From Desulfobacterales bacterium (GTDB lineage: Bacteria > Desulfobacterota > Desulfobacteria > Desulfobacterales > UBA5616), in assembly GCA_046483495.1 (NCBI GenBank), contig JAWODC010000070.1:32001-96000 (forward strand): a stretch of DNA of 64,000 nt, given 5' to 3'. A model generated the notes under the pieces. That model saw only the letters and a list, made by a program, of their open reading frames with translations. It was not told where the DNA came from and did not search any database. Position numbers and translations under genes: made by a program. Positions 1 through 64,000 of the stretch are shown piece by piece (positions within the stretch are counted from its first letter, which is position 1; every line of letters begins with the position of its first letter).

Positions 1-1426
1 CGAAGTTGAAACCTCCTTTTACCGGGTTCGTATTTCCGAAAAGGGGGCCGGCTTTTCAAGTTTTGTGCTGAAACAATTCCGGGAGCAAGCGGCTCCGGAT
101 TCCGATCCGCTGGAAATGATCGATCCGGAATTGCCTTTTGGAACGATTCTGATCGGGCTCGATGGAGCCAATATGCCGGACTTGCAAACGGCCGAGTTCG
201 TTTCGAACGCACCTGGGAATGATATAGATGTTTTCGATAAACCTGAACAAATATCATTTATGCATAAGACACAGGAGGGTCTGACCGTGGTGAAGACATA
301 TACGTTTTCACCGGAGTCTTATCTGATCGATATGGCTGTAACCGTGATTAATCAGACCAGCCGGACCTACCAGAACAGCCTGGTTGCGACACAGGCCGAC
401 ATCGTAACGGATGACGGTTTCGGTTACGGTTTTTCAGGACCCAGTGCCCTTATCGACGACTCGCTCGAGCAGATAAAAATCAAGGATATCGAAGATGAAG
501 GCCGGCGTTCAGGAGTGATTAAATGGATTGGTTTTCAGGATCGATATTTTATTTCCAGCATTATGCCGGATATACCTCAAGAAGCCGTATTTCGCCTCGA
601 TGTCAATAAAGGAAATGTGGTAACCGCACAGTTGGTGGAGCCGGTTGAAGCACTTGCTCCAGGCACCCAAAACACGCATTCTTTCCAACTGTATATAGGG
701 CCGAAGAGCACCGGAATTTTAAGTGATATTGGGCGTGACCTGGACAAAGCGGTTGATTTCGGCATATTCGATATTATCGCAAAGGCGTGCCTTTGGCTGA
801 TGAATCGAATATACAGCCTTGTTCCAAATTACGGAGTCGCTATTATCCTCCTGACGATTTTAATAAAGGCGGTCTTGTGGCCCTTGGGGTCGAAAAGCTA
901 TAAAAGCATGAGCGAAATGAAAAAAATTCAGCCTTTGATGACTGAGATTCGTGAAAAGTATAAAAACGACAAACGAAAAATGAACGAAGAAATGATGGGC
1001 CTGTATCGGACATATAAGGTAAACCCGATGAGCGGCTGCCTGCCCATGCTGGTTCAGATACCGGTTTTTATCGCCTTGTATCGCATGTTGTATGAAGCGA
1101 TCGAGCTTCGGCACGCGCCGTTTGTCGGCTGGATCACCGATTTGTCCTCCCCCGACCGGCTGTTTCGATTCGATGTTTCGATCCCGTTTATGCAGGAACC
1201 CTATGGTATACCCGTGCTGACGCTTATTATGGGGGGGACGATGTTTTTGCAGCAGAAAATGTCCCCGCCTATAGGTGATCCCACGCAAGCCAAAGTAATG
1301 ATGTTGATGCCGATTATTTTCACTGTGATTTTTATCAATTTTCCGGCAGGACTCGTTCTGTACTGGCTTGTCAATAATATTATTTCAATAGGGCAACAAT
1401 ATTATATCCAAGAGAAATATGCATAG
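1..1426 (+). CDS. yidC: Membrane protein insertase YidC (5'-truncated by window edge)
   Basis: Frame is open from base 2 (EVETSFYRVRISEKGAG...). Motifs NYGVAIILLTILIK, KVNPMSGCLPMLVQIPVFIALY, WITDLSSPD and PAGLVLYW are present; typical position before jag-mnmE. Confidence 0.97.
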   Translation, partial: EVETSFYRVRISEKGAGFSSFVLKQFREQAAPDSDPLEMIDPELPFGTILIGLDGANMPDLQTAEFVSNAPGNDIDVFDKPEQISFMHKTQEGLTVVKTYTFSPESYLIDMAVTVINQTSRTYQNSLVATQADIVTDDGFGYGFSGPSALIDDSLEQIKIKDIEDEGRRSGVIKWIGFQDRYFISSIMPDIPQEAVFRLDVNKGNVVTAQLVEPVEALAPGTQNTHSFQLYIGPKSTGILSDIGRDLDKAVDFGIFDIIAKACLWLMNRIYSLVPNYGVAIILLTILIKAVLWPLGSKSYKSMSEMKKIQPLMTEIREKYKNDKRKMNEEMMGLYRTYKVNPMSGCLPMLVQIPVFIALYRMLYEAIELRHAPFVGWITDLSSPDRLFRFDVSIPFMQEPYGIPVLTLIMGGTMFLQQKMSPPIGDPTQAKVMMLMPIIFTVIFINFPAGLVLYWLVNNIISIGQQYYIQEKYA

Positions 1427-1441
1427 GAACCGGGAGGTTGA

Positions 1442-2182
1442 ATGTCGTCATTTAGGGAATTCGAGGGTAAAAATGTTGAATCAGCTGTTAAAGTTGCATG
1501 CGAACAACTCGGAATGGAAAAGAAAAACCTAAAGATCGAAATTATCTCTCATGGATCCACCGGAATATTCGGGCTGGTTGGGGCAAGAAAGGCAAGGGTC
1601 CGCGTTTGCCCGGCGCAACCAACCACCCGGCAGGAAGAGGATACGGTCGACTCTGTCGAAACGCAAGAGGCCCAAACCGAAAAAGAAGGCGATTCAGGAT
1701 CGAGGCTTCTTGCTGAGAAAGGCAAAGCGATCATTTATAAATTAATAAGGCCGATATCACCTGAATCCTCTGTTTCTGCAGAAATCAACAAGACGTTCAT
1801 ATGCTTTAAAATCACCGGCGGAGATCCGGCCATGTTGATCGGAAAAAGAGGGCAGACACTCGATGCCATTCAATACCTGGCGGAAAAGATTATCAGCAAA
1901 CATATGGATGAACGAGTTCGTGTGCAAATCGATGTTGAAGGATATTTGGAGCAGCGGAAAGCTGATTTGCAGGAGCTGGCCGGCCGCATTTCAGAAAAGG
2001 TAAAGCGAACCGGAAAACCGGCTACCGTAGGGCATATGACGGCACACGATCGCCGCATTATTCACCTGACATTAAAAAACGACAAATACGTTCGAACACA
2101 AAGCCTGGGAGACGGGTTTTTAAGAAAAATCGTCATTTTTCCAAAGCGCCGGATGAACAAAGAAAAGAAAACGGAAACCTGA
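1442..2182 (+). CDS. jag: Jag/KhpB (EloR) RNA-binding protein, Jag_N-KH-R3H
   Basis: EFEGKNVESAV Jag_N start, KH motif LIGKRGQTLDAIQYL and R3H motif DRRIIH; lies between yidC and mnmE. Confidence 0.93.
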   Translation: MSSFREFEGKNVESAVKVACEQLGMEKKNLKIEIISHGSTGIFGLVGARKARVRVCPAQPTTRQEEDTVDSVETQEAQTEKEGDSGSRLLAEKGKAIIYKLIRPISPESSVSAEINKTFICFKITGGDPAMLIGKRGQTLDAIQYLAEKIISKHMDERVRVQIDVEGYLEQRKADLQELAGRISEKVKRTGKPATVGHMTAHDRRIIHLTLKNDKYVRTQSLGDGFLRKIVIFPKRRMNKEKKTET

Positions 2183-2267
2183 TGGCTATTCAAAAACCGA
2201 TGGATGGGTTTAGGTCATTATCTGTCGAATTTCCGGGCTGAATAGACGACAGGCGAAAAAAGATAGA

Positions 2268-3680
2268 ATGAAACAGGATACCATCGCCGCTATTGCAACA
2301 CCTCTTGGTACGGGCGGCATTGGCATTATCAAGATATCGGGAACAGAAGCATTTCGTATTGTTTCCGCCCTCTTTCAGAGATCCGGAGAATCCCGAACGG
2401 AGCACCCCCCCGCTTCGACTTTTGCAGCATATCCGAAATCCCGTCGAATTTTTCACGGTTTTATTCACGATCCATCAAATGGGCACGTGGTGGATGAAGT
2501 TCTTGTAACCATGATGCCCGGCCCCAAATCTTATACCTGTGAAGATGTTGTTGAAATTAACACGCATTCCGGCGCCCTAGCGTTGAAACACGTTTTGGGG
2601 CTGGTGCTGAAGCAGGGGGCAAGGCTTGCTTTACCGGGTGAATTCACGAAGAGAGCCTTTTTAAATGGACGAATTGATTTAACACAGGCCGAAGCGGTTA
2701 TCGATATTATCGAGGCCAAGACGAACTGTGGTCTTCGGTTGGCGGCAATGCAGGCGCGTGGAGCACTTGGAAAAGCCGTCGAAGATGTTTTAGAGCACCT
2801 GTCGAGCGTGATTATCGATATCGAAGCCCACATCGATTTTCCCGAAGATCTCGAGGGGGATATAAATACGGACGAGGCGTGTTATGTGATTGAGCAGGAT
2901 GTTGTTCGACCCCTGAGAACCCTTCTATCTCAGTTTGAAGTCGGGCGCCTTATCAAATATGGTGTTCGCACGCTTATCGTAGGCAAGCCCAACGTGGGAA
3001 AATCCAGCCTGATGAACTGTCTGCTGAAAAAGGACCGGGTCATCGTTTCTCCTGTTCCCGGAACGACCCGGGACTTTATTGAACAGGAAAGCCGATTGGA
3101 AACGCTGCCCGTCATTTTTGTGGATACGGCCGGGTTGCATGAAACCGGGGATTTGATCGAAAATATCGGCATAACGAAAACCTATGAACACATCGAGGAG
3201 GCCGATATCGTCTTGCATGTTTTAGATATGAGCAACCCTCTTTCGAAAGAGGATGTCGCTATACAAGATCGGATACGATCCAAGATTCACATTCTTGTAA
3301 TGAACAAAATGGACCTTGCCGGAGATTCGTCTTTCGATATTCCGGAAGATTGGTGCCATTCGGCTGCAGTACAGACATCGGCATTGTATTGCCGGGGGAT
3401 TGAAGACCTGGAGAAAAGGATATTCGACTGTGCCACCGAAAACAAAGAAATCGATGTCGGCGCCGATGGCGTTGCAATCAATGTGAGGCATAAACAAGCG
3501 ATTGAATATGCACTTCGATGCATTGAAGCCGGCCTGTCGGGATTACGCGAGAATTCTTACCCGGAGTTGATCGCCATTGATTTACGTGAAGGAATAACGT
3601 ATCTAGAAGACATTATCGGACTCAATATCAAAAACGATGTATTGGAACAGGTATTCGAAAAATTTTGTATCGGGAAATAA
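2268..3680 (+). CDS. mnmE: tRNA modification GTPase MnmE (TrmE)
   Basis: DTIAAIAT start, GEFTKRAFLNGRIDL, G1 GKPNVGKSS, GTTRD, DTAG, NKMD and C-terminal FCIGK. Confidence 0.98.
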   Translation: MKQDTIAAIATPLGTGGIGIIKISGTEAFRIVSALFQRSGESRTEHPPASTFAAYPKSRRIFHGFIHDPSNGHVVDEVLVTMMPGPKSYTCEDVVEINTHSGALALKHVLGLVLKQGARLALPGEFTKRAFLNGRIDLTQAEAVIDIIEAKTNCGLRLAAMQARGALGKAVEDVLEHLSSVIIDIEAHIDFPEDLEGDINTDEACYVIEQDVVRPLRTLLSQFEVGRLIKYGVRTLIVGKPNVGKSSLMNCLLKKDRVIVSPVPGTTRDFIEQESRLETLPVIFVDTAGLHETGDLIENIGITKTYEHIEEADIVLHVLDMSNPLSKEDVAIQDRIRSKIHILVMNKMDLAGDSSFDIPEDWCHSAAVQTSALYCRGIEDLEKRIFDCATENKEIDVGADGVAINVRHKQAIEYALRCIEAGLSGLRENSYPELIAIDLREGITYLEDIIGLNIKNDVLEQVFEKFCIGK

Positions 3681-3682
3681 AA

Positions 3683-3698
3683 TGTTTCACGTGAAACA
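3683..3698. promoter_or_regulatory. parS centromere-like ParB binding site
   Basis: TGTTTCACGTGAAACA is an exact match to the canonical parS consensus, within a perfect 20-bp palindrome (3681-3700) directly after the mnmE stop. Confidence 0.93.
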
Positions 3699-3852
3699 TT
3701 AATGAGAGTCCACCCAGAAACAGGAAAATGCGCTCCCCTTCAAGGCGGCGGGGAATTTCAACCAGGAAACGTTATGTATTTTGAGGTCTTACATTCCCGC
3801 CAACCAAGAAATGGAGTGAATCAGCCATTTCTGGTGTCATTAAGGAGGAAAA

Positions 3853-4566
3853 ATGAATATTGACATAGCGATTGAACCGTTCTTCACACAGTATGAAGCG
3901 TTGTCGAAGGCGGCCGACGCCATTTTTGAAAAGGTAAAACAAGAATTCCCGGAATGTGTAAAATGCCGGATTCAATGTACGGACTGCTGCTATGCGCTTT
4001 TTGATCTTTCTCTTATAGAGGCGATGTATATCAATTATCGGTTTAATGAGGCATTCGAAGAGCAGGTAAAGGCTGATGTTATTGAAAAGGCAAACCGGGC
4101 GGACCGCATCATTCACAAAATCAAGCGTCAAGCCCACAAGGATTTCGAGAACGGCAAAAAAGAAAGCGACATTTTAGCGGAAGTGGCTAAAGAAAAGGTT
4201 CGATGCCCGCTGCTCAATTCCCGGAATCGTTGCGATTTGTATGCGTCTCGTCCCATTACATGCCGTCTGTACGGAATCCCGACCGAAATCGGGGGCTTGG
4301 GACGAACCTGTGGACAATCGGGCTTTCATCCGGGCCGGCCGTATCCGACGGTTCATCTGGATATGATTCATCAGAAGATGTATGAACTTTCAGAGCGGTT
4401 TTGCGCATCCATCAAAACGCGGTACGCCGGGCTTCCGGAACTCTTGGTGCCACTTTCCATGGCACTTTTGACGAATTATAATGAAGAATATCTCGGCATC
4501 CAAACACCCGAAATGGATGAAGATGAAAGGGCCTCGAATTATGGTCAAACGCTCGGCAGAAGATGA
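3853..4566 (+). CDS. YkgJ-family cysteine-cluster (Fe-S/Zn-chelating) protein
   Basis: CxxxCxxCC (CRIQCTDCC), CPLL, CDLYASRPITCRLYG; RBS aaggagg. Confidence 0.85.
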   Translation: MNIDIAIEPFFTQYEALSKAADAIFEKVKQEFPECVKCRIQCTDCCYALFDLSLIEAMYINYRFNEAFEEQVKADVIEKANRADRIIHKIKRQAHKDFENGKKESDILAEVAKEKVRCPLLNSRNRCDLYASRPITCRLYGIPTEIGGLGRTCGQSGFHPGRPYPTVHLDMIHQKMYELSERFCASIKTRYAGLPELLVPLSMALLTNYNEEYLGIQTPEMDEDERASNYGQTLGRR

Positions 4567-4894
4567 ACTACGAAAAAAGACGATTTTTGACAGCATGTCC
4601 CCACGCCGCCAAAAGCACATTTTGAATAAGGGATATGACAAATGGGATCCTTTTATCGAACCTCAAGACCCCATAGACATTCGGCGCGACAAGACAAAGC
4701 GGACATCCCAGGGCCTTATTTCGGCTTTTCTTCAGTCGACGGATTCGGAAAAGTACAACAACGAATACGGCCGAGGAGCATTTGAGATCTGCATGGGAAT
4801 TATCAACGACAGCAACCGCTATAAGGGTATGTATGATTTTGCCTGTTGGTATCAGGAACTGCTCAAAAAAGAGGGGTATGATCGTGGGGAATAG
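4541..4894 (+). CDS. Hypothetical protein (~117 aa)
   Basis: ORF MVKRSAEDELRKK... overlaps the end of the upstream gene and has protein-like composition; no family recognised; start uncertain. Confidence 0.6.
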   Translation: MVKRSAEDELRKKTIFDSMSPRRQKHILNKGYDKWDPFIEPQDPIDIRRDKTKRTSQGLISAFLQSTDSEKYNNEYGRGAFEICMGIINDSNRYKGMYDFACWYQELLKKEGYDRGE

Positions 4895-5046
4895 GTTCTA
4901 ACGGCGACATCGATACGGTCCGCCGCTTACACCAAGGATCAGTCCGGTTTGCCTCGAAGCCCGACGGACAAGGAATATTACTTGCCATGCCTTCGGGCTT
5001 TTTGGCGGCAAAAAATCGATCAGACACATTGAAGCTTCCAAAATGA

Positions 5047-5499
5047 TTATGAAACAACCATCAATACGTCACCGGTACCCACCTGCGCACCCGATTTGAC
5101 TCGAATTTCAGAAACAGTGCCGGCGACGGTGGATTGTATATCATTTTCCATTTTCATCGCCTCAACCACAGCTACGGATTGGCCCACGGAAACCGTGTCT
5201 CCCACATTTACCTTTATCTGTAAAACCAACCCCGGTATGGGCGATACAATGGCGCCCGCACCCGCGGTAACCGCAGTTTTTTTCGGTGCCGGTGCCGCTT
5301 TGGGCGCGGGAGCTGGCGGTGTCGGTGCCGGTTGGGCCGGTTGAGCCTGGGAAATCGTAGGCGCCGGTTCGATTGCATTGTAATTTTCTAACATAACCTC
5401 ATAGGGTTTTCCATTTACGGCCACTCGGGCGATACCCTCGCTGACATCCTCAACCTCCACTTCGAAATCCTGTTCGGCGATTTTAATTTTGTAGATCAT
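5047..5499 (-). CDS. Biotin carboxyl carrier subunit of a Na+-translocating decarboxylase (MmdC/GcdC-like)
   Basis: Biotinylation motif EAMKM, Pro/Ala-rich linker; co-oriented with the decarboxylase beta subunit. Confidence 0.9.
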   Translation of the reverse strand: MIYKIKIAEQDFEVEVEDVSEGIARVAVNGKPYEVMLENYNAIEPAPTISQAQPAQPAPTPPAPAPKAAPAPKKTAVTAGAGAIVSPIPGLVLQIKVNVGDTVSVGQSVAVVEAMKMENDIQSTVAGTVSEIRVKSGAQVGTGDVLMVVS

Positions 5500-5521
5500 T
5501 ATAAAACTCTCCTTTATCAGG

Positions 5522-6451
5522 TTATCGGTTATACACGGACAGGCGATCGTTCATAATACGTGTGCGCCCGCTGGCGGCCCAGGCCGGGGATGCGCCCCGT
5601 TTTCCAACCGGGCCGGCATGGGTTCGCCGTTTCTCAGTAAAATGAAGATGAAGACCAACGGCTATGGCCGCCGCGATTTCCTGCGGCACGGCTCCCTCCA
5701 AATCAGAAGGCTCGGGTGCTGAAACCGGCTCGGGAGCAGGTGGTTCGCCTTTTGCACCTCCGGCCGGGAAAGAGGGTTTTTCCAGCTTGAGAAAAACCCT
5801 TCCTGAAATCAGCATGCCGATCATTAACACTGTAAGCACAAGAAAAATACCGAAAAACCGAATAAACAGGGTCCCTAAAGCATATCCCCAAAAAGAGTCT
5901 CGGGGACCGGCGATCAGGGTGATTTCACCGTTTTCTTCGCCGTCTGCATCGAAGGGCCCGCCGTCTTGTAAGCGAAGCGTCATTTTCTGAAGCTGTTCGC
6001 CTGCAGTGACATTTTCAACTCCGGAGGCCGCCCAGGCCGGTGACGTTGTCGGGTTGTAGACGTAAAGCTGGGTGGAGCTGATGAAAAAGTCCGAGGTCAG
6101 GGAAAGCGTAGCCTCTCCGTTGGGGCCGAGTTGGTCTATTTGGATTACGAACAGGGATGACTTGAAATTTTTGACGTCTACTTCAGGAGTAGCGGCCTCG
6201 AAAAAGTCCATTCCCTCCACATCGACCAGTCTTCCGCCGTTGACGTTGAAGGCAATCTGAATGCTCGTGTTTTTGGCTCGGGGAATCAATTTGGCGATAA
6301 TGGTATCATTTTCCCGCCTGAACGTGGGTGCCGGCTTTTCTGTTTTTTCCTCTCCGAATAAGGCCGCAGAAGCGGGAGCGGCAAAGAGAAGCAGTACAGT
6401 CAGCACCATCGGTAATCCCCATAATATGTTTTTACGCTTTTTCTGTATCAT
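5522..6451 (-). CDS. OadG/delta-type decarboxylase subunit with an N-terminal extracytoplasmic domain
   Basis: Start at MIQKKRK after RBS ggagg. Signal peptide, soluble domain ending LQDGGPFDADGEENGEI, then TM helix, Pro-rich linker, IAAAIAVG and WAASGR typical of OadG/MmdD. Confidence 0.75.
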   Translation of the reverse strand: MIQKKRKNILWGLPMVLTVLLLFAAPASAALFGEEKTEKPAPTFRRENDTIIAKLIPRAKNTSIQIAFNVNGGRLVDVEGMDFFEAATPEVDVKNFKSSLFVIQIDQLGPNGEATLSLTSDFFISSTQLYVYNPTTSPAWAASGVENVTAGEQLQKMTLRLQDGGPFDADGEENGEITLIAGPRDSFWGYALGTLFIRFFGIFLVLTVLMIGMLISGRVFLKLEKPSFPAGGAKGEPPAPEPVSAPEPSDLEGAVPQEIAAAIAVGLHLHFTEKRRTHAGPVGKRGASPAWAASGRTRIMNDRLSVYNR

Positions 6452-6461
6452 GTGCGACCTC

Positions 6462-7610
6462 CTACTGGAACATTGCGATGAACATGCCTGCGGCGGCGGC
6501 GGATCCGATAACACCTGCCAGATTCGGTCCCATGGCATGCATGATAAGCCAATTGTCCGGATCGGCTTTCAGCCCCTCGCTATGAGAAACCCGGGCCGCC
6601 ATGGGCACTGCTGAAACGCCTGCTGATCCAATGAGGGGATTGAGTTTCTCCTTTAAAAACCTGTTCATGATATGCACGGTCAAAATGCCCCCAAAGGTGC
6701 AGACGATAAAGTCTAAAAGGCCGAATGTGAAGATTAACAGGGGTTTCCAGTTTAAAAATACATCCGCATGCATTGTGGCGCCGACGGAAAGCCCCAGGAA
6801 AATGGTGACGATGTTCATCAGTGAATTCTGGGCTGTGTCGGATAGCCGTTTTACTACACCGCATTCGCGCATAAAGTTGCCGAACATGAACATGCCCATC
6901 AGGGGTGCCACCGCAGGGATGAGAAGGATGATAAGGATTGACGCAATCAACGGAAACAGAAGCTTTTCCCGCGGTGTCACATGACGCGTTTGGCGCATTT
7001 TAATTTTTCTCTGTTCCGGCGTTGTCATCAATCGCATGATCGGCGGCTGAATCAACGGAACCATAGCCATGTAAGAGTAGGCGGCCAAAGCATTTGCTCC
7101 CAATAACTGCGGTGCCAGTTTTGCCGTAAGATAAATGGTGGTCGGCCCGTCTGCACCGCCGATAATCGCGACAGAGGCGGCTTCCTTGAGGGTAAATCCA
7201 AAAAACAATACGCCGAGATAGGTGATGAAAACGCCGAGTTGGGCGCCTGCCCCGATAATCAATGTTTTTGGATTGGATATCAGTGGACCGAAATCCGTCA
7301 TGGCTCCGAGACCGAGGAATATGATGCAGGGAATAATCTCCCATTCAACACCATACTTATAAAATGCTCGAATGAGTTCAGGCGTTCCGTGTTCGGTAAA
7401 TCCCATCAGTGGAACCAGGGGAAAATTTACCAGGAAAATACCGAACCCGATGGGAACGAGCAGCAGCGGCTCGAATTTTTTGGCCACGGCCAGGTAAAGA
7501 AAGAAAAAGGCAATTAAGAGCATCAAGACTTCCTTAATCTCCAAATTGGGAATACCCGTTTGGGTAATCAGGATGCTCTGAATCAGCTCCCACACGTAGG
7601 ACCACGACAT
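6462..7610 (-). CDS. Sodium ion-translocating decarboxylase beta subunit (OadB/GcdB/MmdB family)
   Basis: FEPLLLVPIGFG, GAMTDFGPL, IIGGADGPT, AYSYMAMVP, GVSAVPMAARV and HAMGPNLAGVIGSA motifs. Confidence 0.95.
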   Translation of the reverse strand: MSWSYVWELIQSILITQTGIPNLEIKEVLMLLIAFFFLYLAVAKKFEPLLLVPIGFGIFLVNFPLVPLMGFTEHGTPELIRAFYKYGVEWEIIPCIIFLGLGAMTDFGPLISNPKTLIIGAGAQLGVFITYLGVLFFGFTLKEAASVAIIGGADGPTTIYLTAKLAPQLLGANALAAYSYMAMVPLIQPPIMRLMTTPEQRKIKMRQTRHVTPREKLLFPLIASILIILLIPAVAPLMGMFMFGNFMRECGVVKRLSDTAQNSLMNIVTIFLGLSVGATMHADVFLNWKPLLIFTFGLLDFIVCTFGGILTVHIMNRFLKEKLNPLIGSAGVSAVPMAARVSHSEGLKADPDNWLIMHAMGPNLAGVIGSAAAAGMFIAMFQ

Positions 7611-7848
7611 TGTTTTCGTCTCCTTTCTTTATACGATGTCAGTTGCTTTTGGCGCCCTTCAAAACACCGGTAAATCGGCGCCCCGATCCTTCACAATATC
7701 GCTATGGCTGTGGCGGATATGTGTCGATTGAAAATCATTCACTTCGTTTTCGCAACAAAAATGGGACGCAGCGCCCAAATGATGCCCGCCGTACATTCAT
7801 TTTTTGCCTTTAACCATATGTTATTTAATTTCAGTCAATTACAATTTA

Positions 7849-7862
7849 TGAGCGGCCGCTCG
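7849..7862. promoter_or_regulatory. Candidate TetR operator, copy 1 (TGAGCG-gc-CGCTCG)
   Basis: Near-perfect palindrome just downstream of a minus-strand TTGACA(7900-7895)-N17-TATAAA promoter-like sequence; second copy at 8013-8026. Confidence 0.55.
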
Positions 7863-8012
7863 ACAAGTGTATTTATATGGTGAGAAACACACTTTGTCAA
7901 TATTTTTCTTCTTCAGGCCTTGTTCGAAAAATTAGGAAAAGAAAAAAATGACTTCGGCATTCGAATGAATTCACTTGACATGAAATAGCTATATTGTTAA
8001 TCAATAAACAAA

Positions 8013-8026
8013 TGAGCGCTCGCTCA
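8013..8026. promoter_or_regulatory. Candidate TetR operator, copy 2 (TGAGCG-ct-CGCTCA)
   Basis: Perfect 6-2-6 palindrome downstream of plus-strand TTGACA (7975-7980), upstream of the TetR gene. Confidence 0.6.
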
Positions 8027-8176
8027 ATATGATGAACAACCGGACCCCTTACCTGATTGAAGGCGGGGCAAGTCCGGAAGCTTTTGGGGCTCTCATCCGG
8101 TTAATGCGCTGGCCCTACCCGGTTGAACCGGTTATGAAAAGCGCCGACGAAAACCTCTTTTCGACTTTTCAGGGTA

Positions 8177-8890
8177 ATGTCAGACTTACATCGAACCCGG
8201 GATATCCCGACGCAAATCAAGAACCCGGAACTGGTTGAGCGAAGGCGCCGGCAAATTGCCGATGCAGCGGTTCGTCTGTTCGTGTTAAACGGCTATGATA
8301 AGACCACGACCCGACAGATTGCCAGGGCTTCGCGCCTCTCCATCGGATCGTTATATGAATATTTCGCCACGAAGGAAGACGTGCTTTACCTGGTGATGGA
8401 CACCATCTACCAGGAAATCGAAAAGGCCCTTTCTTCCGTGTGCTCGAAAGGCGCCAAAGGAAGGAACGCTCTAAAAGATTTGATCCGGCAATACTTTCTG
8501 GTTTGTCACCGGATGAGCGACTATATGCTTCTTCTTTATCAGGAAACCCATGTCCTTACGAGAGAATGGCGAAAGCGGGTGTTAAAAAACGAACTCGGGA
8601 TAACAGGGATTTTTGAAACCATCGTCAGGGCCGTATTTGAAGCAAAGGGCTATAAAAATCCGAAGTCCCGGCACATTCAATTGACGGCCCACAACATCAG
8701 TGTAATGGCGCATATGTGGACGTTTCGGCGATGGGCGCTGGCACGGGACTGGGATATCGAAGAGTATATCGAGTACCAGACAGGATTTATCATGGCCTAT
8801 ATTGACAAACAGCTCGAAAGCGGCGAATATAAGTCCCATCATCCGGACGAAAACGAGCCGACCGGCGACCAGAGCGGGAGAAGGACATGA
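8177..8890 (+). CDS. TetR/AcrR family transcriptional regulator
   Basis: N-terminal HTH: IADAAVRLF..GYDKTTTRQIARASRLSIGSLYEYFATKEDVL. Confidence 0.92.
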   Translation: MSDLHRTRDIPTQIKNPELVERRRRQIADAAVRLFVLNGYDKTTTRQIARASRLSIGSLYEYFATKEDVLYLVMDTIYQEIEKALSSVCSKGAKGRNALKDLIRQYFLVCHRMSDYMLLLYQETHVLTREWRKRVLKNELGITGIFETIVRAVFEAKGYKNPKSRHIQLTAHNISVMAHMWTFRRWALARDWDIEEYIEYQTGFIMAYIDKQLESGEYKSHHPDENEPTGDQSGRRT

Positions 8891-10062
8891 AAAAGGCGGT
8901 GATCGTAAGTGGGGTTCGAACTCCGATCGGCAGCTTTAACGGGACGTTGAGCACCATAGGGGCTACCGATTTAGGGGCCATGGTGATCAAGGAAGCGGTT
9001 CTTCGTGCGGGTATTGACCAAAAGGATGTCAATGAAGTCATCATGGGCATGGTGCTGCCGTGCGGGTATGGACAGAATCCCGCAAAACAGGCCTCTGTAA
9101 AAGCTCAAATGTCCTGGGAAACGGAATGCCTGACGATAAACAAAGTTTGCGGGTCCTCTCTTAAAGCCGTGATGCTTGCCGCACAGGCTGTGAGCGCGGG
9201 TGATGCGGATGTGGTGGTTGCCGGCGGGATGGAGAATATGAGCTTGGCCCCTTATTACCTTGAAAAAGCGCGTTTCGGATATCGCATGGGTCCGGGCGTT
9301 CTCCAGGATCATATGATTCACGACGGATTGTGGGATATCGTCAATGATTTCCACATGGGCGTGTCCAATGAACTCTGCGCGGAAAAATACGGGGTCAGCC
9401 GCGAAGATCAGGACCGATTCGCAGAACGATCCTACCAGCGGGCGCTCGATGCCGTTTCGTCCGGAAAATTCAGGGATGAAATTCTGCCGGTTCGCATACC
9501 GCAAAAGAAAAAAGAACCTGCTGTTTTCGTTGATGATGAATGCCCTCGGGAAACCTCGTATGAAGTTCTTTCGAAAATGAAACCCGCATTCAAGACCGGT
9601 GGTACAGGAACGGCTGGAAATGCTTCCATCATCAGCGACGGCGCTGCAGCAGTGGTGGTGATGTCCCGTGAAAAAGCCGAAGAGCTGGGGTGCCCGGTAA
9701 TGGCGGAAATCGGTGCTCAGGCATCCTATGGCATCGATATGAAATACGTGCTGGTAGCCCCGATGTGGGCAATTCCGAAGTGCCTTAAAAAACAAGGAAT
9801 TCAGATCAGCGATATTGAACTGTTCGAGATCAACGAGGCGTTTTCGGGATCTTCCCTGGCCATCTTGAGGGAACTGGACATCGATCCGGCCATTGTAAAT
9901 GTGAATGGGGGGGCCGTAGCATTGGGCCATCCCATCGGAGCCAGCGGATGCCGAGTCCTGGTGACCCTGCTCTATGAAATGACCAGGCAAGACAAAAAGG
10001 CCGGGTTGGCTTCATTGTGCCTGGGCGGCGGAGAAGCCGTGGCACTCGTTATCAAACGGTAA
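8887..10062 (+). CDS. Acetyl-CoA C-acetyltransferase (thiolase)
   Basis: RTPIG, NKVCGS (catalytic Cys), NEAF, GHPIGASG and CLGGG. Confidence 0.96.
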   Translation: MKKAVIVSGVRTPIGSFNGTLSTIGATDLGAMVIKEAVLRAGIDQKDVNEVIMGMVLPCGYGQNPAKQASVKAQMSWETECLTINKVCGSSLKAVMLAAQAVSAGDADVVVAGGMENMSLAPYYLEKARFGYRMGPGVLQDHMIHDGLWDIVNDFHMGVSNELCAEKYGVSREDQDRFAERSYQRALDAVSSGKFRDEILPVRIPQKKKEPAVFVDDECPRETSYEVLSKMKPAFKTGGTGTAGNASIISDGAAAVVVMSREKAEELGCPVMAEIGAQASYGIDMKYVLVAPMWAIPKCLKKQGIQISDIELFEINEAFSGSSLAILRELDIDPAIVNVNGGAVALGHPIGASGCRVLVTLLYEMTRQDKKAGLASLCLGGGEAVALVIKR

Positions 10063-10129
10063 AGGCCTGTCTGTCAGCCCGGCTTTCGGCCCACAGGGCT
10101 TGTGAGATGCGAATGAAAAAGGAGATGTG

Positions 10130-10978
10130 ATGGAGGTTAAAACATTGGGTGTTATTGGCGCCGGGCAGATGGGAAACGGCATTGCTCAGGTTGCGGCTCA
10201 AAGCGGACTTAATGTCATCATGCATGATATTCAGCAGGATTTTGTTCAAAAAGGGCTGGGCGTCATTGAAAAAAACCTGGCGCGGAACGTTGATAAAAAC
10301 AAAACCACGCCTGAAGAAAAAACCGCCGTGCTGAAACGTATCCAAACGACCACGAATTTGCGGGACATGGACACCGCGCATTTCGTCGTTGAAGCGGCGA
10401 CTGAACATGAGCCGGTCAAATTCGAGATATTTGAAAAACTGGATGATATGTGCGGTCCTGAAACCATTCTGGCGACAAACACGTCGTCCATTCCCATCGG
10501 CCGAATCGCCTCACGGACCAAACGACCGGACAAGGTGATCGGCATGCACTTTATGAACCCTGTTCCGGTGATGCGCCTGGTAGAAGTTATACGAGGTCTC
10601 GATACCTCTGATGAGACGTTCAAAATCACCTGGGATCTTTCAGAAAAATTTGGAAAAACACCCGCCGAGGCAAGCGATTATCCGGGTTTCATTGCAAATC
10701 GAATTCTATTGCCGATGATAAATGAAGCGGTGTACTGCCTGTATCACGGTGTCGGAAAACGCGAGGATATCGATACCGTCATGAAGCTGGGGATGAACCA
10801 TCCGATGGGCCCGCTCGCTTTGGCGGACCTGATCGGACTGGATACCTGTTTGGCAATCTTGGAAACACTTTACGAGGGTTTTAAAGATTCCAAGTATCGG
10901 CCGTGCCCACTGCTCCGGAAATATGTAGAAGCCGGTCGTCTGGGCAGAAAAAGCGGCCGGGGTTTTTACGAATATTAG
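10130..10978 (+). CDS. hbd: 3-hydroxybutyryl-CoA dehydrogenase
   Basis: GAGQMGNGIA NAD-binding motif, ATNTSS, GMHFMNP and HPMGPLALADLIGLD. Confidence 0.93.
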   Translation: MEVKTLGVIGAGQMGNGIAQVAAQSGLNVIMHDIQQDFVQKGLGVIEKNLARNVDKNKTTPEEKTAVLKRIQTTTNLRDMDTAHFVVEAATEHEPVKFEIFEKLDDMCGPETILATNTSSIPIGRIASRTKRPDKVIGMHFMNPVPVMRLVEVIRGLDTSDETFKITWDLSEKFGKTPAEASDYPGFIANRILLPMINEAVYCLYHGVGKREDIDTVMKLGMNHPMGPLALADLIGLDTCLAILETLYEGFKDSKYRPCPLLRKYVEAGRLGRKSGRGFYEY

Positions 10979-11003
10979 CAGCGGGTGCCGGAAATTTTAG
11001 TCG

Positions 11004-11123
11004 GTGCCCACCCGGAAATGGCTAATTCACTTCATTTCTTCGCCGGCGAAAAATTTAGACCAGTGGTTAAACTTTCCCGGTCGCCTTGAACTGAAGCGAA
11101 TTTTCACATTTTCGTATGGACAC
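11004..11123 (-). mobile_element. MITE-like repeat, family 1, copy A
   Basis: Ends gtgcccacccggaaatg ... cattttcgtatggacac are imperfect inverted repeats; the interior aligns in reverse with 11797-11934 and 36079-36221. Confidence 0.7.
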
Positions 11124-11126
11124 GGG

Positions 11127-11612
11127 TTAATGATCTTTGAAAATTTCAGCGGCATGTTCGATATCTTCAGGGGAAAAGACAAACAGGCATTTTTGATCCG
11201 GCGAAGATACCGAGCCATACACGTAATTAATATTAATGCCCTCTTCACCGAATGTTTTGGCCACCTCGGCAAGAGCGCCGGGAGTGTTTTCAAGCTCTAA
11301 AGCGATAACCGGCATAATATCGAACAAGTAGTTGTTTTTGCTTAAAAGGTCCAGCGCCTTATCCGTATTATCAGCTAAAAGCCGAATCAGGGCGAATTCC
11401 GCCGAGTCTTTCCTCATTGAATTGTAGCTTGCGGCGGAGGCGATGCGTTTCAAGGATTTGCCTCGGGCCATAAACAACTCTTTGACGTAGCTCGAGGCGT
11501 CCTGAATCGTGAGAGCATCTATATTGATAGCGGCTTCTGAAAATAACGAGGCGAGTTTCCCGAGTTCCCCGGGGACATTTTTTAAAAAAAGGGATATTTC
11601 AGTCCGAACCAT
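11127..11612 (-). CDS. Tandem ACT-domain (amino-acid-binding) protein
   Basis: Two ACT repeats: NVPGELGKLASLFSEAAINI and NTPGALAEVAKTFGEEGININYVY; start at MVRTEIS after RBS aagga. Confidence 0.85.
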   Translation of the reverse strand: MVRTEISLFLKNVPGELGKLASLFSEAAINIDALTIQDASSYVKELFMARGKSLKRIASAASYNSMRKDSAEFALIRLLADNTDKALDLLSKNNYLFDIMPVIALELENTPGALAEVAKTFGEEGININYVYGSVSSPDQKCLFVFSPEDIEHAAEIFKDH

Positions 11613-11796
11613 CGGCAGCTCCTTGTGTTTCAATAATGGTGCAAAACGATGAAATCCAATTGAATCACCCGGCATTCTCCTCAAGGCGAACGAAACGGTG
11701 ATGATGCGGTTATAGTGAAAACAGGCAAATTAGTCAACTCCAAAGGCCGGCGCAGATTGTCCGGCATATTGAACATTTAAAATATGGTGGCGGGTA

Positions 11797-11934
11797 GTGT
11801 CCATCCGGAAATGAGATAATTCGAATCAGGTAAAGCCGGTCGGGAAATATTTACCGCAGGAAAACTCTAATTGAGGATCAGCCTTTTCCGGCCTATGCAG
11901 AAATGGAACAAATTAGCCGTTTCCGGTCGGGCAC
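11797..11934 (+). mobile_element. MITE-like repeat, family 1, copy B, with 6-bp target-site duplication
   Basis: TIRs gtgtccatccggaaa ... tttccggtcgggcac, flanked on both sides by cgggta (11791-11796 and 11935-11940). Confidence 0.8.
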
Positions 11935-12084
11935 CGGGTATAAGAGCCTTTTCAATCGGCTCGATAAACAATTATTTCGGCCGGGTTAATACCGTTCTTA
12001 AACCAATTACCGAATACCTGAAAGGAGGATAAACAGATACGACATTAACCCGATATACATTCTTTAATCTTGAAAGGAGGTCAT

Positions 12085-13542
12085 ATGTTCGGAATTTGTT
12101 CTTATGGCGGCTATGTGCCGCGTTATCGCTTGAACCGGGGCATGATCTATGCGGGTATAGGATGGATGAACGCCGCGAACATCGGGCTTGCCAGGGGCGA
12201 GAAGGCGGTTGCCAACTTCGATGAAGACAGCATTACGATGGCCGTAGCAGCCGGAACCGATGCATTGACGGGTATCGATCGCGAAAAAGTGGAGGCGGTG
12301 TATTTTGCATCCACGACAATGCCGTACAAAGAGCGATTGAATGCCGGCATTATTTCCGGAGCGCTGGGATTGGACGAAAGTATTCGATGCGCCGACTTCG
12401 GCGGCGGCCTTAAGTCCGGCACTACAGCCCTGCTATCCGCTCTTGAAAGCGTAGAGGCCAAACGGCTCAACAATGTCTTGGTAACCTCGGCGGATTGCCG
12501 CCTGGGCAAACCTGCTTCCCCTCAAGAGATGATTTTCGGTGATGCGGCAGCATCCTTTCTGGTCGGCAGTGAAAATGTCATCGCCGAGTACAAGGATTCA
12601 TTCTCCACCACCATCGATTTCGTCGATCATTACCGAGGGTCTTTTGCCAAATACGACCGGCAATGGGAAGACAGGTGGATTCGGGACCTTGGTTTTGACC
12701 AATTTGTTCCCGCCGCGGTAAACGGTCTGCTGAAAAAGACGGGTTTGGCCATGTCCGATTTTGCTAAAGTCGTTTATCCCTGCCATTATGACGCTGAACG
12801 AAGAAAACTCAACAAGATCCTGGGAATCACACCGGAACAGGAGCAGAGCCATTTGCAGGCGGAAATCGGTGAATCCGGAACACCCCACTCCCTGGTGATG
12901 CTGGTTTCAGCGCTCGAACTCGCCAAGCCCGGCGACAAGATCATGGTGGTCAGCTATGGAAGCGGCTGCGATGCCGTTTATTTTGAAGTTACCGAAGGAA
13001 TTCTGGGGAAAAAAGATGCGAAAGGCATCGCCGGCAGCCTGGCCAATCGTGCGGATTTGGACAACTACACCAAAATGCTCGTTTGGCGGGATGTCCTGCC
13101 GGCCGATTTTGGTCTGCGAATGGAAGAAGACCAATGGACGCGAATGTCGCTCCTCTTCCGCGCCCGCAAGTTCGTGCTCGGGTTGTGGGGAACCAGGTGC
13201 CTGGAATGCGGCACGCCCCAGCTTCCACCACAGCGGGTTTGTGTCAATCCGGAATGCGGCGCTGTCGGAAAAATGGAGCCGATTCGATTCTCCGACAAAA
13301 CAGGGAAGATCGCCAGCTACACCGGCGATAATCTGGCCGCAACGTATGATCCCCCGTCAATTTACGGGCAGGTCGAATTCGAGGGCGGAGGGAAGTTCAT
13401 GTTTGACTTTACGGACTGCACAATGGATGACTTGGCAACGGATATGGACGTAACCATGAGCTTTCGAAAGAAGTATTATGATCCAAAAAGGGACATTTCC
13501 GGATACTTCTGGAAAGCTGTTCCCGTAAAGGAGGTGAAGTAA
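12085..13542 (+). CDS. HMG-CoA-synthase/KASIII-like domain fused to a DUF35 Zn-ribbon/OB-fold domain
   Basis: YVPRYRL, DEDSITMAVAA, GDAAA and SYGSG of the HMGS fold; C-terminal CLECG...CVNPEC zinc ribbon plus OB-fold ending YFWKAVP. Confidence 0.85.
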   Translation: MFGICSYGGYVPRYRLNRGMIYAGIGWMNAANIGLARGEKAVANFDEDSITMAVAAGTDALTGIDREKVEAVYFASTTMPYKERLNAGIISGALGLDESIRCADFGGGLKSGTTALLSALESVEAKRLNNVLVTSADCRLGKPASPQEMIFGDAAASFLVGSENVIAEYKDSFSTTIDFVDHYRGSFAKYDRQWEDRWIRDLGFDQFVPAAVNGLLKKTGLAMSDFAKVVYPCHYDAERRKLNKILGITPEQEQSHLQAEIGESGTPHSLVMLVSALELAKPGDKIMVVSYGSGCDAVYFEVTEGILGKKDAKGIAGSLANRADLDNYTKMLVWRDVLPADFGLRMEEDQWTRMSLLFRARKFVLGLWGTRCLECGTPQLPPQRVCVNPECGAVGKMEPIRFSDKTGKIASYTGDNLAATYDPPSIYGQVEFEGGGKFMFDFTDCTMDDLATDMDVTMSFRKKYYDPKRDISGYFWKAVPVKEVK

Positions 13543-14751
13543 ATGGCTGATGGAATCAAAGATAAAGTGGCAATTTTGGGGATGGGATGCACCCGGTTCG
13601 GTGAAAGATGGGAATCCGGCGCCGAAGATTTGATGGTGGAAGCCTTCACCGAATGCCTGGCGGATGCCGGAATTGAAAAAAAGGAGATCCAGGCAGCGTA
13701 CCTGGGCTCCCATTTCATCGATGTGAATATCGGCCGGGGAGCGACTCCCTTATCGACAACCCTGCACTTGCCGTATATCCCGGTAACCCGTACGGAAAAT
13801 TTCTGTGCCACGGCAACGGAAGCGTTCAGGGCCGCCTGTTACTCTGTTGCTGCGGGCGTTTATGACATCGTTTTGGCACTGGGTGTGGAAAAGCTGAAAG
13901 ACACCGGATACGGTGGCCTTCCCGGCGGTGTGGGCGGCGGTGTGAATGCGTTTATGGTGGGATTCAACGGAACCGCTCCGGGCATGTTCGCCCAGCTCGC
14001 GACCGCGTATGCCCGAAAATGGAAGATCCCGATGGAGAAAATTAAAGACGCTATCGCCCACATTTCCGCTAAAAGTCATGCCAATGGAGCCATCAATCCA
14101 AAGGCGCATTTAAAAAGAGCGGTCACGGAAGAACAGATCAAGGCGGCGCCGATGATCGCCTATCCCCTGGGCTTGTTTGACTGCTGCGGCGTTAGTGACG
14201 GCTCGGCCTGTGCGATCGTCACCACACCGGAAATCGCCAAGAGCATAAAATCCAATCAGGATATCGTCAAGGTCAAAGCGCTGCAAATCGCCCTCAGCTC
14301 CGGTGAAGAGACGACCTTTAACAATTGGGACGGCTCTCATTTCGTGACGACCCGGAAGGCTGCACAAAAGGCGTACGAAGAAGCCGGCATCAAGGAACCG
14401 CGTGAGGAAATCAATATGATGGAGGTCCATGACTGTTTTTCCATTACGGAATTCGTGACCATGGAAGACCTTCATGTATCACCCAAAGGCGGTGCTTATG
14501 AAGATGTCATGGGCGGATTTTATGATTTAAACGGTAAAGTTCCGTGTCAGGTGGACGGCGGGTTGAAATGTTACGGCCACCCCATCGGCGCTTCAGGTCT
14601 CCGGATGATTTATGCGATGTACGAGCAGATCCTGGACAGGGTACCCGAAGAGCGGAAGGTTAAAAATGAGCGACGTATGGGGTTGACCCATAACCTCGGC
14701 GGCTCTCCTGCGCAGAACGTGGCGGCCATCTCCATTATCGGGAAGGATTAG
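13543..14751 (+). CDS. SCP2-type thiolase-family acyltransferase
   Basis: ENFCATA, LFDCCGVSDG, EVHDCF, GGLKCYGHPIGASG and THNLGG; abuts the HMGS-DUF35 gene. Confidence 0.9.
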   Translation: MADGIKDKVAILGMGCTRFGERWESGAEDLMVEAFTECLADAGIEKKEIQAAYLGSHFIDVNIGRGATPLSTTLHLPYIPVTRTENFCATATEAFRAACYSVAAGVYDIVLALGVEKLKDTGYGGLPGGVGGGVNAFMVGFNGTAPGMFAQLATAYARKWKIPMEKIKDAIAHISAKSHANGAINPKAHLKRAVTEEQIKAAPMIAYPLGLFDCCGVSDGSACAIVTTPEIAKSIKSNQDIVKVKALQIALSSGEETTFNNWDGSHFVTTRKAAQKAYEEAGIKEPREEINMMEVHDCFSITEFVTMEDLHVSPKGGAYEDVMGGFYDLNGKVPCQVDGGLKCYGHPIGASGLRMIYAMYEQILDRVPEERKVKNERRMGLTHNLGGSPAQNVAAISIIGKD

Positions 14752-14815
14752 CAGTTCGTAACGACGGCTTTTCCAGCTTTGGAAATGAGAAGTTGAAGGT
14801 AGTGGGGACATCCCC

Positions 14816-14876
14816 AAGGGCAAGGCTTCCCATATCGCACATGATATGCTTTCGTGCGAAGCCTTGCCCTTTTTTT
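14816..14876 (+). terminator. Probable rho-independent terminator
   Basis: AAGGGCAAGGCTTC ... GAAGCCTTGCCCTT stem followed by a T-run, downstream of the thiolase. Confidence 0.65.
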
Positions 14877-14902
14877 GATTAAATCCGAAGGAGAAACGCC
14901 AA

Positions 14903-15658
14903 GTGGACAACTCGAAAAATAATAACCTTATCGAATCTGTTGACAACGCCTTTTTGATTCGACTGGTAATGGATGCATTTCGAAGAATCATCATGCATTA
15001 CGGGATGTGGTTTGCCCAGGCCGAACACCAGTTCGGCTTTAAAGATGCCGTGTCCATGGAGAGCCGGGTTTGGGACCAAACAACGCGCAATCAGCTCGGG
15101 AGATTGGGAAAGTCCTTGGGCATATCGGTTTCGGACGGTGTGCCGGATGTTTTATCCGGTTTTTCTCGAACACAGCTTCTCGAATTGATGCAGACGATCA
15201 GCATCAATTGGCTCGCGAATGACGGCATATGGTTTCAGGCCGTCGAAAAAAAATTGGGAATGAATGATGCCAAACGCTGCAACGACACCTGCTGGACCCG
15301 GTACTCGCCCTATGAAGCCCACAGGGTTAAGCATTTGTTGAACCTTCCGGAAAAAGGGGGCATTCAGGCCTTGGAAAAGGCGCTTTCGTTGCGGATGTAT
15401 GCCTTCATCAATCAGCAAACCCTGAACATCGTGGATGAAAACACGTTGATTTTCCAAATGAATGACTGCCGTGTGCAGGCCGCCAGAAAACGAAAGGGAT
15501 TGGAAGACTATCCCTGCAAATCGGTAGGATTGGTGGAATATCCCTATTTTGCAAAAACGATCGACCCGCGCATCCATACCGAATGTATCGGTTGCCCGCC
15601 GGACAAGCATCCGGAGGATTGGTACTGTTCATGGAAATTTACGCTGATACCCGACTAG
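14903..15658 (+). CDS. DUF6125-like cytosolic protein
   Basis: Internally duplicated (G.WF..E..G..A) helix unit, and C-terminal CRVQAARKRKGLEDYPCK ... CIGCPPD ... WYCSWKF. Confidence 0.7.
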   Translation: MDNSKNNNLIESVDNAFLIRLVMDAFRRIIMHYGMWFAQAEHQFGFKDAVSMESRVWDQTTRNQLGRLGKSLGISVSDGVPDVLSGFSRTQLLELMQTISINWLANDGIWFQAVEKKLGMNDAKRCNDTCWTRYSPYEAHRVKHLLNLPEKGGIQALEKALSLRMYAFINQQTLNIVDENTLIFQMNDCRVQAARKRKGLEDYPCKSVGLVEYPYFAKTIDPRIHTECIGCPPDKHPEDWYCSWKFTLIPD

Positions 15659-16374
15659 CTCGGATTTGAAGGCGTTATGACACAAACGGGCTTGCCATTG
15701 CGGTAATGAACCCTGACTCCCATTGAAGACAACGTGTCTGTCATGGGTCTGCCGAAAAGAAAATTCAGCTTCTCTGAATCGATTCGGTCATTCTGCCGAA
15801 TCAAGACGCGGATTTCCATGTCATAACGGATGGCATAGGCTGCTTTTTTTTCAAGTATTGCGTCTTTTTCCCCTGTTTTCATGGCGGTGTTTACAAATAT
15901 CAGCACATCATCATAAGAACAGCGGTTTTGATGGTCGTTTACGAGATCCCACCATTCCGGAGACATGCCGATAAGGTCAAAGCGGCTCAATCGATTCCGG
16001 TTATAGATGGTTAGAATGTCTCTGGTGTCCCAGCATTTCAGCATTCGGCACTCCAGCGGACGATTCCGGTAAATGCCGCAGGCGCGGTTCGCATCATCGT
16101 AAAAGATGCATGCGCTGTCGTTTTGCCGGCTTTTAATTTTGATAATATCGGAAGTTGCCGGTGCCGTTTCTCCCCGTATGTTGTCATAGGCCGGCTCGCC
16201 ATTTCGAATAGTCATCAAGTCCCGCAGGTGAAGATCACCGCGTTCAATCAACGGTTTGTCTTCAAGATGCATTGCAGGGCCTCCTTTTCGGCAGCACGTG
16301 CCGCATCGCGTACATGATTGCCTCGGCCTCTTTTCGAAGACACGACCGGTTATGGGGTCGAAGACGGGACGCAT
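15655..16374 (-). CDS. YkgJ-family cysteine-cluster protein
   Basis: CTRCGTCC, CIFY and CGIYRNRPLECR motifs. Confidence 0.82.
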   Translation of the reverse strand: MRPVFDPITGRVFEKRPRQSCTRCGTCCRKGGPAMHLEDKPLIERGDLHLRDLMTIRNGEPAYDNIRGETAPATSDIIKIKSRQNDSACIFYDDANRACGIYRNRPLECRMLKCWDTRDILTIYNRNRLSRFDLIGMSPEWWDLVNDHQNRCSYDDVLIFVNTAMKTGEKDAILEKKAAYAIRYDMEIRVLIRQNDRIDSEKLNFLFGRPMTDTLSSMGVRVHYRNGKPVCVITPSNPS

Positions 16375-16479
16375 GACTGCTGAATATAAAATTTTTCCAA
16401 ATAGGGCAAGCTATAGTTCGTGCCCCTCCAGAAATGGCTGAGTTGCTCGGTTTTAAGATCGTTTAGACCGTTTCGTGCG

Positions 16480-16884
16480 TTAGAAGGCTCGACAAGTGTG
16501 CAGCACTCGGCATAGTTCTTTTTGATAGATCGGTTTCGGCAGGTAATCATCCATTCCCCGTTTCAAGCAGTTTTCCCGAACGGTCTTATCCGCTTTGTCT
16601 GAAAAACCGATGATTGGTATCTGTTTTCCGGCTTTTCTGGCGATTTCGTCGGCAATCTTGGGAATAGGCGGCCATTCGTGCCCTTCCATATCGATGTTCA
16701 TCAGGATGATATCGACGTTTCGGGTCTGAAGAAAATTCCCGGCCTCTAAACGATTATGCGCCGTTATAGTCGTATACCCAAAATACGATAGCATCTTCTG
16801 AACTATTTTTGTATTAATGGGGTCTTCCTCCAACAACAAGACGATGTTTTTATGCGATACTTGCGGCATTGGATATGCTTTCAT
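16480..16884 (-). CDS. Single-domain response-regulator receiver (atypical, phosphoacceptor Asp replaced by Asn)
   Basis: LLLEEDPIN, DIILMNIDM, IPIIG and GMDDYLPKP receiver pattern; start uncertain. Confidence 0.75.
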   Translation of the reverse strand: MKAYPMPQVSHKNIVLLLEEDPINTKIVQKMLSYFGYTTITAHNRLEAGNFLQTRNVDIILMNIDMEGHEWPPIPKIADEIARKAGKQIPIIGFSDKADKTVRENCLKRGMDDYLPKPIYQKELCRVLHTCRAF

Positions 16885-17238
16885 ATTTATTAAATGTAGT
16901 TTTCGATGCAATCTCAGCTATCCGGAATCGCCTTTAGACGTGCACCTTGCGGCTGCAAGAAAAAGACCATCCGAAAAGTTTGCTTTTTTCCCGGTTGAAT
17001 TATGGGACGCAAAAAGACAAGACCCTTTCCGGGATAGAACAGCAATGAATTTTTCCCAATAGCATAAAAATTTGCTTTTGTAAGTCGGGCCGAACTGGAA
17101 AAAAATGTGGGGAAAGCTTGATTTGAATGCATGGCGGGCGAGACGAGCGGGACGGGAGCGACGGGATGGGGGCTTGCATTGGATTGAGGAGATGCGGAAG
17201 GCCTTTAAATTTACTTAAAGCGGGTCGGGATGAAAAAG

Positions 17239-17268
17239 AAGAGGGGCCGCTTAGCAGCGGCCCCTCTT
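17239..17268 (-). terminator. Rho-independent terminator of por
   Basis: Perfect 13-bp stem AAGAGGGGCCGCT/AGCGGCCCCTCTT right after the PFOR stop, followed by a T-run on the minus strand. Confidence 0.85.
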
Positions 17269-17272
17269 TAGA

Positions 17273-20830
<3,558 letters not shown>

Positions 20831-20868
20831 TTATCGTATCCCGATAGAGGCCTCTTCGAGCGTTTTCG

Positions 20869-22476
20869 CTAAAAAGGATCCTGAAAAAAATCGTTTCCCT
20901 TGTCGTCCATCAGGATGAATGCGGGGAAGTCCTTAACCGTAATTTCATGCACGGCCTCCATCCCCAATTCCGGATATTCCAACACGTTGACATCGGTGAT
21001 GCATTCTTTCCCAAGACGTGCGGCAGGGCCGCCGATCGAGCCCAGGTAGAATCCACCATACGTTTTGCACGAATCCCTTACGATATCGGTGCGGTTTCCC
21101 TTGGCCAGCATGACCATGGAGCCGCCGAGTTTTTGAAATAAGGGGACATAGGGGTCCATGCGTGCCGCGGTTGTAGGTCCGAAGGACCCTGACGGAAATC
21201 CTTCCGGGATTTTGGCCGGTCCGGCATAATAGATGATGTGATCTTTCATATATTGGGGAAGCCCTTCTCCCCTGTCCACCCGCTCTTTTATCCTGGCATG
21301 GGCGATATCCCGGGCAACGATAATTTTTCCGGAAAGCTTCAATCGTGTAGCAACGGGATATTGCCTTAGTATGGAGCGAATGGTTTCCATGGATTGATTC
21401 AAGTCGATTTTTACCGCATCCTCCTCATTTGTGGAGGGCATGGGCAGAAATCGGGCCGGATCCATTTCCAGCTGTTCCAGGTAAACGCCCTCCCTGCTTA
21501 TTTTTCCAAGTGCATTTCTGTCCGCATTGCAGCTGATGCCGAGTCCGATCGGGCAGGATGCGCCGTGCCGGGGAAGACGAATGACCCTGGTATCCAGACA
21601 AAAATACTTTCCGCCGAATTGTGCACCCAGTTTGAGCTCTTTAGACGCCTCGAGCAGTTTCTCTTCCAGGTTTTTGTCTCTGAATGCCCGGCCATGAGGA
21701 TTGCCGCACGTGGGCAGGTGATCCAAATACCCGGCTGTCGCCAGTTTCACCGTCTTCAAATTCATTTCCGCGGAAGTGCCGCCGACCACAAAGGCGAGAT
21801 GGTAGGGCGGGCAGGCCGCCGTTCCAATCGTCTTCATTTTCGAGGCCATAAAGGCGGGCAATTTTTCCGGATTCAAAACCGCCTTTGTCTCCTGGAATAG
21901 AAATACTTTATTTGCCGATCCGCCGCCTTTTGCGATAAAGAGGAATGAGTATAAACCGCCTTCAACTGCATATAGATCGATCTGCGCAGGCAAATTACAC
22001 CCGGTATTCACTTCCTCGTACATCGAAATGGGGGCGTTTTGGGAGTATCTGAGGTTGTTTTGCGTATAGGCATCGAAAACCCCCCTGGCCAGGGCTTCGC
22101 TGTCCGATCTGGTTGTCCACACCTGCTGGCCTTTTTTGCCCATGATAATGGCGGTCCCGGTATCCTGACACAGAGGAAAAAGGCCGTCTGCTGCAATCAC
22201 GGCGTTTTTGATGAGCTCCAGGGCCACATACCGGTCGTTGTCGGTAGTGGTCGGATCATCGATAACGGCTCGCACCTGTTGAAGATGCCGGGTTCTCAAC
22301 AGGTGCGACACATCTTTGAATGCGGTACGGGCAAGCAGCGTCAGCGCCTCCGGTTCGATCAGCAGCATCTCCTTTCCTTCAAAGGTTTTAGTGCTCACGA
22401 AGTCCTTGGATATCAGCCGGTAGTCGGTACTGTCTTCTCCTGAAGGAAATAATTCTTCAAACTGAAATTCAACCAT
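20869..22476 (-). CDS. fumA: Class I (Fe-S) fumarate hydratase
   Basis: [30 protein letters not shown] and GPTTAARMD. Confidence 0.95.
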
Positions 22477-22621
22477 TATCAATCCTCTCTATTCGCTTAT
22501 CGGCCCGTTCGGTATAACAGGGTGTACTCATCACAATCTGAAATACCGGCCCTTCAATGATCGAAGACTCCTGTTTTCTCCTTTAAAAACAAAAAGAGGA
22601 CACTCTAATAGTAAGTATTAC

Positions 22622-23428
22622 TTATGTCAAGCGGTTTATGATTTTCGACATCAACATTTCTTTGATTTCGATGTCTTTTCGAATTCCAAGGCGGGTTAGT
22701 GAAAAATCATACTTGATCGGATCGTCGGGAGAGACCTGCTTGAAACAAGCGGTAATATCGAGAGCGGTCTTCAAATTGGCGCATTTACTGTATGTGAAGC
22801 CCATCTTTCGACAGACGGCATGCATGTGAACATCCAAAGGGACGATGAGTTTGGATGGTGAAACGCCCACCCATCCCCCTGGATCTACAGCATCCTGCCT
22901 GACCATCCATCTCAAAAACAGATGCAATCGTTTTCCTGCACTTCCCCGCTCAGGCAACGGAACAAGGTGGACCGGATTTTTGCAGGCGCCTGCCAGCAGT
23001 TCTTTGGCCATTTGATTCAGCGCGTTGAACACCGTTTCGTCGTTTGGATCATAATGAGACAGAAAACAGTTGTTCATGGACCCATGAGAGAATACGATTT
23101 GCCGTAGACCGGAAAGAAGGCCGGCCAAGTGCTCGGTTTTGGCAAAGCGATGAACAAATCCTGTAAATGTCGACAATAGGTTCTTCATGTCGGATTTAAG
23201 CAGGAATTCTCGAGGGGAAGGCCCCATTCTGCTCAGAACCCATGATACGCTTTTATTGATTTGCACCACCCGTCCATAGGCAAGTGAAGCGGCGATCATG
23301 CCGGCGATTTCCCGGTCGCCTGTATTTTCATAGGCGTAGAGAAACTGCAGGGGATCGGGATCGACATACCGCCTTCGATTGAACCGATGATATATATCGT
23401 CCAACACATATTTTAGGCCGAATTCCAT
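22622..23428 (-). CDS. TIGR02757-family protein (HhH-GPD-like, putative DNA repair)
   Basis: DPLQF, LAYGRV, KRLHLFLRWMVRQDAVDPGGW, PLDVH and DPIKYDFSL; probable start at MEFGLKY. Confidence 0.85.
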   Translation of the reverse strand: MEFGLKYVLDDIYHRFNRRRYVDPDPLQFLYAYENTGDREIAGMIAASLAYGRVVQINKSVSWVLSRMGPSPREFLLKSDMKNLLSTFTGFVHRFAKTEHLAGLLSGLRQIVFSHGSMNNCFLSHYDPNDETVFNALNQMAKELLAGACKNPVHLVPLPERGSAGKRLHLFLRWMVRQDAVDPGGWVGVSPSKLIVPLDVHMHAVCRKMGFTYSKCANLKTALDITACFKQVSPDDPIKYDFSLTRLGIRKDIEIKEMLMSKIINRLT

Positions 23429-23477
23429 AGGCCCAGCAATAGACGAGTTAAGCCGTTTTTTCAATAGCTGTTCATCG

Positions 23478-23660
23478 TCAGTTCTCGGAATCACCACAAT
23501 TGTCATGAAAAAACCGAACCGCCTCTTCCACGGAATCGAACAGGATCCATTCGCGGTTAATGGTTTTTCCGTAGGATCTGCGGGTAAACTCGATGGCCGT
23601 ACTTCCATGGTATTCAAAGTGGTCAACCACCTCCTCGCGGTAGCTTTCTTTTCGGGTCAT
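23478..23660 (-). CDS. Small hypothetical protein (60 aa)
   Basis: MTRKESYREE...WILFDSVEEAVRFFHDNC, preceded by a strong RBS (ggaggtaaac-ATG). Confidence 0.65.
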   Translation of the reverse strand: MTRKESYREEVVDHFEYHGSTAIEFTRRSYGKTINREWILFDSVEEAVRFFHDNCGDSEN

Positions 23661-23770
23661 GTTTACCTCCACCATTTCGGTTGTGGTCCGGGGTGAACCC
23701 CGAGCTTTTTAGAAGCAGTCCCCATTGGGTGGCCGCTGGGGGGCCGGAAAAAGCCGGTTATGGATGGGCG

Positions 23771-23935
23771 CTATGCCAATTCATCGATAGCGAGCGGTTT
23801 CCTGCACAGCGGACAAACACGAAGCATGTCGGAATGTGTCTGGTCGGTGGACCTGAAAACGACTTTCGGATTGTTGTTCGGAAAGAGGTACTCGACCCAG
23901 ATCATGTGACCACAGGAGCAGAATCGTTGTTGCAT
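23771..23935 (-). CDS. Small Zn-ribbon-like protein (54 aa), below the ORF-track cutoff
   Basis: Manual translation MQQRFCSCGHMIWVEYLFPNNNPKVVFRSTDQTHSDMLRVCPLCRKPLAIDELA*; CxCG...CxxC; RBS aaaggaga just upstream. Confidence 0.7.
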   Translation of the reverse strand: MQQRFCSCGHMIWVEYLFPNNNPKVVFRSTDQTHSDMLRVCPLCRKPLAIDELA

Positions 23936-24085
23936 TAGCTTCTCCTTTCGTTGATAAAAACCAAAAATGTATATTTATATAAACACCCAGAGCAAAAAAA
24001 ACATCCGCGTTTTCTTTCGAAAGCCATTAGACGATATTGAAAATATAACGAAAAGAAAAATCGATCAGCCGATTCGAGACCGTAA

Positions 24086-24736
24086 TCAATTGAATTCCCT
24101 TCCCACCCAGATCACCTTACCGATAATCCTCACATTTAAAATGTCGCTTTGAGATAAGTACAGCGGCGCGTGATCTTTGTTGTCCGATATGAGAACCAGC
24201 TTGCCGGGATGTTTCTCGAGCCGTTTTACCATAATGGTGTCGTCGATTCCAACGGCATAAATCGCCCCCGCCAAAACGTCCTTTTGCGATTCATCGATGA
24301 GGACGGTATCACCATCTTTTAATTCCGGTTCCATGCTGTTTCCGAAAATATCCATCATGACCATGCGGTCCGAATTCCCTTTGGCGCTGAGCCAGTCTTT
24401 TCGAAAGGCATAATAACCCTCGATTTCAGAACCGACTTCAAAAGAGCCGCTTCCCGCGCTGAGACGTGCTTTCACTTTGGGTATGTCGACATAATTGCTT
24501 TTATCTGCTCGTGAGGGCTGAACGAATGTCGGGCCTTTTCCGGTTTCCACCCAATCGGGATTCAGTCCATAGCGGCGAAATAGGCGCAGGATCCATTTCT
24601 CGGGAAACGCATTTTTATTTCGTGCCTGTGTTATGGCGGATCGATTCACACCCAAAGCTGCGGCAAGATCGGATTGGGACGAAATGCCGCACCCCTGATA
24701 AATACGTTTTAAGATATTTTCGAAATAATCGGTCAT
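24086..24736 (-). CDS. LexA/CI-like repressor: HTH plus S24 autopeptidase
   Basis: HTH SQSDLAAALGVNRSAIT, cleavage-site-like LSAG, catalytic GNSMEP and VKR, and IIGKV end. Confidence 0.9.
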   Translation of the reverse strand: MTDYFENILKRIYQGCGISSQSDLAAALGVNRSAITQARNKNAFPEKWILRLFRRYGLNPDWVETGKGPTFVQPSRADKSNYVDIPKVKARLSAGSGSFEVGSEIEGYYAFRKDWLSAKGNSDRMVMMDIFGNSMEPELKDGDTVLIDESQKDVLAGAIYAVGIDDTIMVKRLEKHPGKLVLISDNKDHAPLYLSQSDILNVRIIGKVIWVGREFN

Positions 24737-24844
24737 GGTTAGGAATACCCCATAGCGGCCTTTGCCCATTTACATAAAGATAAACACAAAAATTAATAAT
24801 ATGCAACAACTTTTTTTAATAATCCGGAAATAATGCTGAAACGG

Positions 24845-25657
24845 TCACTTCTTTGCGGTGTGCGCCACTGCGATACCGTTCAGCATAGGTCGAAATGATA
24901 TGCACGAAAACCCGACCTCTCTCAGGTCTTTCGACAACTCATAAGGAAGAGGAAACATGCGTATCGTTTCCGGCAGGCAGGCATAGGCCCGCGCAGAGCC
25001 GGTGATCAGTCTTCCCAAAAGGGGCATTAGGGTGAAGGAGTAAATGTCATATAACCCGCGGAACATCGGGTTTTCGGGTCTGGAAAATTCAAGGCACAGA
25101 AAACGGCCTCCCGGCTTAAGCACCCGGTGCATTTCCGAAAAGCCGGCTTTTAAATGGGTCAGATTCCGGATGCCGAAACTTACCATGACGGCATCGAAGG
25201 CGTTGTCCGGAAAGGACATGTTTTCCGCGTCCCCCTGAATGTAAGTGATCCGGTCCGGAGAGCCTCTTTTCAGCCGGTTTTCTCTCCCCGTAACCATCAT
25301 TTTTCGATTGATATCATATAAAACCACCCGGCCGTTTTCCCCAATCGCGGCTTGAGCAAGAACGGACATATCACCGGTTCCGCCGCAAACATCAAGGATA
25401 TGATCGCCGGATTGTGCATCGATCAGTCTGAAGGCGCCTCTTTTCCACGCGTAGTGAAGCCCGAAGCTTAACAGGGTGTTCATAAAATCGTATTTGGCTG
25501 CGACTCGGCTGAAATGATCCGACACAACCCCTTTTTTCTCATCCACAGCCATTTCGGTGAGTCCGTATCGAGTGCGGCCGGAAGGGTTGAAACCGGTATC
25601 GAGCTGTTCACGTCTTCGGGATTTGTCGGACCAGCCGGGATTTTTCCAATTTATCAT
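24845..25657 (-). CDS. ubiE: UbiE/MenG-family quinone C-methyltransferase
   Basis: FSRVAAKYDFMNTLLSFGLH, LDVCGGTGD, FGIRN and RVLKPGGRFLCLEFS. Confidence 0.9.
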   Translation of the reverse strand: MINWKNPGWSDKSRRREQLDTGFNPSGRTRYGLTEMAVDEKKGVVSDHFSRVAAKYDFMNTLLSFGLHYAWKRGAFRLIDAQSGDHILDVCGGTGDMSVLAQAAIGENGRVVLYDINRKMMVTGRENRLKRGSPDRITYIQGDAENMSFPDNAFDAVMVSFGIRNLTHLKAGFSEMHRVLKPGGRFLCLEFSRPENPMFRGLYDIYSFTLMPLLGRLITGSARAYACLPETIRMFPLPYELSKDLREVGFSCISFRPMLNGIAVAHTAKK

Positions 25658-26394
25658 GTGTGTTCTCCTGCCACGCCGGCGATTGCCCGATTTCCGGTGC
25701 TCAGATGCCCGATGTAATTGACGGCGGCTATCGGTGTTCGAATGCAGACGGGAATATAGGGAATATAAAAAATGCCTGAAATATCGTCAACCGGAAGCCC
25801 CGCCTGCCGGGCCCAGGTTTTTATTTCCGAAGGTTTGATAAACTTATGGTAGGAATGGGTGTTTTTTTCGGTAAGACCGAGAACGTATTCGGATACGGCA
25901 ATGACCAACAGGAAGGATAGAGGTGAGCGATTGATGGTGGAAATGAATAAGCTTCCTCCCGGATTGAGCAGTTTTCCGCATGACATAATGAGAGCGGCGG
26001 GGTCGGGCACGTGCTCCAGCACTTCCATGCACGTGACGATATCGAATCGTGAACCTTCTTTTTCCAGCATGCCGGCCGAAATCCGGCGGTAATCGATGTA
26101 GAGGCCGGAACGCTTCACGTGGCGTCTGGCGATCGATAGGGCCGCATCATTCATATCGATGCCGGTGACGCGCCCCCCTTTATTTGCGAGTGCTTCGCAC
26201 AAAATACCGCCGCCGCAGCCCACATCGAGAATCGTTTTTCCGGCTACGGGCACCCGCTGTGTAATATAGGTCGTTCGCATGGGGTTCATCTCGTGCAGTC
26301 CCCGAAAAACTCCCCCCGTATTCCACCAATCATCGGCTGATTTGGAAAATTTTTGAATCTCCCGATGATCGATATTTCCGGATGAATGTTTCAT
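25654..26394 (-). CDS. ubiG: UbiG-like quinone O-methyltransferase
   Basis: DHREIQKF...WW...G.FRGLHEMNP.R signature, LDVGCGGG, CMEVLEHV, STINR and KFIKPSE. Confidence 0.85.
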   Translation of the reverse strand: MKHSSGNIDHREIQKFSKSADDWWNTGGVFRGLHEMNPMRTTYITQRVPVAGKTILDVGCGGGILCEALANKGGRVTGIDMNDAALSIARRHVKRSGLYIDYRRISAGMLEKEGSRFDIVTCMEVLEHVPDPAALIMSCGKLLNPGGSLFISTINRSPLSFLLVIAVSEYVLGLTEKNTHSYHKFIKPSEIKTWARQAGLPVDDISGIFYIPYIPVCIRTPIAAVNYIGHLSTGNRAIAGVAGEHT

Positions 26395-26735
26395 GTCTTT
26401 TTTGTCCTCTAAGATCATCACAACAGGATCTTGTTTTTACGGTAGATCCAATGGTTGCGTCAAGTGGAGATGGTTATTTTTGCATGGAAAAGATGACAGC
26501 ATAAGCTCCCGCGTACCCTTAATTGATCGGCTGTTACAATGGCGGCAGATCGGGTTCGGCCGTTTGCCGGTCGGCAATGTACTTCGAAAAGGTCATTGAA
26601 AAACCCAACGGTCCGGATTTCAGTGAATATCTTGTATGCCGTCGCATTTTCTGGTATGTATCGCCACGGAACGCCACGGAAAAAGCGGCAGCGGAATACG
26701 CATTTTCAAGCGGTAAACGGCAAGGAGGAGAATCT

Positions 26736-27440
26736 ATGTCAACGAATACCATCCGATTCTTAGGTCATGCATTTGTGGAACTTACCACCGAACAGGGGAA
26801 AACGGTTTTGTTCGATCCGTGGACAAAAGATGCCGGCAACCCGAGCTGCCCCCTCGATGCGGCGGATGTAAATAACGCCGATCTGGTGCTGGTCAGCCAT
26901 GACCATTTCGACCATATCGGTTCCGCCGTGGAGATCTGCAAGAGAACCGGCGCTCTTTTCGGCGGCCCTGCCCAGACGGCGGCCCGGTTGACGGCGGAAG
27001 GATTCAGCGCGGACCAGGTTGTTAATTTCGGCATGGGTTACATGGTGGGCGGCGGGGTGTCGCTGGATTGGATTCAGGTGACATCCACCCCGGCATTTCA
27101 TTCCTCGGATACGGCCTGTGCGATGGGCACGATCGTCAAGACCGGGGGTATCACGGTATACCATGCCGGCGACACGGCGCTTTTCGGGGACATGGCGCTG
27201 TACGCCCGGCTTTACCCCATGGATGTGGCGCTTTTGCCGATTGGAGGCGTATTTACCATGGATGCTTATCAGGCTGCAGAAGCGGTGAAAATGATCGGTC
27301 CCAAGGTGGTTGTCCCCATTCATTATGCATCGTTTCCCATCATCGCCCCGACGGCTGATGATTTCGTGGACCAATGCTCGAAAAAAGCTCCGGAAGTTGT
27401 TGTAAAGGTGCTGGGGGCCGGGGAAAAGTTTTCGTTTTAG
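26736..27440 (+). CDS. Metallo-beta-lactamase-fold metal-dependent hydrolase (UPF0173-like)
   Basis: FLGHA, SHDHFDH, YHAGDT, LPIGG and PIHY; RBS aggaggag. Confidence 0.88.
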   Translation: MSTNTIRFLGHAFVELTTEQGKTVLFDPWTKDAGNPSCPLDAADVNNADLVLVSHDHFDHIGSAVEICKRTGALFGGPAQTAARLTAEGFSADQVVNFGMGYMVGGGVSLDWIQVTSTPAFHSSDTACAMGTIVKTGGITVYHAGDTALFGDMALYARLYPMDVALLPIGGVFTMDAYQAAEAVKMIGPKVVVPIHYASFPIIAPTADDFVDQCSKKAPEVVVKVLGAGEKFSF

Positions 27441-27503
27441 CCGGCCGACAGAACAGAGAGAGTGTGGTGAAGCCGGAACGAAACGGATTCCGGAATGGAC
27501 GCA

Positions 27504-27905
27504 TCAGGAATTCAACGGCAGCGGCGTAGGGGATAAAACGGACAACCCCACCAGATAATGCCCCTGGTATTTTCCGGTATCTTTCGGGGTCATGTGGATA
27601 ATTTTGGTTTTGATCCGAACGCCGGCGCGGCTGGATGTGTCGGTATAATAAGTCATGTCGATAATATCGCCGACATTGAGGAATTCCAGAACGGCCGAAT
27701 CCTTTTTTACCAGAATGCATAACCCGCTGTCTGAAACGTCCCGGATTTTGAACTGGTACAGAGGCCCCTGAGACAACGGTTGCAAAACAACGCTGTAATA
27801 TTCGTCTACAATCCTTCTGGGTTCGGTTCGGCGGTCTTTACCGGTCTTCTTTTCATCTGTATCCGACATGATTTGCTCCAGGTCTGGTGTTGGAAGTTCG
27901 TCCAT
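27504..27905 (-). CDS. Stand-alone PilZ-domain protein
   Basis: RxxxR (RRTEPR) and DxSxxG (DVSDSG) c-di-GMP-binding motifs; alternative start about 27869. Confidence 0.8.
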   Translation of the reverse strand: MDELPTPDLEQIMSDTDEKKTGKDRRTEPRRIVDEYYSVVLQPLSQGPLYQFKIRDVSDSGLCILVKKDSAVLEFLNVGDIIDMTYYTDTSSRAGVRIKTKIIHMTPKDTGKYQGHYLVGLSVLSPTPLPLNS

Positions 27906-28949
27906 TTATTCGACAACAATCCGATGCTTCGACGCATCGACGACGCTGCCGATAACAGATGCCGATAGAATGCCGCTTTCTCTCAAGTGGGCAATTAGAT
28001 TGTCTGCAACATCCGATAGTACACTGATTAACAGACCGCCCGAGGTCTGGGGATCGAATAACACATCGCAAAGGGGCCGGCGAATACCGTCTGCGATCGT
28101 GATCATGTGTTCACGGAACTCCCTGTTTTTATATGCCCCGGCCGGTACGAGGCCCATTTCAGCAAATTCCAGGGCTTCCTGAATGACGGGGATAGATCCG
28201 GCGGTCAGGATAATGCCGGGTCCGGACTCCATTACCATTTCCGCAACATGGCCCAGAAGGCCGAACCCGGTGATATCCGTGCAGGCATTCACCGGGTATA
28301 GGGAAATGATTTCCGAGGCTTTCTTGTTCAATTCAGCCATCAATTCCGTAACGCGGCCAATCAGTTCTGCCGAAGCCAACCCGGCTTTTACGGCCGTGTT
28401 GACAATGCCGGTGCCAAGCGGTTTGGTCAGAATCAATCGGTCGCCGACTTTTATGTTTTTTTTTGTAAGAACACGTTCCGGATGCACGAAACCGGTAACG
28501 GAGAGGCCATATTTCAGTTCGTTGTCTTCAATGCTGTGTCCCCCGACAAGAATAACATCCGCCTCCTTCATTTTTTCCAGTCCGCCCAGCAGGATTTGCC
28601 GGAGAATTTCTATATTCATGAGCCGCATCGGGAATCCCACGAGATTCATGGCCGTTTTTGCCGTTCCGCCCATGGCGTAAATGTCGCTTAACGCATTTGA
28701 GGCGGCGATGCGGCCGAAGTCGAACGGATCGTCGACAACGGGTGTAAAAAAATCAACGCTCTGGATGATAGCGAGATCATCGCATATCTTATACACTCCG
28801 GCATCATCCGCACGGTCCAGACCGACGATCAGATTTTCATCTTTCGGAAATGCTATTCCGCACAATGCCTTGTCCAGGTCCCCCGGAGCCAATTTGGAGG
28901 CTCACCCGGCTCCGGCGACGGTTTGCGTCAGGCGCAGCGGCTTGTCCAT
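27906..28949 (-). CDS. selD: Selenide, water dikinase SelD (selenoprotein; UGA=Sec at 28902-28904)
   Basis: Reading upstream of the tracked ORF gives MDKPLRLTQTVAGAG-U-ASKLAPGDL, the G[CU]xxK catalytic motif. Also DDAGV, DFFTP, GGHS, DITGFGLLGH and DPQTSGGLL. Confidence 0.95.
28873..28887 (-). promoter_or_regulatory. Putative SECIS apical hairpin of selD
   Basis: mRNA UCCGGG-GGA-CCUGGA: a 6-bp stem starting 15 nt after the UGA. Confidence 0.7.
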
Positions 28950-29487
28950 ATTCATCAAAGCCCTCGAGGCGGCATCACGTTTTCGTCGTGTTTTTGACGC
29001 GGTAAATGCCCATATCGGCATGCTTGTTCGTTCTCAAGCATGCTTTCTTTCATCACAACATCGGTACTATCGAACAATCGGTTTTTTCTGCTCGGTGCTT
29101 TTTGCCCGATAGGAATCGCAGCCCCGAAGAGACCTGCTCCTGCTTCAGGGAATCGGGGCTGTAGCCGAAAACAATTTACAATGGGTTGATTTTTTCAGGT
29201 TTTTATATCATAAAAAGAATAAATTCAAAACAGTTTGTTCAGCACGGGTTTTCTTATCAACTGCATTCCATCGAGGAAACGGACACAATTCTTCACCCGC
29301 CCACCCGGAAATGGTCAATCCCGGATTAAAGCATGACAGGGCCCTTTATAAGCGCGACATCGTCACGCAAGCTGTGGGGCTTCAAATGGGTGAAGAAAAC
29401 CGCTTTGGGCCAAACGCTGCCGGTTCGAGACAGGCACCAGGCATCACACCAGGCAAATATTCAACCAAAAATCAAGGGAGGTTGCGC

Positions 29488-31131
29488 ATGGGAACACATT
29501 CAGAAACGGTCAGGAGGGTTAGACCAACCGCCGATTCCCGTTTTTTGCTGAAAAACGGTTTTATCGTCGACGGCACGGGTCGACCGGGATATGTTGGAAA
29601 CGTCTTGATTCGCGGAGAAAAAATAGAAGCGGTCAGCCGGGAGTCGATCGATATCGATTGTGAAACGATGGATTGCTCCGGGCTGGTCATTTCTCCGGGA
29701 TTCATCGATGCCCACTCGCACATGGACTGGATTCTCTGCATCGAGGGTTTTGAAAGGCTAAAAACACCGTATACGGATCAGGGGTGCACCACATTCGTCA
29801 CGGGCAACTGCGGATACAGTCCCGGGGGGTACAGAAAAAACAGTCCGTATAAAAACATGTTACAATTGGGAGCGGATCGGGGCTTCGATCTTTACTGGGA
29901 CACCATGGATGAGTTGTTTGCGCACCTCGAGCGCACCGGGTTGAGCCACAACATCGTCCACTTCGCCGGGCACGGGACATCCCAGGCGTCCATGCGCGGC
30001 CTCGATCCAAAACCCTTGACCGGCGAAGAGTTAAACGAGCTGCTTTTCCTGCTTGAAGAATCCATGGACCAGGGGGCTGCCGGCGTATCCTTCGGTCTGG
30101 GATATGAGCCCGGCATCTTTTTTCCAAAGGATCACATTATGTCGGTTGCGCGGCTGGTAAAGAAAAAGAACAAACTAATTACCGTGCATGGCCGTGCCTA
30201 TTCGTGTGTTTCGGGATTCTATGAAGACGTGTCCACCCCCCACAACGTCCTATCCCTGAGGGAAATGATCGAGATTGCAGAAGAATCCGGTGTTCGGCTG
30301 CAGTATTCCCACCTCATGTTTGCCGGCTCTAAAAGCCATCCCACTTATGCACAGTGCCTCGAAGAGCTGGACGATGCCGTGAGTCGGGGAGTGGATGTAA
30401 AAATCGATACCTACCCTTATCATTGCGGCAATTCGATCATCAATGTCATACTTCCGCCCTGGTTTCTGGCGAATGTCCCGTCCAATTACCACAATCCCGA
30501 GGCTGTTGCCGGAGTGGAAAAGGGCTTGGAGGCGATGTCGCAGGTTGTGGGGTTCGGCTATAACGATATTCAGCTGACGTATGCGGGGCATTCGGAGTAT
30601 GACCCTTACAACGGCATGTTTATCGGTGAAATCAGTCAGAAACGAAATATGCGCCCCGCTCAGGTGGTGTTGGAGCTTTCGGAGAAGACGAATGGACGCG
30701 CACGGATTCTAAACCACAATTACAGCAATATGGAAGTGGTGGATGCGCTGATCCGGCACCCGGACTGCTTGTTTATGACCGATGCCGTAGTATCAATGCA
30801 GGGGGTTCAGAATCCGGCTTCGTTCGGCGCATTTCCCCTGCTGCTTCAGTACTCCCGGGACCGGAAGCTGCTGTCCCTGGAAGAGGCCGTATACAAAATG
30901 ACCGGTGCGACGGCTGAACGCTTCAATATTCAGGATAGGGGGTTTATAAGAGCGAAAACGGCCGCCGACATCACCGTATTCGACTGGGAAAACATCAAGG
31001 ACAACAATACGGTCGAACAAACGGATCGGGCTCCCACCGGAATAGAAGCGGTGTTCATGAACGGCCGGCAAGTCAAAAAAGACGGAAAGGTCGACGGAGC
31101 GGCCAATGCCGGGGTGGTCATAAGAAATTGA
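29488..31131 (+). CDS. N-acyl-D-amino-acid deacylase-like amidohydrolase
   Basis: IVDGTG, PGFIDAHSHMD, GNCG, EEAVYKMTG and ADITVFD; RBS gggagg before MGTHSE. Confidence 0.87.
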   Translation: MGTHSETVRRVRPTADSRFLLKNGFIVDGTGRPGYVGNVLIRGEKIEAVSRESIDIDCETMDCSGLVISPGFIDAHSHMDWILCIEGFERLKTPYTDQGCTTFVTGNCGYSPGGYRKNSPYKNMLQLGADRGFDLYWDTMDELFAHLERTGLSHNIVHFAGHGTSQASMRGLDPKPLTGEELNELLFLLEESMDQGAAGVSFGLGYEPGIFFPKDHIMSVARLVKKKNKLITVHGRAYSCVSGFYEDVSTPHNVLSLREMIEIAEESGVRLQYSHLMFAGSKSHPTYAQCLEELDDAVSRGVDVKIDTYPYHCGNSIINVILPPWFLANVPSNYHNPEAVAGVEKGLEAMSQVVGFGYNDIQLTYAGHSEYDPYNGMFIGEISQKRNMRPAQVVLELSEKTNGRARILNHNYSNMEVVDALIRHPDCLFMTDAVVSMQGVQNPASFGAFPLLLQYSRDRKLLSLEEAVYKMTGATAERFNIQDRGFIRAKTAADITVFDWENIKDNNTVEQTDRAPTGIEAVFMNGRQVKKDGKVDGAANAGVVIRN

Positions 31132-31154
31132 TTGAACCAGGCTTTTATGCATCC

Positions 31155-31205
31155 GAAAAAAACCGCCGCTGCCGTGAAGGCATTCAAAACGGCGGCGGTT
31201 TTTTC
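31155..31205. terminator. Bidirectional terminator between convergent genes
   Basis: AAAAAAACCGCCG ... CGGCGGTTTTTT inverted repeat with A and T tails. Confidence 0.8.
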
Positions 31206-31215
31206 GATCATTTTC

Positions 31216-32259
31216 TCAAGGTGCAGGCGGGTAGGTGCCATAGGGAGCAAGAGTCATTTCGGCGTTCGGGTCTGTTTTGACGGCTTCGAAAATCGTGCCG
31301 AGTGCCTTCTGGGTGGCCAGATAGGTAAACCGTACGGCGCCGCCGAGTATCCCGGTCATTTCGATGTCGAAGCCATGGTTTTGCATAATGGAAATGACTT
31401 CACGATGGTCTTCCGTTTCCCCGAAACTGACATGATGAACGCCCTGCCCGCATTGATTAAAAAATTCCATATAGGTACTGGGCCCCTTTACCGGCTCCAA
31501 TAATTCGATTTGCATGTCCCCCAAATTCGCCAAAGCGGCGCGAACATGAAAGTCGGTGCCGTCAACCATATCAATGCCGTGAAGGGCGGCGCCGGACAAA
31601 TGGGGCGGTTTGAAGTCGACCAACATCCAGGGCCCCACACCGAACACATCCCAGTAATTTTTTGCTGTATTTTCAGCATCCTTTACAACGATTCCAATCT
31701 GCTTGATTTCCTTGCCTTCGATGTTGATGAGGCCGGGGCCGCGGGGTGTGTAGGTGCCCCAGGGTGAAAGCCCTTTTATTTCGCCGGCGGGCGGCGCGAC
31801 AAATTCGAAAATCGTTCCCAAATGCTCGGTGGTATCCATGTAAGTATACCGAACCGCTTCACCGAGTACTCCTGACATTTCCAAAGGAATACCGCTATTT
31901 TCCAGGGAGGAAACCGCCGTGTCATGATCGTCCACCATACCGAAGCTGACGTGATGAATACCTTCCCCGCGCTGTTCGAGAAAGGCTGCATGGGTACCCT
32001 CTCCGTAAATCGGCTGCAGCAGCTCGATTTGCATATTGCCGAGATTGGCCAGTGCGGCCCGAACGACGGAAGCTTTGTCTGCTATTTTTTTATTCCGGAA
32101 AACCATTTCTGTTGCGGCAAAATCAAACACCGTCCACGGCCCGATGCCGAAGATTTCCGAATATTTTCTTGCGGACGTGTGGACATCGTTGACGACAATG
32201 CCGATTTGATCGATTTTTTTGCCTGTAGTATTCACAATCGGCTGGTGTTGTGTAGCCAT
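31216..32259 (-). CDS. Tandem VOC/glyoxalase (methylmalonyl-CoA epimerase-like) double-domain protein
   Basis: Two clear internal repeats: QIGIVV ... GPW ... VRAALANLG.MQIELL.P ... G.HHVSFG ... LGTIFE. Confidence 0.85.
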   Translation of the reverse strand: MATQHQPIVNTTGKKIDQIGIVVNDVHTSARKYSEIFGIGPWTVFDFAATEMVFRNKKIADKASVVRAALANLGNMQIELLQPIYGEGTHAAFLEQRGEGIHHVSFGMVDDHDTAVSSLENSGIPLEMSGVLGEAVRYTYMDTTEHLGTIFEFVAPPAGEIKGLSPWGTYTPRGPGLINIEGKEIKQIGIVVKDAENTAKNYWDVFGVGPWMLVDFKPPHLSGAALHGIDMVDGTDFHVRAALANLGDMQIELLEPVKGPSTYMEFFNQCGQGVHHVSFGETEDHREVISIMQNHGFDIEMTGILGGAVRFTYLATQKALGTIFEAVKTDPNAEMTLAPYGTYPPAP

Positions 32260-32276
32260 TTTTCTTCTCCTTTTGT

Positions 32277-33158
32277 TCAGTGGTATGCGGGTGCCCTGCT
32301 TTCCTTCAGCTTCCAGATAGCGGCGCATCCGATGAAGAAATTGTGGTCGTCCTGCACAAGCGGGCTGTCCGCGTAGGCTGCCGGTGAAACATACTCCCAA
32401 CGTACATAGCCGGCAAAGGAAAGGCGCTCTGAAATGCGCCGGATAATCCTGCCGGAAAGCGACAGGACGGAAAGGCCTGCATCCGGTTCGAAGGCGGGCC
32501 GTCCGGGACGGGCATCTTTCGGCGGAACCTCGTAAAAGTATTCGTGAAGGCTTTTATCGGAGAATTCGATACCGGTATTCAGGCCCATATGCCAGCGGGG
32601 ATTTCCCCAAGGCGCATCGTGTTGATACACCAGGTTCATGGCGGATTTGAACCCCCGGTGACGGATATCGATGTTGTCGGGAATGCCGACGGAAAAGGCC
32701 GCTCGAGCGGCGAACTGAAGGTATATCGTCCGATATGGATGCCGACCGGTAAAATACCATTTCAGGCTCGGCCCGGCCTCGATGACCGAGTCAAGCTCCG
32801 ACATGCCGGTCCTGGCGCGATTATCATCCGCCACCGGCGGATTTCCCCACCCGGATAGGGTCGTCTCCAGGTTTTCGGAACGGTAGAAAATCCCCCGGAC
32901 CCCTTCCTGGTCGAGTTCAAAGAATTTGCCCCGGTATATGACGTACGGCAGGGGAAGAGCCCACAGCCGGTATTCATCGGAGCCCCGGTAGTGGGGCATG
33001 TAAACGGCTCCGGGGAAAAGCCCGAATTCCCAGAGCGGCTCTGTCGTAACGCCGCTTTTTCCGGCGGCACATAAACGACCGGGAATACCGATGATAAACA
33101 CGAGAACGCAAAACAGTATAAAAGAACGCGATAGTGATACATTTCGGCCTGTTTTCAT
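32277..33158 (-). CDS. MipA/OmpV-family outer-membrane protein
   Basis: Signal peptide, PHYRGSD...LPYVIYRG, YFYEV and DSPLV. Confidence 0.78.
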   Translation of the reverse strand: MKTGRNVSLSRSFILFCVLVFIIGIPGRLCAAGKSGVTTEPLWEFGLFPGAVYMPHYRGSDEYRLWALPLPYVIYRGKFFELDQEGVRGIFYRSENLETTLSGWGNPPVADDNRARTGMSELDSVIEAGPSLKWYFTGRHPYRTIYLQFAARAAFSVGIPDNIDIRHRGFKSAMNLVYQHDAPWGNPRWHMGLNTGIEFSDKSLHEYFYEVPPKDARPGRPAFEPDAGLSVLSLSGRIIRRISERLSFAGYVRWEYVSPAAYADSPLVQDDHNFFIGCAAIWKLKESRAPAYH

Positions 33159-33455
33159 CGTGTATGGGGCAGCCTTGCCGATTTTTTCACGTGTGAAATG
33201 CAGGAAGCTGGAAAGACAACTTTATATTTACCACGCAAACACCTTGTGTGTCAACGGTGCCGGGAAGACAAGAACCCGGCGGGCACATGATTTTCTTTGC
33301 TTCATAAGGCCGATTGTGGTTTAATTATTTTCATAAAACGGTATCTTTTGACCCGTAGCGGTTTTTCGCCGTTTTGACACCTTCAGCCTATTGGCCCGTT
33401 TGAGGCGCAGGTAATCCGACATTCACACACAATTCCCACCAAAGGAGCCGACCTC

Positions 33456-34895
33456 ATGAAAATGCCCAAAATCGGTATGACGGAAAAGGAGCTGTTCGAA
33501 AGACTGGATGCATTCCAGGCGGATGACATCAACTGGCGTTCCGGAAGAGTATTCGGTTATGTTTTCGATCCCGGTAAGCCGGCAATGGAAATCGGAAAGA
33601 AGGTGTATTCCCGGTTTCTCACCGAGAATGCGCTGGATTTTTCGGTATTCCCGAGTCTTTTTCGATTCGAAACGGAGTTGGTGTCCCTCTTGTCCACGCA
33701 TTTGAACGGTGATGAAAATGTGGTTGGAAATTTTACCAGTGGCGGTACGGAAAGCATCATGTTGGCCGTAAAGGCCGCACGGGATCATTTCAGGGAGAAA
33801 AACCCGGACGTTAAAACGCCGGAAATGATTCTGCCCATTACGGCGCATGCCGCTTTCCACAAAGCCGCTCATTACCTGGATGTCAAGGTGGTGCCCTCGG
33901 CCGTCGATGATGCCTTCAAAGCCGATGTTGCGGCTGTAAAAAGGGCGATTACGCCGAATACGGCCTTGATCGTGGGATCGGCGCCCTCCTACGCCCACGG
34001 GGTGGTCGACCCGATTCCGGAGATGGCCGAGGAAGCCCGGGAGAAAAATATCCTGTTTCATGTGGATGCCTGCGTGGGCGGATTCATGCTGCCGTATTTC
34101 AAACGGCTGGGGGAAGCCATACCGGACTTTGATTTCAGCGTCCCGGGGGTGACTTCCATTTCGGTGGACCTGCATAAATACGCCTACACCCCAAAGGGTG
34201 CTTCCCTGGTGCTGTACAGGGACAAAAGCATTCGCAAGCATCAGATTTTTGCCTGCTCCCACTGGACCGGCTATACGATCATCAATAATGCCGTTCAAAG
34301 TTCCCGGTCCGGCGGCCCCATGGCTGCGGCCTGGGCCGTTCTGCACTATATCGGCGATGATGGATACCTGGAGATCGCCAGGAAAAAAATCGAGGCGACA
34401 AAAAAGATAATCGCCGGCATTGAAAAGCACCCGGATTTGCGGCTGATGACATGGCCGGACATCTGCATGATTTCCTTTACCTCCGATACGGTGAACATCT
34501 TTCACATCATCGACGAGATGAATGAAATGGGCTGGTATATCCAGCCGGCGCTGACATTTGGAAACTCAAAAGAAAATATTCACCTGTCCATCAATTTATC
34601 CAATGTCGGCTGGGAAGAAGCGCTTCTTCAGGACCTCTACCGGTGTGTTGAAAAGGCAAAGACCATGCCGTCGGGGGCGTTGGCCGGACTGGTGAAGGAA
34701 GAAATCGGAAACCTCGAACCGGATGCCCTCGACGATGCGGCCGTGTCCCAGCTCCTCGAAGCAGCGGGTGTTTCAGAAGCAAGCCTTCCGGGCCGCATGG
34801 CGGATATCAATGAGGTTCTCAATGCTCTCCCGTCTCCGCTTCGTGAAAAACTTCTCATTGGTTATATCAATGATCTTTTTACGATAAAAGGATAG
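33456..34895 (+). CDS. Group II PLP-dependent decarboxylase/sphingosine-1-phosphate-lyase-like enzyme
   Basis: TSGGTESI, HAAFHKAA, HVDACVGG, SISVDLHKY (PLP Lys) and SRSGG. Confidence 0.88.
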   Translation: MKMPKIGMTEKELFERLDAFQADDINWRSGRVFGYVFDPGKPAMEIGKKVYSRFLTENALDFSVFPSLFRFETELVSLLSTHLNGDENVVGNFTSGGTESIMLAVKAARDHFREKNPDVKTPEMILPITAHAAFHKAAHYLDVKVVPSAVDDAFKADVAAVKRAITPNTALIVGSAPSYAHGVVDPIPEMAEEAREKNILFHVDACVGGFMLPYFKRLGEAIPDFDFSVPGVTSISVDLHKYAYTPKGASLVLYRDKSIRKHQIFACSHWTGYTIINNAVQSSRSGGPMAAAWAVLHYIGDDGYLEIARKKIEATKKIIAGIEKHPDLRLMTWPDICMISFTSDTVNIFHIIDEMNEMGWYIQPALTFGNSKENIHLSINLSNVGWEEALLQDLYRCVEKAKTMPSGALAGLVKEEIGNLEPDALDDAAVSQLLEAAGVSEASLPGRMADINEVLNALPSPLREKLLIGYINDLFTIKG

Positions 34896-34956
34896 CAATC
34901 GATAGTCCGGTGTTCATCCAGGCGTGTGGTCGATATCGACTTCATTTTCCCTTATC

Positions 34957-34973
34957 ATGCAAACGGTTTGCAT
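34957..34973. promoter_or_regulatory. Candidate Zur operator
   Basis: Perfect 8-1-8 palindrome ATGCAAAC-G-GTTTGCAT upstream of the znuACB-Fur-family operon. Confidence 0.65.
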
Positions 34974-35154
34974 TTCATGTTTACATGCATATAAAGGTTG
35001 TGATAGCTTAATCCTGTCCGTCCAGGAATGGCTCATTCCCTTCACGAATTTTCTCCTTTCCGGATGGGCCATAAATCGGGTCGTTTCGAAAAACCACAGG
35101 CGCCTTTCCATTCGCCTGTTTGCATGGAAATTCCCGGAAAAAGGAATTCGGCTG

Positions 35155-36075
35155 ATGCAGCAAAAACGTCTTTTGGGACGATTGATTCTTTTATTCGGCC
35201 TTGCAGCCGGCCTATCCGCTTCATCAGCGTACGGTGCCGACGCCGTTCCGGTATTTGTCAGTATTTTGCCGCAGAAATATTTTGTTGAGCGGATCGGCGG
35301 TGACCGGGTTGATGTTTCTGTTATGGTTCAACCGGGTGCGAACCCCGCCGTCTATGAACCCAAACCCATGCAAATGGCCAAATTGGCTAACGCCCGCATT
35401 TACTTTGCCGTAGGCGTTCCCTTTGAATCCGCCTGGCTTGAAAAGTTTGCATCTGTCGGCTCGCGCTTAACAATTGTTCAAACACAAGCCGGCATTAAGA
35501 AAAGACCTATGCCCGCCATGCATTTACACGGGAATGGGCGTTTACATGAACCGCTGCCGCACAGCAGGCGTTCAGACCCCCATGTATGGACCTCTCCACC
35601 GCTGGTAAAAATTCTGGCGGACAATATCCATGGCGGGTTGTCGTCGGTCGATCCGGAAAACGCATCCCTTTATGAGGCCAATTACCGGCGCTTCATAGAG
35701 GAAATCAACGAACTCGACCTTCGAATTCGGCGAATCCTGTCGAAGATCGATCCGCCCCGGTCCTTCATGGTGTATCACCCCTCGTGGGGGTATTTTGCCG
35801 ACACCTATCATTTAAAGCAGATACCTGTTGAACTGGAAGGAAAAGCGCCCAAGCCGGCCCAACTGCGCCGGCTGATCGAACGGGCCGAAGCCGAGGGAAT
35901 CAAGGTGATATTCGCTCAACCCCAATTTTCGACGAAAAGCGCCGAAGCCGTTGCCGGGGCAATCGGCGGGCGGGTGGTATACGCCGATCCTTTGGCCTAT
36001 GATTGGCCGGGGAACCTGCTGCGCCAGGCGGAGCAGTTCAAGGCGGCCGTTCTCGAGGCGAAAAAGAAAAAATAA
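35155..36075 (+). CDS. znuA: Zinc ABC transporter substrate-binding protein
   Basis: Signal peptide, VSILPQ, YEPKP, His-containing loop, DPHVWTSP and HPSWGYFA. Confidence 0.88.
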   Translation: MQQKRLLGRLILLFGLAAGLSASSAYGADAVPVFVSILPQKYFVERIGGDRVDVSVMVQPGANPAVYEPKPMQMAKLANARIYFAVGVPFESAWLEKFASVGSRLTIVQTQAGIKKRPMPAMHLHGNGRLHEPLPHSRRSDPHVWTSPPLVKILADNIHGGLSSVDPENASLYEANYRRFIEEINELDLRIRRILSKIDPPRSFMVYHPSWGYFADTYHLKQIPVELEGKAPKPAQLRRLIERAEAEGIKVIFAQPQFSTKSAEAVAGAIGGRVVYADPLAYDWPGNLLRQAEQFKAAVLEAKKKK

Positions 36076-36078
36076 CCG

Positions 36079-36221
36079 GTGTCCATCCGGAAATGAGAAA
36101 ATTTGCTCTAGTTCAAGGCGGACGGGAAATTTTAACTGCAGGAATACGTTACGTATTTTGAGGATTAAAATTTTCCGGCCAACGAAGAAATGGCGCGAAT
36201 CAGCCGTTTCCGGATGGGCAT
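36079..36221 (+). mobile_element. MITE-like repeat, family 1, copy C (between znuA and znuC)
   Basis: TIRs gtgtccatccggaaa ... tttccggatgggcat, an internal hairpin and colinear similarity to copy B. Confidence 0.75.
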
Positions 36222-36241
36222 TAACACCATGTGGCGGAATT

Positions 36242-37006
36242 ATGAAAGCGCCGATCATCGAAATAAAAGATCTCTTTTACAGGCATAACGGGCATCCGGT
36301 ATTGAACAGCGTATCATTCTCCGTGAAAGAAGGGGATTTCCTGGCCCTCATCGGCCCGAACGGCGGGGGGAAGACAACGCTTATCAAGCTCATGGTGGGT
36401 CTGCTGCCACCGAACCGTGGTCGCATATGTATAATGGGCAAGCCGCCGGGTTCGGTTTCGCGTCGGATTGGGTATGTCCCCCAGGATGTGAATATTAATA
36501 CAAATTTTCCGATATCCGTTGCGGATGTGGTCAGGATGGGGCGGCTCAATGCTAAAAAACGGGGCTATATCCGAAGCAGTCGACATGATGCCGATATCAT
36601 TCAAAAAGCCTTGCAGGAACTGGATATGTGGGACTGTAAAAGCCGACGCATCGGTGAACTGTCCGGGGGGCAGCGGCAGCGGGTCTTGATCGCAAGGGCT
36701 TTGGCGGCGGAACCGGAAATACTTTTTCTGGACGAGCCTACCTCCGGTGTGGATGCTCAGGGGCAGGTGTCGCTCTACGACCGGCTGAAAGAATTGAACA
36801 AAACCGTCACCATTGTCATGGCAACCCACGACACAATGGTTATTTCCAGCTATATAAAATCCGTGGCCTGTGTAAACCGCGATGTCTATTATCATGATGG
36901 CGGCGAGATTACGGATCAGATGATGGATATGTATACCTGTCCAGTGGAAGTGTTGGCCCATGGACTTCCCCATCGCGTGCTTCGGACCCACAAAGGTGAT
37001 GGATAA
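36242..37006 (+). CDS. znuC: Zinc ABC transporter ATP-binding protein
   Basis: GPNGGGKTT, GYVPQ, LSGGQRQR and LDEPT. Confidence 0.9.
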   Translation: MKAPIIEIKDLFYRHNGHPVLNSVSFSVKEGDFLALIGPNGGGKTTLIKLMVGLLPPNRGRICIMGKPPGSVSRRIGYVPQDVNINTNFPISVADVVRMGRLNAKKRGYIRSSRHDADIIQKALQELDMWDCKSRRIGELSGGQRQRVLIARALAAEPEILFLDEPTSGVDAQGQVSLYDRLKELNKTVTIVMATHDTMVISSYIKSVACVNRDVYYHDGGEITDQMMDMYTCPVEVLAHGLPHRVLRTHKGDG

Positions 37007-37830
37007 TGTCGGAACTTCTTGGATACGAGTTTATGCGGCACGCTGTTTTGGCCGGTGTGATTGCCGGAATGATCTGTGGTGTGATCGGCACGCTGGTGGT
37101 GGTCAATCGCATCGTATTTCTGTCCGGCGGAATTGCCCATGCCGCTTACGGCGGCATCGGATTGTCCTATTTTATGGGGTGGCCCTATCTCCTTGGCACC
37201 GTGGGATTTTCCATGCTTGCCGCCATGGTCATGGCGGCCGTGACGCTGAATGCGAAACATCGGGCGGATACGGTTATCGGGGTTATCTGGGCCGTCGGGA
37301 TGGCTTTGGGCGTTATTTTTATCGACCTCACCCCTGGATACACCGCCGATTTGATGAGCTACCTCTTCGGCAGCATCCTCGCCGTTTCAAAAGCGGACAT
37401 TTTTTACATGGGCGGACTTTTCCTTTTCATCTGTATTGTGGTTTGGTATTTTTACGAGGAGTTTCTGGCCATGTCCTATGATCCGGAATTTGCAAGGGTT
37501 AGAGGTGTCCCTGTGCAAATGCTTTATTTTCTGCTCATTGGCATGGTCGCTCTTGCCGTGGTGATGGTCATACGGGTGGTGGGGCTTATTCTCGTGATCG
37601 CATTGTTGACGATCCCGCCGTACATCGCCGAGCAGTACGCAACCTCGGTAGGCCGGATGATAATAATTTCAACCGTATTAGGCCTGATTTTTACCCTGGG
37701 AGGGCTTAGTCTGTCATATGCCTTTAATTTAACATCCGGGGCCGTTATTATCCTGGTCGCCGGTTCCGGGTTTTTTGCCTGTGTCCTGCTGAAATGGATT
37801 TTCCAACGATTTTCTCATCGAGGTGATTAA
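37006..37830 (+). CDS. znuB: Zinc ABC transporter permease
   Basis: GIAHAAYGG, YLFGSIL and VVGLILVIALLTIP; multiple TM helices. Confidence 0.9.
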   Translation: MSELLGYEFMRHAVLAGVIAGMICGVIGTLVVVNRIVFLSGGIAHAAYGGIGLSYFMGWPYLLGTVGFSMLAAMVMAAVTLNAKHRADTVIGVIWAVGMALGVIFIDLTPGYTADLMSYLFGSILAVSKADIFYMGGLFLFICIVVWYFYEEFLAMSYDPEFARVRGVPVQMLYFLLIGMVALAVVMVIRVVGLILVIALLTIPPYIAEQYATSVGRMIIISTVLGLIFTLGGLSLSYAFNLTSGAVIILVAGSGFFACVLLKWIFQRFSHRGD

Positions 37831-38287
37831 AAACATGTGCCGCCGTTGTGATTATACGGGCATGCTCGTAAATGCAGGGCTGACGCCGCTTCCCAATCGT
37901 TTGAAGATCCTGGAAGTGATCGGCGACAGCTCGAGTCCGTTGAGCGCCGGAGAAATTCATGGTATTTTAAAACGACGCAACCGCATCAATTCGGTGACGG
38001 TATATCGCATCCTGGGCCTGCTGGTGAAAAACAGGTTGGTGGAGAAAATTATTTCAGGGGATCAGTCCCGGCGGTACGGTCCGGCTCCAAATCACTATCA
38101 TAGACCCCACGCTCATTTTTTCTGTCGATCCTGCAAAAGCCTAAAGTGTCTGCATCCGGAAAGCCTGCTGTTGGACATTGAATCCCTGAGGAAAACATTT
38201 CCAGGCGTTATTGAACACACACAGATCCGTATCGACGGAATCTGTGAAAAATGCCTTAAAAAAGCACATTCAAATACAGCGGCATAA
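37823..38287 (+). CDS. zur: Fur-family regulator, probably Zur
   Basis: TVYRIL, HAHFFCRSC and CEKC; last gene of the znu operon. Confidence 0.75.
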   Translation: MIKNMCRRCDYTGMLVNAGLTPLPNRLKILEVIGDSSSPLSAGEIHGILKRRNRINSVTVYRILGLLVKNRLVEKIISGDQSRRYGPAPNHYHRPHAHFFCRSCKSLKCLHPESLLLDIESLRKTFPGVIEHTQIRIDGICEKCLKKAHSNTAA

Positions 38288-38353
38288 ACCCTTTCTGCCG
38301 TTTCCGATGACTTACAAATGACTGGAACTCCTTTTAAGCAAGGATACTATCGT

Positions 38354-40138
38354 ATGCAAATCCAGACCCCTTTAAACAAGCTCATGACCCGTCCCTGGTT
38401 CAAACATTATCCCAAGGCCGTTCGTGATGCCATACCCACATATAATCTCCCGAAGGTGCCCTTATATCGGTTTCTGGAATCTGCATCCGAATATTTCCCC
38501 GACACTTGCGCCGTTGTATACGAACCGGAAAATGTCATCATCAGCTACCGGGATTTGATGGTGCTCAGTCAACGATTCGCCTCAGGCCTTGTTCATATCT
38601 GCAGGGTGAAAAAAGGGGACAGCGTGGCGATTTGTGCACGCAACTACCCGGAATTTATCATTGCCTTCTATGGCATCTTATTGGCTGGGGCACGATACGT
38701 AGCCTGCAATCCGCTTCTTGTCGAAGAGGAAACGGCGTATCAGCTGCAGGATGCCGATTGCCGTGTCGTGGTGATCTCAGAGGACAAGATACCCGAGATG
38801 GTGAAGATTCACGATGCCTATCCGGCTGTTTGCCGCCGCATTATTGTCTTTGATCGGGACAGGGAGCTTAAACCCGGTATACTGCAGGACGCCCTGCCCC
38901 GGCTCGACCCGCCCTTTTATCGGTTTGTGAATGTCCTGCTGGATAAGCCGTTTGAACGGCCGCATATCGATCCTGCAATGGATACGGCTGCTGTGATGTA
39001 CACCTCCGGTACGACCGGCGAGGCAAAAGGCGTTATGATTTCCCATTTCAATGCCGTATCAAGCAGCATTTGCTATTATACCACTTACACGGAATGTTTT
39101 CCGGAAATGGATGCAAACGGTTTTTTAAAATGCGAAAATTTTCAACGGGATTTGTCCGGCAAATGGGAATTTCCCATGCGGTACGGAGTGGATTCGACGC
39201 TTGCGGTGTCGCCGTGGACGCACATGATGGGGTTCATCCCTTATCTTAACTGCTCGGTAATGGCTGGAATCACCGTCTTTCCAATGCCTGTATTCGATAT
39301 GGAAAAAGCATTGAACCTGATCCGGCGGTGGAAGATTTCATTTGCCGGGGGCGCGCCGCAGATGATGGCCATGCTGCTGGCCCGCCCCGACACGGAACAG
39401 ATCGACCTTTCATCCATTCGGGTGTGGGCCACGGGTTCCGCACCGTGTCCTGTGGCTGTCGGCCGAAAATTCGAGAAGAGAATCGGGGGTGTCGTATCAG
39501 AGGGATATTCACTTACCGAGGCAACGGTCAGTTCAACGAAAAATTACGCCGGCCGTTCCTGTAAGCGAAAATGGGGGTCGGTGGGTATTCCGCTGCCATT
39601 CACGGATATCAAAATCGTGGATCTCGATACCGGTTCGACGCTGATGCCCGTGGGAGAAGAAGGACAACTGATACAAAAAGGACCTCAAGTGGCTGTCGGT
39701 TATCTAAACAAGCCGGAAGAAACCGCCGAGGTCTTCAAGGACGGCTGGTTGTATACCGGTGATGTCGCGAAAATGGATGAGGACGGATATGTCTATATCA
39801 CCGGCCGGCTTAAAGAGATCATTATTTACAAGGGGTACAACATCGCACCGCGGATGCTCGAAGAGATTCTCTATCAGCATCCGGGCGTTTTGCAATGTGC
39901 CGTTGTCGGGAAAAAGGACGATTTGGCCGGTGAAATTCCTGTTGCCTTTGTAAGCCTCAAAGAGGGGGACGAGACCTCAGCCGGCGAACTGACGAATTTT
40001 GTCAATGAGCGGGTTGCAGGGTACAAAAAAATACGCGAAATGCATATTGTCGATTCGCTGCCGATGACGGGATTTGGAAAAATTCTTCATCAAAACTTGA
40101 AGCGGCAATTGGAACAAAACGCCCGGTACGGTGAGTAA
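38354..40138 (+). CDS. Long-chain acyl-CoA ligase (AMP-binding)
   Basis: YTSGTTGEAKG, EGYSLTE, GWLYTGD, GRLKE and C-terminal GKI. Confidence 0.9.
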   Translation: MQIQTPLNKLMTRPWFKHYPKAVRDAIPTYNLPKVPLYRFLESASEYFPDTCAVVYEPENVIISYRDLMVLSQRFASGLVHICRVKKGDSVAICARNYPEFIIAFYGILLAGARYVACNPLLVEEETAYQLQDADCRVVVISEDKIPEMVKIHDAYPAVCRRIIVFDRDRELKPGILQDALPRLDPPFYRFVNVLLDKPFERPHIDPAMDTAAVMYTSGTTGEAKGVMISHFNAVSSSICYYTTYTECFPEMDANGFLKCENFQRDLSGKWEFPMRYGVDSTLAVSPWTHMMGFIPYLNCSVMAGITVFPMPVFDMEKALNLIRRWKISFAGGAPQMMAMLLARPDTEQIDLSSIRVWATGSAPCPVAVGRKFEKRIGGVVSEGYSLTEATVSSTKNYAGRSCKRKWGSVGIPLPFTDIKIVDLDTGSTLMPVGEEGQLIQKGPQVAVGYLNKPEETAEVFKDGWLYTGDVAKMDEDGYVYITGRLKEIIIYKGYNIAPRMLEEILYQHPGVLQCAVVGKKDDLAGEIPVAFVSLKEGDETSAGELTNFVNERVAGYKKIREMHIVDSLPMTGFGKILHQNLKRQLEQNARYGE

Positions 40139-40331
40139 AAAAGACGATTGGTTCGACGATTATCGTAAAATCCATGTCTAACGGCATTGATGAAAGACCG
40201 GTGAACCGGTTCCAATCCCATCTGTTTGTGTAAGAATCGAGGAAACGATGACATTTTCTACGCTATCCCTTCCCCAAAAGGCGGTGGACGATTAAAGTAG
40301 CGAAATCCGAACCGTATTCGTGGAGGCAGGT

Positions 40332-40693
40332 ATGGGCAGGAAATTGACACAGGAGCAAATTGCAAAGGCATTGGGGATATTGGGCAAGATCGATTCCCGC
40401 CGATTCTTCTGGAAAGCCTCGGGCTATATCGAAAAGGATCTTGATCGTCCCGTAATCGCAATCGCCAATTCGGCTCAAGATGCGGGTGTCGGGCACATGC
40501 ATCTTCGAGAACTGGCGCGCCATGTAAAAGAAAGCGTTTACGCCTCGGGCGGCATCTTTCCGAGGATGAGGTCGAAGCGCGTCTGAAACATTTCAAGCCT
40601 CCCGAACCCCGGATCAAAACAGGTGTTCTTGTCGACTGGCGGCTCACCGCTACCCAATTTCATGAAGGCGCCATGCTGAAAAGGAAGCTCTAG
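40332..40693 (+). pseudogene. Dihydroxy-acid dehydratase (IlvD/Edd family) remnant with large internal deletion
   Basis: N-terminal IlvD motif RPVIAIANS...GHMHLRELARHVKESVYASGG is joined out of frame near 40555 to an IlvD-like C-terminus, LSEDEVEARLKHFKPPEPRIKTGVL...EGAML*. Confidence 0.8.
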
Positions 40694-40743
40694 TGATCGG
40701 TTAACGACAGGTGTAAAAAGGCTGCCGGCGGCCTTTCGGGGGA

Positions 40744-41589
40744 TTATTCGGCCGGCAGTCGATCCAGAAACGATTTGACGGCATGCGGGTATCCCGGTGT
40801 AAGGCTCGAATCGCTGTGGTCCGCACCTTCGGCGATGTAAATGGATACATTTTCATGGGGAAAGCTGCGCTTCAACTCGCGGGCAAAACGGAGCGGAAAG
40901 CGCTTGTCCTGTTCACCGTGAATGATCATGACGGGCGCACGAATGTGCTTTGCCAGCCGCACCGGGCTATACCGGTCAAGCGCTCCCCGGTAAAAGAGGT
41001 TCATCCAGGAGAGAATCATCCGTGCAAAGAAAAAGCCGAAAACCGGGTTGAACCAGCGGTAGAGGCTCAGTAATCCCTCTTTGGCATCGGCATACGATGC
41101 CTCCAAGAACAGCATGCGGATCATGGCCGGATTTCGGGCGGCTGCTAAAATCGCCCCTGCGGAACCGGCGGAATGTCCGTAGAGAATGACCGGTTCGGCC
41201 ACCCATTCCAGGACGGACTCGATATCTTCGGCAAACCTGACGGCGTTCATGAGTTTTTTGGGGCTGGAGTTGCCGTGGTCCCTTGCACTGTGTAAAACAG
41301 TCGTGAACCCCCATTGGGCAAACATTCGGGCCCGACCGACCATTCTGTCGCGGTTTCGGCCCCAACCATGGGCGAACACGACGATTCCTCTGGAGTCACC
41401 CTCCGGTTCGATGCGCCATACCTCCAGTTTTCCGCCGTCTTGCGCCGGAATGGCGATGTCGATGACGGTACCCCAGTCCGGCGATTCTTTCACCGGATTC
41501 CGGGGAAAACGGTGTACCATGTAGGCGAGAAACAGGGTGAACATCAGGTAAAAAAGCGCCACTCCGGCCACGATGTACATGATCAGCAT
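40744..41589 (-). CDS. Membrane-anchored alpha/beta hydrolase
   Basis: N-terminal TM segment, HGWG, GHSAG nucleophile, HGEQD and GADH. Confidence 0.85.
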   Translation of the reverse strand: MLIMYIVAGVALFYLMFTLFLAYMVHRFPRNPVKESPDWGTVIDIAIPAQDGGKLEVWRIEPEGDSRGIVVFAHGWGRNRDRMVGRARMFAQWGFTTVLHSARDHGNSSPKKLMNAVRFAEDIESVLEWVAEPVILYGHSAGSAGAILAAARNPAMIRMLFLEASYADAKEGLLSLYRWFNPVFGFFFARMILSWMNLFYRGALDRYSPVRLAKHIRAPVMIIHGEQDKRFPLRFARELKRSFPHENVSIYIAEGADHSDSSLTPGYPHAVKSFLDRLPAE

Positions 41590-41686
41590 GAGCGGTGTAT
41601 CCTTTTAGGGGCCACGTTTTTTAAAGAACCTGTATGATTGATGTGTTTTTCCGATTCATTTGCGATGGTTGGGGCTAAATGAAAAG

Positions 41687-42958
41687 CTAAGCCTGCTTAT
41701 GCGGTGCTTCCGTTATCCATCGGCGGATCAGGGAGGCAACTTCCTCACCGGCATCTTCCTGAATGAAGTGTCCGGCATTTTCTATCGTTTCCGCTGCAGC
41801 ATGCCTAAAGACCGCACGCAATTTCGGTTCCCATTGGCGGGTGACGGTGTCTTTTTCGCCCCATGCCAGGAGAACGGGCAGATCCAGTTTTTCAAGGATC
41901 GTTTTGGCGCACCGATTTTCAAAGGCACCGGGATGGTCCGGCCGAACGGGGACCAAACGGGGAAATATCAGCGCCGCAGTCTGGTGTTTCTTTGTCGGAA
42001 ACGGCGAAGCATAGGCGTTTGCTTCCGGGTCGGTCAGCCCTGTTGTAACTGTTGATGACATCAGTCGGGAAATGTCGAGCTCCTTCGATGTCTGGGAAAA
42101 TTTGCGCCAGGCCATAAACGCGCCGCCAGCCGGTTCACCTGTAGGGAGGCCGGTGTTCATGGCGACCAGGCGGGAAAACCTGTCCGGCATTTCCGAAAGA
42201 ACACGCATTCCGATCAGTCCGCCCCAGTCCTGGCAAACCAGGGTGATCCGTTCCAAGGCCAGACTGCGGATAAAGGTGCGCATCCATCGCACAAAGGATT
42301 TGTACGTGTATGCCTGGGGCAGCGTCGGTTTGTCGGAGCGGCCGAACCCGATTTGATCGGGCACAATCACCCTTCCGACCTCGGAAAGAGCGGGAATCAT
42401 CTTTCGATATAAAAAACCCCATGTGGGTTCGCCATGCAGGCAAAGAACGGGATCGCCCTGACCGGACTCGACGTAGGCCATTTTCAAGTCTTCGATGTCG
42501 ACATATTTAGGCTCGTATGGGAAATCAGGCAAATGGCTGAATCGGGAATCGGGTGTTCTCGCCACGGCCCCTTCAGGCCACGTAAACGCCGGAGGATTGT
42601 TCCCGGCCAATGCCAGTTTTTCCACAGTTTTCGGATCGAGATCCGGTGTTATTTCCGCAACCCACTTGGAAAAATCGAGCAAATCCAGGTTGATTTCATG
42701 CTCCGGAGGTCTGGGCTCGTACCGGTCCCAATGACCGTAAACAATTGCCGTTGAAGGCCGGCCTTTACCGAAATCACCCAGTTCAAGGGCATAGAGGTGA
42801 TCATGGCCGGAGCGCCAGTATACTTTTCCGGAGCGGATTCCCACCGCCCGCTCGACGGCTTCGGCGGTTTTTGGGCGAACATCCAGTTCCTGCTCCCACA
42901 GTACCGGATCAGGACGAAGATTTGCAAGCTCTTCCGAAGAGACGGTGATAAAATCCAT
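41687..42958 (-). CDS. Haloalkane dehalogenase (HLD-I-like) with ~130-aa N-terminal extension
   Basis: RTPDSRFSHLPDF, HGEPTWGFLYRKM, GFGRSDKP, QDWGG (Asp nucleophile) and AGHFIQED. Confidence 0.85.
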   Translation of the reverse strand: MDFITVSSEELANLRPDPVLWEQELDVRPKTAEAVERAVGIRSGKVYWRSGHDHLYALELGDFGKGRPSTAIVYGHWDRYEPRPPEHEINLDLLDFSKWVAEITPDLDPKTVEKLALAGNNPPAFTWPEGAVARTPDSRFSHLPDFPYEPKYVDIEDLKMAYVESGQGDPVLCLHGEPTWGFLYRKMIPALSEVGRVIVPDQIGFGRSDKPTLPQAYTYKSFVRWMRTFIRSLALERITLVCQDWGGLIGMRVLSEMPDRFSRLVAMNTGLPTGEPAGGAFMAWRKFSQTSKELDISRLMSSTVTTGLTDPEANAYASPFPTKKHQTAALIFPRLVPVRPDHPGAFENRCAKTILEKLDLPVLLAWGEKDTVTRQWEPKLRAVFRHAAAETIENAGHFIQEDAGEEVASLIRRWITEAPHKQA

Positions 42959-42960
42959 AC

Positions 42961-43875
42961 CTACACCTCCACGTCTTTTTTGAGAAAATCAACAATGGAT
43001 GCAACGAGATCCGGTCCCCTGTCGTCCTGGAGAAAATGCCGGGCGTTGTCAAATTCAATGGGGCCTTTAGCATGAGGAAGCAGTTCCTTGAACCGGTAAG
43101 CGTATTCTATCGGGAAGACCTCGTCTTCAGGCGCCCAGAGGAGCAGTATCGGAGTATTGGAAAGCTCGTTCAGCCGATCCTGGATATGCTGCATGTCCGC
43201 CCACCCGCGATCGCCCTTTTCCAACGGAATGGTGCGAGGCCACGTCAGGACGACGTGGTCCGAACCGGGTTCATCGAACACATGGTGATACGCCCTCGCC
43301 TCTGTTTCCGTCATGCGGCGCCGGGTGGTCACCGAAGGGCCTCCGTGTGACAGAACCTTCAGGCGTTTGTTAAAAAACTGGCCCACTATCGGTGCATGCC
43401 AGGTTGTCCAGGGAAAAGGGCTTGCATGAAACCTGCCGACATAATCGGTAAACGCCCACGTGTTCATGAGGACGACCGCGGATAACCGTTCAATCCGGCA
43501 GAGCGCCGCCCCCAATCCCTGGGGGCCGCCCCAGTCCTGGCCGACGATCACGAACTCCATCAGCTCCAGCTGATCCAGAAAAGAAACCAGGTCTGAGATA
43601 TGATGCGCAAACGTGAGGGCCGCATCCATTCGAGGGTGATCCGAATAACCGTCTCCAATCCAGTCCACGGCAATGGGCCGGAATCCTGAGTCCGCCAACA
43701 CGGGAATAAAATCCCGGTACAAGAATCCCCAGGTCGGGTTTCCCGACAACAGAATAACGGGCCGCGCCTCCGAACTTCCTTCATCCACATAGGCCATTGT
43801 TCGACCGTTGACTTGGATGGATTTCTGCTCCCATGGAAACAATTGCTTCAGCCACTCGGGTTTCGGTCTTAACAT
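42961..43875 (-). CDS. Haloalkane-dehalogenase-like alpha/beta hydrolase
   Basis: GNPTWGFLYR, QDWGG, LMNTWAF and HFLQDD. Confidence 0.8.
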   Translation of the reverse strand: MLRPKPEWLKQLFPWEQKSIQVNGRTMAYVDEGSSEARPVILLSGNPTWGFLYRDFIPVLADSGFRPIAVDWIGDGYSDHPRMDAALTFAHHISDLVSFLDQLELMEFVIVGQDWGGPQGLGAALCRIERLSAVVLMNTWAFTDYVGRFHASPFPWTTWHAPIVGQFFNKRLKVLSHGGPSVTTRRRMTETEARAYHHVFDEPGSDHVVLTWPRTIPLEKGDRGWADMQHIQDRLNELSNTPILLLWAPEDEVFPIEYAYRFKELLPHAKGPIEFDNARHFLQDDRGPDLVASIVDFLKKDVEV

Positions 43876-44231
43876 ATCTCCCCCATTTTCTTTGTGCACG
43901 GCGGGATTTATCATGCTTTTGCCGGTCCAAACCGTGGTTGTCATGAACTTCCGATTTGAATTGTAGCCTGCCATATCAGAGAATTTTTAACAAGCGGCAT
44001 TGTCGTTTAATCGAATGAAAAATTTTTCTTCAACCCTGATCATTGGTGAGCCGAATTGAATGCCCCGTTTACCTGAAGCGAATTATCTCATTAGTTGATG
44101 GCGACTGCCTGGTGTAAGCGAATACTGAAAAATCGTCCGAGCAGTACACAACAGCATGTATATCATCGAGAAGCAGTTCATCATAGAATTGGAGAATAGT
44201 AGAAAGAGCGGGATAAAGGAGGTATGGTGGT

Positions 44232-44423
44232 ATGCCTGAGAAGTATAATGATGAGCTGTTTTTGGCGGCGCTGGCCATGTTCAGGTTGAGCCCCACAGAC
44301 CATAAAACATTGACGTCCGAGATGATCTGCTCGGTGTATGAAAAAGTGCTGGAAGCAAAAAAAAGATGCCAAAAGGGCCGTAAGCAGGATCCTTATGATA
44401 ACGAGGGATTATCGATCATGTAG
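44232..44423 (+). CDS. Small hypothetical protein (63 aa)
   Basis: Strong RBS aaggaggt upstream; fills an intergenic gap; no family recognised. Confidence 0.4.
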   Translation: MPEKYNDELFLAALAMFRLSPTDHKTLTSEMICSVYEKVLEAKKRCQKGRKQDPYDNEGLSIM

Positions 44424-44454
44424 GGGCATGGGGACTTCCAGGAAAAAAATGCCT

Positions 44455-45105
44455 CTATGAAGGAAGCTTTTTTAACGCTTCCAGCGTGTGATCGGGATCG
44501 ACCCTGATGGTGTGGTCCGCACTGACCTTTGCGTATCGAATCGTCATGTGTCGATCGACGATATAGCGCGAAACCATCGGCAATTTCCAGGGATCGTCCC
44601 CATTATAGTCCTCCAGGTTAATGCCCATCTGAAGGTAAGCATGCTTGAGATCCTCGGAAAAGGCATACGCCACTCCATATTGTTCGGAAACGCGGTTTCC
44701 CGAATCGCTCAATAATTCCAGGGTCAACCCCTTCTCTTTCATAAAAATATGGGATTGCTCCTCTGTTTGAGGTGAAACCATCAGAATGGAGGCGCCATCG
44801 GATTGAAATCGTGGTTGCGCCTTCTCAAGAGCCTCCAGCTCCAGATTGCAAAAAGGTCACCACCGGCCCCGGTAAAAGCCTAACACCACCGGTCCTCTGG
44901 AAATCGTCTCTTTTAAGTTGACGGATTCGCCCCGGGCATTCGGCAGCGTAAAGTCGGGAGCCTGATCCCCTTCTTTTAAAGCCCGGTCCGGCAGGCCTGA
45001 ATCCTGAAGATTTTTTATGGCGCGACGCATCACTTCTTGAATATCCTTCGGAATGGATTTTTGCGACTGGGCTTTTTTTTCCTGAATCTTTTCTTCTAAA
45101 TCCAT
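44455..45105 (-). CDS. Peroxiredoxin-like (AhpC/TSA) selenoprotein, UxxC; UGA=Sec at 44857-44859
   Basis: Two tracked ORFs are one frame: ...APDFTLPN...VVLGFYRGRW-U-PFCNLELEAL...VSPQ...LLSD. The TGA replaces the first Cys of the WCPxC motif. Confidence 0.9.
44828..44842 (-). promoter_or_regulatory. Putative SECIS apical hairpin of the peroxiredoxin-like gene
   Basis: mRNA GGAGCU-GGA-GGCUCU: a 6-bp stem starting 15 nt after the UGA, same geometry as in selD. Confidence 0.7.
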
Positions 45106-45186
45106 ATCATCATCTCCTTTTCAGCGGCTTGGCTTTCGTTTTCAGTATACTCGAAAAAATTCACAAACGATTTGGGGTAAACACCC

Positions 45187-45333
45187 TAAAACCGGTTTCA
45201 AAACCCCCCTCAGGCCCGATATCGGCGTTGGGATGAAGGATTAAATGCTCAAAATACGTCTTGCATGCCTGTGCTTGAATCTTTCCTCCCGCCTTGATCC
45301 TGAACCTGATTGAAGGTTTTGAAACCCGTTTTA
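45187..45333. mobile_element. MITE-like element with 19-bp terminal inverted repeats (family 2)
   Basis: taaaaccggtttcaaaacc / ggttttgaaacccgtttta (18/19 complementary), non-coding and self-complementary interior. Confidence 0.7.
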
Positions 45334-45646
45334 ATAGCTTGCTCTGAACGCGTTATGTTCGAGATTTCCACGATACCGGTTTTGATGATAAGATTACGTT
45401 TATGCTTTCCGCGAAGACGTTTATCCCATTTTAACAAAAACAGAAATTTTCTCATATGCACATCGGGATAGGCATGGGCAGGGCGCTTTTTTTGTGGTAT
45501 AAGAAAATTTGTCTGAAACATCCAGACCATGCCCGGATGGCTGATTCTTACCATTTCCATATCAACATTATTACATCTGCTGCCGTTCGTTTTTGAGTAT
45601 TCGCTGCTGTGCATCCGCAAATCTACCGGGATGTCAGGAGGCCAGG

Positions 45647-46939
45647 ATGAAAATCCGAATGAACATCTACTATGGCTGGTGGATTGTCAGCGCCTTTTTC
45701 ATTACCCTTTTCATGGCGGCGGGAATTGCGGCAACCCACACGGTTTTCTTTAAATCCATCAGCGGTGATTTCGGATGGAGCCGCACCGCTTTTTCAACGG
45801 TCCTGTCCATCAACGTCATCCTCGGTTCATTGACAGCGCCGATATGGGGACGACTGGTGGACAGAAGGGGGGCACGTCTTGTCGTACCCTTGGGTGTCGT
45901 CATGGTCGGAGGGTCCCTTTTGCTGCTCAGCACCATGAGTTCCCTGACCGAAGCCTATCTGTTCTATATTTTTCTGGCTATAGGCGCCGGCGGCATTACA
46001 CTTATCCCCATCAGCTCGGCTGTATCACGGTGGTTTGTGCGCCGCAGGGGCTTGGCCATGGGTGTCACCCTCGCCGGCATCAGTATCGGGGGCATGTTTC
46101 TGGCTCCCCTGGCGGGGTGGCTCGTCAATAGTGTCGGCTGGCGGACCGGTTACCGGCTGTATGGGATTGCGTTGTGGGCCTTGTTGATTCCAATGCTTCT
46201 GATCGTCCTTCGACGGTCTCCCCGGGACAAGGGGCTGCTGCCGGATGGAGAGATACCCAAAGATACGCCCCCGGAGGAACCCATTTCATCCGTTCCGGAC
46301 GAACCGGCAGGGCTTACGCTGAAGCAGGCGATCAAAACACGAACCTTTTGGCTGATTGCCGTTGGTTTCATGCTGCCCATGTTTGCCGGCCGAGCGCTTC
46401 TTATTCACCTGGTCCCGATTATCACCGACTCGGGCATTTCCGCCGAAACGGCTGCGTCCGTTTATGGCTTCACGGTGGGCCTTAGCATTGTGGGCCGCCT
46501 TGGGTTCGGCTATGCAGCGGATAGATTCAGCGTTAGACGGATTTACGCCCTGTGTTATGCTGTAGAGGCTATCGGTATTTTTTGTCTTGTCGGCCTCGGG
46601 TCTTACGGAAACATAGCATTAATCGGATTCATTATCGTTTTTGGCATGAGCTACGGGGGAGGTATGTCCTTATCGCCGCTGCTCATCGGCAAAAGTTTCG
46701 GCATTGCCTTCATGGGTGAGATTTTCGGCGCCTTGGGTATCGCCGCCATGGTAGGGGGTGCGATCGGCCCTGTTTTTGCCGGATACAATTACGACCACTA
46801 TGGTACGTATCATTATGCCTTTATCGTATTTCTGGCCACACAACTTATTGCTGTCGCTGCCATTTACAATTCCCGATCGGCACTGGGTCAGGCAGGAAAA
46901 CCCCTCGAAGCCGCCCCGGTTGGTGAATCGGCTTCATAG
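45647..46939 (+). CDS. MFS transporter (monocarboxylate/OFA-like)
   Basis: YYGWWIV, GRLVDRRGAR motif A, WFVRRRGLAMG; about 12 TM helices. Confidence 0.9.
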   Translation: MKIRMNIYYGWWIVSAFFITLFMAAGIAATHTVFFKSISGDFGWSRTAFSTVLSINVILGSLTAPIWGRLVDRRGARLVVPLGVVMVGGSLLLLSTMSSLTEAYLFYIFLAIGAGGITLIPISSAVSRWFVRRRGLAMGVTLAGISIGGMFLAPLAGWLVNSVGWRTGYRLYGIALWALLIPMLLIVLRRSPRDKGLLPDGEIPKDTPPEEPISSVPDEPAGLTLKQAIKTRTFWLIAVGFMLPMFAGRALLIHLVPIITDSGISAETAASVYGFTVGLSIVGRLGFGYAADRFSVRRIYALCYAVEAIGIFCLVGLGSYGNIALIGFIIVFGMSYGGGMSLSPLLIGKSFGIAFMGEIFGALGIAAMVGGAIGPVFAGYNYDHYGTYHYAFIVFLATQLIAVAAIYNSRSALGQAGKPLEAAPVGESAS

Positions 46940-47066
46940 CTCAATTCCCCCGCTTCCATACGAAGGAAAGAGCCGTTGGGCCATTCGCCGGCAAGAAAAA
47001 CCAGACGGGCGCGACGGGATCCGGGTTTTGCGCTGTTGTTAACTTTTTTTCCACCGAAAGGAGCCG

Positions 47067-47927
47067 ATGATGTATACGACGATTCGAACCGAATTGGACA
47101 AAGGGGTTTTCTCGATTATATTATGCCGCCCCGAGGCGTATAATACCATAACCCCCGAACTGGCCAATGACCTTGGCACCGCCATCGATGAAGCCGATGC
47201 CGACGAAAAGACCCGGGTCATTCTATTGAGATCGGAAGGCCCGGCGTTTTGTGCCGGATATGGCCTCGATTGGTCAACGAAAGCACAGGCTGCGGAATCG
47301 GACCAAACCCGCATATGGGATTCCATTGCCGATTATCAGATGATGTCCGGTTTCGTCAATGTTTACCAGAAACTCTGGTATGCTTCCAAACCCTCTATCG
47401 CGGCGGTTCAGGGGTGGTGTATATGCGGCGGTACGGATCTCGTTTTGTGGTCCGATATTATCATCGCATCAGAAACGTCTGTTTTCGGTTATCCCACTTC
47501 ACGCCTGTGGGGCGTACCGACCACGGCCATGTGGGTCTACAGAATCGGATTTGAAAAAGCCAAGCGGTATTTGCTCACCGGTGATGAAATTCCTGGGCCG
47601 AAGGCCGCCGAAATCGGTCTTATTTTGGAAACCGTACCTGATGATAAACTCCAGGATTATGCAATGGCTATGGCAAGGCGAATGGCTTTGCTGCCGCTCA
47701 ATCAACTGCAAATGATAAAGCTCTACTGCAACCAGATCGCCGAAAATATGGGCATTCAATCACAGAAGACTTTGGGAATCCTTTTTGACGGTGTGGCCCG
47801 CCACACGCAGGAGGGGCTCGATTTTGTCAAAAAGGCGAATGAGATAGGCTTTAGAGCGGTCGTTCGCAGGCGAGATGAACCCTTTGGTGATTACGGTTCC
47901 GGTCCAAGAGCGAAGAAGAAAAAATAA
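47067..47927 (+). CDS. Crotonase/enoyl-CoA hydratase family protein
   Basis: AFCAGYGL and KPSIAAVQGWCICGG. Confidence 0.88.
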   Translation: MMYTTIRTELDKGVFSIILCRPEAYNTITPELANDLGTAIDEADADEKTRVILLRSEGPAFCAGYGLDWSTKAQAAESDQTRIWDSIADYQMMSGFVNVYQKLWYASKPSIAAVQGWCICGGTDLVLWSDIIIASETSVFGYPTSRLWGVPTTAMWVYRIGFEKAKRYLLTGDEIPGPKAAEIGLILETVPDDKLQDYAMAMARRMALLPLNQLQMIKLYCNQIAENMGIQSQKTLGILFDGVARHTQEGLDFVKKANEIGFRAVVRRRDEPFGDYGSGPRAKKKK

Positions 47928-47957
47928 TTCGCACCCTCTTTTTCAAAGGAGGTTTAT

Positions 47958-49076
47958 ATGGCCGCAATCGGGAAACGCAAGGCTGACCTGGACACCCCCT
48001 GCCTCGTCCTGGATGTAGAAATATTCGAGCAAAACCTGCAAAAGATGCAGGACGCCGCCGATCGTGCGGGCAAACAGCTTCGTCCGCATGTCAAAACACA
48101 CAAGTGTACGGCGCTGGCCCAAAGGCAAATGGACTGCGGCGCCAAGGGCCTCTGTGTCGCAAAAATTTCTGAAGCGGCGGTGCTGGTCAAGGCGCGATTC
48201 GATGACATTCTCATCACCGCGCCGGTGGTGACGCCCCGAAAAATTGAAATGCTGCTTGACCTTCTCGGCACCTGCCCTTCCTTGATGGTCGTTGTAGATC
48301 ATCCTGAAAACATAAAGCTTCTCGATGCCCGATTGGGCAATAGAGGGATGTCTATGGGGGTTCTCCTCGATATCGACGTCGGATTGAACCGGACTGGCGT
48401 GAAGCCGTCAGACGCACCGGCCATGGCAAAACACATCGTTTCGCAGCCGAACCTGCGCCTTCTGGGCGTTCAGGCATACGCCGGTCACGTGCAGCACATT
48501 CAGTCCTATGAAACCAGAAAGCGCGAATCCCGCAAATGCCTGCAGGACGCTGTGCGTGCATTTGGTGACATTCAAAACTATGTTCCAACCTGCACTATTT
48601 TCAGCGCTTCCGGCACCGGTACCTTCGACATCGATCTCGCAGTCGCCGAAATTTCGGAACTCCAGGTGGGATCGTATGTTTTCATGGATGCCGAGTATCT
48701 TGCGATTGGATCGGCTGATGACGAGAACCGATTCGTAACTTTTGCCCCTGCTTTGCGGTTGCTGACTACGGTGATAAGCACCAATCAAAAAGGGTTTGTC
48801 ACCGTCGATGCGGGCCTCAAGACGCTTTATAAAGACGGAGGGATACCGCAAGTCATCAGCCCGAAAGATCCGCCGCTGGAATATTATTGGTTTGGGGATG
48901 AACACGGCATGATCATCGGCGGGGAGAATTCAGCGATGCCACCGCTTGGCGCCGTCATCGAAGTCGTTACCTCTCATTGCGACCCGACGGTAAATATGTT
49001 CGATACGTACTATCTGACCGGAAAAGACGAAGTGGTCGGCAATTGGCCCATCGATATGAGAGGGTGCAGCCAATGA
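47958..49076 (+). CDS. DSD1/D-threonine-aldolase-family PLP enzyme (fold type III)
   Basis: LDTPCLVLD, LRPHVKTHK, RTGV, GSYVFMD, DEHG and HCDPTVN. Confidence 0.88.
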   Translation: MAAIGKRKADLDTPCLVLDVEIFEQNLQKMQDAADRAGKQLRPHVKTHKCTALAQRQMDCGAKGLCVAKISEAAVLVKARFDDILITAPVVTPRKIEMLLDLLGTCPSLMVVVDHPENIKLLDARLGNRGMSMGVLLDIDVGLNRTGVKPSDAPAMAKHIVSQPNLRLLGVQAYAGHVQHIQSYETRKRESRKCLQDAVRAFGDIQNYVPTCTIFSASGTGTFDIDLAVAEISELQVGSYVFMDAEYLAIGSADDENRFVTFAPALRLLTTVISTNQKGFVTVDAGLKTLYKDGGIPQVISPKDPPLEYYWFGDEHGMIIGGENSAMPPLGAVIEVVTSHCDPTVNMFDTYYLTGKDEVVGNWPIDMRGCSQ

Positions 49077-49250
49077 ACGATTGAGGTCATCCCTATGCCT
49101 CTCACAAAAATTTGCCTGGTGGGAACGGGGAGGCAACGAATACAGGTTCGGCCTTATTTACCTCGAAATTTTGGATACTTATTATGTAAACTGTCGGCGC
49201 ACAAGGCCTCGACATTCAAAAGGGGAAAAAAGAAATATACGGCAGAACCC

Positions 49251-50750
49251 ATGATTGTTGAAATGCACTGCCATACAACGGAGCATTCCGCGTGCAGCCA
49301 TGTTGGCGCTGCAGATCTGGTGAAGAAGGCTTTTCACGTCGGAATTCAGGCCGTGGTCATTACCGATCACCATTATCAATGGGATGATGACGAGCTGTGC
49401 GGGCTTCGACGAACATCCGGACTACCTGAAATATTCATCCTGTTATCCGGACAGGAAGTCACCACTTACGACTTTGGTGACGTCCTCGTATATGGGGCGG
49501 CGGCAACGATTCCCAAACAAAAAATTTCCCTGGCAGAAATCAGGGCGATGAATCCCGCCGCCGCAATCGTCTGGGCTCACCCATACCGCAATAAAAAAAT
49601 CCCTCGCCCGGAACAGCTGATGAATCCCCTCTTGGACGGTGTCGAGATATTCAGTTCCAATTACACGATCTTAGAGGCGACCCGGGCGTTGAAAGACTGG
49701 CATACTTACAAGTTTACCGCGACCGCCGGCACGGACACCCATGCATACAGCTATACCGGTTCCTATCCGACCGTGTTTGACCACCCGGTGCAGTCGATCA
49801 CCCAACTGGCTGAAGAAATAAAGGCGGGAAGATGTCGCCCCTATTTCAGGGAATCGCCCAAAACAGGCACAACCCGAACGAAAATATCCGAGTTGAAAAT
49901 CGGCCCCGGAACCCCTGAAAAAAGAAACGCCGTCATCGTAAAGACGGTAGAGGATACCGGTTCGTGGGAATCCGGTGAGCGATCCTTCCGCATTGTCGAC
50001 TATTTGGCAAAACAGGGATTCGACGGGGGGCCTTACCGGGTTCCGAAACCGCTCGACAAAGATGCCTACATCCTTTCTTTTATTGAAGAAAAAGTCGAAG
50101 GCGACACCTTGTTCGATGCGCTGGTGAAATCAACGCCGAAAAAAGCGCCCCTATATCTGGAGATGGCGGCCAAGTGGCTGAGCAAATTGCATCATTTGCG
50201 CATCAAACTGACCTCTGATGAAGAATTTTTATTCCTCGAACCTGAAAGGCTGGAAAATTACCTGAAAATTCATCATAAAAATATCGAGCGTGTTCGAGAG
50301 ATAAAAAATGTCGTATTGGAAAAAGAACTCGACTTGATTGAAAACCGACCGGAAATTCTCATTCAGGGACATGGTGATTTTCATCCGAAAAACATGATCG
50401 TCGGCAGGGATGAATCAAGAAAAGAATTTGTCGCAGCAATCGATTTCGACAGCTCTTATCAGCTGCCGCGTGCGTTCGACGTGGGAACGTTTTTAGCGCA
50501 GTACAATAACATGTTTTTTGATGAACCCGGTGTTCAAACACATGCCCCATCGGACATTTTCCTTGCGGCCTATCTGTCGGCCGTCCGGGACCTCGAAGAT
50601 GATTTTATGTCTCAGGTGAGTTTGTTCAAGGCAAGGACGTATATCAGCATATTGTATTACCTCTTGAAAGTGGGAAAAGGCGATACTGAAAATTTCTGGA
50701 CGATATTGGTTAAAGCAGAAAAAAGTTTGTCTGCTACCGCGTTTCGATAA
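49251..50750 (+). CDS. PHP phosphoesterase domain fused to an APH/choline-kinase-like phosphotransferase
   Basis: N-terminal HCHT, ITDH, AHP and GTDTH (PHP); C-terminal HGDFHPKN and IDFD (APH-like kinase). Confidence 0.82.
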   Translation: MIVEMHCHTTEHSACSHVGAADLVKKAFHVGIQAVVITDHHYQWDDDELCGLRRTSGLPEIFILLSGQEVTTYDFGDVLVYGAAATIPKQKISLAEIRAMNPAAAIVWAHPYRNKKIPRPEQLMNPLLDGVEIFSSNYTILEATRALKDWHTYKFTATAGTDTHAYSYTGSYPTVFDHPVQSITQLAEEIKAGRCRPYFRESPKTGTTRTKISELKIGPGTPEKRNAVIVKTVEDTGSWESGERSFRIVDYLAKQGFDGGPYRVPKPLDKDAYILSFIEEKVEGDTLFDALVKSTPKKAPLYLEMAAKWLSKLHHLRIKLTSDEEFLFLEPERLENYLKIHHKNIERVREIKNVVLEKELDLIENRPEILIQGHGDFHPKNMIVGRDESRKEFVAAIDFDSSYQLPRAFDVGTFLAQYNNMFFDEPGVQTHAPSDIFLAAYLSAVRDLEDDFMSQVSLFKARTYISILYYLLKVGKGDTENFWTILVKAEKSLSATAFR

Positions 50751-50767
50751 AAGACAACAAGCCGGTG

Positions 50768-51142
50768 TTATTCTCCACTCCCGATCAGGGGGAGCTCCTT
50801 TTCCACCGCAAAAAAGACGAGATACAGTTTCTTGTCTTTTCCATAGATGTGCTGTCTGCGATGCAGCGATTCAATCTGTTCAGGGTCCTGATTCTCCCGA
50901 ACTTTGGTCAAAAACAGCCGCTTGCCGTTATACCCCGGCCCCTTTTCGACAAACAAATAACAGGCATTGGGATTGGATTGAAGGTTGTTATGGGTCAGTC
51001 TTTCCCGCATGATCATGGCAATCGTACCATCGTCCATGATATGGGGTCTTGCGTAAACCGCCGCATCCACGTTTCCATCGGCATCTGCGGTCGCCAACAC
51101 ACCGATACCTTCCGTTTTCTCGAAGTATTCTTTAAGTTCCAT
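50768..51142 (-). CDS. Pyridoxamine 5'-phosphate oxidase-like FMN-binding protein
   Basis: GVLATADADGNVDAAVYARPH and THNNLQSNPNA pattern. Confidence 0.75.
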   Translation of the reverse strand: MELKEYFEKTEGIGVLATADADGNVDAAVYARPHIMDDGTIAMIMRERLTHNNLQSNPNACYLFVEKGPGYNGKRLFLTKVRENQDPEQIESLHRRQHIYGKDKKLYLVFFAVEKELPLIGSGE

Positions 51143-51217
51143 TGCTGTTCTCCAATGATCTTTTTTTCGATATTTTTTTTATATTAAACTTCGCGCGTTT
51201 CCGTAATAGAGTCAATG

Positions 51218-51883
51218 TTAAAGTTCCATCGCTTTCAAATGGGGCGAAATGATGAGTTTCGGTTCGGTCAGGTGTTGAACCTCCTTCACCGACCAGCCGG
51301 GGGCGATTTCAGTGAGCAGCAGGCCCGTTCCGGTTACTTCAATCACCGCCAGGTCGGTGACGATCACATTCACGCATTGTTTTGCGGTTACCGGCAGATT
51401 CAGATTTTTCACAATCTTGAACCCGCCGTGTTTCGTAGTGTGAGGCATGGCTACGATGACCTTTTTTGCGCCCCATGCGAGGTCCATGGCACCGCCGATC
51501 ATGGGATATTCGTCATTATCCCCCATTCCGTGGTTCGCCAAATCCCCCGTTTCCGAAACTTCCAGCGCACCGAGTATCGTGTAGATGCGTTTGCTTCGGA
51601 TCATGATAAACGAGGTCAAAAAATCGAAATAGCATTCGCCGGATTTGGGAAGCACAAAATGGCCGATGGCATCGATATGCCCGTAATCGGCCTGTTCCCA
51701 GTTGTCCTCCGTGACAAGTGGGCCATATCCCAATATGCCGTTTTCCGCCTGGAAATAGACGCCTTCAGGAGCGTACGTGGCGCACAAGGCGGGAAGCCCG
51801 GCACCTAAATTACAATAATCGCCGGGTTTTAATTCTTTGGCCGCCCTCATGGCGACGGTCTCTTCACTTAGACGCTCTTTCAT
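51218..51883 (-). CDS. 3-oxoacid CoA-transferase subunit B
   Basis: NLGAGLP, AENG (catalytic Glu), GGAMDL and IVTDLAV. Confidence 0.9.
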   Translation of the reverse strand: MKERLSEETVAMRAAKELKPGDYCNLGAGLPALCATYAPEGVYFQAENGILGYGPLVTEDNWEQADYGHIDAIGHFVLPKSGECYFDFLTSFIMIRSKRIYTILGALEVSETGDLANHGMGDNDEYPMIGGAMDLAWGAKKVIVAMPHTTKHGGFKIVKNLNLPVTAKQCVNVIVTDLAVIEVTGTGLLLTEIAPGWSVKEVQHLTEPKLIISPHLKAMEL

Positions 51884-52683
51884 TTGGTGCTCCCCTTTTT
51901 GTCCTGCGCCAGGACGGCTTTTCGAATGGAAGGATTTTCAAGCAGCAGTCTGATGAGGTCTTTTTTTTGTTTGGCGCTTCCCACGTCTCCCTCCGGTATT
52001 TTCACGATTCTGTCGACAAAAACACCCGGTGTAACGACGGATTCCGGATCGATCTCTCCGACCTCCACCAATTCGTCGACTTCGGCGATCGTCAATTTGG
52101 AGGCCATGGCAATGATTGGATTCGATCCACGTGAAGATCCATAATACGTGAGATTGCCGATCCGGTCCGCTTTATGCGCCTTGATGAACCCGACATCGGG
52201 TTGAAACGGTTTTTCCAGGAAGTATTCTTTGCCGTCGATTATTCTTTTCTCTTTGCCCTTGGCAACGGAAGTGCCGACGCCCACCGGATTATAAAAACCG
52301 CCGAGGCCCATGGCGGCGGCGTGAAGCCTTTCAATCCATATCCCATGCGGAATCACTTCTATTTCCAAGTGGCCAGTCTTCACACGGTCGCCGAGAAATC
52401 CCTTGTCATCCGTGCCGGCCGCTCGAGCACCGCCGATGCCCGGGGTTATCAGTTTTTTCAGCTGGGGCAGAAGCGAAGCGGGTGAAAAAACCAGCTCCTC
52501 GATACCCGGCATGGGCAAGAAATTTGTACACAACAGCGTAATCTCCTGAATGTTCTTGTCTACGACGGCTTTTATCAGGTGGTTCGGCGTACCTGAAAAC
52601 GACCAGCTGTGCATGGCAATGGATACCCCGTCCGAAATATCTGCAACCGCCTCTCTGCCCGAAGCATATACTTTGTCACCCAT
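51880..52683 (-). CDS. 3-oxoacid CoA-transferase subunit A
   Basis: ERLHAAAMGLGGFY, KADRIGNL and VVTPGVFVDRIV. Confidence 0.9.
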   Translation of the reverse strand: MGDKVYASGREAVADISDGVSIAMHSWSFSGTPNHLIKAVVDKNIQEITLLCTNFLPMPGIEELVFSPASLLPQLKKLITPGIGGARAAGTDDKGFLGDRVKTGHLEIEVIPHGIWIERLHAAAMGLGGFYNPVGVGTSVAKGKEKRIIDGKEYFLEKPFQPDVGFIKAHKADRIGNLTYYGSSRGSNPIIAMASKLTIAEVDELVEVGEIDPESVVTPGVFVDRIVKIPEGDVGSAKQKKDLIRLLLENPSIRKAVLAQDKKGSTK

Positions 52684-52731
52684 GTCCCTTTTCCTATTGG
52701 ATTTGCGTTATTCCGGTTTGCAATGGAGACA

Positions 52732-53517
52732 TCATTCGCCACTGAACTCAGGAAGCCTTTTTTCCATAAACGCTTCAAGGCCTTCCCTGGGTTCCCCGGA
52801 CAGGTACAACCGTTCGACCAGTTCCGGCTCACACAGATAAAGATCTCCAAATCCTGAAGCTGCGGACGCATTGACGATTTTTTTTGTCATTCGAATCGCC
52901 AGGTGGGCCTTGCCGGAAATCGTTTGGGCCATTTCGTGGACCGTCGGCATGACCTGATGAGGGGTAACGACCTTGTTTACCAATCCGATCTGCAGCGCCT
53001 TTTGGGAACCAACCATATCACAGGTCATAATCAGTTCTTTCGCCATGGAGGGACCGATGAGAGAAACCAGACGTTGCGTGCAGCCCCATGTGAAAAACAT
53101 GCCCACAGACGCTTCGGGAATGCTTAAAAATGCATCATCGGACATGATCCTGAAATCGCATGCCATGGCCAGTGAAAGGCCGGCGCCCACGGCAGGACCG
53201 TTGAGGGCGGCAAATGTAATTTGTTCCAGGTTTTCCAGGGTCCGCATGAAATCATGACCGAGCAATTGGCCGTTTCTCACCAGAGATCTGTTTTTGCCCA
53301 GCTTATCAAGAACCTCGAGGTCCACCCCGGCGGAAAACGTTTGGCCATTACCGGTGAATATGATCATTCGTGTATGGGAATCTTCACGCATATCCTGGAG
53401 AAATTGCAGCAGCTCCGATATCATTTGCTCGTTCATCGCATTGAGCTTGGAGGGCCGATTCAAGACAACCGTAACCGTTGAGCCTTCTTTTTTTGTCAGC
53501 AATGTTTCATACGGCAT
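52732..53517 (-). CDS. Enoyl-CoA hydratase/isomerase family protein
   Basis: LNRPSKLNA, FSAGVDL, GAGLSLAMACDFR and AFMEKRLPEF. Confidence 0.9.
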   Translation of the reverse strand: MPYETLLTKKEGSTVTVVLNRPSKLNAMNEQMISELLQFLQDMREDSHTRMIIFTGNGQTFSAGVDLEVLDKLGKNRSLVRNGQLLGHDFMRTLENLEQITFAALNGPAVGAGLSLAMACDFRIMSDDAFLSIPEASVGMFFTWGCTQRLVSLIGPSMAKELIMTCDMVGSQKALQIGLVNKVVTPHQVMPTVHEMAQTISGKAHLAIRMTKKIVNASAASGFGDLYLCEPELVERLYLSGEPREGLEAFMEKRLPEFSGE

Positions 53518-53583
53518 TTCGACACCTTTCATAGGGAATGGGGGTTCTTTGAATTATTCTTGCAAGCCGTCGAAACCAAGATC

Positions 53584-54951
53584 CTATTCGGTGTTCGACA
53601 GCCTCTTTTCAGTCTGTTTTATACCGTAATTCAGCCATCCCGCCTCATTGAAATTTACCGCCTGCTGCCGCAAACGCTTGTAGCATACAAGCTGTATTTT
53701 AAGGGCTGACCGGTTCTCCGGCTCTACCTGCAGTATACCCTGTGTCAACCGTAGAGCTTTTAACAGGCAGCCTTCTTCCAGCAATTCACCGGCCAATTCA
53801 GCGGATTTGTCGGCGCCGCCTGCCAGCCGGACCAGTTCCGGAATAATAATTTCTGACGGGGCGGCATACATGGAAGCGGGATTGCCGTCAAACCATCCGG
53901 CGTATCCCTCGTAGATTCCCCTCACGGACCAGGAAATTTTTCCATATCCTTCTCCGATATCCAGGTTTTCCGGGAGTCGGATTTCCTGCATCAAGGTATA
54001 AACATCTTTTCCCTGGTTCATGCCTTCCACCGTTTTGTCATGCACGTACAGCACAGCATCCCGGTATTTTGTCAGGGCATTGAAAATCGCTTCAACACCG
54101 TATATCGGTTCGCCGTGGCTTGGAAGCATGATTTCAGGTTCAAGCGCCAATACCTTGTCGATGGATTGTGCATAATCGAGAGCCCACCGCGGTTTGGTTC
54201 CCCGCAGGGTATAAATGTTGGGGAAAGATTGGTAAAACAGATCACCGATAAATAGCGCTTTGATTTCCGGGATGAAGATGCTGATGGCATCATAAGTCTC
54301 GCCGGGGGTATGCATGATCTCAAAAGTGTATTGTCCGACCTTCAGCGTATGCGTCTCGTTTACTAAAATCGTGGCCGGAATAATCGCATCGTAATTGCCG
54401 TTTTTGGATGGATCGGTTTTCACCAGGCTCAGATCGAATCCGAACTGGGAGGCATTGCGGATTTTGAAAAAATCCTCCAATCGTTTTTGGTAATGAAGAA
54501 ACTCGACCGATTCAGCATGCATAATGACCTCGGTTCCTTCCTGCCGCCACAGGTGTATCCCACCGGTATGGTCTCCATGCCCATGGGTGACGATGATGGC
54601 TCGGACGGGCTCTGAACTTACCGCCGTTAACAACGCTTTGTGCTTGGGGGCCACATTGGGCAAAGAAGTGTCGATAATGACGTTGCCTTCTGTCGTAGTA
54701 ACCAAAAACGTATTGCCGAAACCCGTTGCCTTGAATATGGAGGGGTGAACTTCCTGTGCCGATTCTTGATCGATGCTTTGCATCAAAAACATGCTGGGGT
54801 CCAGATCTTCCAATGTTTTCGGCTTTTGATTCGATGTGTCGCTTGCCGGGGCAACAGCGGCACTGAGGCCGATCACACAAGCGATTGACATAAAAAAAAA
54901 CAGGTGTAGACGTTTAAATTTGTAAATCGGATGATGGTCAAATGTGATCAT
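53584..54951 (-). CDS. Exported alkyl/aryl-sulfatase-like MBL-fold hydrolase
   Basis: Signal-like N-terminus, THGHGDH, PGET, FPNIYTLRG and YAGWFDGNP (SdsA1-type dimerisation region). Confidence 0.82.
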   Translation of the reverse strand: MITFDHHPIYKFKRLHLFFFMSIACVIGLSAAVAPASDTSNQKPKTLEDLDPSMFLMQSIDQESAQEVHPSIFKATGFGNTFLVTTTEGNVIIDTSLPNVAPKHKALLTAVSSEPVRAIIVTHGHGDHTGGIHLWRQEGTEVIMHAESVEFLHYQKRLEDFFKIRNASQFGFDLSLVKTDPSKNGNYDAIIPATILVNETHTLKVGQYTFEIMHTPGETYDAISIFIPEIKALFIGDLFYQSFPNIYTLRGTKPRWALDYAQSIDKVLALEPEIMLPSHGEPIYGVEAIFNALTKYRDAVLYVHDKTVEGMNQGKDVYTLMQEIRLPENLDIGEGYGKISWSVRGIYEGYAGWFDGNPASMYAAPSEIIIPELVRLAGGADKSAELAGELLEEGCLLKALRLTQGILQVEPENRSALKIQLVCYKRLRQQAVNFNEAGWLNYGIKQTEKRLSNTE

Positions 54952-55182
54952 GCGTTTCCCCTCCACAAAAAAAGATTCAATGATAGATGATGAGTGCCTG
55001 TTCGCCAGGTCCGACACGCCCCAGGGCAAAGGTGGAATGGTCGAAAAAAACAAACCGGATGGGCACGCCGGTAATATGCCGGAGACCATATCGTCGCCAT
55101 CGGACCAGGATGATTTTTTGAGGTGCCGTCCTTACATCATTTATAGACGAAAATCGGTAAAAAATCCAGCAGGATCAGAACA

Positions 55183-55306
55183 GCGCCCATCCGGAAACGG
55201 CATCTTTTTGCCCGAATCTGTACAGAAGAATACTCGATTATGACTGGCATTTCAATGGAATACAGCTTTCGAATGAATCAAAATTTAACCTTTTCCGGAT
55301 GGATAC
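55183..55306 (-). mobile_element. MITE-like repeat, family 1, copy D (diverged interior)
   Basis: Ends gcgcccatccggaaacgg ... tttccggatggatac match the family-1 TIRs. Confidence 0.55.
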
Positions 55307-55659
55307 GTTTGTAATACGCAATGGTGGGCGGACTCATCATTTATCCTTTAAATGGTTGAAATTTGGTCTCTGATAATGTAAAGCGGTTTGTAACTCGCAC
55401 TTGCTGCACCGAAACGGCAAAAAGACAGTCGCTTGCCTTTTCATATTGGATCAGCGTCGCGGCCTGATATGTGTAAAGTAAAGCCAGGCCGGGAGACCTG
55501 AAGAAGCCGGAAATGAATCCGTCAATTCCCCATAAAAAATTGCCCGGTGAACGGCAAACCCCTCTGGTTCTTCTCCGGTTTTTTTCCAGAAGCCGATCTG
55601 TGTCCTGGATATGAGGAAAACTGAAACCTGAAAAAATCGGATTGAAAAGGAGATAAAAG

Positions 55660-57036
55660 ATGAAAAGACGATATACGTTTATGCTGTTGACTGCCTCCGT
55701 AGTTTTTTTCCTGATGATGTTGACTTCCGGTTTTGCCCAAGTGGAAGAAAGCGGTCAGGAAAGCATTGCCGAAGAGGAGGCCGGCGGTCAGGGCGGCGGC
55801 CTCATGAATACCCTGTTCAAGGCGCTGGGGGATGCCGCGGAGGAATCCCTGAAAGAAGGCATCGATGAATTCATCGGGACGTACAAGGGACGCATCGGTG
55901 AAGTCAAGCTGCTTGAAAATCGAGGCAATGCCGTTGTTCTGGAAGTGACTTACGAGGGCGTCAAGCGCAAAGACGGGGTATATGTTCAGGGAGAAGTAAT
56001 GAAATGGAGCGAGTCTCTGGAAGGTTTCACCAGTACGCTCTCCCCGATTCGCGGCAAAAAAGGCTCCGTTGTTTTGACCATCGGCCGGCAGCAGCAGGGA
56101 GCCTCGGAATGGGGAATAACCTCATCTGAAACCGTCGATGAATCCGACCAAATCCGTTTGTCCCTTGTTCGGGAAACGAACCCCGACCGCCCGTTCGGCA
56201 GCCTGGTGTATAATTTTGAAAAAACATGGACGGACAGCAGTGATATCGTTGCGGCGGAACCTGAGACCGCCGAACCGGAAGAGGCGGTTGAGCTGGCGGA
56301 GGGTGAAACGGCGGAGGAGGCGGAAACCCTCGATTCGGGAGGCCGACCGCCTGCCCCGGCCGTTGTTCTTCCGGGAACAGTTTTAAAACCGGTGCAAACG
56401 GCCCCGATCAAACCGGCCGATACAGCCGGCACGTCCATCCGGAAACCTTCGATTGCGAAAGTCGAGGAGCCCGCTTCATCTTCTGTGCGGCCGTTGACAA
56501 CGATCGCCACCGCAACAAAAACAGCCAAACGTGCTCCCAAAACGATTACGGAATATCATTTTTTACTCCACGCAGATAAGGCCCAATGGAAAAGTTCTTC
56601 AGGAAAACTCGCTTTCCCCGGTTTGTCCAAAGATAAAGGGGGATATGTAAGAGCGTTGGATACCGGGGTGATATGCCCTGACAACAAGGCGAAAAACCTC
56701 TTGTTGACAACTCCGCATATGGTAAAAAACGGGACTATTCAAGGCGTTTATCCTTCTATTGTACCGGGAAAAAACCTCAAATTCAAGGCGGTCGGCGCAC
56801 TGCTCAAGGGTGCAACCGGTTCGGACGGGGTGATTATGTCGGTTTTCGTTCTGGAAAACGGCAGCCGTCGCCGGGTCGTTCGCAAAACGATCGATTGCAG
56901 CGCATACGCACACCTTGAAGCGGATCTGTCTGCCTGGGCCGGCAAAGAAATTCAGATCATCTTGCATGTCAAGGCTCGAAATACAGGCGTAAGAGATTGG
57001 GCGGTTTGGGTCCATCCGCGGTTGGAGCAGCAATAG
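55660..57036 (+). CDS. Secreted hypothetical protein with acidic and Pro/Thr linkers and a C-terminal beta-sandwich (NPCBM/galactose-binding-like) domain
   Basis: Signal peptide ending SGFA; C-terminal SDGV...ADLSAWAGKEIQIIL...DWAVWVHPRL pattern; RBS aaagga. Confidence 0.7.
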   Translation: MKRRYTFMLLTASVVFFLMMLTSGFAQVEESGQESIAEEEAGGQGGGLMNTLFKALGDAAEESLKEGIDEFIGTYKGRIGEVKLLENRGNAVVLEVTYEGVKRKDGVYVQGEVMKWSESLEGFTSTLSPIRGKKGSVVLTIGRQQQGASEWGITSSETVDESDQIRLSLVRETNPDRPFGSLVYNFEKTWTDSSDIVAAEPETAEPEEAVELAEGETAEEAETLDSGGRPPAPAVVLPGTVLKPVQTAPIKPADTAGTSIRKPSIAKVEEPASSSVRPLTTIATATKTAKRAPKTITEYHFLLHADKAQWKSSSGKLAFPGLSKDKGGYVRALDTGVICPDNKAKNLLLTTPHMVKNGTIQGVYPSIVPGKNLKFKAVGALLKGATGSDGVIMSVFVLENGSRRRVVRKTIDCSAYAHLEADLSAWAGKEIQIILHVKARNTGVRDWAVWVHPRLEQQ

Positions 57037-57102
57037 GGATCTAAATTCACGCTGTGCCGTATCGATGGTTTTCACACATCACCAAACAGGGAGTTGAACA
57101 CG

Positions 57103-58644
57103 ATGCGCCTATTCACGGTCATTGCCGTAATACTATGCCTTTCATTTTCCTTACAGGCCGAAGATAATCCGCCGGCTGTCGACAAAACCCTGAAGCTTTA
57201 CCCCGACCGGTTACAAACACTCGGCTCCGAGAGAGCTTCCGTTTCCCAGCCAAAAAAAACTGCTGTGGCAAAACCGGTCCGTCCCTTGACATTTCAGCCC
57301 GTTACCGCTGTTCGCATCAAGAAGCCCGTCCCCATCAAACTGGAAAGAATTCGTCCCATTGTCCCGGCACAGACTCCTGTAAAGCCCCAGGGCCCGGACC
57401 CGGCGGCCACACTGGATCTCAGTGATGTAATCGAGGATGCGGCACTTTTGGAAGATCTCGGCGATGTCTGCGGCTGGGACGGCCACCTGATTTTGCAGGA
57501 TTCAGCCGCAGCCCACGTGTTTTACTATATTCCCAGGGAGTTTCTCTTAAAGCGCGATCCTGAAGGATATCGGTTGAGTGTCCAGTACAATACCCGTGCG
57601 GAGACGGGGCAGCCCTCGGTCATGATTACAGCGGAATTGAAAGCGCCGCATCGGATCGGGGACGTCGGTCTTTTGAGGTCCATTTTGCGCCGGGCGCTGG
57701 ACCTCGAGCCGGCGGATCCCCTGGATGTAAAGGCGTTGCCGGGTCTCGGGGCCGCTGCGGATTTTCACGCCCTTGCCACCGGATTATCGCTGCCTGCCGA
57801 TCGCATCCATTTAAATCCGCCTGCCTATCTGAAACAGGCGTTCAGGCTGACATTGTCACTCACGCAAGATGAAACCGAAGAGGTATTAGCACAAATCGCC
57901 GGTGACGGATTGGTGGGCAATTTAAATGTCAAGGTAGACGATACGGTGATTCCCATTCCCATCCGCCTGCAATATCAGCGATTTTCCGGGCTCCAGCTTA
58001 AAGGGTTTGAAGGATGGATCGAAGGGAGAGCCATCGCCACACTGGAAAATGTAACGGATTTTCCGATCCGCATCGAAGCCGTCAATGCATACCGTATCAA
58101 AAACGGTGAATTGGTGCGGATTTCAAAGCAGCTCAAGCCCATCAGCATAGATCCCGCATCTGCCAGGTCCTTTAACATGCCCGCGGCCAAGGCGCTTCTT
58201 GGTGATCATCTTGCCGTTGCATGGATGGGGCTTTCCATGGACGGGAGTTGTTCGGACTGCATCAGCCGCATCGATTCAACGGTCAGAAAAGGTGTGGCCT
58301 TATCCCCGGGAAGCCGGATTCAGCTGGAAGCCATTCCGGCCGTTTTTGAAGAATTCGGTCTTTACAAGCTGATCATTCACGTCCAAACACCTTATTTTAC
58401 CGCCAAAGGCAAAAGCGTTCAACAGCAGGAAGTTGCTCTTACCGCAGAACAAAATAAAAACGAAGATTTGCAGATATTCGTTCCCTCGGATAAAGGCACG
58501 GAGCCGTTGCTTTTTAAATACCGGATCGAAGCGGTCACCGAGACCGGCGAAAACCGTATTGCACCCGAATGGCACGATTCCAGAAAGCTGACGCAGTATT
58601 TCGGCGCCGCCCAGGTGGAAGGCCTGTTTCACCAAGCAGAGTAG
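57103..58644 (+). CDS. Secreted hypothetical protein, paralogue 1 of an unassigned family
   Basis: Signal peptide ending SLQA, Pro/Lys-rich linker, then LILQD...VFYYIP core; C-terminal FKYRI...TG...W domain. Confidence 0.75.
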   Translation: MRLFTVIAVILCLSFSLQAEDNPPAVDKTLKLYPDRLQTLGSERASVSQPKKTAVAKPVRPLTFQPVTAVRIKKPVPIKLERIRPIVPAQTPVKPQGPDPAATLDLSDVIEDAALLEDLGDVCGWDGHLILQDSAAAHVFYYIPREFLLKRDPEGYRLSVQYNTRAETGQPSVMITAELKAPHRIGDVGLLRSILRRALDLEPADPLDVKALPGLGAAADFHALATGLSLPADRIHLNPPAYLKQAFRLTLSLTQDETEEVLAQIAGDGLVGNLNVKVDDTVIPIPIRLQYQRFSGLQLKGFEGWIEGRAIATLENVTDFPIRIEAVNAYRIKNGELVRISKQLKPISIDPASARSFNMPAAKALLGDHLAVAWMGLSMDGSCSDCISRIDSTVRKGVALSPGSRIQLEAIPAVFEEFGLYKLIIHVQTPYFTAKGKSVQQQEVALTAEQNKNEDLQIFVPSDKGTEPLLFKYRIEAVTETGENRIAPEWHDSRKLTQYFGAAQVEGLFHQAE

Positions 58645-58669
58645 TGAAGAAAGAGATCATGTTATCACC

Positions 58670-59713
58670 ATGGGGTTAATGCATACCATGAAAACCGTCA
58701 TTGTCGTTTTTGCAGCGTGTGTATGCTGGGCGGCGAGCTGCCGGGCGGCTCCGAATCTGGACCATTTCTACGATATACAGGGAACACGGGTCTACCGGGA
58801 TCATGAAATCCCGTCGGAGTGGTATGTGGCCCCGGCACCGCCGGTGTTAAGACAAAGGACGGACAACACGCCCGATTATGGTTTTGCCCTGTATCGATAC
58901 GTGGGCCGATCGGGCACGGGGGATTCCGGAAGTTTCCGGGTCCGGGGGGTGCTGACGTTCGGCATTGAACGGTTCCGGGATTCGGCCGTTTCGGCAAAAA
59001 TCCGCAAAGCATTACGGGCAAAGGGTTTCCGTACACCCCGGTTGAAATCCATGCCGGTGTCCGCCGTTCGCAGTACGTTCATGTTTGCCGATAAATCGGA
59101 GACCCGCGAGTACCAAACCCGGTGGAAAAGCGGAAGTATTATGGTGTTTCTCGATGCGCACATGGCCGAGGTCCTCTGGGATGCCGTAAAGGCCGGACAA
59201 ATCCAGGTCAGCGTTTGCATCGATGAAGAACTTGCCGGCGTGCGTAACCGCGAAGATGCGTGGCAGCCGTCTTCAGCATCCCAGGTGAGGACCGTTCCCG
59301 TCGACATGGATATGACCGCCCATTCCGACCATTTCCAGCGCATCGATTTAGGAGAAAGAATGAAGGTCGGCTATACCGGGGTAGACGTTTTCTGCTTTGA
59401 TTTCATAGAAAATCTCGAAGAAAATCTCTACGCAAAAATTGTCGAGGTGGCCATACCCACGACCGGCCGGGAGCTTGTCGAGGCGGTTACATTCAAAGAT
59501 AACGGGGAATACCGGCATCGCATCGAATTCAAGCTGGCAAAAGATCTGGATCAGCCTTATCGGTATCGCGTTTCCCGAATTTTTCAGGACGGCAGCAAAC
59601 AAACCGGTCCATGGCAGGAGAAATCCGGGGAAACCCTGCTGGATATTACCGCCTATAATTATGCAGGCGGTGCAGCCGAAGAAACCGGGAAGCACGATCG
59701 GACCGTCGATTGA
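58670..59713 (+). CDS. Secreted hypothetical protein, paralogue 2 (shortest)
   Basis: Signal peptide; VYRD...WYVAPAPP.L, AEVLWD and YRYRV...DG...W motifs shared with neighbours. Confidence 0.75.
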   Translation: MGLMHTMKTVIVVFAACVCWAASCRAAPNLDHFYDIQGTRVYRDHEIPSEWYVAPAPPVLRQRTDNTPDYGFALYRYVGRSGTGDSGSFRVRGVLTFGIERFRDSAVSAKIRKALRAKGFRTPRLKSMPVSAVRSTFMFADKSETREYQTRWKSGSIMVFLDAHMAEVLWDAVKAGQIQVSVCIDEELAGVRNREDAWQPSSASQVRTVPVDMDMTAHSDHFQRIDLGERMKVGYTGVDVFCFDFIENLEENLYAKIVEVAIPTTGRELVEAVTFKDNGEYRHRIEFKLAKDLDQPYRYRVSRIFQDGSKQTGPWQEKSGETLLDITAYNYAGGAAEETGKHDRTVD

Positions 59714-59724
59714 AAAGGAGGCGC

Positions 59725-62556
59725 ATGAAACGAGCTATTCTTATAAAGGTGTATGTTCTCATAGCGGTTTGTTTGGTGTCGATATCCCACGACGCCGCAT
59801 TTTCCCAGGAAATCATGCTGGATCACATGGAAAAATGCGGGGACCTGATCTGCTATCCCGCCATGAAAGATCCCAATTCCTATTATTATTTGCCGGATCA
59901 GCCCAGGTTGGCTTATAAAGACGGCAAGCCTCAGTTTTCATTTTTAAAATATGCGCAGACAAAGGAAACCGGAAAGGCCGGCACCGGACAGGCCGAGGGC
60001 GGCGGCATCATTCATTTTCTGGTCACCTACGGCGTTTCTGACAATCGGGTCAAACAGGCGGAAAGGCAATTGCAAAAACGCCATCCGGAAGCCATGATTG
60101 TGGGTCCAATCGTTTATCGCAGGGGCAATTTTGCCCTGATTACATCGTTTAAAGAAGGCAATGAGCTCACCACGAAGACGGTGGCGGTGGGCAAAGCCCC
60201 GTTAATGGAGGGCCAGAAAGCGGCGGTTTCCATGGCCCTGACCCGTGAGGGCGCAGAACTCCTCTGGGAGAGTTTTCGAACCGATACGCCGGACATTTCC
60301 CTGGTTTTTGACATGGCGTTCGCCGGCATTCGGGAACCCTATGAAGCCACCCTCGAAGCGAATTGGAGTCAAATCAGTAAGCATGACCGAATTAAAGCCG
60401 GTTTCCAATACAAATGGTTCGGTGCAGATGTGGATATTCTTTTCCAGGAATTGCGCCGGACCGGCGCCGTAAAAATCACCACCAAGGGTGAACAGGCGCT
60501 CATGGACAAGATGCTGGAAAGCGCCAATGAAAAGCTGTTAAAGGTCATGTTCGATCCCGTACAGGCCGATGACCTCACCCGGGCGGCTTCGGAAAGCGGG
60601 TATGACAGCCTGAACCAGGCGGCAAAAATGCTGAAAGATGCCGCAAGCTCCCGGCGCAGCAGTTCCGGCGGCAGCTCGGGCAGCGGTTCCGGCGCCCGAT
60701 CCTCCGAAAGCCGCCGCACCGGCAACAGCAAAGGGAATGGCGGGTTCTGGGCAGCAATATCTCATGTGGTTTTACCCTTGGCGAACGCTTTTCCAATCCC
60801 GGTGCAGCAGACCGTCGAGGATGAAACTCAGAGCACGGAAGGGGATGGTTCGGCGGACCAGGAAGAACATGTGTCCCGCGCAGCACGTCGGTTCGAAGAA
60901 GGGGTTTCCCTGTTTGACCAGGGAAGGTACCGGGAAGCCCTTCGAGCGTTTGAAGAAGCCGAGCAAATACATATTCAGGATACCGGAGGACCGTCCACCA
61001 GTGGAACCTCGCCATATAACATCGGCATGTGCCATTTGGAATTGGGCAATCTTCGCCAGGCCGAAAGAAACCTCGAGGAAGCGGTTCGCCGTTATCCTGA
61101 TGGAAGCCCGCAACAGCAAAGAGCCAGAGATGAACTGGAGCAATTGCGGGACCGGTTATCTTCCATGCGGCGGCCGGGCGGGTCTTCGGGAACCGATCAA
61201 ATTGCAGCTGTTGAGGATGCAGCCGCGGAATCGGCCGGTGAGGCCTACAGCCGGGCTCGCCGCCTTTATGAGGAGGCTCGTACCGGCGGATTCGAGGCAG
61301 GACCCACACGCACAGCGCTCGAGGCCTATGAGAGCTACCAGCGCGACCACCATCCAACCGGCACACGCGCCGATGAGGTCAACGGCCGCATTCGGATGCT
61401 GCAAACACGCCTTTTAGCTGCCGAGGCATCCGAAAGCCCCGCCATTACGGTCGGTGAATTGGATGCCCCGTCAACTGATCTGCCGAATCCATTTGAGCAA
61501 GACAGGGATGCTACACAAACCTCAACCGGCGGGTCGTCAGACAGCTCGCCCTCATCCGGAGCTTCCGGATCCGGACAGCCGGAAACAGGTGCGCAAAGCT
61601 CAAGCACATCCAATTCTGGCTCCTCCGGGGCGGGTACTTCCAATAGCTCCGGATCGAGCAGTGGGGCGGCTACCGAATCCGGCTCATCCCCCGGAACCTC
61701 CGCCCGCCAGGCATCCTCTTCCCGCCGGACCAGGGCGGACGGATCGCCGGGGTTTTCCCTGGTGGCCTCCTACAAGATGAAACGGATCAAGCGTTCGGGA
61801 AAAATGGTCTACCACATGAATCATTTCCGAACCGAAACCCAGGCCTTTGCCATGGCCGAAAACATCGGGTCCATCTTTAAGAAATACGGCCGTGACAAGC
61901 GGGTTTTCAGGGCGGTCACCATCGATGATCCCGTCTTCAAACAGCGGGAAATCCGCGTCACGCTGGACGGGCAGGATGCCGCCACGTTCACGAAATACCT
62001 CAATTTTGTCACCGTAAAAATGAAAAAACGGCACCAGCGGGGCGATCTCACCACCGCAGAAATCGTGATTACACCGGACACATTCAGTGATTCAGGGAAT
62101 CATTTTTCCATGACCTACGGCTGGAAAAATGACGCCGATCGCACACGATGGCTGAATTACGAATACCAGGCCATCTGGTCGTTTCACGGAGGAGTGGAGA
62201 TGCGGTCCCCATGGATACAGACGGATTCCCCGATGCTTGCCTTATCCCCCCCGCACCGGTACCGCACCCTGTCCATCGAAGGGAACGGGGATGTGCTGTC
62301 CCGTGCCGGTGTCCGGCACGGTGTGGTAACGCTCTTATGCCGTATCGGGGATCGGTATCTTCAGCAGCGGGTGACGATTCGCAACAACGGCCCGGCGCCT
62401 TCCACGGTTCTGGAGGTTCCGGAAGATCCGAACAACCCCGAAACGAAAGTCGGGATCACCTGGTACCTCACAGAAAACCGGAAAGTGACCTCAGAAGAAT
62501 CCGGGTTCGAAGGAGACATTATATATTGGGACCAACTGCCCAAAGGAGGTATTTAA
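59725..62556 (+). CDS. Large secreted protein, paralogue 3, with inserted TPR and Ser/Gly-rich region
   Basis: RBS aaggagg, signal peptide ending AFS; YYYLPDQPRL, GGIIHFLV, GAELLWES and DPVFKQRE; TPR-like FEEGVSLFDQGRYREALRAFEEA...YNIGMCHLELG. Confidence 0.8.
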   Translation: MKRAILIKVYVLIAVCLVSISHDAAFSQEIMLDHMEKCGDLICYPAMKDPNSYYYLPDQPRLAYKDGKPQFSFLKYAQTKETGKAGTGQAEGGGIIHFLVTYGVSDNRVKQAERQLQKRHPEAMIVGPIVYRRGNFALITSFKEGNELTTKTVAVGKAPLMEGQKAAVSMALTREGAELLWESFRTDTPDISLVFDMAFAGIREPYEATLEANWSQISKHDRIKAGFQYKWFGADVDILFQELRRTGAVKITTKGEQALMDKMLESANEKLLKVMFDPVQADDLTRAASESGYDSLNQAAKMLKDAASSRRSSSGGSSGSGSGARSSESRRTGNSKGNGGFWAAISHVVLPLANAFPIPVQQTVEDETQSTEGDGSADQEEHVSRAARRFEEGVSLFDQGRYREALRAFEEAEQIHIQDTGGPSTSGTSPYNIGMCHLELGNLRQAERNLEEAVRRYPDGSPQQQRARDELEQLRDRLSSMRRPGGSSGTDQIAAVEDAAAESAGEAYSRARRLYEEARTGGFEAGPTRTALEAYESYQRDHHPTGTRADEVNGRIRMLQTRLLAAEASESPAITVGELDAPSTDLPNPFEQDRDATQTSTGGSSDSSPSSGASGSGQPETGAQSSSTSNSGSSGAGTSNSSGSSSGAATESGSSPGTSARQASSSRRTRADGSPGFSLVASYKMKRIKRSGKMVYHMNHFRTETQAFAMAENIGSIFKKYGRDKRVFRAVTIDDPVFKQREIRVTLDGQDAATFTKYLNFVTVKMKKRHQRGDLTTAEIVITPDTFSDSGNHFSMTYGWKNDADRTRWLNYEYQAIWSFHGGVEMRSPWIQTDSPMLALSPPHRYRTLSIEGNGDVLSRAGVRHGVVTLLCRIGDRYLQQRVTIRNNGPAPSTVLEVPEDPNNPETKVGITWYLTENRKVTSEESGFEGDIIYWDQLPKGGI

Positions 62557-62558
62557 GC

Positions 62559-64000
62559 ATGACTTGCTTACGCAAATTCTGGCGGATACTGCTATGCATA
62601 CTGATGCCGATGTTTGCCGGACCGGCATGGGCTCTTGTGAACTACGAAGCCGGCCAACTGGAACTGAACGGTATTTTACTGCTCCAGGATGCCGGGGATC
62701 CCGATGTTTATTATTATCTGCCGCCCGCCCCCCGGGTGTCTGAAAGAAAAGACGGTGGACTCGAGCTCTCCCTGGTGAAATTCATCGACCCAAAAGGGGA
62801 CACCAGCGGCGGACTTCTGCATATGCTGGTGACGTTTACGCTGCCGGAAGATGAACTGAAGAATCTTCGGGAAGCATTGAAACAGGAAAACGGTAAAGCG
62901 CGCATCGCCGGACCGATTCCGCTGCACCAGGACGAAGAAGGCAGCTTTACGATTATTTCCGGATCGTTGTCGGACAAGGGATTTACCCGGAGTCTCATCA
63001 GCAGCGGCCGGGCACCGGTAACCCCGGGTTCGAAGGCTGCCGTGGCGGCGACACTGAGCCCCCATGGGGCGACCCTGTTGTGGGAATCGCTGTCCAAACC
63101 CACTTCGGATGTTTCAGTGGCCCTGCGAACCTATTATGAAGCGGTTCTGCCGTCTTTTCAGGCCAAAATAAGCGCCGAAATCAGTACGGTTTACGAGCAT
63201 TTTTCCCGGGTGAAAAATCGACAGGAAAATTATACCAAGCGCCAGCTCAGGGACATCATGGATGAACTTGTCAGAGAAGGCGTTATTCATGTGGAGATTT
63301 TTGACCGGCTTCCCGAGGATGCGGCCGCCAAGGCCATGCAAAACCTGGTTGATCTGGCAACCACAAAATTAACGGAAATCATTTTCGATCAGCAAACCGG
63401 GTTTACGGCCATTCCGGAAAAGGAGCAGGCCGTGGAGTCCGGACAAATCGCCGGCCGACAGAAAAAAGGATGGCTGGCAAGGCTGTTTACGAGTTCCGGC
63501 AACCAGAAATACTACACAGACAATCAGTACGTTCTAAAAGAGCGCTCCGACGTCAACAGGGCCGTATTTCATATCAATTTAACCCGCCGCGCCGTGGTGA
63601 AGGTGCCGATGGATACGGCGGGAAACATTTCAGGGCTTTACCGCGAATTTAGAGAAAATCCGGAAATGTTTCGGGTGGTGAACCTTGCCGACCCGGCTTT
63701 CCAAAAAAGGGAAGTCTATTTCCACATCGACGGTGATTTCTCCGGTGTGTTCGAGGACATGATGAACTACGCCGGTGTTTCCATTTTGAAAACCTATAAC
63801 GATCATGAGGATGCCACCGGAGAACTGATTTTTACCCGGGAAGATATTCGGGAAGGAAGATTGAGCAAATCCTGGCGATATGCAAGACTGGGTGAGAAGG
63901 ACGACGCCTGGCTCGATTACGGGTATCGCACCACGTGGAGCCTGCAGGGCCGCAACCGTATCACGTATCCGAAAAAAGAAGGCGAATGGATAAAAAGCGG
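62559..64000 (+). CDS. Secreted protein, paralogue 4 (runs off window; absent from ORF track)
   Basis: RBS aaggagg, ATG at 62559, signal peptide ending AWA; manual translation is open to the window end with YYYLPPAPRV, GGLLHMLV, GATLLWES and DPAFQKRE. Confidence 0.85.
   Translation, partial: MTCLRKFWRILLCILMPMFAGPAWALVNYEAGQLELNGILLLQDAGDPDVYYYLPPAPRVSERKDGGLELSLVKFIDPKGDTSGGLLHMLVTFTLPEDELKNLREALKQENGKARIAGPIPLHQDEEGSFTIISGSLSDKGFTRSLISSGRAPVTPGSKAAVAATLSPHGATLLWESLSKPTSDVSVALRTYYEAVLPSFQAKISAEISTVYEHFSRVKNRQENYTKRQLRDIMDELVREGVIHVEIFDRLPEDAAAKAMQNLVDLATTKLTEIIFDQQTGFTAIPEKEQAVESGQIAGRQKKGWLARLFTSSGNQKYYTDNQYVLKERSDVNRAVFHINLTRRAVVKVPMDTAGNISGLYREFRENPEMFRVVNLADPAFQKREVYFHIDGDFSGVFEDMMNYAGVSILKTYNDHEDATGELIFTREDIREGRLSKSWRYARLGEKDDAWLDYGYRTTWSLQGRNRITYPKKEGEWIKS

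Follow-up and report, generated by a model that had tools for sequence, protein, structure and literature searches.

A conserved six-gene cassette of putatively secreted proteins and its possible assembly into a complement-like membrane-inserting hetero-oligomer

Introduction

Ordered beta-pores assembled from multiple paralogues are known from the MACPF/CDC fold, whose members form oligomeric beta-barrel pores in membranes; examples are the complement membrane attack complex (MAC, with C6, C7, C8 and C9) and the two- and three-component CDC-like toxins (CDCLs) of Bacteroidota. In the MAC, helical segments convert into beta-hairpins, some of which touch the outer leaflet only while others cross the membrane; the hairpins of C6 and C7 possess a single aromatic band and basic tips and those of C8 and C9 cross the membrane (PMC6294249). 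CDCLs, as outlined in PMC11169675, are adjacent secreted paralogues that comprise a platform and a pore subunit, with one platform subunit recruiting about 30 pore subunits, and they are activated by a protease and act against bacteria. The same source names YGR and GG hinge motifs for MACPF/CDC proteins (PMC11169675).

The cassette reported here resembles the MAC in combining several paralogues with hairpins that differ in length and charge, and it shares the arrangement of adjacent secreted paralogues with the CDCLs. In other respects it differs from both. The MAC has two hairpins, whereas the cassette has a single predicted hairpin and an additional strand. As judged from covariation, the neighbor of the hairpin-bearing strand occurs later in the chain, and the genes form a bacterial operon that includes two hairpin-less paralogues. 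CDCLs are characterized by PF01289 and SpII lipoprotein signals, whereas the cassette has neither PF01289 nor a lipobox and encodes five paralogues. It is a real and conserved unit, and no description of the family was found in the literature searched.

Results and Discussion

Layout of the cassette

The cassette begins at position 55660 of the window, i.e., of the whole stretch of 64,000 nucleotides that was analyzed, and consists of the following features:

55660..57036, + strand: G1, 458 aa, with signal peptide, amphipathic helix, N-terminal domain (residues ~74-191), Pro/Thr-rich linker and NPCBM-like C-terminal domain
57103..58644, + strand: G2, 513 aa, most divergent paralogue, without hairpin module
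58670..59713, + strand: G3, 347 aa, core domain and one Ig-like domain, short turn instead of hairpin module
59725..62556, + strand: G4, 943 aa, full paralogue with predicted amphipathic hairpin, TPR and Ser/Gly-rich insert, and third amphipathic strand
60388..60441, + strand: predicted amphipathic beta-hairpin, G4 residues 222-239, turn at 230-231 (face contrast, covariation register)
60892..61104, + strand: TPR repeats in the variable G4 insert (PF13424 match exceeding its cut-off, E 1e-8)
61753..61773, + strand: predicted third amphipathic strand, G4 residues 677-683, directly 3' of the insert (face hydrophobicity)
62559..64000, + strand, ending at window-equivalent 64328: G5, 589 aa, full paralogue with polar hairpin segment
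63462..63488, + strand: basic amphipathic helix, G5 residues 302-310 (helix 305-310 in the G5 model)
64432-66426, window-equivalent (G000:C17:96432-98426 in the source genome, G000): G6, 664 aa, fifth paralogue, outside the window

The initial annotation, made from the window alone, had proposed five co-oriented genes with signal peptides. The open reading frames are indeed present at the positions listed, and the leaders of all six proteins look Sec-like by eye, with a basic start, a hydrophobic stretch and a small-residue site at the end; a simple lipobox pattern had no match in any of them. The suggestion that the operon runs past the window was borne out by the genome sequence, in which the stop of G5 lies 328 bases beyond the window end and G6 comes next, followed by a gene for what we take to be an unrelated amidase. 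The cassette of the window contains no protease gene, and no further cassette copy was found in the source genome.

In a Pfam scan, the TPR insert of G4 was the sole named domain of the cassette. Apart from it, the family had no match in Pfam, NCBIfam, PHROG, PADLOC or PDB sequences, the family profile (A2) retrieved 0 PDB sequences at E<=10, and searches of the paralogue core with Pfam and NCBIfam yielded no catalytic family. A confident hit to a characterized family was thus looked for and did not turn up, and the earlier statement that no named family is recognizable holds for the core, but not for G4 with its PF13424 insert.

Paralogy and distribution

Four of the secreted proteins had been regarded as divergent paralogues; significant profile similarity confirms this and extends the set to five (G2-G6). 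BLASTP comparisons among G4, G5 and G6 gave E values from 1e-18 to 4e-69 (3e-26 and 5e-23 for G4/G5, 4e-69 for G5/G6), and G3 reached 98.4-98.6% against the family profile in profile comparisons. G2 belongs to the family because it is linked via G3, whose profile it matches at 95.1% (E 3e-8, 273 columns), a value obtained after adding five distant G2-type sequences and 21% beforehand, compared with 67-70% against the G4-G6 profile. The shared motifs quoted in the initial annotation are present in the translations, except that the GG strand is missing from G2, and G1, described there as unrelated, reached 5% against the family in the profile comparison. In a FastTree phylogeny of 148 core sequences, rooted at the midpoint and divided into clades by eye, G4, G5 and G6 occupy separate branches, as do the signal-less proteins of a distant version of the cassette, which lacks signal peptides, has more Ig-like domains and occurs in two genomes (G264 and G446).

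Gene order is identical in all 13 related genome loci (13/13), which include Desulfobacterota, a gammaproteobacterium and a campylobacterium, and flanks vary; the six genes are whole in 10 of these loci, and a contig edge cuts the other three. The cassette was present in 4/301 phylum genomes (source genome included) and 8/201 class genomes, two samples that overlap mutually and with the 13 loci, and this patchy presence characterizes it as accessory. One genome (G422) carries a damaged copy, with a split G5 gene and a broken G3. The family itself is large: a search with G5 retrieved 677 relatives among 8000 scored candidates, 922 representatives remain at 50% identity, and the Atlas cluster of G5 has 2122 members, most commonly from Bacteroidota, and no Pfam family. 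The homologues sit in multi-gene cassettes and are not mostly solitary genes. The metagenome loci (14 of 17 analyzed, three weak matches excluded) share G2-G3-G5-G4-type-G6 as their core order; some also contain a short member or additional full-length ones, and one locus (L047) has six full or short paralogue members.

The earlier proposal that G1 is a targeting subunit is hinted at by an NPCBM-like C-terminus below cut-off and by G2-type proteins to which its N-domain appears to be fused. PF08305 (NPCBM/NEW2) matched the C-termini of 3/5 scanned G1-type proteins (E 0.001-0.05, 14-19.5 bits, cut-off 23.9) and 1/11 full-length members; no such match was found in the C-terminus of the window's own G1. 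The G1 N-domain matched G2-type fusion proteins at 78.9% (E 1.6e-5) in a profile comparison, and a G1-like N-terminal domain is carried by a G2-type protein in three metagenome loci, one of these three proteins also having two DUF7910 domains. Judged from these sequence data, G1 is likely to be the targeting subunit and a sugar-binding partner of the paralogues.

Predicted structure and G5-G6 assembly

The AF2 model of G5 (pLDDT 87.4, pTM 0.68) predicts a beta-rich core with long split strands (residues 185-207 and 336-356) and two C-terminal Ig-like domains. A helix-loop-helix (208-239, with helices 208-217 and 227-239) sits between strands 202-207 and 243-247 and is followed by helix 253-275; residues 276-335 are predicted at lower confidence (pLDDT 56-77), and a second helical bundle in this region is not confident. 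The G3 model (pLDDT 88.6) consists of the core and one Ig-like domain; since a short turn joins its two long strands, G3 is without the module corresponding to 200-340, and G2 apparently lacks the hairpin module, too, according to the alignment. Fold searches with whole models returned generic beta-sandwich matches only, the lists being filled by Ig domains. Covariation in an alignment of 307 sequences (effective number 197) pairs residues 185-196 with 346-356, 202-207 with 336-341, and 204 with 245, the latter at z 9.9; for 202-207 and 243-247, antiparallel (8.2) and parallel pairing (7.2) are barely separated.

A hetero-oligomeric complex had been suspected from the paralogy of the genes, and this idea is backed by a predicted complex of G5 (residues 25-490) and G6 (58-555) with a score of 0.62, the best of three controls scoring 0.00. 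Contact agreement between runs was at least 83% and partner pLDDT at least 69. In the benchmark, this mark was reached by 116/157 solved and 2/215 mismatched pairs, counts that are only roughly valid with the alignments used. The predicted contact runs through the core and the first Ig domain, and the hairpin module is not among the confident contacts. The interface faces of G5 and G6 have 2 of ~70 equivalent positions in common (in one numbering); being nearly disjoint, they make the modeled contact head-to-tail and extendable, and it could continue into a ring, an arc or a filament.

It is very improbable that the proteins are instead independent secreted adhesins or enzymes that stem from tandem duplication and do not constitute a single complex. 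Such a view could appeal to the fact that the complex prediction covers one (G5-G6) of ten possible paralogue pairs and that the same test can also be passed by proteins closely related to a true partner; it is countered by the one-for-one conserved gene order, the separate branches for G4, G5 and G6 orthologues, the apparent G1/G2 fusions and a core without a catalytic family. We also consider it improbable, though less extremely so, that the cassette encodes a hetero-polymer that does not insert into membranes, be it a lattice on the surface, a short pilus, an adhesin, or a tunnel of the Mce kind with the hydrophobic face lining the lumen. Type V pili (Fim/Mfa) have a lipoprotein signal peptide and tandem transthyretin-like domains with donor-strand exchange. 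The cassette proteins differ from these and from sortase pilins in a 355-residue N-terminal core with hairpin module that matches to such pilins leave uncovered, and in the lack of a lipobox. In actinobacterial Mce operons, too, six genes lie in tandem, each encoding a different subunit of a single envelope complex, and every subunit has an MlaD domain, whereas the cassette has no MlaD domain (Pfam, NCBIfam) and its models show no long helical extension.

Hairpin and membrane-contact patterns

Within the G4 clade, 50 sequences have 40 residues between positions 204 and 245, and the other five have 44. When the segment is read as a hairpin centered on 204/245, alternate residues are hydrophobic on both strands over about nine residues, and residues 222-239 of G4 give a face contrast of 1.55 (p 0.0005, 2000 shuffles). 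The face test was positive at p<0.05 in 54/55 G4-clade versus 0/44 G5-clade sequences, and in 8/9 members of a neighboring group, 2/4 signal-less and 2/11 G6 sequences, on the basis of 2000 shuffles per sequence, related sequences, clades assigned by eye and a hydrophobic face picked after inspecting G4-clade loops, with odd-length segments excluded (5 G5, 17 G6, 2 signal-less, 2 others). A test fixing neither face nor register was positive in 23/55 G4-clade sequences versus 1/49. The hairpin 18-mers of the clade have a median identity of 22%. After the insert, a third strand has one face more hydrophobic in 55/55 G4-clade sequences, and its register would set it beside the hairpin. From its sequence pattern, the G4-clade loop reads as a predicted in-register amphipathic beta-hairpin.

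The other full paralogues have different segments at their disposal: G5 has a short amphipathic helix, whereas G6 has a long aromatic-tipped loop. The median loop length in the G6 clade is 51, compared with 26, and Trp is present in 22/28 of these loops. The basic amphipathic-helix motif occurs in 14/50 G5-clade sequences including the window's G5, one of the 14 being a coincidental match at another site of its protein, and helix 302-310 of G5 presumably resembles a MinD-type membrane-targeting sequence.

Proposed mode of action

The order of the six genes, the paralogy of five of them and the sequence patterns are shown by the data; the fold and the head-to-tail G5-G6 interface are predictions, and an ordered assembly at the membrane is what we infer. 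With the chances evenly poised, the six proteins are predicted to form an ordered, complement-like, membrane-inserting hetero-oligomer that attacks other cells. They would be exported and assemble in fixed order, side by side, into a ring or arc on the membrane of a target cell, which would be another microbe. G1 would bind a surface glycan, and the hairpin-less G2 and G3 would nucleate the row, G2 being the likely nucleating subunit. G5 with its amphipathic helix and G6 with its aromatic-tipped loop would hold on to the surface of the membrane, as C6 and C7 do, and G4-type subunits, the likely membrane-spanning ones, would cross it like C8 and C9, each unfolding its helix-loop-helix into a beta-hairpin to open a pore. 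A protease may trigger assembly; trypsin-like, caspase and M43 proteases are found in or beside three relatives.

Membership of the family in MACPF/CDC is not detectable. PF01823 and PF01289 have no match in G1-G6, nor anywhere in the source genome, and the hhalign probabilities for one CDC and two MACPF proteins were <1% in a low-sensitivity comparison with single sequences. The MACPF/CDC fold has a bent core sheet of four strands with two helical bundles (TMH1, TMH2), and the G5 model shows long split strands with one helix-loop-helix between coupled strands. Neither a conserved GG after strand 243-247 nor YGR before the hairpin was found in the alignments; the conserved G84-G85 sits in the N-domain. 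The amphipathic beta-hairpin periodicity of the MACPF/CDC type is present in the helical segment of the G4 clade only (54/55, sequence alone). The fold may be a separate one, or it may be MACPF/CDC of deeply rearranged, remote descent.

The division of labor proposed for G1-G6 parallels that of the MAC and CDCLs and was counted in favor of an attack on other cells. Toxins typically evolve fast, and the attack is made less probable by the good conservation of G5 orthologues (54-85%), as it is by the lack of a conserved immunity gene flanking the 13 genome loci. It is further weakened because the cassette has one full-hairpin subunit, and this with a 380-residue insert, because three amphipathic strands per subunit are an odd number for an antiparallel barrel, because a protease is missing from the window's cassette, and because the hairpin module is absent from the confident G5-G6 contacts. 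Conservation of G5 and the missing immunity gene would also fit an insertion of the same ordered assembly into the outer membrane of the producing cell, where it would serve as a channel, as a translocon or as a surface structure anchored there, and so would the TPR insert of G4 and an insert in the signal-less version that seems to resemble an OmpA-type peptidoglycan-binding domain. Pfam gave no match for this insert, however, patchy presence, changing flanks and the broken G422 copy mark the cassette as dispensable, and swappable lectin-like domains on G1 and G2 suggest an external target, so we rate a function in the producer's envelope as unlikely.

Returning to the attack on other cells, we tentatively put forward a wider picture, a little short of an even chance: the cassette could be a widespread bacterial counterpart of the MAC with an undescribed fold, in which a glycan-binding subunit is followed by the ordered assembly of at least five paralogues. 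Pore-less members would act as nucleators, two would attach to the membrane and one class would pass through it, perhaps pulling its variable insert along, and a signal-less sister version may operate in the same way from the cell interior. If this is true, a MAC/CDCL-like division of labor exists in a second family, and the design either arose repeatedly or MACPF/CDC has a deeply rearranged branch; a large unannotated family would also gain a function. Even when located in the producer's own envelope, the assembly would represent a hetero-oligomeric membrane machine that has not been described. The analysis specifies both the residues of the predicted hairpin and the predicted interface between subunits. 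As for the signal-less version, TIR and nSTAND1 genes lie upstream of it in G446, and in G264 a trypsin-like domain is fused to one of its members.

Signal-less and decaying relatives of the cassette

Distant forms of the six-gene cassette (G1 to G6) that lack signal peptides, as well as a copy in decay, are encoded in other genomes at the following loci:

L041:627-19405 (G446:C166), signal-less cassette of genome G446
L025:9556-20000 and L026:698-7178, second signal-less cassette, genome G264
L042:6977-13490, decaying cassette copy, genome G422

The locus in G446 begins with a TIR gene and a gene for an nSTAND1 ATPase bearing pentapeptide repeats, followed by a G2-like gene, a 621-aa gene, a short member of 216 aa, three full members and then a pair of genes of 313 and 278 aa. 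Both genes of this pair are unannotated and found no match in Pfam or PADLOC; from their appearance, we take them to be prenyltransferase/cyclase-like. This cassette is possibly a defence or cell-death system. In G264, one member has a trypsin-like domain as its C-terminal part and an insert that is, judging by its motif, presumably OmpA-like; downstream of it lie the same two small genes as in G446 and then a gene of 1498 aa, one end of which is G2-like. The copy in G422 retains intact G1, G2, G4 and G6, while G3 is broken and some 1.3 kb of other sequence separates the parts of G5.

Peptidases and other genes also occur in or beside relatives: a caspase (C14) domain is fused to a family member in P0226, an M43 metallopeptidase is encoded immediately 3' of one cassette (L056:9198-10766), and a prolipoprotein diacylglyceryl transferase gene resides within another (L057:3958-4731).

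Flanks of the cassette

window 45593-55089, genes upstream of the cassette
L001:11446-11533, short element just after G6, outside the window

The upstream genes, which we assume to encode an MFS transporter, enoyl-CoA hydratases, a CoA transferase pair, a PLP enzyme and a metallo-beta-lactamase-fold hydrolase, appear catabolic and are presumably unrelated to the cassette. The short element is matched at high depth by many unlike metatranscriptome contigs and is probably a repeated element or a small structured RNA common to other loci.

N-terminal features

In both G2 (window 57250-57370) and G6 (at its start), the signal peptide is followed by an N-terminal arm rich in Pro and Lys. This arm is kept in orthologues and may act as a propeptide or in docking. 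The unrelated G1 starts with an amphipathic helix led by Gly-Gly (window 55790-55870), resembling the pattern of the helix that precedes the third amphipathic strand in insert-free G4-type proteins (e.g., the short G4-clade proteins P0248 and P0262).
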